A DNA stretch of 41,599 nt, from contig CAXXIN010000010.1 in NCBI GenBank assembly GCA_963665275.2, positions 1-41,599 on the forward strand, read 5' to 3'. This document shows, in pieces, positions 1-41,599 of the stretch. The notes under the pieces are model-generated. The model was given only the letters and a program-made list of their open reading frames with translations, did not search any database and was not told where the DNA came from. Position numbers and translations under genes: made by a program. How positions within the stretch are numbered: position 1 is the first letter of the stretch; each line of letters opens with the position of its first letter. Source of the DNA: Negativicutes bacterium. Lineage in GTDB: Bacteria; Bacillota; Negativicutes; UBA1444.

Positions 1-277
1 CTGCACCGATATTCCATAGCTGCATCCTGAATGCCGCCGATATCCCCAATGCGCAGAGCATCAGAGGGATCGCTTTGACAATTGTTTCCGACAACCCATA
101 ACGAGAACCGAGCGCGCCCTTGAACATCGTCTCATAGACTTCGACCGGGTCCCGGTCCGTCAGCGTTAAAAACACTGCACCCAGAAGGAACGCTGCCAAG
201 ACTGACAACAACGGCACTGCTACATTCATAGCAACTGAAGGGTTCAACCGTTTCTCGAATTTAACGGTCATCGCCAT
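1..277 (-). CDS. Nucleoside/simple-sugar ABC transporter permease, N-terminal part (runs off the window)
   Basis: Manual translation gives MAMTVKFEKRLNPS...LSETIVKAIPLMLCALGISAAFRMQLWNIGA, with the typical 'WNIGAEGQ' permease motif. Lies downstream of the ATPase and BMP genes. Confidence 0.85.
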   Translation of the reverse strand, partial: MAMTVKFEKRLNPSVAMNVAVPLLSVLAAFLLGAVFLTLTDRDPVEVYETMFKGALGSRYGLSETIVKAIPLMLCALGISAAFRMQLWNIGA

Positions 278-1802
278 GTATGCGTTCCTCTCCGACCTGA
301 ACAGGCCCATCATTAATAGTCCGACTTCTTCCAGATCCACTTCTTCAATGGCAAAATTTCCGACGATCCGGCCACCGAACATTACACCTACTCGGTCCGA
401 CAATTTCATCAATTCGTCGAGGTCTTCAGAGATGAGCAAAATGGAAGTTCCCTGATCCCGAAGCTCCATCAGCAGTTTATGTATGGACTCAGTCGCTCCG
501 ACATCCAACCCGCGGGCCGGATAAACCACAATGATCAGCTTTGGGTGCTCGGCAATTTCGCGAGCCAGCAAAAGTTTCTGCAGATTGCGCCTGACATCGA
601 CCGGACCGGCTGGCTTAAACCGGCAAGCTTCACGTTGTATTGCCGGACGATTTCTGCTGTTGCCGCTTCTGCAGCCCGCCGATTGATCAGCCAGCCGCTG
701 GAAAACTCCGGGTGCTTGTAGCTCTTAAGCAGCATATTTTCTACTGCATCCAATCCTGGAACCAGCCCCCATTCCAGACGATCTTCCGGCACATAACTAA
801 TCCCTCTGTGAATCAATTCGACAGGGGAAGGTTGGTTACCTCTTCGCCCAGATATTCAACTGTACCAGCTGTAACAGTCCGCAGTCCGGTTATGACCTCT
901 GCCAGTTCTTTCTGCCCGTTTCCTGATACACCGGCAATGCCAAAAATCTGCCCCGCCCGCAGTGAAAGCGTAACGTCGTTCAATCCGGTCCGCCCGCTGT
1001 CGTTGAAAGCTTTCACATTTTTCAGGCTGGCCACTTCCGATCCACATATGCCACGCGGACACCGTTCCGCATTTAATGCGATTTCCCGGCCTACCATCAA
1101 CCATACCAACTGCTGAGCATGGACCTCGCGGCACAACATGGTCCCGCTTACTTTCCCGCCCCGCAGTACCGTTACCGATCAGCCACTGCCTGAACTTCAT
1201 TCATTTTATGTGTGATAAAGACCACTGCACAGCCGGCAGCAGCCATTTTTCTCATATTTACGAACAGCTCCGCTGTTTCCTGCGGGGTAAGAACCGCCGT
1301 CGGTTCATCCAAAATCAGCACTTTGAGCCACGGTACAGCATGCGGACGATCTCCACACGCTGTTTTTGACCGACGGATAGCTGCCACACCGGCGAGTCCC
1401 GGATCGACGGCCAGTCCGAAACGCTTTTCGAAATTTTGGATCTCGACCCGGATTCCTACATCGGAAAGCAAAAACGAACCTCTGCCGTTCGCCCAATTGC
1501 AAGTTCTGGGCTACGGTAAAGGGCTCTACCAGCTTGAAGTGTTGGTATACCATGCCTACGCCGGCGGCAATCGCATCACGCGGCGAGGCAAACGCAAACG
1601 GGGTTCCATCGATCAGTATTTCACCGGCATCCGGCTTATACAAGCCCGCCAGCACGGACATGATCGTGCTTTTTCCGGAGCCGTTCTCACCTAGTAACGC
1701 GTGAATCTCGCCAGCGTAGATATCGAGATCCACGCGATCGTTCGCCACTACGCCCGGAAATTTTTTCACAATGCCCCGCATCTGAACCAGCGGTTTTGTC
1801 AT
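278..1802 (-). CDS. Double-domain ABC ATPase of nucleoside/sugar transporter (several frameshifts)
   Basis: Successive frames give GENGSGKST (Walker A), ILDEPTAVL, FITHKM, GVSGNGQ, YVPEDR, SMSG-NLQK and LLISEDLDE. Confidence 0.85.
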
Positions 1803-1822
1803 CTTTCAATTCGCTCCAGAAA

Positions 1823-1859
1823 GGCGAAGCGCCGGAAGGAATCCTCCCGGCTCTTCGCC
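1823..1859 (-). terminator. Intercistronic hairpin between BMP and ATPase genes (partial terminator or mRNA stabiliser)
   Basis: Imperfect inverted repeat GGCGAAGCGCCGG...CCGGCTCTTCGCC. Confidence 0.5.
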
Positions 1860-1889
1860 GTTGATTATTTTTTATATTATATCACAGAC

Positions 1890-3008
1890 TTATTTAGGAA
1901 TGGTACCTTCTACACCTTCAACAAACCAATTGAAGCCAAGCATATCGGCGTCGGACATTTTCTGGCCGGCGGCGATTTTCACCGCGCCGCTCTGATCTTT
2001 CACCGGACCCCAGAATACATCCCATTGTTCCGCCAACAATCTTTCGTTCTTCGCGTCGTCGATCAGCTTTTTGGTGTCGTCCTTGACCATGGGTCCGAAC
2101 GGAGCGAGGTCGACGATGTTGTCAGCCATGGAGCCCCAATATTGCTCGCTCTTCCAGGTCTTGTTCTTGACGGATTCAACCACTTTCACATAATAGGGGC
2201 CCCAGTTCCAGACCGGCGACGTCAGCACGGCCTTAGGCGCCATTTTGCTCATGTCGGTGTTGTAGCCAATACCGAACTTGCCTTTTTCCTGAGCAGCCTG
2301 CATCGGTCCGGGGGTATCCTGGTGCTGAGCGATAACATCGGCATTCGGCGTCCAGCAGCGACAAGGCGGCTTGTTTTTCCTTGGCCGGATCATACCAGGT
2401 ATTGGTCCAGATCACTTTGACCTTGGCCTGCGGGTTCACGGAACGTACTCCCAGCGTAAAGGCATTGATGCCGCGAACGACTTCCGGAATCGGGAATGCC
2501 GCGACGTAGCCAATCACGTTCGACTGCGTCTGTTTGCCGGCTGCAATGCCTGAGAGGTAACGGGCCTGATACATCCGACCGAAATAGGTGCCAACATTCG
2601 GCGCCGTTTTTAAAGCCGGAGCAATGCATAAATGTCACATCGGGATATTTTTTTCGCTACGTTAATCGTCGGATCCATATATCCGAAGCTCGTCGTAAAA
2701 ACGATTTTGGCGCCCTGCTCAACGAGCTGGGTAATGACGCGCTCTGCATCGGCGCCTTCCGGCACGGATTCAACGAACACAGTCTGCACATCAGGCATTT
2801 TGCTTTCAAGGTATTTGCGGGCCTGATCATGGGCATACGTCCACCCGCCATCACCGACGGGCCCGACATATACGAATGCGACTTTCAGTTTTTCCGCCGC
2901 TTTTGGAGCCTCTTTCTTGGGCTCTTCCTTCTTGCCGCCACAGCCCGCGAGCACGAGCGCCAGCGCCATGACCACGGTCATGAGGATTAGAAATTTCCTG
3001 TTTTTCAT
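1890..3008 (-). CDS. BMP-family ABC substrate-binding lipoprotein (frameshifted)
   Basis: Lipobox LAGC. KVAFVYVGPVGDGGWTYAHD, TTSFGY, IPEVVRGINAF and AQHQD occur across three frames. GGAGG RBS. Confidence 0.9.
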
Positions 3009-3080
3009 GTTTGTTCATCAGCCTCCTGTGTTTTGAAATCCGGGGGATCCCTTTAGCTCATCCCCAATAACTTATTATTT

Positions 3081-3108
3081 ATTCGCATCTCTGCCGGGTT
3101 TCCCCTGC
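3081..3108 (-). promoter_or_regulatory. Sigma-H-like promoter of the BMP/ABC operon
   Basis: Minus strand reads GCAGGGGAAA...GCGAAT, resembling the AGGA-N17/18-GAAT consensus. Confidence 0.45.
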
Positions 3109-3163
3109 CAAAATTCAAACAAAACGCTATTATTTCTTTTGACCTTTTCCAGTGACCGCCATC

Positions 3164-4904
3164 CTAACTCCGCCCAGCGGCAATCCTGTTCCTGCCATTT
3201 TGTTTCGCCTGATATAGGGCCCTGTCGGCATAGTGCAGTAATTCCTCGGCATCCATTTCTTCGGACACTGGCGAATTTCCAATCGATGCGATCCCCAGAC
3301 TGATGGTAACGGGAATACGGGTCTTTCCTTGCATGAACGAGGCGTTCTCAACTATCATCCGAAACCGCTCGGAAAACTGAATGGCCTCTTCGAGAGACGT
3401 TTCCGGCAATATGGCTGCAAACTCTTCTCCTCCGTAGCGCACAGGCACATCCAGATTACGGAAGTTCGCCCGCATCAGGGATCCCAGTTCCCGCAACACC
3501 ATATCACCCACAGGATGTCCCCATGCATCATTGATCTTTTTAAAATGGTCGATATCTATCATCACCAGGCTTAGTGGACGAGCGTAGCGTCGACTGCGGT
3601 TGATCTCCCTTTCTATGAGGTAATTGAACATCCGGCGGTTGGAGAGTCCTGTCAATTCATCCGTTAGGCCGATTTTTTCCACACCGCGAAAACAAATGAT
3701 GGCGTTCCAGGCCTAGTGCGGTCTGGGCTGCCACGATACGAAGCATATCCTCCATATGCCGGTAATTATTGATCCTGCGGTCATAATCCCACAGCAGCAC
3801 AATGATTCCCTGCAACAGATCGCGGGAAAACAGCGGTAGGATATAGATCGACTTGCCGCCGGAAAAGCTGACTGAAAAGGCCTTTTTCCTCTCCGTCATG
3901 TCCGGGCCGTTGTTCTCAAAGCATTCGTCGATTACGCCGACCGGCCAGCGCTCAGCAAAAATTCCTTTAAGATTATCCATGTCGGTACGGGAAAAATTGC
4001 GGACCAACACTTCCGTTGTTTTGTTCAGCTGGGGTAGCCTTTGAACGAAAAAGGACGCAACGGCCTGCGCGCAAAAACAATTGCTCAGAGTGTCAGCAAC
4101 CTTTGACAGCAATTGCGCCGGCGGTATGGGCGAGGATACGAACCCCATGATCTCATAGAGCAAATCTCTTTCATCCGAAGTCTGCCGCAACAATTCCTTT
4201 TTGCGGGAACTTTGAACAGCTACGGCCGCCAGGCGGGCATACTGAGTCAAAGCCGCTACGTCTTCCAGTGAAAAAGCGTCCGCGCGATGTGAAAAAAGTT
4301 CCAACGCCCCGACCGTCATTCCGTCTGCAACGATAGGCACTCCGCACAGGGGACAGCATGTCGGCGCGGGACAACACCGGCGGCGCCTTGTGCATCGACA
4401 ATTCGCCGATGGTCACGGCCTCCCCTTCCAGATAAGCCTGGCCCTGGAATTTTTGCTCCAGCGCAGCGTCCGGCAAACGAAAAGAGCCAGCTGAGGCGAT
4501 GACCCACCAGCGGGCAGGAGCCCCTTCCATCAAAGTACAAAAAACATTGTCACTCGGATATAACCGTCCGATTCCTTGCACCAGCTGGTCCAAAACTACG
4601 GACAACAACTCATCAGCCGCTACCCGCTCCAGCATCTCCGCCTCCAGCTTTGCCCGGGAAGGCGCGTTGACTTCCTCCGGTTGTTTCGATGCAGGCGGCA
4701 ACGAAACCTGCACATCAACCACGCCAATATTCCAATTGAGCAGGCGATCGACCAGTTCTCGGGTAATCAGCATTCCCTCCTGGAGAATCACCTTGCCCTG
4801 GTCGATCATCACCTGACCCTTTTCGTTGAGAATCGTTTTCCCTAAAAACCATTCCGGGTTCCAGATCCTGAACTCTGTAACGTTTCAGCCCCTTTAAGCG
4901 GCAT
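3164..4904 (-). CDS. GAF-sensor diguanylate cyclase (split by frameshifts)
   Basis: C-terminal DELTGLSNRR...DIDHFK...RNLD (I-site)...RYGGEEF. Upstream frames encode GAF-like segments and an N-terminal DLEPGMV module. AGAGG RBS precedes ATG 4904. Confidence 0.8.
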
Positions 4905-4940
4905 CGATACAACCTCTTTCATCCACCACAAACATTTTTA

Positions 4941-5177
4941 CTAAAACAGCTCCAACTGCTCCGGCGTAACCTTCGCCAGTTTCACCTTGCGTTTGGGTTC
5001 AGCTTCCTGCCAAAAACGGTTGGCTCTTATCCATCGTCCGCAGGATGGACACTTCACTGTCACAGATGCATCAGCCCACACCAACTGCCGGTTGCAATGA
5101 GCGCAGACAAATCGGACCATTGGGGAGGGAGTTGCCTTGCCTCCCATTTTTTTCAGCAAACCGGACGCTTCACTCAT
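4941..5177 (-). CDS. Small Com-like zinc-ribbon protein ending in QLELF
   Basis: CAHC...CPSC, then a basic tail and C-terminal QLELF. Start codon uncertain. Confidence 0.6.
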   Translation of the reverse strand: MSEASGLLKKMGGKATPSPMVRFVCAHCNRQLVWADASVTVKCPSCGRWIRANRFWQEAEPKRKVKLAKVTPEQLELF

Positions 5178-5285
5178 CGCGCGAAAGCTGCCGTAAGGCT
5201 TTTGTATTTCTCATCGTCTACATCCTCTGTCGCAAAATCGGCTTAAAGGTGCCGTAGATTTTCGCCTAAATACGTATCCATTATA

Positions 5286-5312
5286 GTTCGCCAGGAATTT
5301 GTATTTTCCTTT
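5286..5312 (-). promoter_or_regulatory. Sigma-H-like promoter
   Basis: Minus strand AAAGGAAAA...GCGAAC with canonical spacing. Confidence 0.5.
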
Positions 5313-5325
5313 ATCTCACCTTGCC

Positions 5326-6662
5326 TCAGGGATACAGCAGGTATCTGGTCGTCCGGGCGCGAAAATCGGCTGCTTCCCGTTTCCATCGATTCAGCAGTTC
5401 AGATGCCGACACCCGGCCTTGGCGCAACTCTGTGCCCCCTTCGTAAAGGTCGATCATCCAGGCATCTTTGCCTGATGGTGCATTCCACTTGAACTGAGTC
5501 CCCCCCAGTTCCCGAATCGCCTGTAATAAATAAATTGCGGCCGACACCGGAGAAAAAGCCCGCCGGTCTGTCACATGAAGTTGTACACCGTTACAGGTCA
5601 CGCCCTGATACTTTCCCCATTGAGGAGTAAAATAGGCCGGTCGAAAATAGACACCCGGCAGTTTATAGGCATTCATGCGATCCGACAGCGTGCGTCCATC
5701 CAACCAGGGCGCTCCCACCAACTCGAAAGGCCGGGTGGTTCCAACTCCTTCGGAAACATTGCTGCCCCCGAACAGACCGGTACCGGAGTAGACGCGGGCA
5801 GCATCCGGAGTTGGAATGTTGGGCGATGTCATCACCCAAGGCAGTCCGGTATCTTCCTGCTGCATGCTCCTTGTCCAGCCGCTCATCGGAATAACGACCA
5901 GACGTGCGCCAATCCCGAACTCTTCATTGAACAGTCGCGCCAACTCGCCTACGGTCATCCCGTGCCGGATTGGGATCGGATAAAGCCCGATGAAAGAACT
6001 GTGAGCCGGCTTCAATAGACCCGCCTTCCACTCGTTCGCCGCCCACCGGATTGGGCCGGTCGAATACAACGAAAGTTTTGCCGTTCTCTTTCGCACTCTG
6101 CATCGCATACGCCATCGTATAGATATAAGTGTAGGAACGGGCCCCGATGTCCTGGATATCAAACGCCAGCACATCGATATTTTTCAGCATCGCCGCTGTC
6201 GGTTTACGTATGTCGCCGTGCAGACTGTAAATGGGCAGACCGGTCCGCAAATCCTTCTCGTGTGGAACGACGGCTCCGGCCACCGAGCTTCCCCGCAGAC
6301 CATGCTCCGGCGCGAACAGCACCACCAGATTGACTCTCTGCGCCAACACCTCAGCAGACGATTTGAGCTGACTGTCCACCCCGGTAGCATTGGTGATAAG
6401 CCCAACTCTTTTCCCTTTGAAAACATCGATAAAGGCATCCACATTTTCCTATTCCCAGGCGGACGGTCGTCTCGGAACGTCCGATGCTTGCCGGGAGCTC
6501 AGCCTTAACGTTGCCGGCAGCATTTCCCCGCCAAAAACCGTCCGGCAGTTTCAACAGCGTACCCAAGCCGATCAACAGTACTGAGACAAGGAGCACTTTG
6601 ACGAAAACCGGCCATTTCCAGCGAGGACCTCTAGTTCTCCGATATCCTCCGACTGTGCTCAT
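5326..6662 (-). CDS. namZ: Exo-beta-N-acetylmuramidase NamZ/YbbC (DUF1343) with N-terminal membrane anchor (frameshifted)
   Basis: GLITNATG, FAPEHG, DIQDIGARSYTY, DRPNP, RHGMTVGEL, TSPNIP and SEGVGTTRPFE occur across three frames. Confidence 0.85.
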
Positions 6663-6701
6663 AACCGCATTACCTCCAGTGATCCGAAAGTTCGCCTGTG
6701 G

Positions 6702-7190
6702 CTATAAAACAGCTATTTCAAAACGGATCAGACTTACAGCATTGGGTCCGGTGATCATCCTGCGCATCGACCCGCCTTTCTGCAGAGCGTAAGTCAGACC
6801 GATCCGCGCATCCGCCGGGTGATTCTCCTCCACACGGGCTTTGTTAACTAACCAGTACCAGACAGCCGCCATCTTGTCGTCGTTCTGACCGATGAACGTC
6901 TGCAGCTCATCGCGGGACCAGAGGCTCCTTTCGAGTTGAAGTGCAACGTCCCGAACCGCCTGCACATCCTCAAATCGAACCTTCCAAAGGTAACGGTGAA
7001 CCAGAGAATATGAGGCATAAAACTCCGCCACCGCCATTTTTTCGTACTCCGCAGTTCGCCCGAAACCGCCTTCACCCCAACCCCGTCGTGCAGGCGGCAG
7101 CAAGCCTGCCGTCTCATAACGCTGCAAAGTTCGCAGCGTTGCCGCCACACCGAGGGGTTTCAGTTTCGCCAGAATTTCTTCGCCTTTCAA
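6702..7190 (-). CDS. Hypothetical protein with N-terminal MerR-like helix-turn-helix
   Basis: TTG start after GGAGG. The motif TLRTLQRYETAGLLPP...GRTAEY is MerR-like. Confidence 0.65.
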   Translation of the reverse strand: MKGEEILAKLKPLGVAATLRTLQRYETAGLLPPARRGWGEGGFGRTAEYEKMAVAEFYASYSLVHRYLWKVRFEDVQAVRDVALQLERSLWSRDELQTFIGQNDDKMAAVWYWLVNKARVEENHPADARIGLTYALQKGGSMRRMITGPNAVSLIRFEIAVL

Positions 7191-7279
7191 CTGATGACTA
7201 CCTCCAAAATTTTCAAGGGTTTTCCCCGGACAGCGTCGAAACAACCCTTAGAGATTTGATCTGTGAAAGGGGTTCCATC

Positions 7280-7835
7280 ATGCGCAAAAGGATCTGCACC
7301 GCGTTGCTGTCGTGCGCGGTATTTTATAGTTTTCTGACCGCCGTTCAGCCGGTCGCCGCCGCGTCCAAAACGACTACTGTGGCAGTAGTCCTACTCGGCT
7401 CTCTCGAATTTCAAAATCCAGCGTACTATGAAATCACCACAGAGTCCTTGCGTCAGAAATTCCCCGCGAGCAAGCACACGCTCCTTGTTGGCGACTACCC
7501 TTTGGAAATGTTCAACCGTTTCTCGGACAAGCAGGGGTTGGTCCCTGGCGAAAATCCTTCCGAAGCGAAAATGATCAAATTCGCCTGGCTCCACTCTTTT
7601 GATGAAGTATTATTTATTTTGCTGAGTACCCCCAGTCTCAAGAGTAGTGAGTTCACCTATCAGTGGGAAAAGTCCGAAGCAACCATAACGGCCCATGTTC
7701 TGCGTTTCGAAGCCCGCACGAAGAAAAAGCTATCGGATTCCTCCACGACTCAGACTGACCAAACCGTCGGCCGAAGTGAAGCGAAAATGGCGGCCTTCCG
7801 CAAATGCCCTCGACGCCTTGGTTGGAAGGCTGTAG
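7280..7835 (+). CDS. Hypothetical exported protein (one extra C near 7808 hides the TAG stop)
   Basis: AAAGGGG RBS and signal peptide MRKRICTALL...VAAA. Removing one C gives ...FRKCLDALVGRL-TAG(7833-7835), converging on patB. Confidence 0.65.
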
Positions 7836-7843
7836 CGGCTCGC

Positions 7844-9022
7844 TCAGATACGCCTTGTGGCCTGTTCGATCCTTTCCAGCCCCTCAGTCAGCGTCTTCCG
7901 GCTACAGCCGAAGTTCAGGCGCATGAACCCCTCTCCCTGGTCCCCGAAAGTCCGCCCGTCATTCAGACCAACCCGGGCCTTCGTCACAAAAAACTCTTTC
8001 AACTCCGGCTGTGGCAGTCCCAGTGCGCGGCAGTCCAACCAGGCCAGAAAGGTACTCTCCGGCATTGCCATGCGCAGACGGGGAATTTTTTTCGTCAAAA
8101 AATCTCTCATGAACATCGCGTTATCCTCCAGATAAGGCAGCAGTGCTTTCAACCATTCTTCCCCGTGGTTATACGCAGCTTCAAAGGCTACAATCCCGAA
8201 CACATTGCCGCCGCAAATATCCAGAGCATCCAGCATGTGCGACAGCCTTGCCCGCAGCGAAGGAGAGCTCACGACAACCGTCGACGTATAGAGTCCGGCA
8301 ATATTGAAGGTTTTGCTAGGCGCCGTACAGGTGATCGTTTGCGCCGCTACTTCCGGTCCCAGCGCTGCCAGCGGGGTATGCCGGCGATTTCCCAGCAGCA
8401 GATCGCCATGGATCTCATCGGAGAACATGAACACTTCGTTTTCCAGACAAAGCTCCGCTATCTTTTGCAGCTCCCCCCGACTCCATACGCGGCCAACCGG
8501 ATTATGGGGATTGCACAAAACGAACAATTTGGGTCGCAACTCCAACTTGCGTTTCAAGTCATCGAAATCGATCCGCCATGTTCCATCCGAATTTTCCTGC
8601 AGCGGATTCTCCATCACGATCCGTCCGTTCAGTCGGGGGCAGGAAAAAAACGGCGGATATACCGGCGGCTGGATCAATACCCCGTCACCCGGTTCGGTGA
8701 AAGCGAGGATCGCGGCGTTAATCGCTGGAACGACTCCTGGCGTAGTCAACAGCCACGAAGGGTCGACCTGCCATCCATAGCGCCGGTCGGTCCACCCCGT
8801 GAAAGCGGAATAATAGGATTCAAGCCGGGCCGGATAACCGTAAAGGCAGTGAGCGGCACGGTGTTTCACTGCTTCCACCACAGCTGGAGGACTACAAAAA
8901 TCCATGTCGGCGATCCACATCGGCAAAAGGTCTTCCCGGCCAAAAACCTCTTGCCTGGCGTCCCATTTCCGGCTGCCTGTACCGATCCGATCAACAACTG
9001 TATCAAAATCAAAGTTTCCCAT
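7844..9022 (-). CDS. patB: MalY/PatB-family PLP-dependent C-S lyase/aminotransferase
   Basis: PMWIADMDF, LCNPHNPVG, SDEIHGD, APSKTFN and RLNFGC motifs. Confidence 0.92.
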   Translation of the reverse strand: MGNFDFDTVVDRIGTGSRKWDARQEVFGREDLLPMWIADMDFCSPPAVVEAVKHRAAHCLYGYPARLESYYSAFTGWTDRRYGWQVDPSWLLTTPGVVPAINAAILAFTEPGDGVLIQPPVYPPFFSCPRLNGRIVMENPLQENSDGTWRIDFDDLKRKLELRPKLFVLCNPHNPVGRVWSRGELQKIAELCLENEVFMFSDEIHGDLLLGNRRHTPLAALGPEVAAQTITCTAPSKTFNIAGLYTSTVVVSSPSLRARLSHMLDALDICGGNVFGIVAFEAAYNHGEEWLKALLPYLEDNAMFMRDFLTKKIPRLRMAMPESTFLAWLDCRALGLPQPELKEFFVTKARVGLNDGRTFGDQGEGFMRLNFGCSRKTLTEGLERIEQATRRI

Positions 9023-9212
9023 ATGACCCTCTCTTCCCTGAGCGCATTATTACAAGCTTCTTATTCTACAGTTCTATTCTCTGTCGCTTTGCTGATTCCC
9101 TACTTCTTTTATTACTATTCGGGTCAATCTTTACGATGCGGACGATATATAAAATAGTTCTTCGGTTGCAATAATTTTTATCTTGCTGTAATATGTTTCT
9201 GTCCTGAAAGTT

Positions 9213-9791
9213 TTAATTCAATTCGTCCAGTGCGAGCGCAAAACTGGGCGCAAAATTTTCCATAAAATATTTCACTTCCGGAGCATCCATTTTATCGATT
9301 TCGGCCCTAATGGCACGCTCAGCTTTGACGAACTCCTGATTGCCCGATTTCAGTTCTTCCACGCATTTCAGGTACGCACATATTTTATCCGCCGCCTTTA
9401 CGATTTTCCACAGTTCCCGTTCCTCCGTTTGCGGAAACAGAAGCGGTCGATAGACGTCCTGCAGCTCATCTGGCAGCATCCCGCCCAATCTTTCCTTGGC
9501 AAAATCTTCGATCTTGGCATAGGCTTCTTTAATCTCCGGATTGAAATATTTGATTGGCGTCGCCAAATCTCCGGTGAAAACCTCTCCGGCCTCGTGAAAT
9601 GCAGCCAGAGTCATCACCCTGTCCGCATTCACCGAACCGCCGAAATTCGTGTTGCGGATGATCGCGAGCCCATGGGCGACCCAGGCCACCTGCAGACTGT
9701 GTTCCTGGATATTTTCCTCGTAGGTATTTCGCATCAGTCCCCAGCGCCGGATCAGGCGCATGCGTGATAAATAGGCGAAGTAATGCCGCAT
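9213..9791 (-). CDS. yfbR: 5'-deoxynucleotidase, YfbR family (HD domain)
   Basis: RMRLIRRWGLMRN...ENIQEHS, GDLATPIKY, VKAADKICAYLKC and GNQEF. Confidence 0.9.
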   Translation of the reverse strand: MRHYFAYLSRMRLIRRWGLMRNTYEENIQEHSLQVAWVAHGLAIIRNTNFGGSVNADRVMTLAAFHEAGEVFTGDLATPIKYFNPEIKEAYAKIEDFAKERLGGMLPDELQDVYRPLLFPQTEERELWKIVKAADKICAYLKCVEELKSGNQEFVKAERAIRAEIDKMDAPEVKYFMENFAPSFALALDELN

Positions 9792-9959
9792 GGTGAAACT
9801 CCTTTTTCAATAGATTATTCCATCTATGATTCTACTGCGAAATTCACTGTTCGGTAAGCCCCTTGCTGTATGCAAAAATTTCTGTTCCCGATTGCATTTG
9901 CAGCACAGGAACCCCTGAGCCGCCTGTCGAATTTCATTCTTACATATATGAAGGAGCCT

Positions 9960-11003
9960 ATGATGAAGTATCGTTTTTCTGATCTGGCTGATATACCGAA
10001 GCTTCAGGAACTAATGGGAAGTCTTTACTGGCTGACCGATATTGCCATTGGCATTATAGAGGCGGATGGGACTTTCCTGTTTTGCGCCGGCTGGCGAGGC
10101 GCATGCACCTCTGGCGATCAGAAGGAGTGTGACTGCCAATCTTATGTTTGCACCCATCTCGATCCGGTTTCGTATACATGCCGGAGGTGTCCTACCGGCA
10201 TGTTGCATTACGCCTGCCCTATCGTAGTAGAAGGAGAGCATCTGGCTTCTGTTTATATCGGGCAGTTTTTCACGGAACCGCCCGATGCAATGGCGGTCTC
10301 TCTGGAAGCGACCAACCGCGGACTGAATCCGGCTGAATACAGCAAGGAACTCAATAAATTGTCCGTTATACCGCCGATGCGGCTCACCCTGTTGCTGAAA
10401 TATCTCAAGGATCTGGCTAATATGCTCGCTGATATCGGACTACAGCGCCGCAAACAGATGGAAGCTCTTGAAATCCTTCGTTTGAGTGAGGAGCGTCTTC
10501 ATTATCTCAGTTCCCACGATCCCCTGACCGGACTCCAGAATCGATGCTGCTTTGAAGACGGCATGACAGCAATGGAGGAAAACCCTTTACTGCCGACCGC
10601 CATTATGGTGATGGACCTTGATGGATTGAAGCAAGTCAACGATTCTCTGGGCCATGCCGCCGGTGATGCGCTGCTGCGAGCGGCTGCAGAAATTTTTCAG
10701 AAATCATTGCCTTCAGATGCCACTCTGGCGCGTATTGGCGGCGATGAGTTTACCTGCCTGCTGCCACGCACGGATTTCGCCGCTGCAGAAGCACTTCGCA
10801 TGCGTATTCTCGCCGAAGTTGATGCCTTTAACGCGCTCAATCCAACCTTGCCTGTTGGCATTTCCATCGGTTTTTCTGTTGCCGAAACAATCCCTTTACT
10901 GATGCGCGATCTTTTCAAAGAAGCAGATTCAAACATGTACCTGGATAAGGATCTGCGGGAACAAAAAACTGGCGGCCGAAAATCCGCCCCAAGGGCAGGT
11001 TAA
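9960..11003 (+). CDS. PocR-sensor diguanylate cyclase
   Basis: N-terminal PocR-like domain (CPTGMLHYACPIVVEGEHLASVYIGQF). HDPLTGL...DLDGLK...RIGGDEF. AAGGAG RBS. Confidence 0.88.
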   Translation: MMKYRFSDLADIPKLQELMGSLYWLTDIAIGIIEADGTFLFCAGWRGACTSGDQKECDCQSYVCTHLDPVSYTCRRCPTGMLHYACPIVVEGEHLASVYIGQFFTEPPDAMAVSLEATNRGLNPAEYSKELNKLSVIPPMRLTLLLKYLKDLANMLADIGLQRRKQMEALEILRLSEERLHYLSSHDPLTGLQNRCCFEDGMTAMEENPLLPTAIMVMDLDGLKQVNDSLGHAAGDALLRAAAEIFQKSLPSDATLARIGGDEFTCLLPRTDFAAAEALRMRILAEVDAFNALNPTLPVGISIGFSVAETIPLLMRDLFKEADSNMYLDKDLREQKTGGRKSAPRAG

Positions 11004-11052
11004 AAGGATGACCGATCAGCCAAATCAGACATCAGAAAGGGAGATTGGCTCG

Positions 11053-12165
11053 ATGCAGAGACTCGCGTTGGAGTTCGTACGCCCCAAAATGGTTTTGGCC
11101 CGGGACGTCTACGACCAGGATGGAACCATCATGGTTTCTGCCGGAACTGCTCTGACCGACAGCCTGCTCACCCGCCTGAACAAGTGGGAAATACGCTCCG
11201 TCTTTATTCGCAATCCTCGCATTGAATTGCCTTCAATTCCAGCAGCGATGCAGGAACGGACACGAAACCGGGCCCGGTTGATGGTAGAACACGCCTTTCA
11301 GCTAATCCGGCGGGCCGAGCAATTTTCTCTGACGGAAGAAGAAACGCAAACGATTCATTCCGTAGTACATGACGCCACGCAAGACCCCCAGGCGCTTGTC
11401 CATATGGCCCATATCGACCGCAATTCCAGCGACATCCTCTCGCATTCCGTCAATGTAGCCCTGCTGTCCGTTGCTACGGCGCTGTCCCTGGGCATCAACA
11501 AAATTGCTCTCTTGCAGGAACTGGCCTTAGCTGCACTGCTGCATGACATCGGACTGCTGATGATCCCGCAAGATCTGATTGTCCGGCGTGGCAGTCTCAC
11601 CTCCGAAGAAGCCGCCATTTACAGGGAGCATGCGAGTTGGGGCCACACCATTCTCCAGCAATCCTCGCTGCCTGACTCGATAATCCACGTCGCATACGAA
11701 CATCATGAGCACACTGACGGAACAGGGTATCCCAAACAGTTGACCGGTCAGTCCATTCATCCTTTTTCCCGAATTGTATCCGCCGTCAACTCTTACGAAA
11801 ACATGTGCGCCAATGTTTTCCTTAGCCAGGATTCCCAGCGACATCTTGCTTACGAATCAATCATGGCCGGCAGCGGCACCCGGTTTGACCTGAAAGTTGC
11901 CAAAGCGCTGCTCTCGAGGCTACCTATGTATCCCTCTGGCAGCATGGTGGAGTTGACCAATGGCCTCGTCGGCGTTGTCGTTTCAACAACCAGTCAGGAT
12001 ATGCCCCATCGACCGCAATTGAAGATTTTGGCCGACTCCGCTGGAAATCAGCTGGAAACGCCTTATTTACTGGATCTGGCCGGACTGGAGAATCAAACGC
12101 TCTTTGTCCGCGAAGTCCTGAGCGACGAACGCGCGTCCCGGTTCATGTTGCCAGCCGACAACTGA
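11053..12165 (+). CDS. HD-GYP domain protein (partly degenerate)
   Basis: HSVNVA, LHDIG, HHEHTDGTGYP and C-terminal YPSGSMVEL. Confidence 0.88.
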   Translation: MQRLALEFVRPKMVLARDVYDQDGTIMVSAGTALTDSLLTRLNKWEIRSVFIRNPRIELPSIPAAMQERTRNRARLMVEHAFQLIRRAEQFSLTEEETQTIHSVVHDATQDPQALVHMAHIDRNSSDILSHSVNVALLSVATALSLGINKIALLQELALAALLHDIGLLMIPQDLIVRRGSLTSEEAAIYREHASWGHTILQQSSLPDSIIHVAYEHHEHTDGTGYPKQLTGQSIHPFSRIVSAVNSYENMCANVFLSQDSQRHLAYESIMAGSGTRFDLKVAKALLSRLPMYPSGSMVELTNGLVGVVVSTTSQDMPHRPQLKILADSAGNQLETPYLLDLAGLENQTLFVREVLSDERASRFMLPADN

Positions 12166-12201
12166 AGCTCGGCACTGCAAACGATCTATTTTATGGGAAA
12201 C

Positions 12202-12256
12202 TCAAAAACGGGGCCGCGGAAAACTTTTGCAAGTTTTTCCACGGCCCCGTTTTTGA
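12202..12256. terminator. Bidirectional intrinsic terminator
   Basis: TCAAAAACGGGGCCGCGGAAAACTT...AAGTTTTTCCACGGCCCCGTTTTTGA between convergent genes. Confidence 0.85.
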
Positions 12257-12287
12257 TATACGTTTTATGGTACGTCCGAAAATCGCG

Positions 12288-13358
12288 TCAATCGTCCTGA
12301 TCGCCGCCGAAGAAGCCACCCAGGTTGGGAACAATAGACCCTTCACCTTTCGACCCGCCACGCTGAGGAGCTGCCTGCAGCATTCGCCCGGCCAGCCGCG
12401 AGAACGGCAACGATTGCAGCCACAACCTGCCCGGCCCTCGCAATTCTGCGAAGAATAGCCCCTCTCCGCCAAACAGCGCAGTTTTGATGTTTCCCGCCTG
12501 TTTGACATCAAACTGAACTGACGGCTCGAACGCCACTACACAGCCGGTATCAACATGCAGTACTTCCCCCGGTTGCAGAACACGTTCAACAATGGTGCCG
12601 CCGGCATGCATGAACACCATCCCTGTTCCTTCCAGTTTTTCCATGATAAACCCTTCGCCGCCGAACAGACCTGTCATGATTTTACGCTGAAAATAGATGC
12701 CGATAGATACACCGCGCGCGGCGCAGAGGAAGCTGTCTTTCTGACAAATGAGCATTCCACCGACATCCGTCAGTTTCACCGGAATGATATTCCCGGGGTA
12801 AGGAGCGCCAAAGGCCACATGGGCCTTTCCCTGTCCCCTATGCGTGAAAACCGTTATAAACAGGCTTTCCCCCGTCAGGAGCCGTTTGCCGGCACCCAGC
12901 AGTTTGTCCATAAAACCACCTTGGGCGGAAGCCTTCGAGCCGTCACCAAACAAGGTATCCATTTCCACAGCGACTTCTTTGTACATCATGGCGCCAGCTT
13001 CCGCCACAGCGCTTTCCCCGGGGTCAAGTTCAATCTCGACAAACTGCATCTCACTGCCGACAATTTTATAATCCACTTCGTCAGTCATTCCCGGCATATT
13101 TACCTGGCCCGCAGGCCCACCATACCCCGCTCCGCTGGCGTATACCGGCACCTGGGCCTGCACAGGCGATATCGGTTGTACCGCTGCAGCAGGCTGCGGC
13201 ATTACTGGCAGCAATTCCGGCACCTGTTGAATCGGAAGCCACTGGGCGAACCCGTCCCTCCAGGCAAGTCCATTCGGATTGGCTTGAGCTTGTGCACGTG
13301 CCTGGAAATCATCCATAGGGCCGACCTGTTGTCCATTGTAAGCTAAAAACCAAGGCAT
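12288..13358 (-). CDS. TIGR00266/AIM24-family protein with N-terminal GYF_2-like domain
   Basis: WFLAYNGQQVGP...AWRDGFAQW, then a P/Q/A linker, AEAGAMMY, GLFGGEGF twice and WLQSLPFSRL. Confidence 0.85.
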   Translation of the reverse strand: MPWFLAYNGQQVGPMDDFQARAQAQANPNGLAWRDGFAQWLPIQQVPELLPVMPQPAAAVQPISPVQAQVPVYASGAGYGGPAGQVNMPGMTDEVDYKIVGSEMQFVEIELDPGESAVAEAGAMMYKEVAVEMDTLFGDGSKASAQGGFMDKLLGAGKRLLTGESLFITVFTHRGQGKAHVAFGAPYPGNIIPVKLTDVGGMLICQKDSFLCAARGVSIGIYFQRKIMTGLFGGEGFIMEKLEGTGMVFMHAGGTIVERVLQPGEVLHVDTGCVVAFEPSVQFDVKQAGNIKTALFGGEGLFFAELRGPGRLWLQSLPFSRLAGRMLQAAPQRGGSKGEGSIVPNLGGFFGGDQDD

Positions 13359-13407
13359 TACGATTCCTCCCTGTCTTTTGCATGAGAAAATTATTGTGTG
13401 TTAAATA

Positions 13408-13434
13408 ATTAGCCATATTATGAAAAAATCCTGC
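13408..13434 (-). promoter_or_regulatory. Sigma-H-like promoter
   Basis: Minus strand GCAGGATTT...GCTAAT, same spacing as the other sites. Confidence 0.4.
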
Positions 13435-13514
13435 CAATGTTCCTTATAGAGCCTTTCGGGGGCAAAAAAAAGTTCTGCCGCTATTACAAGGCAAAACCAT
13501 CACACCAGTCCCTA

Positions 13515-13673
13515 TTATTTTTTTGCGTCAGACTGTGCCCCACAGCCACAGCCGCCGCATCCCGCACAACCGCCAGAACCACAGCTGGAACTCTTTCCAA
13601 AGGATTTATAACCCCGCCACAATAAATATCCAGCGGCGGAAGCTCCAATCAAACCTACAAATACTGTTTCCAA
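13515..13673 (-). CDS. FeoB-associated Cys-rich membrane peptide (52 aa, absent from the ORF track)
   Basis: TTG start after GGAGG. Translation METVFVGLIGASAAGYLLWRGYKSFGKSSSCGSGGCAGCGGCGCGAQSDAKK has one TM helix and a Cys/Gly tail. Confidence 0.8.
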   Translation of the reverse strand: METVFVGLIGASAAGYLLWRGYKSFGKSSSCGSGGCAGCGGCGCGAQSDAKK

Positions 13674-13694
13674 AATATTGCGCCTCCAGTTAAT

Positions 13695-13749
13695 TGAAAT
13701 TATTTATCATTTACAATTTAATTTTAGACGACTTCAATCGTTTTGTCAA
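13695..13749 (-). promoter_or_regulatory. Sigma-A promoter with downstream Fur-like box
   Basis: TTGACA(13749-13744)-17 nt-TAAAAT(13726-13721). TGAAATTATTTATCA at 13695-13709 matches 11/14 positions of TGATAATnATTATCA. Confidence 0.7.
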
Positions 13750-13895
13750 ATATTATGTGTACCCTATATTAATTGACTAGAACCCAAATATATTTTGTTT
13801 CTTATTGGATGCCCTGCAATCTTATTAATGTTTTTTATTTTCATTCACGGTAATACTCTTTACAGCCTTAAATTTCGTTAAAATTCCAAAAATGT

Positions 13896-13924
13896 TTGAA
13901 AGAGTTCGTATTGCATGATATATT
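13896..13924 (+). promoter_or_regulatory. Sigma-A promoter of the DeoR-kdu operon
   Basis: TTGAAA-17 nt-TATATT with TG extended -10. Confidence 0.6.
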
Positions 13925-13954
13925 ATTAGCAGTATATCAAAGGGGGGCACTGTT

Positions 13955-14716
13955 TTGTTGGCTATCAAGCGGCTCGAAGTTATTTCCCAGTTATTGTCCG
14001 AGAACGGCAGTGTCGACGCAACCCAACTCAGCGAGCGGTTTGACGTCACACCCAAAACAATACGCAAAGATCTCGACAAGCTCGAAAGCCTGGGATTACT
14101 CGATCGGGTCCACGGTGGCGCAGTTTTGAAACGAACCGACAACAGCGTTTTGCCCATCGAACAACGCAAGCTTCAGAATGTGCCGGAAAAACGTCGGATT
14201 GGAACCGCCGCATTGGATTTTGTGCAGGAAGGCGACACCATCATCATCGACGGTGGCAGCACTACGCTCGAGTTAGCTCGACTATTAGGCGAGAAACGAA
14301 TATTAGCCATAACCGGCGATTTGAAAATCGCTCTGGAACTCATGAATAAAACGAATGTTGACCTCTTCGTTACCGGCGGACACCTTCGTCGGGACAGCAG
14401 CTATACCTTGCTTGGCCGGGACGCTGAGAGAATTTTGGAAAAATACAAGGCAAAAAAAGTGTTTTTGGGCACTACCGGGCTGGACCTGAAAAATGGGCTG
14501 TCCGTTTTGAATTCCGATGAAGCCGAAGTAAAAAAAGCCATGATATCAGCTGCTCAAGAGGTCATCTGTCTGGTCGACTACAGCAAATTTAACCACGTCG
14601 CCTTTGCTCCCTTTTGCCCTATGGAAAAAATCGACGTGCTTATTACCGACAGCCGGATCCCGCCGGCGGAACGCGAAGATTTACAACGGCGGGGAATAAA
14701 GGTTCACGCCATCTGA
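13955..14716 (+). CDS. DeoR/GlpR-family transcriptional regulator
   Basis: VTPKTIRKDL...RVHGGA HTH, IIDGGSTT and DYSKF. Confidence 0.92.
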   Translation: MLAIKRLEVISQLLSENGSVDATQLSERFDVTPKTIRKDLDKLESLGLLDRVHGGAVLKRTDNSVLPIEQRKLQNVPEKRRIGTAALDFVQEGDTIIIDGGSTTLELARLLGEKRILAITGDLKIALELMNKTNVDLFVTGGHLRRDSSYTLLGRDAERILEKYKAKKVFLGTTGLDLKNGLSVLNSDEAEVKKAMISAAQEVICLVDYSKFNHVAFAPFCPMEKIDVLITDSRIPPAEREDLQRRGIKVHAI

Positions 14717-14762
14717 CGCTATTCAAACATTACGAGAATTTATTGAAAGAAGGGATTTAATC

Positions 14763-15590
14763 ATGGAAATTCGCTATGCACATCACCCGGAAGACTTCAA
14801 AACATATACTACCGAAAAAACGCGCCGGGAGTTTTTGATTCCTTCTGTTATGATCCTTGGAGAAATCACTTTGGTCTACAGCCATGTCGACCGCATTATA
14901 GCTGGCGGAGTCGTGCCTGTTGAACCGTTGGCGCTTGCAGCCGGCAAGGAAATGGGTGTCTCGTTCTTTCTGGAACGCCGCGAACTCGGCATCATCAATG
15001 TCGGCCCTCAAGGCACAGTCACCCTGGACGGCGAAAAACATCTCCTCGACAAAACGGATGGCCTGTATGTCGGTCTCGGCGTAAAAGAGATCATTTTTTC
15101 CAGCACCGACCCGAAAAATCCTGCCCGTTTCTATCTCAACAGCACTCCTGCGCACAAGGCGTATCCCACCACCAAGATCCTGCGCAAGGACATTCAGCCG
15201 GCGGCGCTCGGTTCGCTGGCGCAGTCCAACGAGCGTAAAATTTACAAATATATTCATCCGTTGGGAGTCAAGAGCTGCCAGCTCGTCATGGGCATGACCG
15301 CTCTCGAAACAGGCAGCATGTGGAATACGATGCCGACTCATACGCATGAGCGCCGTATGGAAGTTTATTTCTACTTTGATATGCCGGAGGAAGCGGCGGT
15401 TTTCCATATGATGGGCCAACCGGATGAAACTCGCCATATCGTCGTCCGGCAGGAACAGGCCGTCATCTCGCCAAGCTGGTCGATCCACTCCGGCGTCGGC
15501 ACTGTCAACTATACTTTCATTTGGGGAATGGCCGGTGAAAACCAAACGTTCGACGACATGGACCATGTGCCGATGAAAACCCTGAAATAA
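14763..15590 (+). CDS. kduI: 5-dehydro-4-deoxy-D-glucuronate isomerase
   Basis: YSHVDR, FLERRELGIINVG, WNTMPTHTHERRMEVY and SPSWSIHSG. Confidence 0.96.
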   Translation: MEIRYAHHPEDFKTYTTEKTRREFLIPSVMILGEITLVYSHVDRIIAGGVVPVEPLALAAGKEMGVSFFLERRELGIINVGPQGTVTLDGEKHLLDKTDGLYVGLGVKEIIFSSTDPKNPARFYLNSTPAHKAYPTTKILRKDIQPAALGSLAQSNERKIYKYIHPLGVKSCQLVMGMTALETGSMWNTMPTHTHERRMEVYFYFDMPEEAAVFHMMGQPDETRHIVVRQEQAVISPSWSIHSGVGTVNYTFIWGMAGENQTFDDMDHVPMKTLK

Positions 15591-15615
15591 TTTTGTCTAT
15601 GGGGGGGATTTTACT

Positions 15616-16761
15616 ATGCTGAAAGAACTGAAATTCCATGGCGACTCCATCCGCATCGGCCGCGGTTCTATTTCCACAGTGAAAGAACTGGGCGCGAAGC
15701 GCGTTTTCCTAGTTACCGGCGGCAGTTCGATGTTCAACAATGGCGCCATCGGCAAAATCGAAGCCATGTTGAAAGCGTCAGGCGCCGAGTTGATGATCCA
15801 GTCCGGCGTTCCGGCCAACCCTCCTGTCGCTGTAATCAAGCAGGGCCTTGATCGCATGCGCTCATTTGAGCCGGACACGGTCATCGGCATCGGCGGCGGC
15901 TCCGCCATGGATGCTGCGAAGCTAATGGCGCTTTTTTACGATTATCCTGAACTGGATATCGAGACAGCCATTAAGGCAGGACTGCCGGCCAAACGAAAAG
16001 CAATCCGGCTGGTGTGCATTCCCGCCACATCCGGCACTGCTTCAGAAGTCACGCCTTTTGCCGTAGTAACCTTCATTATGGAGAATCTCAAAATTGGCGC
16101 CAAATCATCAGCCCTCGTGCCTGACCTGGCAATTCTAGATCCCGAACTCACCCTGTCAATGCCGTCGCATGTTGCGGCTGAAACCGGAATCGACGCGCTG
16201 ACCCATGCCATCGAATGCTTTACCAACCCTTCTGTCGATGATTTCACCGGTTGTCTCGCTGCTGGGGCGGTGGAAAACTTATTTGCGTACCTCCCCGCTT
16301 CCGTCAATCAAGGCGATATCGACTCCCGCGAAAAAGTCCACTACGCCCAGTGTATGGCGGGTTGCGCTTTTGCTAACTGCGGTACCGGCATGGACCACGG
16401 CATCGCCCACGCTTTCGGCGGCCGGTTCAACCTTGGGCACGGACTGCTCAACGCCGTGGGTCTGCCTTACGTCATCCGCTTCAACAACCGCGATCCATGG
16501 GTCCGGGACCGATATGAATATTTGGCCCGACGTCTTGGCGTCGCTGACCTGGCAACTGCGGTCCTGACCCTGAATCAATCGGTTGGAATTGCCGCGTCTT
16601 TCTCTGCCATCGGCGTACCGACTGATGCATTTCATGCAGAAATGGACGATTTAGTTGAAAATTCGCTCAAAGGCGGAACCCGGATCAACCCGGTACCGAT
16701 CAGTCCGGCAGAAATGAGTCTCCTTCTGACCAATATATTTAATGGAACATTGCCCAACTAA
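15616..16761 (+). CDS. Iron-containing alcohol dehydrogenase
   Basis: GGGSAMDAAK, PATSGTASE, DALTHAIE and H...HG metal ligands. Confidence 0.92.
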   Translation: MLKELKFHGDSIRIGRGSISTVKELGAKRVFLVTGGSSMFNNGAIGKIEAMLKASGAELMIQSGVPANPPVAVIKQGLDRMRSFEPDTVIGIGGGSAMDAAKLMALFYDYPELDIETAIKAGLPAKRKAIRLVCIPATSGTASEVTPFAVVTFIMENLKIGAKSSALVPDLAILDPELTLSMPSHVAAETGIDALTHAIECFTNPSVDDFTGCLAAGAVENLFAYLPASVNQGDIDSREKVHYAQCMAGCAFANCGTGMDHGIAHAFGGRFNLGHGLLNAVGLPYVIRFNNRDPWVRDRYEYLARRLGVADLATAVLTLNQSVGIAASFSAIGVPTDAFHAEMDDLVENSLKGGTRINPVPISPAEMSLLLTNIFNGTLPN

Positions 16762-16810
16762 ATCGGGCAGTGCTTCCCAAAATAATCAAAATGCGAAAGG
16801 AGTTTATTCT

Positions 16811-17572
16811 ATGATTCTCGACAAATTCGACCTCAAAGGCCGCGTGGCCATCGTTACAGGCGCTAGCCGTGGTCTGGGCGCAGGCATGGCGATCGGACTG
16901 GCGGAAGCCGGCGCCGACCTCGTAGTCGTCGCCAGCAGTGCGCGCCTGCAGGAAACCGTGGACAAGATCAAGGCTCTGGGCCGCCGCTGCATTGGAGTTC
17001 AGGCTGACCTGATCGATACCAAAGTCATTCCGGGTATCATCGAAGCCACTCTGAAAGAATATGGACGTCTCGACATCCTAGTGAACTGCGCCGGCATCAT
17101 CCGCCGCGCACCGGCCATCGAGTTTTCCGAGAAAGATTGGGATGATGTAATCCAGATCAATCAAAAATCCCTGTTCTTCCTTTGCCAAGCGGCGGCCAAA
17201 GAAATGGTCAAACAAAAAAAAGGGAAGATTATCAACGTTTCTTCTCTGCTCGCCTTCCAAGGCGGCATCATCGTTCCATCCTACACAGCTTCCAAGTCGG
17301 CAGTGGCTGGACTCACCAAGGCATTGGCCAATGAATGGGCAGCGCTTGGCATCAACGTTAATGCGATTGCCCCAGGTTATATGGCCACAGAAATGACTGA
17401 AGCCCTACAAAACAGCGCCGAACGTGCACCCGCCATTCTGGCCCGTATTCCCTCAGGTCGCTGGGGTACGCCGGAAGACATGAAAGGACTCGCTGTTTTC
17501 CTCGCTTCCGATGCCGCTGAGTATATGCAAGGTCAAATCATCGCCGTCGATGGCGGTTGGTTGGGTCGCTAG
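16811..17572 (+). CDS. kduD: 2-dehydro-3-deoxy-D-gluconate 5-dehydrogenase
   Basis: SDR TGASRGLG, AGIIRR, FQGGIIVPSYTASK and VDGGWL. Same operon as kduI. Confidence 0.93.
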   Translation: MILDKFDLKGRVAIVTGASRGLGAGMAIGLAEAGADLVVVASSARLQETVDKIKALGRRCIGVQADLIDTKVIPGIIEATLKEYGRLDILVNCAGIIRRAPAIEFSEKDWDDVIQINQKSLFFLCQAAAKEMVKQKKGKIINVSSLLAFQGGIIVPSYTASKSAVAGLTKALANEWAALGINVNAIAPGYMATEMTEALQNSAERAPAILARIPSGRWGTPEDMKGLAVFLASDAAEYMQGQIIAVDGGWLGR

Positions 17573-17609
17573 ATCAACGCAAGCTGAACGTTTTTAACTC
17601 GCCGCAAGA

Positions 17610-17652
17610 GAATGGGCCATCTGAGCACCGCTAGGTGTCAGATGGCCCATTC
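17610..17652. terminator. Hairpin/terminator between convergent operons
   Basis: GAATGGGCCATCTGA...TCAGATGGCCCATTC. Confidence 0.75.
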
Positions 17653-17691
17653 CGATTTCTTACTGATTTTTCGCTGGTGATTTCCGGTTGC

Positions 17692-18329
17692 TTATTTTTC
17701 TACCGGCTGCGTATAGAATAATTTGTTCCGGTCGACGGATTCAGCCACGCCGGTCTGGTTCTGAAGCGCAGTCGCCACTTTCGCCAGATTGGCAGCCGTA
17801 TACTTCATGATATCGATGCCTTCCAGATCCTTGTCAGCATCCTTCGCGCCTTTGGCGCCGGCGACAGCCACATTCCAGTACATGGAGCCCGGAATGACCA
17901 TATCGTTGATGAAGTACCAGAGCAGGAGTTCGCCGAAGGCGTATACTTGGCCCGCACGCCTTGCCACCGTCACCGGTGCTCCCACTTTGCCGCTCAGCAT
18001 GCGCCCGGACGCCCGGGCCGAGAAGGTAACACGTTCCAGCAAGGCCTGAAGTAACGAGGTTGGTTTGCCAACGTATACCGGCGAACCAATCACGATGATA
18101 TCCGCCTGCTCCATCTTCTGAAAAATCGCTTCGAAATCGTCATCCTGCACGCATTTTTTTTGCTGTCAGACATCCGTAGCAACCGCGGCAGGGTTTGACC
18201 GTCTTATCCAGCATCGGAATGAATTCCGTCTCGATACCTTTCTGTTCCAGTTCAGATAAAACAGTCCCGCAGATAATACTCGGTGTTTCCCTTTTCTCGC
18301 GGCGACCCGCAGATAGCAATGGCTTTCAT
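17692..18329 (-). CDS. Iron-sulfur flavoprotein / multimeric flavodoxin family (frameshifted)
   Basis: MKAIAICGSPREKGNT, a CRGCYGC...C cluster, GSPVY and VARRAG. Confidence 0.85.
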
Positions 18330-18359
18330 AGTCAAACTCACCCCCCACTGAATTATTTT

Positions 18360-18387
18360 ACGTCGGCAGGAAAACTCCTGCCGACGT
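18360..18387. other. Perfect 12-bp intercistronic hairpin
   Basis: ACGTCGGCAGGA-AAAC-TCCTGCCGACGT with no U-tract in the direction of transcription. Confidence 0.6.
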
Positions 18388-18404
18388 CAGTCCCCTGTGA
18401 ATTT

Positions 18405-19688
18405 CTATTTGGCGGCTTCGACCGCGACTTCAACCGGTGCTTTGCGCTTTTCGGCAATGCCGAAATAAATGATGGACGAGGAAATCAGGCAAGATGCGGC
18501 TAACAGCTTGAACGCTGCATCATAGTTGCCGCCGGTGTAATCGATGATCATCCCGATCGCCAGCGGAGCAACTAAGCCTCCCAGCTGACCGCCGGTGTTT
18601 ACGAAGCCGCTGCCGGAACCCATCAGGTTCTCTGGCAGGTAAATGACCGGCAATGCCCAGATGGAACCGAGCGCCATGAATAGGAAGCCGGCTGCCAAAC
18701 TTTGATACAGCAGTGCATATTCAGGCGAGGGAGTCGTATAGAACAGATAGAGGCATATCGCACCGACCAACTCGGCGAAAACAACCAGGTAACGCCGACG
18801 GCCCCGGAATAATTTATCGGACATCCAGCCGGACAGCAACATGCCGACAGTAGCCACGAAGAAAGGAATGGAAGCGGCAACCGCCATCCGGGCCAGGTTC
18901 ATGCCGCGAACCTTGACCAGGTAGGTCGGCAGCCAAGTCATATAGCCCCAGATAGGCACGGTCAGGAAGAACACGCCGAAGAACATAACCCAGATCCGTG
19001 GTTCTTTCATCAGTTCCCAGAAAGAAGACTTGGGTGCGATGCTTTGTTCCAGATTGGCGCTGGCGGCATCATCGGCAGCTCGCTCTTCTTTGATCTGCCG
19101 AACTTCCTCCGGAGAGATCCCGGGGAACTGTTCGGGTTTATCCACGATATAGCGCCAGCTGATGTATACGCAGACGAGGCCGAGCGCGCCAAGGATATAG
19201 AAAACGCTGCGCCAGCCGTAGGTCGCGATGAGAGGAGCAACAATCAGAGGATGTCAACGCCGGCCCCAGTGTGGTGGATGTCAGCACGCAGGAGTTCGCC
19301 GTTCCACGATCTTTTTTGCTGAACCAGGAACCGACGATTTTCCACACCGGCCCGGAAAGGTTCCTTCACCGGCGCCGAACACGAAACGGACCAGCAACAT
19401 ATGAGTCATGTTCGTCACCACGCCTGTCAGCATGGTGAAAACCGACCATATGGCCAACGCATAAGTGATGACCCTGCGGGCGCCAAACTTGTCAGCCAGC
19501 CAGCCGCCTGGAATCTGGAATCCTGCATAGCCCAAGAAGAATGCGCTGAGTATGCCGCCGAGAGCTGTCGCGGAAAGATTGAATTCCTTGCCGATATACG
19601 GCAACGCCATACTGATCGCCATCCGGTCGAGCCACGCCACTAAATAACACAATAATACCGCGCTGATGACCTTTTTGCTTGTTTTCAT
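18405..19688 (-). CDS. MFS transporter, anion:cation symporter-like (frameshifted)
   Basis: WLDR, QIPGGWLADKFGAR, RFVFGAGEG, TWLPTYL and many TM helices. Confidence 0.88.
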
Positions 19689-19739
19689 TCCCTTTCTATC
19701 CTCCTTTTTTCGTCCCCCGGAGTTTTTCGTTCAGGTCGC

Positions 19740-20749
19740 TTAGCCCCACCGCACTGCAGTGGCCGCCCACGTATAGCCGGTTCCGGCGCCGAGCATGACA
19801 ACCAGGTCTCCTTTTTTGATCCGTCCGAGCTTTTCTGCTTCCAACAGGGAAATATATGCATCCGCCGACTGACAGTGGCCATAGTTCTCGAGGATGAACG
19901 AGTTCTCTTCCGTCAGCCCGAACTCGGACAAAACACCATTCAGAATCGATTTTTTCATGAAAATCGGCGCGATGAAATTGATATCTTTATCGGTAAAGCC
20001 GCTCTTCTCGACCGCCTTTTTGATAACTTCAACGAAGTGGGGCAGACTGATGGGGTCGAGTTTTTCCTTCATGGATTTTGGATCCTTCACATCCAGGTTT
20101 CGCAGAGGATAATCGAGAGTATCCAGTTTGTTATAATTGTAGGAACCCACGCCATAGCAGGCAACGTCTTCGGCGAACCGGCCATCGGTGATCATGTGGC
20201 TCGACAACACCGTGTTGTGTTCGTATCCCTTCACCAGCAGCGCAGCCGCCGCACCGTCGCCGAAATTGTACATGAAGCGTGCGCGGGGGTTATCGAGGCC
20301 TATTAGATCTGTTTCTTTTGATGATGAAACCAACAAAACATTGTTGATATCTGGATTGGTGAGCATCATGCTCTTCAGCACATTCAGCGACCATACGCCT
20401 GCCGAACAAAGGGAGTGGATTTCGAAGGCGTTGGCCCGGGTGGCGCCGATGGCGCTCTGCACTTTAGCGGCCAGGTTGAACAGATAATAGTCCTTGTATT
20501 CGCTGCCGCAATAAACCACCAGATCCAGATCCAGCGGATCAATCACTTCCAGGATCTGCCTCGCTGCTTTGATGGCCATATCAGATACATGCTCGTCCGG
20601 TCCGGCCTTATGCCGCTGTTTGATGCCGAACTTCACTTCCAGCGTTTCCTTGGGGATTCCGGACTTTTCAGCAATATAAGCGCTGTCCTGGATCAGGGGG
20701 GGTACATACATCGCGATTTTTTGATACCTACAGTGTTTGCTTCAGCCAT
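19740..20749 (-). CDS. 3-oxoacyl-ACP synthase III-like (thiolase-fold) protein with atypical active site
   Basis: KFGIKQRH, SLCSAG (catalytic Cys), NFGDGAAA, YGHCQSAD and GAGTGYTW. The true start appears to be ATG 20749 with one A missing in an A6 run. Confidence 0.85.
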
Positions 20750-20759
20750 GGGTTCCTCC

Positions 20760-22322
20760 TCAGTCCTGGGGTTTTCCGTACAACGAAATTACCCTTGAAT
20801 TTTCAATTTTGCCGACGTTGTTCTTGGGAAGATCTTCAATGAATTGGATATATCGGGGAACTTTGAATTTTGCCAGGCGTGTGTTCAGGAAAGCGAGCAC
20901 TTGGTCCTTGCTCAACGTTTTGCCTGGACGGAGGGAGAGGATGGCCTTGCCGACTTCGCCCCATTTGTCGTCCGGTACGCCGATCACGCAGGCTTCGTAA
21001 ATTTCCGGTAACTCATAGATGATTTTTTCGATTTCGGGCGGAAATACATTTTCACCGCCAGAGATGTACATGTTCTTTTTGCGGCCGACGATGTAGTAAA
21101 AGCCGTCCTTGTCACGGCGGGCCATATCGCCGGTGTAAATCCAGCCGTCCCGCAGCGTCTTTTTCGTTTCCGCTTCATTGTTCCAGTAACCGCTGAAAAT
21201 TTGCGGGCCGCTCCAGATCAGTTCGCCGACTTCATCGTCACCCAACTCATTACCCGCATCGTCTACAATCGCCGCCAAAGTGAAATACATCGGCTTGCCG
21301 ACAGAGGCATATTTTTCCCGAATCACATCATAGCTGATGAACTCTGCCGGCACCGACAGATTGTTCGGCCCGGCTTCGGTCATGCCGTAACCGAGAACGA
21401 AACGAATGCCCCGGGCCCAGAATTTTTCCATGATATTCAACGGAGTCGGTGCGGCGCCAGCCATGATCCACTTCAATGAGGAAAAATCGGTGGTGGCAAA
21501 CTCGGGCAGATCGATCATCATGCGAAAAATGGTGGCGGCGCCGAATACAAATGTCGGCTTCTCCGAATTGATCACCTGCAGGGCCTGTTTGGGATCAAAC
21601 TGCTTATTGATCAGAATCCGTCCGCCTGCATGAAGAAGCGGCAACGTCAGCAGATTCCAGCCGCCGGTGTGGAACAGCGGAAGCAGCAGGTGAGCCGAAT
21701 CAGCATGGGAAACGCCCCAGGTCAAAATTTCATTCATCGAGTTGAACAGCATCGCACCATGGGAAATCAGTCCGCCTTTGGGCAATCCGGTCGTCCCGCC
21801 GGTATGGATGATGAAATAATTGTCGTCAAAACTCAGGTCAGGGCAACAACGCGGCGACGAATCCCCACCCACCATGATTTCTTCATAATGCAGGTCGGGG
21901 ATTTCGGCTCCGGCGCCTGCCAATACAATGTAACGCCCAATGTTGGTTTTTTGTTTCAAGCCAGCAATCGAAGCGGCAAAAACATCTTCATAGAACAGCA
22001 CCACCGGCTGTTCGCTCTCGACGAGCTGGGTCAGTTCATCCACCGAAAGTCTGGCATTGTAGGGAACCAGTACTGTCCCGGTTTTTCCTGTGGCGTAACA
22101 GGCATCGAATAATTCGATCCGGTTACGTGATAAAAAGGCGATCCTATCACCTTTTTTCACACCCAGAGTATCTGCCATGAAATTAGCGAGAATATTGGCC
22201 CTTTCATCTAATTGTTTGAATGTGTACCGAACATCATTGTCCAAATCATAAATTGCTTCTTTGTCTGGTGAAGTGCGGGCCCGAAAATACGAATAGTTGC
22301 CAATCCAGCCCATTTGTTTCAT
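20760..22322 (-). CDS. Acyl-CoA synthetase (AMP-forming)
   Basis: HTGGTTGLPKG, GYGMTEAGP, TGD, GRKK, SGGENV and VGKI. Confidence 0.92.
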   Translation of the reverse strand: MKQMGWIGNYSYFRARTSPDKEAIYDLDNDVRYTFKQLDERANILANFMADTLGVKKGDRIAFLSRNRIELFDACYATGKTGTVLVPYNARLSVDELTQLVESEQPVVLFYEDVFAASIAGLKQKTNIGRYIVLAGAGAEIPDLHYEEIMVGGDSSPRCCPDLSFDDNYFIIHTGGTTGLPKGGLISHGAMLFNSMNEILTWGVSHADSAHLLLPLFHTGGWNLLTLPLLHAGGRILINKQFDPKQALQVINSEKPTFVFGAATIFRMMIDLPEFATTDFSSLKWIMAGAAPTPLNIMEKFWARGIRFVLGYGMTEAGPNNLSVPAEFISYDVIREKYASVGKPMYFTLAAIVDDAGNELGDDEVGELIWSGPQIFSGYWNNEAETKKTLRDGWIYTGDMARRDKDGFYYIVGRKKNMYISGGENVFPPEIEKIIYELPEIYEACVIGVPDDKWGEVGKAILSLRPGKTLSKDQVLAFLNTRLAKFKVPRYIQFIEDLPKNNVGKIENSRVISLYGKPQD

Positions 22323-22385
22323 ATGATTTCCCCCTTCTGTTTTACGGCGTATTGCGCCGGCAACGTATGTTTTTACAAGGACTCT

Positions 22386-22428
22386 GCGAATAGTGATTCA
22401 TATTTATGAAACATGAATCACTATTCAT
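22386..22428. promoter_or_regulatory. Paired TetR-type operators
   Basis: 14-bp inverted repeat GAATAGTGATTCAT (22388-22401) / ATGAATCACTATTC (22413-22426). Each arm is itself a near-palindrome of the form ATGAAT-N4-ATTCAT. Just downstream of the promoter. Confidence 0.75.
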
Positions 22429-22432
22429 GTAA

Positions 22433-22461
22433 AATTTAACATGCCCATAATTATCTGTCAA
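22433..22461 (-). promoter_or_regulatory. Sigma-A promoter of the acyl-CoA ligase operon
   Basis: TTGACA-17 nt-TAAATT with TG extension. Confidence 0.7.
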
Positions 22462-22532
22462 TAGGGAACTGGCGGAATGGTGAAAATTTTCTTACATTTA
22501 TTTTTCATCCTGCAAATCCATTCTAATTTTGT

Positions 22533-22562
22533 TTGTACTCCGACTCACGAGCTTGTTATAAT
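22533..22562 (+). promoter_or_regulatory. Sigma-A promoter of tetR
   Basis: TTGTAC-18 nt-TATAAT with TG extension. Confidence 0.55.
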
Positions 22563-22589
22563 ATACTATGCTGTAACGAATGCTTCAAA

Positions 22590-23198
22590 ATGGGGGTGAC
22601 TGAACTGAGCCTGGTTAACTTGCCAAAAACTGCGAAGGGACAGGAAACGCTTGAGAGGATCCGCAAAGCCGCTGAATTGCTGTTCAGCGCCAACGGTTAC
22701 TACAATACCTCTGTCACCGATATCACTACCGAAGCGTCCGTAGCACCGGGTACCTTTTACATTTATTTTACCGATAAAAAAAGTGTCTTCCGCTATCTCC
22801 TCGAAGACATGGGACACTCATTGCGGTCCGACATCGCTGTCGCCACCAAAGACTGCGTCTCCCGCTATGACATAGAATATATGGGCTTCAAGACTTTTTT
22901 TGCTTTTGTGACCAAACACAGCGGCCTTTATAAAATCATCTGGGAAGCCCAGTTTGTCGACAACGAGATGTTCAAAGAGTATTACGAAAATTTCGCTGAG
23001 CGCTACATCCTCAGAATCAAGGATGCACAAGAATCCGGCGAGTTGAAGGATCTCGATCCCAAAATCCTGGCGTACAGCCTGATCGGAATTTGCAACTTCA
23101 TCGGACTCAAGTGGGTAATTTTCGATAACCAACCCGTCCCAGACGAAGCGATCCATGAAATCATGCGTTTTGTCCGCGGCGGTGCGTTCAAAAACTGA
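22590..23198 (+). CDS. TetR-family regulator, divergent from the acyl-CoA ligase operon
   Basis: AAELLFSANGYYNTSVTDIT...VAPGTFYIYFTDK. Start codon uncertain. Confidence 0.9.
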   Translation: MGVTELSLVNLPKTAKGQETLERIRKAAELLFSANGYYNTSVTDITTEASVAPGTFYIYFTDKKSVFRYLLEDMGHSLRSDIAVATKDCVSRYDIEYMGFKTFFAFVTKHSGLYKIIWEAQFVDNEMFKEYYENFAERYILRIKDAQESGELKDLDPKILAYSLIGICNFIGLKWVIFDNQPVPDEAIHEIMRFVRGGAFKN

Positions 23199-23234
23199 TT
23201 ACAGTCAACTCCGTCAAAATTTTCTTTCAACAGG

Positions 23235-23278
23235 AAAACGCGGCCGGTCACCCAAAAAGTGGCCGCCCGCGTTTTTTT
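23235..23278. terminator. Bidirectional terminator
   Basis: AAAACGCGG...CCGCGTTTTTTT between convergent genes. Confidence 0.7.
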
Positions 23279-23302
23279 GTGGCTGCAGGTTGCAGACGAG
23301 AC

Positions 23303-24459
23303 CTATTTCCCTTCGGAATCCTGATGACTTTGCCGCATAAGCAGAAATGCGCCAGCCGCCGCGGTCAAGGGGATGGACAGCACCAGTCCGATGCTGCCGA
23401 CCAGTGCTCTGACAAACTCCGTCACCAACAAATCCAAATTGAAAATCCGCAGCATGGACAAGTCCGGCTGGGATGCGATCAAGAGAACCAGCGGCAGCGA
23501 GCTCCCCGCATACGCCAGAATTAGGGTATTGGCATCGGTCGCCATCACGTCCCTCCCCACGGTCATGCCAGAATCAAACAATTCCCGCCGGGACAGGGTC
23601 AGACAGTTCCTTGCAACCTCCTGTTGGGCCGCAGCGATTGAAATCGCCACGTCCATTACGGCGCCAAGAGCTCCCAAAATCACGCCGGCAAATAAAATCC
23701 CCTGGAAATCGACGTGTTTCAACACGGTCGCCTTCAGAATCATCGCCTCTTCGCTGGACAGACCCGTAAGGTGCATGAACTTCACCGTGGCGCCGGCCAA
23801 GAGTCCAGCCGCCGCCACACCGCCCAAAGTCCCGATGAATGCGGCCCAGGTTTTTGGTTCTTTCCCACCGCTTACAGAAAACAGCGTAATGCCGCTGATC
23901 AATATCGCCACGATGAATGTCAGCAGATGGACGTTTACTCCGCCTGCCATTACCTGCCCCACAAATCCGTAGTACAGAATGACCAACGAAGTTCCGATCA
24001 CGAACACCGCCCGTAGTCCCACACCGCGGCCAACAGCAGCAACATCAGAATGAACAATCCGGCCAGCCAGAGCAGACCGTTACTTCGCTCATAATCTGCA
24101 ATATTATAGGTCAACTTTCCCGAAGGATCGGTCATCAACGCCAAAATAACCTTATCGCCGGGTTTCGCTACAATGTTATAGAACGATCGATCCATCGTCC
24201 GGTTGATGATCATAACTTCCTGCCCGGCATCCGGGCCGGAAGTCACCCTGGCTTTGATCAACGTGGCGGCTAGGCCGCGTTGGGCCCGCACCGGATCAAC
24301 GTCCATTTTTTCCTCCGACAGTACAATCCCCTTAACGTAGTTTATTTTGGGTATGTCCTCCGTATCCGAGGGTGTTTTGGCACTGGCAACCTGCATCATG
24401 CATAGAAGCCCTAGTGCAACGAGGGCCATTCTTCGAATTGGCCCGTTTATTCGAATCAT
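23303..24459 (-). CDS. YibE/F-family membrane protein (frameshift near 24020)
   Basis: DYERS, GALGAVMDVAISIA, GRDVM..., NTLILAYAGSSLP and GSIGLV...P. Confidence 0.85.
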
Positions 24460-24511
24460 CTGCGTTCCTCCCAAAATCCATTCTCTACTGCTAATTGTAG
24501 CGTACAACAAG

Positions 24512-24546
24512 AAAAAAGACACCTGGCAAGAAAACTCCAGGTGTCT
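24512..24546 (-). terminator. Intrinsic terminator after the permease
   Basis: AGACACCTGG...CCAGGTGTCT followed by a U-tract on the minus strand. Confidence 0.75.
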
Positions 24547-24575
24547 GGTAAATTATTATGGAAGGAAATTAATCT

Positions 24576-25889
24576 CTAACGGAATGCAAATGCGTAAACG
24601 ATGAGCAATCCGGTTTGGGCCAACGCCACCACGTAACCATTGCGCATCATCGCTTTTAGGTTGTTAGACTGCGCGAACCCCATCATCGCCACCATGTTGC
24701 TGCCGGGAATAATGAAGTTGGTGACCCGCGTCGCGACGATCAGCGCCACGGTCCAGGCGATCATCGACACATTATATTCCTTTAGCAAGGAGGCGAACAT
24801 CTTGTTCAACGTCACCAGCTCGGCCACCACCGCGCCGGAAATACCAAACGCGCCGATTGCACCGCCCGCGATGACCACGGCGACTTTGCCGCCGATATTG
24901 ATCAGTGGCATCATCAGATAGGTGAGCGCCTTGAATCCACCGGCCAGTTCAACGTAGTTGATGAAAAGTTCCAACAGGATGAACAGCAGATACAATCCGA
25001 CATTGCCCGCCATCCCTTTGATGATTGATTTGCATACTGAATCGAATTTCATGCCGCCCACCATGCCGACCACGAATGAAAGAATCAGCATTACGGAAAT
25101 CACGAATGGCGTTGCCGCTTTCACATAGATTCCATAGGCAATCAAAGCGGCAAACAGTACGATAAAAGTCGTAGTAGCCCGTCTACTGTGAGCGGTCGGA
25201 TGAAACACCTCGATTTCTTTACCCACGGCCATACCCGCAGGCATTTTTTCTTCCGTGCTGCGTTGAATCCGCTGCACCATGAACCACGTTACCAGCAAGG
25301 TAACAAATGCGATCGGCAGCGCCGCCGTCAGCAACATGGTGCCATAGTCCAGTTTGGTCAAACCGATCAATGTCACTACCGGCGGCGTGAACGGCCCCAG
25401 TGTGAGGGCTTCTTCGCCTACCGACTGGTAAAGAACCGCCACGGCTGCCGGAGTTAGACCGACTGCGGCAGCGATGGGATTGACGATGGGAGCGATGATC
25501 GCGACGCCGCCCGCCATAGTCCCGAGAAGTCCCACGATGACCATTGTTGCCATCATGATGCCCAACAACGCTTTTTTCTGGGTATTGACGCCAATACCGT
25601 AAATAATCTTATACACCAGCGTGTGCGCCACCTTGGTTTCGGACAAAACCTCGCCCAGCCCGCGCCCGAGCATGATAATGAGACCGACCAGCCCAAGGAA
25701 GGAGCCCATCGCTTTAGATAAATCAGTTCCGACCGCAACCAGGCTCTTGGCGTTGATGACGGCGCCCAGCACCACGCAAATGACGGTGGCCGGCAGCGGA
25801 TCCATCTCCCGCAGGACCAGAACAATATAGAGCAGCAACGGAATGAGTCCTATCAAGCCCCACCAGATGTTAAATCCCGGATCAGTCAC
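24576..25889 (-). CDS. IT-superfamily (NhaC/GntP/DsdX-like) permease
   Basis: 437 aa with many hydrophobic helices. Co-transcribed with the D-aminoacylase. Confidence 0.75.
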   Translation of the reverse strand: MTDPGFNIWWGLIGLIPLLLYIVLVLREMDPLPATVICVVLGAVINAKSLVAVGTDLSKAMGSFLGLVGLIIMLGRGLGEVLSETKVAHTLVYKIIYGIGVNTQKKALLGIMMATMVIVGLLGTMAGGVAIIAPIVNPIAAAVGLTPAAVAVLYQSVGEEALTLGPFTPPVVTLIGLTKLDYGTMLLTAALPIAFVTLLVTWFMVQRIQRSTEEKMPAGMAVGKEIEVFHPTAHSRRATTTFIVLFAALIAYGIYVKAATPFVISVMLILSFVVGMVGGMKFDSVCKSIIKGMAGNVGLYLLFILLELFINYVELAGGFKALTYLMMPLINIGGKVAVVIAGGAIGAFGISGAVVAELVTLNKMFASLLKEYNVSMIAWTVALIVATRVTNFIIPGSNMVAMMGFAQSNNLKAMMRNGYVVALAQTGLLIVYAFAFR

Positions 25890-25901
25890 ATTGAATTCCT
25901 C

Positions 25902-27497
25902 CTATCGTTTTTTTCGTAAAACTTCGCCCCGACCCGCGCCGGTGAGCTTGGAATCCTTGACCGCAGTCGTACCGTTGACGAACACGTGGTGTATGCCTTC
26001 GGGGTATTGGTGCGGATTGCCAAAATCTGCTTTGTCGATAACTGTATCAGGATTGAATACGGTGATGTCGGCTTTCATTCCAGTCCTGATGCGCCCCCGG
26101 TCCGGCAGGCGCAGAATCTTCGCCGGTAATCCGCTCATTTTGTGAACGGCCAGTTCCAGTGAAATCAGTTGCTTTTCCCGAACATAACGGCCCAATACGC
26201 GCGGGAATGTTCCGTACGACCTCGGATGAACATTTTCAGCCCGGTCGCGCTCCGGATTCATGACCTGACCATCGCTGCCGACGGCGACATTGGGATTCTG
26301 CATGATGCCCTCCAGATCAATTTCACCGAGCGAGAAGTAAACCGCATTAACCTTGGCATCCTCTTCGATGAGCAATTGACGCACCGCTTCTTCCGGCGGG
26401 ATGTGACGGGCCGCAGCCAGATCCTGAATCGTTTTTCCGACCCACTGCTGGTTGGCAGCCGTTTTCACCACGGATATTTTGACTCGTTCCGGGCCGCCAC
26501 GCACCGTCATCTCCTGCAGAATAGCTGTCGAGAGCTGTTGACGCAAATCAGGGTCTTCGAGTCGTCTGAGCAGTGCGGCGATGCCTCCGTCCTGAGCCCA
26601 GCCCGGCACCAGAGCCGCGAGCGAAGTTGCCGTCGCTTCATAGGGATACTGGTCGGCCCAGATATCCACGCCTTCGGCGCGGGCGGCCTCAATCCGGTGC
26701 AGCGCCGCCAATCCCTGTCCCCAAAAAGGTTTTCCGATCGCCTTGAGGTGTGACACCTGCACGCGGGCGCCGCTGATGCGCCCCAGCGTGATTGCTTCTT
26801 CGATCGAATTCATCAGCGTGGCGCTTTCTCCGCGGATATGGCTGGTGTACAGGGCTTCGTGTTTCGCCAGAACTTTGGCCAGCTCGATCAGTTCATCCGG
26901 TTTGGCGAAACTTCCCGGCGGATACACCAGACCGGTCGACATTCCCCAGGCCCCCTGCCGAAGCGATTCGTTGAGCAATTCCTGCATCTGCGTCATCTCC
27001 GCCGCGCTCGGCGGTCGGTCATCCCACCCGATGGCGGCGATGCGAACCGCTCCCTGAGCCGCCAGCATGGCCAAATTAATCCCCGGTCGCAGTTTTTCCA
27101 CCGCCGCCGCAAACCCGTTAAAGTCCGTCCACGTCACACCACCCTCCGGCAGCGAACCGCTAAGCGTATTCAGGTAGGATTCCAGTTCGGCTATGCGACA
27201 GGAACTCACCGGAAAGGGACCGATGCCGCAGTTGGAAGTCACTTCGGTCGTGACGCCTTGCATCACTTTGCTGTCACCGAGAGGGTTATCAAATATCTTC
27301 CTGTCCGTATGCGTATGCAGATCAATAAATCCGGGGGATACTACCAACCCGGATACGTCGATTTCTTCCCCGGCAGTACCGGTCTCCACTTTCCCGACCG
27401 CCCCGATCCGGTCCCCGTCGATCCAAAGATCTCCCCGGACTCCCGGCGCACCCGTTCCGTCAATTATGGTCCCGCCACGTAAAATAATACTTCCCAT
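25902..27497 (-). CDS. N-acyl-D-amino-acid deacylase (D-aminoacylase)
   Basis: PGFIDLHTHTD, QGVTT...NCG, STGLVYPPG, SHIR, SHLK, GSDG and HPRSYGTFPR. Confidence 0.92.
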   Translation of the reverse strand: MGSIILRGGTIIDGTGAPGVRGDLWIDGDRIGAVGKVETGTAGEEIDVSGLVVSPGFIDLHTHTDRKIFDNPLGDSKVMQGVTTEVTSNCGIGPFPVSSCRIAELESYLNTLSGSLPEGGVTWTDFNGFAAAVEKLRPGINLAMLAAQGAVRIAAIGWDDRPPSAAEMTQMQELLNESLRQGAWGMSTGLVYPPGSFAKPDELIELAKVLAKHEALYTSHIRGESATLMNSIEEAITLGRISGARVQVSHLKAIGKPFWGQGLAALHRIEAARAEGVDIWADQYPYEATATSLAALVPGWAQDGGIAALLRRLEDPDLRQQLSTAILQEMTVRGGPERVKISVVKTAANQQWVGKTIQDLAAARHIPPEEAVRQLLIEEDAKVNAVYFSLGEIDLEGIMQNPNVAVGSDGQVMNPERDRAENVHPRSYGTFPRVLGRYVREKQLISLELAVHKMSGLPAKILRLPDRGRIRTGMKADITVFNPDTVIDKADFGNPHQYPEGIHHVFVNGTTAVKDSKLTGAGRGEVLRKKR

Positions 27498-27523
27498 CGC
27501 CGATACCATCCTCACTTTTTTTT

Positions 27524-27585
27524 AAAAACAAAAATCCCAGCAGAACAAGCACATCCGTCATTGGTTAGATGCTCGTTTCGCTGGG
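27524..27585 (-). terminator. Intrinsic terminator directly upstream of the D-aminoacylase gene (possible attenuator)
   Basis: Minus strand CCCAGCGAAACGAGCATCT...GGATGTGCTTGTTCTGCTGGG followed by ATTTTTGTTTTT. Confidence 0.65.
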
Positions 27586-27660
27586 TTTCATCCGCGCACA
27601 GCGCATGAAGCAGCCATATAAGATTATGGAACTAACAGTAACATATGGACACAACTCGTG

Positions 27661-28026
27661 TCAACCCGAAGTTAGCTCATCCTGGCGGGTGAGCAGTTCC
27701 CCGCGAACTCCCTGCCGGTACATGCGGAAGCGCCTTTGTGCATCCCGAAAAGCAACCAAAATCGCCTTTTGCGAGGCGCCGAAATAACGGTTCTCAATTT
27801 CAAGACGTATCAACTCCCCGTCCGTGTCGATATTACGTCCCTGAAACAACTCTTCCAGAAAGTCATACGTGCTCTTCATCACCACGGTACTGCCACAGGC
27901 GTAGATGATGCCAGTATCCTTGTCAACATTGAATCCGAGCAAAAGCCGTCCGAACTGCTGGGTGATCGGATTGTGCTGCTGGGATTTGGCGATTCCGATA
28001 ATATAAATTGTATTGGCTCGGTTCAC
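27661..28026 (-). CDS. DUF3870-like protein
   Basis: IYIIGIAK...NPIT and RYFGASQKAILVA. Confidence 0.7.
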   Translation of the reverse strand: MNRANTIYIIGIAKSQQHNPITQQFGRLLLGFNVDKDTGIIYACGSTVVMKSTYDFLEELFQGRNIDTDGELIRLEIENRYFGASQKAILVAFRDAQRRFRMYRQGVRGELLTRQDELTSG

Positions 28027-28061
28027 GGGATACGCCTCCTTGTGTCAAACGGGCGCCAAAA

Positions 28062-29156
28062 TCAGGCGCGCCGGGCGGCAATCGGCCAGATGGCCTCAAC
28101 CACGCCATTGCGGGTGACAAACATCGAATCATACAAGTTGACTGTAGTACAACAATGGCTGGGAATGAAGTGCATTTTTTCCCCTGGTCGCGGATCAACT
28201 TCGCCGGCAAGAATCGTCACCGAATGCTCTTCCGACAGGCTCTTAACTGTGATTGCACCGCCGCTGCATCCCTGCACAGACGGATTGAACCGTTCAGGCG
28301 AAATCCCTTTGAGTCCCACATCGAAAACGGCCACGTCGTCAGCCGGACGGCTCACGACTGTCGCCAATACGGTCAGGGCTTGATCAAACGGCAGTCCTAG
28401 TTTCTGATACGTCCCATCCATGAAAATATAAGATCCTGCCTGAATCTCGGTGATTTCCGGATATTCAGCCGCTATATCGTAGGTTCCGGTGCCGGCCCCG
28501 CTGACAATCTCGATGTTCATGCCCAGCCCGCTCAGCTCTTTGGCGGCCTTCACCAACAAATCGTTGGCTGCGCGGCCCTGACGGGTGCGTTCCGCCCGAT
28601 CTGGAATAAACTGTACATGGCCTTCATAGCCGAATACGCCTTTGAGCTGCAAGTTTTGAGCACCCTCAACCTCGCGGGCCAATTCCACCAATTGCTCGAT
28701 ACTGCGAGCACCACACCGCCCCTGACCCACATCGAGATCCACCAGCACATCCATGTTCACGCCATATTGTCGGGCCACCGCGGACAGATTCCGGATATTT
28801 TCCCGATCGTCCACTATCATCATGACCTGGGCTTGTCGGGCCAAATTCACCGAACGCCGGAGTGACAGCGGATCAACTACTTCATTGGCTATCAGCACAT
28901 TAGGAATGCCGGAATAAACCATGACTTCCGCCTCGCCAACTGTTGCGCAGCACAGTCCGACTGCTCCCGCACGCATCTGCATGTGCCCGATGGCCGGCGT
29001 CTTGTGTGTCTTGGCATGCGGCCGCAACTGGGTTTTGACCCGTGCGAGATAGTTCATCATCGTTTCCATGTTTCGGGTCATGATCTCGATATCCACAACC
29101 AGCGCCGGCGTAGGTATCTGATCCACCGGCAATCCAACCAGATATTGTCCGTTCAT
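28062..29156 (-). CDS. DSD1-family fold-III PLP enzyme (D-serine dehydratase / D-threonine aldolase-like)
   Basis: TPAL, LRPHAKTHK, GRCG, GAGTGT, EIQAGSYIFMD, SEEH and PSHCCTTVN. Confidence 0.9.
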   Translation of the reverse strand: MNGQYLVGLPVDQIPTPALVVDIEIMTRNMETMMNYLARVKTQLRPHAKTHKTPAIGHMQMRAGAVGLCCATVGEAEVMVYSGIPNVLIANEVVDPLSLRRSVNLARQAQVMMIVDDRENIRNLSAVARQYGVNMDVLVDLDVGQGRCGARSIEQLVELAREVEGAQNLQLKGVFGYEGHVQFIPDRAERTRQGRAANDLLVKAAKELSGLGMNIEIVSGAGTGTYDIAAEYPEITEIQAGSYIFMDGTYQKLGLPFDQALTVLATVVSRPADDVAVFDVGLKGISPERFNPSVQGCSGGAITVKSLSEEHSVTILAGEVDPRPGEKMHFIPSHCCTTVNLYDSMFVTRNGVVEAIWPIAARRA

Positions 29157-29249
29157 GTGAAATCCTCCTGTAAATCAAATTTCTGCCACGATGCCGTCAG
29201 AACATAAAACAAGGCGATGGAACTTCCACCGCCAAAAGCCCGTTATTTC

Positions 29250-29783
29250 TCAGTCGTATTTGGTCAGATTATACTTTTCAATGATGCGAAGCACGCCGTC
29301 GGCATAGGCCCACGGATTGTCCGTCGCATAACGCGGGGCAATGGAGTGGATGAAATTGTAGACATTGGAGGTATCTTTATATCGATAGGCAGGATTGCGG
29401 TTGATGTTGGACGCGTAGTCTTCAAAACAGTCCTGAATGGATTCATACGCCTGAAACTTGCCTACAGTCATGTAACGGCCCGCGCCGTAGCCTTCCGGCG
29501 TCACCTTTTCAAAATACCGGCCATTATTGCGCCATTTTTTACCCAGGACATTATTATACTCGCGAACTGAACGTCCATAGATATCCTGTGCGTCAAGATG
29601 CCTGCCGAAGCCCGTTTCCCGGCAGCTTTGGGCAATCGCAACAGACGGGAACAGCCCATATTCCTTGACTCTCTGCGCATAGGGCGCGATGCTTTCGATA
29701 TATTGCTCCGGGCTCATTGCCTGACAGAGCTGAACGTTGAAAAACATTCCCAGCAGGAGAACTCCTGTCAGGATCCATTTCAC
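29250..29783 (-). CDS. Secreted GH73 glucosaminidase-domain peptidoglycan hydrolase
   Basis: Signal peptide, AIAQSCRETGFG (catalytic Glu), NNVLGKK and YATD. Confidence 0.85.
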   Translation of the reverse strand: MKWILTGVLLLGMFFNVQLCQAMSPEQYIESIAPYAQRVKEYGLFPSVAIAQSCRETGFGRHLDAQDIYGRSVREYNNVLGKKWRNNGRYFEKVTPEGYGAGRYMTVGKFQAYESIQDCFEDYASNINRNPAYRYKDTSNVYNFIHSIAPRYATDNPWAYADGVLRIIEKYNLTKYD

Positions 29784-29837
29784 GATTCCGACCCCCAATT
29801 TGTTTTTATTCCTGATTAGTCTATCGTAAGTTTTGAT

Positions 29838-29864
29838 ATTCTACACAAGTCTTCCAATTCCTTT
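29838..29864 (-). promoter_or_regulatory. Sigma-H-like promoter of the GH73 gene
   Basis: Minus strand AAAGGAATT...GTAGAAT. Confidence 0.55.
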
Positions 29865-29947
29865 ATTTCGGCGCCAGCCTTCCCCATTTGAATCTTTTGG
29901 CCCGATGGGCTACAATTACGATTAGTACTGGATCTTGATACAAGGGG

Positions 29948-30919
29948 ATGACCTATTTGTTTGCCTCACTTTACGGCTGGCTCAGCCGAAATATTTTTCA
30001 ATTCGTCCTTCTGTCGCTCATCGGCGGCTATTTCTTTCCGCTTCAGCCGTCGCCAGCATTAAAACTTTTGGTTATGGTGCTATTCGGCTACATGACTTTC
30101 GCCACCGGGCTCAATTCCAGCTTTCGAGACTTTGTCCGGATTGCCGCCAAACCAGGCATCCCGCTTTATACTTTGGGCGTAATCCACATCGCCACTCCAC
30201 TCGTTGCCTGGATCGTCGGGCATCTTTTTTTCCCCGGTCAGCCTCTGATTCAGATTGGCTACCTGATCAGCGCCACTATTCCTGTCGGCGTCACTTCGGT
30301 CATCTGGACTTCCATCGGCGGCGGCAATGTTGCGCTGACGATGATGACAGTGATCATGGATACCCTGATCACACCGGTGCTACTGCCCTTGTTCATCCTA
30401 TTCGCCGCCGGCATCGCCATTCAGATTGATTATAGCCGAATGATTCTCGATCTTCTGTTCATGATCACCATCCCCAGCATTGCAGGCATGTTGCTGCACG
30501 ATGCGTCCCAAGGAAAAGCCCGGGTTTTTGCCAATGGATTCGGCGGCGTTCTGTCAAGGTTCGCCTTTTTCGGTGTTATCTTTCTGAACTCAACATTCGT
30601 TATGTCCTCCATCCAATGGAATGCACACATCCTGAAAATCTTGGCGGTTACCAGTCTTGTCGTCGCCATCGGCTATTTATTGGGATATGCGGCTGGCCTT
30701 TTCATCCATGCGAAGCCTGATGTCGTTCTCTCCATTATTTATACTACCGGCATGCGCAATATTGCCACCGGTCTGGTCATCGCCATGAACTACTTCACGC
30801 CGGAAACAGCTTTGCCGATCGCTCTGGCCATGCTTTTTCAACAGCCGTTCGCCGCCCTGACCGTGAAGATTTTCCGTCGGCGCTACCCCCTCGCAGAACC
30901 GGCCATGGCGACAAAATGA
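29948..30919 (+). CDS. Bile acid:sodium symporter (BASS, PanS-like) transporter
   Basis: IPVGVTSVIW...GGNVAL, GMRNIATG and FQQ, with multiple TM helices. Confidence 0.85.
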   Translation: MTYLFASLYGWLSRNIFQFVLLSLIGGYFFPLQPSPALKLLVMVLFGYMTFATGLNSSFRDFVRIAAKPGIPLYTLGVIHIATPLVAWIVGHLFFPGQPLIQIGYLISATIPVGVTSVIWTSIGGGNVALTMMTVIMDTLITPVLLPLFILFAAGIAIQIDYSRMILDLLFMITIPSIAGMLLHDASQGKARVFANGFGGVLSRFAFFGVIFLNSTFVMSSIQWNAHILKILAVTSLVVAIGYLLGYAAGLFIHAKPDVVLSIIYTTGMRNIATGLVIAMNYFTPETALPIALAMLFQQPFAALTVKIFRRRYPLAEPAMATK

Positions 30920-30937
30920 TATGGAGTTATTGCTGCA

Positions 30938-32743
30938 ATGAAATCGTCTGCTGAAAACCCTGCAAACGTCCGATTAACTGTTGAGGCCGGCGGAAAACGC
31001 GAACTGGTGACCACCACTGCCGGAAAAGGACTGCTGGACGCGTTACGCGACTGCGGGATATACGTCAATGCGCCCTGCGGCGGAAATGGGACCTGCGGCA
31101 AATGCCGGATTACGGTATTGGCCGGAATGCTGGAAGTGATCGGAAATGACACCGAAGCGGCGCATTTTGTCTCCGCTGGTGAAACAGCACTGGCCTGCCG
31201 CGCTCAGTTGAGCAATGACTGCACCATCGACATCGGCCATCTGCAGGAGCAAAATTTCGCCGGCGCCGTTGATTTTTCTATCCTCTCCGAAGTTGGCCCG
31301 AATACAGAAATGGAAACTCTCCGATTCTCGCCGACGTCCGGCTGTTGGAGAAATGGGCGCAGCATCACCGAAACCATCTGCACAGACCTTGGCCGGCGAC
31401 TAACCTTCACGCCCAAGGCGCTTCGCCAGTTATCACTCTGGATGGGCGAATCGCTGCAACAGAGTTTCGCGGGGCCGGATGAACAGCGGTCGATCTATCT
31501 GACGGTTCGCCGGGACCATGTCCTTCTGATCCGGAACTCGGAATCGGAACCGATTTACGGAATCGGAGTGGATATCGGCACTACGACGATCGCTTTTGCA
31601 TTGGTGGACCTGGAAAATGGGAAGGTCTGCAAAACACTTTCGCTACTGAATTCTCAGCGCCAATACGGCGCCGACGTCATCTCCCGCATCCAGAAATCTT
31701 CTGACGGATTGATGGACGTCTTGCAGAAATACAGTCGCAACGATATCACCCGCGGCCTCGCCGAACTGTGCGTCGAAAGTCACGACTCGGTAGTACACAT
31801 GGTGATTGCCGGCAATACGACAATGCTGCATCTACTCCTGGGACTGCGCAGCGACTCATTGGCGCAATATCCGTTTAATCCGGTGACAATGGATGCAATG
31901 AAAATAAGCGCTGCCGAATTATTGGGTCCTCTCCCTGTCGACTGCGAAGCGATCCTGCTGCCGTCAGCCGGCGCTTTCATGGGCGCCGATACTATCTCCG
32001 GCCTGATGTATTGCAAAATCGACCAGGCGAAAGGCATCTCACTGTTTATTGATGTGGGAACGAACGGCGAGATGGCGATCGGCGGCAAAGAAAAGCTGAT
32101 TTGCGTCTCAACCGCGGCGGGGCCCGCTTTCGAAGGCGCTAATATCACTTGGGGAACCGGCAGTATTCCCGGCGCAGTCTCGTCTTTTGACTTCCATGAT
32201 GGCAAGACCGAATTCAGTACAATCGGCGACGCGCTCCCTGTCGGTCTCTGCGGTTCAGCGATCGTTGACATCGTGGCTGCTTGCCTGCGAACGGGCATCA
32301 TTGACCGGACCGGACGGTTCATATCCGATGAAACTGGAGCCGAGGGACTTCCCATTGCGCAAACCCAGAGCGGCGAATGGATCAAGTTTTATCAGAAGGA
32401 TGTCCGCGAGTTTCAATTAGCCAAGTCGGCTATTCGGTCCGGCATCGAAATTCTGATGCGAGAATATGGATGCGGGCCGCAAGATATCGGGCAAATCTAT
32501 CTCGCTGGCGGTTTCGGCACACGGATGGACGCCCGGAATGCGCTGGAGGTCGGGCTATTGCCGCCTGAACTGCAAGGAAAAATCCAATCGATAGGCAACA
32601 CGTCGTTAGGCGGAACGGTGCATTGCCTGCTGAATGGCAAAAGTATGCAGACAGCGGAACTGCTGGCGCACTCTGCAACCGTGCTTGACTTGTCCAGACA
32701 CCCATCTTTCAATGATCTGTTCATGGAACAGCTTCAGTTTTAG
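30938..32743 (+). CDS. ASKHA-type ATP-dependent reductive activator of corrinoid proteins (RACo/DUF4445) with 2Fe-2S domain
   Basis: CGGNGTCGKC...LAC, VDIGTTT, GADVISRI, IDVGTNGE, AAGPAFEG and LAGGFG. Confidence 0.9.
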   Translation: MKSSAENPANVRLTVEAGGKRELVTTTAGKGLLDALRDCGIYVNAPCGGNGTCGKCRITVLAGMLEVIGNDTEAAHFVSAGETALACRAQLSNDCTIDIGHLQEQNFAGAVDFSILSEVGPNTEMETLRFSPTSGCWRNGRSITETICTDLGRRLTFTPKALRQLSLWMGESLQQSFAGPDEQRSIYLTVRRDHVLLIRNSESEPIYGIGVDIGTTTIAFALVDLENGKVCKTLSLLNSQRQYGADVISRIQKSSDGLMDVLQKYSRNDITRGLAELCVESHDSVVHMVIAGNTTMLHLLLGLRSDSLAQYPFNPVTMDAMKISAAELLGPLPVDCEAILLPSAGAFMGADTISGLMYCKIDQAKGISLFIDVGTNGEMAIGGKEKLICVSTAAGPAFEGANITWGTGSIPGAVSSFDFHDGKTEFSTIGDALPVGLCGSAIVDIVAACLRTGIIDRTGRFISDETGAEGLPIAQTQSGEWIKFYQKDVREFQLAKSAIRSGIEILMREYGCGPQDIGQIYLAGGFGTRMDARNALEVGLLPPELQGKIQSIGNTSLGGTVHCLLNGKSMQTAELLAHSATVLDLSRHPSFNDLFMEQLQF

Positions 32744-32790
32744 AGGTTCTATCGCAAATGGCGGCTTTATGGCCGAAAGAAGAGGTTGTT

Positions 32791-33567
32791 ATGGAAAATC
32801 ATCACCTTGTGGTAGGCCGCGAATTTGAAGAACGGGAACTCTATCAGGAAGCTCTGCTTGAGTATGGAAAAGCGGTGGAGGCAGAATCGGCGAATCCGTC
32901 GCCACTTCTCCACCGGGCGGCTTTATTGGCGGAAGTCGGTCAATACGCGCCTGCGTTGAAAGACTATACGCGGGCATTGGAAATCGACCCCTATGAATCA
33001 GCTGCCTATAATAATCGGGGCGATGTATACGCCAGCCTGGGTCGCCATGAAGATGCGATCGCCGATTTCACCCAGGCTCTGTTCATCAATCCCGATGATG
33101 TCGATTCCTATTACAACCGGGGTTTGTCGCTGGCCGAGCTGGGCAAAATGACGGCGGCGTTGGAAGATCTGACGGCGGCGCTCGCCCTTGACCCGAGGCA
33201 CGGCGGCGCTTATAACAACCGCGGATTAGTTCATGTCGCACTGGGTGATTATGCCCGCGCAGTGGAGGATTTCAGCAAAGCCTTGGAAGTGCGGTCCGGA
33301 TTTGCCTGCTCTTTCGACCATCGGGGGCTCGCCTATGAGAAGTTGGGCGACCTGCGCAGCGCGATTCAGGACTATACCGAGGCCCTGGCCATCGCACCCC
33401 ACAATGCCGATTCCCTATATCATCGCGCCTGCGCGTATAAAGAAACCGGTGAAACAAAAAAAGCCCGTTCAGACTTTCAGCTGTTGGTGAAAGTGACGGA
33501 CACGAAACATCCTTTTGTTGCTTTGGCGCGCCAGAAGATCAAAGAGTTAGAGGGTCATTCCCCCTGA
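32791..33567 (+). CDS. Tetratricopeptide-repeat protein
   Basis: Repeated AYNNRG...A..D...AL..DP units of 34 aa. Confidence 0.88.
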   Translation: MENHHLVVGREFEERELYQEALLEYGKAVEAESANPSPLLHRAALLAEVGQYAPALKDYTRALEIDPYESAAYNNRGDVYASLGRHEDAIADFTQALFINPDDVDSYYNRGLSLAELGKMTAALEDLTAALALDPRHGGAYNNRGLVHVALGDYARAVEDFSKALEVRSGFACSFDHRGLAYEKLGDLRSAIQDYTEALAIAPHNADSLYHRACAYKETGETKKARSDFQLLVKVTDTKHPFVALARQKIKELEGHSP

Positions 33568-35678
33568 GCGAAAAAAGTATCCACATCGGCTGGTTTTGCG
33601 AACAGATATCCCTGATGAATAACCTTTGCACGGGCATCCAGGAATTCTGCCTGTTCCTGTGTTTCCACGCCTTCGGCAACCACCCGCAGGTTCATATGTT
33701 TGGCCATTGCCAGGATGGTTTCTACGATAGCCCCGCTGTTGGGATCACGAAGTGCATCTTGCACAAAGGTTTTGTCAATTTTAAGTTCGGCGATGGGGAG
33801 CCTTTTTAGATAGGCGAGTGAAGAATAGCCGGTGCCGAAATCGTCGATGGAGAAACTCACGCCGATTTCAACCAGCGCTGCCATTTTTCGGATGACTGTC
33901 TCAACATCCTCAATAACTACACCTTCCGTCACTTCCAACACCAGCATTGTTGGGTCTGCGCCGCTGTCCGACACTGCTTTTTTTATGCGCTCGACAAAGT
34001 CATTTTGACGAAACTCGCGCGGACTGACATTGACCGAGACTGGCGCTGGTCGACCAGCGCGTTCAAGACGGACGATGAAATGGCAAGCTTCCGACAGCAC
34101 CCATTGTCCGATCTCGATAATGAGATCGCTTTCCTCAGCAACACCGATAAATATCGCAGGCGCTATGATACCACGTTCAGGGTGGTTCCAGCGCACCAGC
34201 GCTTCAAAGCCATGCACATTTTTCGCCGAATCGAACTGGGGCTGGACGAACAATCGCAATTCACGGGCGGCAACGCCTCGCCGCAAATCAGTTTCGATAA
34301 GGTAACGTTCTCGAACTGCTTCGTCCATTTCGTATTCGAAAACGGTTTTTTTGTTTCCCCCGTCAGCTTTAGCTTTGCGCAAGGCAGTGTCAGCCCGGCG
34401 CAACAAATCTTGCGAAGTTACAGCTTCGCACGGAGAAATAACGACCCCGCCAATACTGAAGCTGAGCATAATTTCCTCATCGTTCATCACATACGATTGG
34501 GTCAATTCGCGGTGTACATCCCGCAAGCAAAGTTGGGCCTGCTGTTTATTCCCATCGGATTCAAACGCATTCAAGGTCACTAAATAGGCGAATTCGTCAG
34601 CCCCCAGGCGAGCGGCCCGATCCGTCTGACCACAAATATGCCTGAACCTGTCCCCTACCTGTTTGAGAAGTTCATCGCCGCGCTCCATGCCCAGCGCGTT
34701 GTTGATCGTTTTAAAGCGATCAATATTGGCCAGCATTAGGATGCCAGTTCCTTTTTCTTCAATCAGCTGGGTGAGCTCCTCGTGGAGTTGCGAACGGTTA
34801 CCCAACCCCGTCAACGGATCAAATCGAGCCAGCAGATCGGACAAGGCTTTAGCCTGTTTGGTCGCTTCTATCAGACGCAGGTTCGTTTCACGCAATTCCT
34901 GCTCTGTGTGTTTTCGCTCGGTAATGTCTTCTTTGATTGCCAAATAGTGCGTCACGGAGCCATCTGCAGCCCGGACCGGCGCGATTAAGGCCGACTCCCA
35001 ATAATATGTTCCATCCTTGCGACGATTATGAAATTCACCGCGCCATTCTCTGCCTTGTTTAAGCTCATCCCACATTTTCTTGTACCCACCCGGGTCCATC
35101 TGCCCGGATTTGAGGATGCGTGGATTCAGTCCTCTCGCATCTGCCGGACTATATCCGGTCGTCTCAGCAAATTTGGGATTCGCATACTCGATAGTGCCGT
35201 CCAAATTCGTAACCACTACTGTAGCTGGACTCTGTTCAACAATTTGCGCGAAGATGCGGAATCGCTCTTCCTCTATTTTACGATCCGTAATATCGGTATG
35301 GGAACCGGCCATGCGGTAAATTTTCCCGTCATTATCGCGGATTCCGGCTCCGCGTGACAAGATCCACCGATAGGATCCGTTTCGGTGCTTCATGCGATAT
35401 TGGGTGCAGTATTGGTCAATCTCGCCATTCAGGTATTTGCGAAGATTATCCATAACTCCAGATTTTTCCCCAGGATGAAGATTGTCTTCAAAAGTGCTGA
35501 AATTGCTGGGTATTTCGGCATCAGCATAGCCGAGAATCTCCTTCCAGCGCGGCGACAAATACAGGCTGTTATCAATCAAATTCCAGTCCCAGATCCCATC
35601 TTGGGTTCCCGCTACGGCCAAAGCCAGCCGTTCTTCACTTTCCCGAAGCTGTTTTTCGATATTTGACTCGGCGTTCAT
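33555..35678 (-). CDS. PAS-PAS-GGDEF-EAL c-di-GMP enzyme
   Basis: DGIWDWN (PAS) and a second PAS (WRGEFHNRRKDG), followed by RLGADEF, EALVRW, IDDFGTGYSSL and AEGVET. Confidence 0.92.
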   Translation of the reverse strand: MNAESNIEKQLRESEERLALAVAGTQDGIWDWNLIDNSLYLSPRWKEILGYADAEIPSNFSTFEDNLHPGEKSGVMDNLRKYLNGEIDQYCTQYRMKHRNGSYRWILSRGAGIRDNDGKIYRMAGSHTDITDRKIEEERFRIFAQIVEQSPATVVVTNLDGTIEYANPKFAETTGYSPADARGLNPRILKSGQMDPGGYKKMWDELKQGREWRGEFHNRRKDGTYYWESALIAPVRAADGSVTHYLAIKEDITERKHTEQELRETNLRLIEATKQAKALSDLLARFDPLTGLGNRSQLHEELTQLIEEKGTGILMLANIDRFKTINNALGMERGDELLKQVGDRFRHICGQTDRAARLGADEFAYLVTLNAFESDGNKQQAQLCLRDVHRELTQSYVMNDEEIMLSFSIGGVVISPCEAVTSQDLLRRADTALRKAKADGGNKKTVFEYEMDEAVRERYLIETDLRRGVAARELRLFVQPQFDSAKNVHGFEALVRWNHPERGIIAPAIFIGVAEESDLIIEIGQWVLSEACHFIVRLERAGRPAPVSVNVSPREFRQNDFVERIKKAVSDSGADPTMLVLEVTEGVVIEDVETVIRKMAALVEIGVSFSIDDFGTGYSSLAYLKRLPIAELKIDKTFVQDALRDPNSGAIVETILAMAKHMNLRVVAEGVETQEQAEFLDARAKVIHQGYLFAKPADVDTFFAQGE

Positions 35679-35868
35679 CGTCGAAACCTCATTTCCGCAG
35701 AAAATTTACTGTGTTAGTTTCGTTGCAGTTGCGTCTTTCTCCTGCAATCACTGCGGATGACACTCCAGACTTTCCTTAGTGTACAGGCAAACTCAAGAGC
35801 CTTGACGTTCCTTATTGGGAAACGCCCAGTGCTTTGTTTGTATTCCCGGCAAATCCATGGTTCACAAT

Positions 35869-35907
35869 AAAAAAAGGCCCTCGATTCCGTAAAGACTAGA
35901 GGGCTTG
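35869..35907 (-). terminator. Terminator downstream of the tRNA 3' fragment
   Basis: Minus strand AAGCCCTC...GAGGGCC followed by a U-tract. Confidence 0.7.
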
Positions 35908-35914
35908 ATTTTAC

Positions 35915-35961
35915 TGGAGCCGCTGATAAGAGTTGCACTTACGACCCGCTCATTACGAATG
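35915..35961 (-). tRNA. 3' half of tRNA-Thr(CGT), interpreted as the prophage att core (not a complete tRNA)
   Basis: Minus strand CA-TTCGTAA-TGAGC GGGTC GTAAG-TGCAACT-CTTAT CAGCGGC T CCA gives the anticodon loop, T arm, 3' acceptor strand and CCA. The D arm and 5' acceptor strand are absent. Confidence 0.85.
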
Positions 35962-36077
35962 TCTTTAGTTTAAGAAACTGACGTACACTGATGCTCAACT
36001 ATCCGCGTAAAATATGGGCGCGTGTCGTTTTTCTGTACGGTAATGAAAAGTGAAAAAAAGTAGTGATTTTTAGAGTC

Positions 36078-36095
36078 GGGCAAATTTTGGGCGAA
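36078..36095 (+). repeat. Putative integrase arm-type sites
   Basis: Direct repeat GGGCAAA/GGGCGAA with 11-nt period, about 120 bp inside the att core. Confidence 0.45.
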
Positions 36096-36112
36096 GGGTT
36101 GATTTTAGCGGT

Positions 36113-36454
36113 CTATGGCAATTCGGCTCTCTTGACCAGTTTCACTACCAGCTTCATTGCTGGATTTTCCTTAACATATCCCCCGACATAAAATTCATTC
36201 GGTGCTATAGGTCCGCTAAAAACTACTGTGTATTGCTCCAACGTCCCGAAAATAGATGACGGTGGCCCAAAATAATGATTTACTCTTGCTTCAGCGCTTA
36301 TGTTACCGTTAGAAATTGAATAGTTTCCTATGTAAAAATATAAACTATCGCCACCAAAAATACGCAATGTTTCAAAAACAACAACGCCGGCACCAACTTG
36401 GGTTTCTGGTTGTTCAACCGAAGCAAACGAGATCGACCATAAGCCTTCAATCAT
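36113..36454 (-). CDS. GrlR-like beta-barrel protein (prophage moron)
   Basis: MIEGLWSISF...GAGVVVF...IFGGDS.YFYIGNY matches the GrlR-family pattern. AGGAGG RBS. Confidence 0.65.
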   Translation of the reverse strand: MIEGLWSISFASVEQPETQVGAGVVVFETLRIFGGDSLYFYIGNYSISNGNISAEARVNHYFGPPSSIFGTLEQYTVVFSGPIAPNEFYVGGYVKENPAMKLVVKLVKRAELP

Positions 36455-36488
36455 TGGAGCGCCTCCTATAAATTATTTCTATAACTAT

Positions 36489-36515
36489 GTTCGCAACTAG
36501 AATTAATATTCCTTC
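36489..36515 (-). promoter_or_regulatory. Sigma-H-like promoter of the GrlR-like gene
   Basis: Minus strand GAAGGAATA...GCGAAC. Confidence 0.5.
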
Positions 36516-36525
36516 TTGGGCAAAC

Positions 36526-36559
36526 AAAAAAAGCCTGCCGCACCGAAGCACGACAGGCT
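36526..36559 (-). terminator. Terminator ending the phage lysis transcript
   Basis: Minus strand AGCCTGTCG...CGGCAGGCT followed by a U-tract. Confidence 0.7.
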
Positions 36560-36574
36560 AGCCTGTAGGGCTAT

Positions 36575-37201
36575 TTAATTTAAAATCTTCGGATAAAAGC
36601 TTCCCATGCCGTATACCCTATTCCTAGTAGTATACCCAGCGTCAGCACCCCAGTCCTTGTTTGTGTAACTGATCCCCGCCCCAACTTCAAAGGGCAAATC
36701 TCCTCCGGCCAGAGCCAATGTGTTAAATCCCAATTTAGCTTTGTCCAGCGTTATCCGGTAGACATCGACCTTCTGCTCCTTGATGTTCGGAGTCACTACC
36801 GTTTTATCAGCTGGTACAGCGTTTGCCGGTGATTTCCCTGCGTCGATATCCCGTTTCACCGTGACGGCTGCCTGCTCAATTGTTGGCGCCTGAACGATGT
36901 ACCGAATATCCGGGGGCTTGTCCTGCACCTTGGCCAGTTCCGTGGCCAGCAGTTTTGCCTGTCCCTGGGTGATGTTGAGCTGTTTTGCTAGCTCCTCTTT
37001 GGATTTGATCTGCTCCTGCGTCATCACCACAGCATGATCGTGCTGGAAATAATAATACGCGGCAGTGCCGACCGCCACCATGGCGACGATCAAGACAGCT
37101 GCAAGCACAATTTTAACCCACAGCGGTATCGAGTCCTGCGCATATTTCAGCTCCTGGGATTCGTATTCAGCGAGTTTCGCTTTGAGTTCTTCGTCGGTCA
37201 T
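36575..37201 (-). CDS. Phage lysis-region membrane protein (TM, coiled coil, beta-rich C-terminus); spanin candidate
   Basis: Single TM (WVKIVLAAVLIVAMVAVGTAAYYYF), helical Q/K/E-rich segment and aromatic/Gly beta strands. Last gene on the lysis strand. Confidence 0.7.
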   Translation of the reverse strand: MTDEELKAKLAEYESQELKYAQDSIPLWVKIVLAAVLIVAMVAVGTAAYYYFQHDHAVVMTQEQIKSKEELAKQLNITQGQAKLLATELAKVQDKPPDIRYIVQAPTIEQAAVTVKRDIDAGKSPANAVPADKTVVTPNIKEQKVDVYRITLDKAKLGFNTLALAGGDLPFEVGAGISYTNKDWGADAGYTTRNRVYGMGSFYPKILN

Positions 37202-37296
37202 TGAGAATCACCTTCTTAATTATCTTAATTTTGTGGCAGGAAAACATGGGGTTTTGTGGAAATAGTTTATGCGCTCGGAAAACAAGGAGTGAATAA

Positions 37297-37479
37297 ATGA
37301 CTACTCAGGAAATCGCAAGGGATATTGTGATCGCAATGATCGAAAAAGGCGCTTTCACGTTTTACTGTGCAAATAGCGAAAAGGATGTCGAAACTCCCTC
37401 GCTTAACGCCAAATCCGTAGCAGCGGCTTACGATGTGATATACGCAGGGATTCTTGTTTCCCTTAACAAAACACGCTAA
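37297..37479 (+). CDS. Small hypothetical phage protein (60 aa)
   Basis: AAGGAG RBS and a possible sigma-H promoter at 37236-37263. Confidence 0.6.
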   Translation: MTTQEIARDIVIAMIEKGAFTFYCANSEKDVETPSLNAKSVAAAYDVIYAGILVSLNKTR

Positions 37480-37631
37480 TTCCTAACTGACAAGCAATTA
37501 AGGTTCCGGGCGCAATCAATCAGTTTCGGCAGTTCGTCCTAACCGAAGATCTTCAGGACGTGCTTAATCCCCTCGCTTGAGTTCGGCCATTTCTTTTTTT
37601 AGAGCCTAAATTCGTTCTCCCAATCCCATGA

Positions 37632-37841
37632 TTAATGCGTCTTATCATATTTTTGCAGATCATACCTTTTGATAATCGCCATCACCGACGCCGCGTAATT
37701 CGGATCTGATGCATACGGGATCGCTATGCTCCGAATAAATGCCTGCGCCGATCTAAAATCCCTGTGATACCATGGCTTAGATAATTTGTCACAGTAATCA
37801 ACGAGCGCGGCATCTAATGATGTGTAGACCTGAAACTGATA
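37632..37841 (-). pseudogene. C-terminal remnant of a GH73 endolysin
   Basis: Manual translation YQFQVYTSLDAALVDYCD...FIRSIAIPYASDPNYAASVMAIIKRYDLQKYDKTH*. No start codon, and TAG/TGA lie immediately upstream in frame. Confidence 0.85.
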
Positions 37842-38135
37842 CTACTTCCATCAAGACGAGACTGGACAACGATCGAAGCCCCCCCTCAACCTAAATCCCC
37901 CTGTATCATTTGTGGAGAACATAGGATCATAAAACGCTGTCGTATTATCCCTAGCGAAATCGGTGGATCTAACCATGAAAACAATGCAATTTATCTATGC
38001 CCGACGCATCGATATTTATGGGAACATCATACATTGAATAAAAGCGAACTCGACAGAATAGCTGGTAAAATCAACGACAAAGCCGCAGATAGTATAGAAT
38101 ACTTTCAAAAATTCTATATGGGGGGCCTTCCATGA
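37839..38135 (+). pseudogene. C-terminal remnant of an HNH-like protein
   Basis: ...PCIICGE...RCRIIPSEIGGSNHENNAIYLCPTHRYLWE... has no start codon. Its TGA overlaps the ATG of the next gene (ATGA). Confidence 0.75.
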
Positions 38136-38578
38136 AATACATTGCCGGCGACTTTCCTGAAATCACCAAGATATCCTGCGATCAGCTTGTTTGGGGCTGG
38201 GGAAACGATAAATGCGCAAAGTTCACTGAGCATCTGATCTCGGCAGAAATATTGACCGAAGAAAGCAAGTCCAGCATTATGGGAAAAGCTGGCTGGGGAG
38301 CTATTGGCGCTATTGCTTTGGGTCCGCTCGGCTTACTTGCCGGCGTACTTGGTGGCGGCCGAAGCAAAGAAATTTGCGTCGCCTGTGAATTTGATGATGG
38401 CCGCAAGTTTATCGCCACGGCATCACCTTCTGAACATCGTGATTTGATGAAGTTCGCGTTTAATAACCAAAAGTTAAAGCGTTCTGTCATAACGCCTACA
38501 GCGAGTTTTTGTATACAATGCGGCACGCTTCGTCCTTCAGCATCAAAGTTCTGTTCTCAATGCGGAAACCGCTTTTAA
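38132..38578 (+). CDS. Phage protein with Gly-zipper segment and C-terminal zinc ribbon
   Basis: GWGAIGAIALGPLGLLAGVLGG and CIQC...CSQC. Confidence 0.75.
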   Translation: MKYIAGDFPEITKISCDQLVWGWGNDKCAKFTEHLISAEILTEESKSSIMGKAGWGAIGAIALGPLGLLAGVLGGGRSKEICVACEFDDGRKFIATASPSEHRDLMKFAFNNQKLKRSVITPTASFCIQCGTLRPSASKFCSQCGNRF

Positions 38579-38600
38579 GTTTTATTAAGGAGGCCTATCC

Positions 38601-38837
38601 ATGATAAAACGGATATCATTCACGCTTATTCTGGCAATGTTGATCACTGTTCCATGTTTTGCGGCCACTCCTGCAACGAGTTCAGACGACTCTTACTGCC
38701 GGAAGGTACAACTCCAAGCTCCCGAGGATGCACTGCAAAGAGGCTGCTGCTCTCACCATAATGGTGTATGCGGCTGTCAGAATGGTCGGCAAGTATGTTG
38801 CGATGGCAGCTATAGTCCTTCGTGTAGATGTGATTAG
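38601..38837 (+). CDS. Small secreted Cys-rich protein (GCCSHHxGVCGC type)
   Basis: AAGGAGG RBS, signal peptide and RGCCSHHNGVCGC...CCDGSYSPSCRC. Confidence 0.75.
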   Translation: MIKRISFTLILAMLITVPCFAATPATSSDDSYCRKVQLQAPEDALQRGCCSHHNGVCGCQNGRQVCCDGSYSPSCRCD

Positions 38838-38876
38838 ACTGTACGACAGAAAGAAGGCCTTCCAACGAAAACCCTA

Positions 38877-38966
38877 ATGATTATATTGGGTATAGCTTTG
38901 CCGGCGTTCATTGCCGGGGAGATACTGGCTGACCTGATGGTCTGGTTTTTATATTTATGGGAATAA
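38877..38966 (+). CDS. Possible 29-aa hydrophobic peptide
   Basis: MIILGIALPAFIAGEILADLMVWFLYLWE. Weak RBS, and in frame with the upstream ORF past its TAG. Confidence 0.3.
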   Translation: MIILGIALPAFIAGEILADLMVWFLYLWE

Positions 38967-39000
38967 AAAACCGCATAGAGGCGGCTGAAAGGAAGTATCA

Positions 39001-39315
39001 ATGAACGCTATTGATAGTCTAATACGGCAGGCAATTGCAGGAAGACACCCCATAGAATTCGCTTATGATAACAAAAAGCGCGTTGCTAATCCTTATATTT
39101 ATGGTAAAAGCAAACTTAAAAACCTAACGATAAGTGCCTATCAAACTGGTGGAGAAAGCTCTAAGAAACTTCCTGGTTGGCGCCCGTTTCTCTTAGACAA
39201 AATGCTAAATCTTAAGGTTCTTAATGATCGGACATTCGTCCCCACTGACCCAAGCTATAATCCCGATGATAAGTTCTTTTTAGAAGTCATTGCAAAAGTT
39301 AAACAGCTACCTTGA
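39001..39315 (+). CDS. Stand-alone WYL-domain protein
   Basis: AI...IEFAY...RVANPY...AYQ...GWRPFLLDKM. AAAGGA RBS. No HTH or WCX domain. Confidence 0.75.
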   Translation: MNAIDSLIRQAIAGRHPIEFAYDNKKRVANPYIYGKSKLKNLTISAYQTGGESSKKLPGWRPFLLDKMLNLKVLNDRTFVPTDPSYNPDDKFFLEVIAKVKQLP

Positions 39316-39334
39316 CATTGATCGTCGGCAAAAT

Positions 39335-39356
39335 AAAAAAGCCGCCCGAAGGCGGC
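39335..39356 (-). terminator. Terminator of the 314-aa gene
   Basis: GCCGCC-CGAA-GGCGGC preceded by A6. Confidence 0.75.
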
Positions 39357-39365
39357 AGGAGTTCA

Positions 39366-40310
39366 TCAGTTATCTTCTGGAGTTATGAGCGGGATCTGGT
39401 CCGGCTTTTTATGATGCTCAATTACTTCAAGGATTTCATAGTCAGTTTTTATTCCTTTTTCCGTAAGTTCCTGCGTTGTTTTAAGACGCACTTCGAGGGT
39501 ATCGCCTTTGCCAAACAGGTGCTCGCGATTTTCTATTTCTGACAAAAATTCTTGGTCACGGATAGATGCAAATATCTTTGTTTCCCCATCATCTAACCGC
39601 CACTTCAATTGATCTTCAAATGATACGCCAATGATCTTAAATACGGCATTGCGCTCTGACTCCCACTTCTTAGGAGCGGCCTCTTGGACTGCAGTTGGGG
39701 CCCGGAAAAACTCTTTTTCATCTTTAGTGACAATTGTCACATCTTTTACATGATCATCTACCGAGCGAACTTTAAATGCATCGATTCCGGGTTGATCAAG
39801 AGGCCGGAGGGTTTCTTCAAGTTTTTTGCGGACTGTTGCGCTACGGTATAGCTTTATAACATTGGGCTGCACTTCGATGGTTTCTATTCCAGCAGCGTCC
39901 TGAATTTCTAATCTGGTATTTCCGTTATCAATAATAAGCGCGTTTGTGATTTTACGCCCTCTTATTTTTTTAATCAAAGGTATAAGACCCATTCCAGCCA
40001 CACCGCAAATATCAGCTACCAGGCCAAGATGTTCTCCCAGTTTTGTTACGTCAAAGAGTGATCCGCTAAATAGCCGGATCTGATCAGATAGGCTACCAAT
40101 AAGTTCAAGACCAACATCGAATGATCCTTTTTGAAAATCAGAGCGGACCTTAACCTTTACCTTAAGATCATCGCCATTAATTACGCGATTGCCTTCTTCA
40201 ATCATTTCTCCGAATGACAATAGCGCCGGAGCTAATTGTTTAATATCCATCATGCCAATTTCAACATCCGGTCCGCCATAGGCAATTCTGATACTTAGCT
40301 TTGTATTCAA
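39366..40310 (-). CDS. Uncharacterised 314-aa prophage accessory protein
   Basis: Intact ORF with GGAGGG RBS and its own terminator. N-terminal YGGP...MDIKQLAPALL...GSF and C-terminal OB-like WRLDDG...FGKGD. Confidence 0.8.
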   Translation of the reverse strand: MNTKLSIRIAYGGPDVEIGMMDIKQLAPALLSFGEMIEEGNRVINGDDLKVKVKVRSDFQKGSFDVGLELIGSLSDQIRLFSGSLFDVTKLGEHLGLVADICGVAGMGLIPLIKKIRGRKITNALIIDNGNTRLEIQDAAGIETIEVQPNVIKLYRSATVRKKLEETLRPLDQPGIDAFKVRSVDDHVKDVTIVTKDEKEFFRAPTAVQEAAPKKWESERNAVFKIIGVSFEDQLKWRLDDGETKIFASIRDQEFLSEIENREHLFGKGDTLEVRLKTTQELTEKGIKTDYEILEVIEHHKKPDQIPLITPEDN

Positions 40311-40425
40311 ATAATCACCCTCCTGCTTCCCTGCCTATATAATATTATGTTCGCTCCAATCCGTCCACATAAATCTTGCATAGCTGCTTGTTAGTTCCTA
40401 TACGATTAATCAGGAGGTAGCAACC

Positions 40426-41599
40426 GTGGCTGGACGTCGCGCCAATAACGAAGGGTCAATATTTCAGCGCAAGTCTGACTTGCGCTGGGTCGTGTAGATC
40501 ACCATTAACGGCGAACCCAAACCATTCTATCGGAAAACACAAGATGAAGCCGTTGAACTGCTCAAGGAGTTCCACCGGCAGCAGATCATTGGAATGAATA
40601 TATCTGCTAGTGATGAACCTTTTGAATCGTACGCTGGGCGCTGGATGCATTCGACGGTTAAAGGAACGATCCATCAAAACACATGGGAAGATTATGCCGC
40701 GCTCCTCAAAAATCATATCCTGCCTGTATTGGGGCAAAAATCAATCGGCAGCATTCAGACCGCCGATGTGCAGGGTCTATATGATTCGATGAACACCGCC
40801 GGAAAAAGCAGCGAGATTATCCGCAAGACGAATGTCGTTGTAGGTATGTTGTTTCGGTCTATGCTTCCCGATCGCCTCGTCGATCTCGGTCCAAAGCAAG
40901 GCACCAAGCGGCCTCGTCTCGTTAAAGCAAAAAACGCCTATTCACCGACGATCAGGAGAAAGCATTCTTCGAAATCGTTTCAAAGTCAAAAAGCCAATTC
41001 GTTGATGTATTGAAAGTCTATTTCGAGCTGGGCGGCAGAATTTCAGAAGTTCTTGGTCTGAAATGGTCTGCGGTGTTTTCCGATCATGTTATGGTTGAAA
41101 ATGCTTTAATATCAGTAATTGGTGGAATGCGTGATTCAGACACCAAAACAGCGAGCAGCCGGCGGAAGGTGTATCTTGCCACTGAATGTATGGCTGTAAT
41201 AAACAAGCAGCCTAGGCGAGAATTGCTCGATGACAAAGGCAACCCTAAAACAGACAACAACGGAATTACGCTCATGAGCGATTATGTATTTTGCACGAAA
41301 AACAGAAAACCACATTCTGACAGGAACTGGCGGCGGCAGTGGGACCAGTGGCTGGTTCGAGCGCTTGGTGCAGTTCCTTTCACCGAAGAGGAAGAAAAGG
41401 ATCCTCCCAGGTACCGAAAGCCTCTGATCAAAATAACCCCGCACTCGCTGCGCCATTCTCAAGCCGTACACCTGTTTCAGGCGGGATGGACCGTGGCCGA
41501 CGTGCAGATTCGAGGCGGGTGGAGCAGCCCACGAGTCCTGCAAGAAATTTATGCCAGTCACTCCGCAGAGGATAGGCAACGAGCCATGGCCCAATCAGT
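40426..41599 (+). pseudogene. int: Phage tyrosine integrase (in-frame TAG at 40495, homopolymer frameshift near 40930, 3' end just off the window)
   Basis: AGGAGG RBS and arm-binding RRANNEGSIFQRK..W. Catalytic motifs GGRISE, TKT, HSLRH, GGWS and IYASH are all present. Confidence 0.88.

Follow-up and report, generated by a model that had tools for sequence, protein, structure and literature searches.

The closest described counterparts of the protein considered here are the two-component spanin of phage lambda, composed of the i-spanin Rz and the lipoprotein o-spanin Rz1, and the unimolecular spanin gp11 of phage T1, which carries an N-terminal lipoprotein anchor in the outer membrane (OM) and a C-terminal transmembrane (TM) helix in the inner membrane (IM). 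In the Negativicutes, the Rz family PF03245 was found in only one of 401 genomes, on a 1.4-kb contig. Poppleton et al. 2017 (PMC5491611), citing Antunes 2016, state that lolA-E genes are present in none of the Negativicute genomes; they also detected no acylated OM proteins in Veillonella parvula, albeit by mass spectrometry not designed for that purpose. The same source and PMC10628300 describe these bacteria as tethering their OM via OmpM rather than Lpp. Given the reported lack of Lol, a phage of such a host cannot rely on a Lol-delivered o-spanin, and since OM lipoproteins are also reported to be missing, the classical Rz/Rz1 mechanism should fail in these hosts. Judged by titles and the beginnings of abstracts, the literature searched contained no paper on the lysis of diderm Firmicutes and no description of how phages of these hosts (Veillonella, Selenomonas, Sporomusa) pass the OM.

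The protein in question, hereafter X, is encoded by a gene in a 41.6-kb stretch of DNA (the window), which is a whole contig of a Negativicutes genome assembly of 3.97 Mb in 20 contigs (92.6% complete). Its ORF is intact and codes for 208 amino acids, and the existence of 86 homologues of similar length and of 164 cluster representatives with E ≤ 1e-3 rules out a chance ORF. The N-terminal 26 residues are acidic and are followed by the only strongly hydrophobic segment (residues 27-45/50, Kyte-Doolittle 2.61), which is spanned by a helix predicted by AlphaFold2 (AF2) at residues 27-53, so that the N-terminal TM anchor named in a preliminary description of this DNA was confirmed. No C-terminal TM helix is present in X, whose C-terminus is a β-strand. 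The translation contains no cysteine, and X therefore has no lipobox. The protein ends in ...GSFYPKILN, hence the aromatic residue is not terminal in the window copy; its nearest kin end in ...FYPKILN or ...FYPKFLN. An intrinsic terminator follows directly after the stop codon, and the scan that detected it revealed no sigma-70-like promoter upstream of the gene (cf. Table 1).

Table 1. Gene X, its parts, and neighboring features of the window discussed in the text
Feature	Position	Strand	Evidence
Gene of X, phrog_10797 member, candidate post-endolysin lysis protein	36575..37201	-	ORF; E 2.1e-29; 86 homologues; no Pfam family
N-terminal membrane helix, signal anchor (residues 27-50)	37052..37123	-	hydropathy 2.61; AF2 helix
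Conserved, predicted periplasmic α/β core (residues 54-150)	36752..37042	-	family alignments; AF2 pLDDT 85-93
Four amphipathic C-terminal β-strands (residues 155-204), then 4-5 residue tail PKILN	36590..36739	-	AF2 strands; family C-termini
Intrinsic terminator hairpin	36532..36559	-	12-bp stem and T run
Next minus-strand ORF, 113 aa, beyond the terminator	36113..36454	-	weak phrog_2483 match (PHROG); comparison with contig L008
Signal-peptide glucosaminidase, the only peptidoglycan hydrolase of the window, not co-transcribed with X	29250..29795	-	PF01832, E 8.8e-20
Tyrosine integrase over two overlapping ORFs, reaching the contig end	40594..41597	+	PF14659, PF00589, phrog_1

X matched the phrog_10797 profile, annotated as "function unknown", over residues 28-155 (E 2.1e-29, profile positions 14-146 of 194), while its relatives matched it over the full length with E values of about 1e-71; all 36 proteins from the loci described below were recognized by this profile, the best E value being 5.3e-73. 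The C-terminal domain of X belongs to a diverged, Sporomusaceae-type variant. Other resources were nearly silent: X had no Pfam family, no match in PADLOC, and none at E ≤ 10 in a profile search of the PDB, the ESM Atlas returned unnamed viral clusters only, and none of 50,697 GenBank phage records was matched by any of three family members in tblastn. A word-indexed search identified the 86 proteins of similar length (the window's own counted), and an exhaustive profile search gave 164 cluster representatives at E ≤ 1e-3, of which 97 remained at ≤ 1e-10 and 16 at ≤ 1e-30. A partial remnant of a family gene (L002) was also seen.

The architecture of the family was uniform in its N-terminal half and variable beyond it. 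A single N-terminal TM segment was present in all 36 locus-derived members, and in most of them its N-terminal flank is net positive and its C-terminal flank about neutral, which implies an N-in, C-out orientation. The N-terminal flank of the window copy is net negative (+1/-4), thus its topology rests on homology. The most conserved stretch of the family, ...(D/E)(K/R)T(V/I)VTPN..QKVDVY(R/K)I.L.K, lies in the central core, and past it the β domain falls into several types that are barely alignable, each with four strands. In a subfamily of four loci (L024-L026 and L047), a cysteine occurs just past the TM segment in a lipobox-like setting (...GGLIYGC..., ...GMIHGC...), where sister proteins have Ala-His; this residue might serve for lipid anchoring in the IM in some members. 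At the other end of the chain, the last residue was W, F, or Y in 34 of the 36 locus proteins and in 86 of 102 representatives of 160-260 residues sharing ≤ 50% identity (W 51, F 32, Y 3). In the closer set of 86 proteins, 62 end in an aromatic residue and 20 more in N (...YFN or ...FYPK(I/F)LN, the latter being the subtype of the window). Substrates of the BAM machinery are characterized by an aromatic residue that is conserved at the very end of the chain, behind an amphipathic strand, and the C-termini of the family resemble such an OM protein signal; the ShlB-type OM protein of the window's host ends in ...MTLLF.

With the family profile, matches were obtained in 66 of the 401 Negativicutes genomes (including that of the window); these represent 28 of 110 genera, and a single genome contained as many as four separate places. 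When the phylum was sampled evenly, one of the 12 genomes listed under the same class matched, and the other 388 genomes yielded a single marginal match (E 8.5e-4) restricted to the TM region; none of 112 genomes from another class of the phylum was matched. A motif scan of 185,579 species genomes with two narrow patterns found only one Sporomusaceae MAG; over 3,603 nt, this MAG is 100% identical to a genome of the window's genus (G441), and NCBI assigns the Sporomusaceae to the Negativicutes. The family is thus essentially confined to Negativicutes. As the relatives are not independent of each other and the host range of phages is phylogenetically limited, this distribution shows confinement to the class but does not prove a link to the OM. 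That the host is a diderm Firmicute, as had been proposed, was substantiated by its genome, which codes for a TolC-type outer membrane efflux protein and a ShlB-type Omp85 protein, both detected with models that were diderm-only in control genomes. The 92.6%-complete assembly yielded no match for LpxC, LpxB, a true BamA, or LolA. All three congeneric genomes contain LpxC (E about 1e-98) and, a few kb from it, a BamA-like Omp85 (E about 1e-45), so the OM gene cluster of the window's genome probably fell into an assembly gap.

To examine the genomic surroundings of the relatives, we compared 36 distinct loci, namely L001 and L003-L010, taken from public collections, and L023-L049, taken from the genomes of the class, after dropping L021 and L022 (100% identical duplicates of L001 and L003) and the partial remnant L002. 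In 24 of them, the gene located immediately upstream on the same strand encodes a peptidoglycan hydrolase, belonging to Amidase_3 (10 loci), Amidase_2 (5), Glucosaminidase (4, that of L005 recognized from the translation only), VgrG3-like_C (4), or GH25 (1), and in seven of these 24 the hydrolase is itself preceded by Phage_holin_4_1. The hydrolase and X genes overlap or are separated by ≤ 20 nt at 15 of 23 junctions (L005 excluded; gaps counted from the start of the longest ORF). L008 and L010 are truncated where their contigs end, and no hydrolase was recognized upstream in the remaining 10 (L007, L009, L026, L032, L033, L038, L039, L040, L042, and L048), a number that a PHROG scan of the neighbors did not lower. 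That one constant gene is joined to five unrelated types of endolysin is the mosaic pattern typical of lysis-cassette components. These gene orders indicate that X in intact prophages comes next after the holin and endolysin genes, frequently in translational coupling to the latter, and that phrog_10797 is very probably a class-restricted family of lysis-cassette proteins. Whereas the homologues are thus essentially confined to the class, a lysis-cassette setting was seen for 24 of the 36 loci but not for the 10 without a recognized hydrolase or for the window copy.

The idea that the family is universal in lysis cassettes of Negativicutes was rejected, because most of the listed Phage_holin_4_1 places lack it. 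This holin occurs in 156 of the 401 genomes, and a family member was found within 3 kb of it at 22 of the 150 places listed (out of 278); conversely, a listed holin lay within 3 kb of 22 of the 96 family places compared. Inspection of sixteen holin loci without the family revealed cassettes with other genes, or none, after the endolysin, as in L052 and L063, where the endolysin is followed by unrelated small genes. Since such loci show other arrangements, the family appears to be one solution among several or an accessory one. Some of them deserve a separate mention. Loci L064 (2550-2837, +) and L065 (2236-2517, -) encode, directly after the amidase of a holin-amidase cassette, a conserved protein of 93-95 residues with a C-terminal hydrophobic segment (tail-anchored), which is another candidate for a third lysis gene. 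Locus L062 (G534:C1) encodes two signal-peptide proteins of 150 and 98 residues (123-575 and 3936-4232, both on the minus strand) with OM protein-like ends, ...GYKFKF and ...FYQIKF, which may be a separate OM component of an alternative lysis system. Finally, the strongest holin_4_1 matches of the class (L054-L057, in genomes G667, G640, G724, and G610) are situated between a gene of about 400 codons and one or two genes for large serine recombinases; there, no endolysin follows the holin, and the layout is that of a different, recurrent element.

The window copy departs from this arrangement. Positions 1 to about 35,700 encode a usual chromosomal repertoire (GGDEF, EAL, and PAS proteins, RACo, a TPR protein, dehydrogenases, transporters, and tRNA-Asn), and the notion of a phage genome was rejected on these grounds. 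Beyond about 35,700 and up to the end of the contig, the G+C content drops from about 0.53 to 0.42-0.47, and this island holds X, the 113-aa ORF, several small ORFs, a candidate defence gene, and the split tyrosine integrase, which marks it as mobile-element DNA. The preliminary description had taken X for the last gene of a lysis-strand transcript downstream of an endolysin, and this was not borne out: neither holin nor endolysin lies upstream of X, where only small plus-strand ORFs occupy positions 37202-39365, and another minus-strand ORF follows it. Nor can the glucosaminidase be the endolysin of the cassette, as it lies 6.8 kb downstream of X with four chromosomal genes in between, three of them on the other strand. 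The order on metagenome contig L008 is X, a 153-aa ORF, a 114-aa ORF, and a glucosaminidase; BLAST showed that the 114-aa ORF (L008:977-1321) is 89% identical to the 113-aa ORF of the window and the glucosaminidase (L008:1687-2226) 75% identical to that of the window, which occurs in a local G+C dip, with the intervening 6 kb missing from L008. This comparison suggests an insertion or rearrangement of about 6 kb in the window (SBF, RACo, TPR, GGDEF-EAL), or a deletion in L008. The window copy is an orphan in a decayed prophage or island and, having no holin or endolysin and possessing its own terminator, is probably a relic.

Further features of the island are worth recording. The two halves of the integrase (40594-41013, SAM-like N-terminal part; 41010-41597, catalytic part) are in different frames with a 4-nt overlap, and the gene is probably frameshifted or decayed. 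The 314-aa protein encoded at 39366-40310 (-) matched PDC-S42, a candidate defence family of PADLOC (E 1e-79), as well as phrog_3243, and a small WYL-like ORF (39001-39315, weak match) adjoins its gene. The product of a 78-aa ORF (38601-38837, +), which has a signal peptide and whose C-terminus is rich in cysteine (8 Cys), matched no family.

AF2 was run with the family alignment on the whole protein (mean pLDDT 81) and on residues 54-208 alone (pLDDT 84, pTM 0.63). Residues 54-150 were modeled with confidence as helices and a hairpin: three short helices and one more pack with the hairpin (strands 133-139 and 144-150) into a compact domain, in place of the coiled-coil-like stalk that had been suggested. 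The last four strands were placed at residues 156-164, 172-180, 184-191, and 196-202 (pLDDT 73-84), bringing the total to six, and they coincide with the segments KLGFNTLALAG, FEVGAGISYTN, DWGADAGYTT, and RVYGMGSFYP, which the preliminary description had picked out as amphipathic strands. Comparison of the full model with the PDB in Foldseek gave no match at E ≤ 0.001, and in the wide VIA search it matched only through its long N-terminal helix (Z ≤ 5.5). For the periplasmic model, the best Z value in this search was 5.2; all hits concerned the last four strands and none of them stood out. The matches of these strands (Z 4-5) comprised anchors of trimeric autotransporters, PagL, OprF, and designed barrels, along with gasdermin-type pores, among unrelated sheets. 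In BFVD, two uncharacterised metagenomic phage proteins (Siphoviridae and Myoviridae) were found, which are probably members of the family. The monomer model contains only four (or six) strands, and a trimer prediction with three copies of residues 54-208, performed without controls, gave run scores of 0.32, 0.02, and 0.10, all below the mark of 0.42, a result that weighs neither for nor against a barrel. We consider it doubtful that the C-terminal four-strand module is assembled by the host BAM into an oligomeric β-barrel anchor in the OM.

Taken together, the family members would have a short cytoplasmic N-terminus, then a single IM helix oriented N-in, a conserved α/β core in the periplasm, and a variable β domain of four strands. 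We propose that X is anchored in the IM and that its C-terminal β domain may reach the OM; once the endolysin has removed the peptidoglycan, X would destabilize the OM or fuse it with the IM. The β domain might insert through BAM as an oligomeric barrel, which is the least supported step. We regard as evenly balanced the proposition that X is a lipoprotein-independent, single-chain, spanin-like OM disruptor acting in the last step of lysis of a Lol-less diderm host. A narrower version, in which X would represent a third topological class of spanin, with an N-terminal IM helix and a C-terminal BAM-assembled oligomeric barrel, evolved because Lol is missing, seems to us rather unlikely. The compact shape of the predicted periplasmic domain, as opposed to an extended stalk, counts against the spanin-like reading, and the class restriction could also reflect the host range of the phages rather than the type of envelope.

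The comparison with known systems brings out both sides of the proposed spanin-like role. X resembles Rz/Rz1 in (i) following the endolysin in the lysis cassettes of its relatives, (ii) having, like Rz, an N-terminal IM helix with the bulk of the protein in the periplasm, provided that the net-positive N-terminal flanks of the family members indeed reflect an N-in orientation, and (iii) the weak similarity of its family to Rz-like proteins. When the 36 members were compared with the PHROGs at E ≤ 0.1, 15 of the 17 families that ranked next after phrog_10797 in the number of members matched were annotated as "Rz-like spanin"; each of these matched 2-6 of the 36 members through the TM and helix region, with best E values between 6.7e-5 and 0.067. 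The matches of the window protein itself were weak (E 0.011 and 0.021, residues 33-94). These similarities could reflect only a shared composition, that is, a TM segment plus an Ala/Gln/Glu-rich helix; they are weak and possibly compositional, yet all point one way. Unlike Rz, X matches no PF03245 profile, has no predicted long coiled coil, and bears its own C-terminal β domain in place of a partner-binding end. It also differs from the Rz/Rz1 pair in having no lipoprotein partner, since a same-strand lipobox ORF in another frame, either within the gene or in the 300 nt downstream, was found in none of the 36 loci; the earlier observation that both a lipobox and a nested o-spanin are absent was therefore upheld. 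With T1 gp11, X shares a one-chain design that could bridge the two membranes, a β-rich periplasmic part, and a position in the lysis cassette, but its polarity is opposite, with the TM helix at the N-terminus and no lipobox. The anchors of trimeric autotransporters (YadA, Hia, and AtaA) likewise comprise four amphipathic strands at the C-terminus, closed by an aromatic residue, and the fold matches to AtaA (9vnj, Z 4.6, rmsd 2.6, 50 residues aligned) and Hia (2gr8, Z 4.1) fall in the range of chance meanders, with unrelated soluble sheets scoring the same. X has no Pfam match to an anchor family, and it keeps an IM anchor, whereas the autotransporters have a cleaved signal peptide and a passenger. 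On the whole, the preliminary description is partly confirmed in what it observed, the gene and its anatomy being right and the context wrong, and its interpretation is partly supported.

Other readings of the same data have to be weighed against this one. X might disrupt the OM without spanning or fusing the two membranes, either by binding peptidoglycan or the OmpM tether through its core or by inserting hairpins as a pore or destabilizer without a BAM barrel. Conservation peaks in the central core and not in the β domain, as this reading would have it, it gives a meaning to OmpM as the tether of the Negativicutes OM, and gasdermin-type pores are among the weak fold matches of the last four strands. 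We nevertheless hold it to be improbable, because no peptidoglycan-binding or SLH-like domain was detected and the terminal aromatic residue is not explained by this reading alone.

T4 RI and P2 LysA are examples of phage proteins that regulate lysis, and a comparable role, that of an antiholin or a membrane-anchored periplasmic modulator of the holin or endolysin with no action on the OM, would suit a lysis-cassette member that is coupled to the endolysin, consists of a single TM segment and a periplasmic domain, and is missing from some cassettes, as expected of an accessory regulator. The partner hydrolases, however, belong to five unrelated families, which argues against specific binding of the endolysin. 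In addition, holins and endolysins of these families are widespread among monoderm Firmicutes, yet the X family was not found in 388 and 112 genomes outside the class, apart from one marginal TM match. Moreover, the conserved terminal aromatic residue on a variable β domain would be left unexplained, and a regulatory function thus has a low probability in our view.

Lambda bor is an example of a moron located at the end of a late operon. That X is such a moron or a lysogenic-conversion protein of the envelope (superinfection exclusion or surface modification), merely parked at the operon end, would fit its position at the prophage end beside an integrase or serine recombinase, which follows or adjoins X in L004, L006, L009, L010, and L045, the survival of the window copy alone with its own terminator in a remnant, and the existence of the partial remnant L002, but it is improbable, given that gaps of 3-4 nt or 4-nt overlaps at the endolysin junctions of many loci leave no room for a separate promoter, that none was detected upstream of the window copy, that PADLOC gave no match, and that several matches at separate places in one genome fit a core phage gene, one per prophage.

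The spanin-like reading of X bears on the family more than on the window, for which the biological weight is lower as its copy is an orphan. A class-restricted family joined to five kinds of endolysin is a concrete candidate for the missing lysis step of phages that infect diderm Firmicutes. If its proposed role is true, the range of known spanin architectures would grow, annotators would gain a marker for the lysis cassettes of Negativicutes prophages, and X would provide a small model substrate with which to study how BAM inserts a precursor tethered to the IM.
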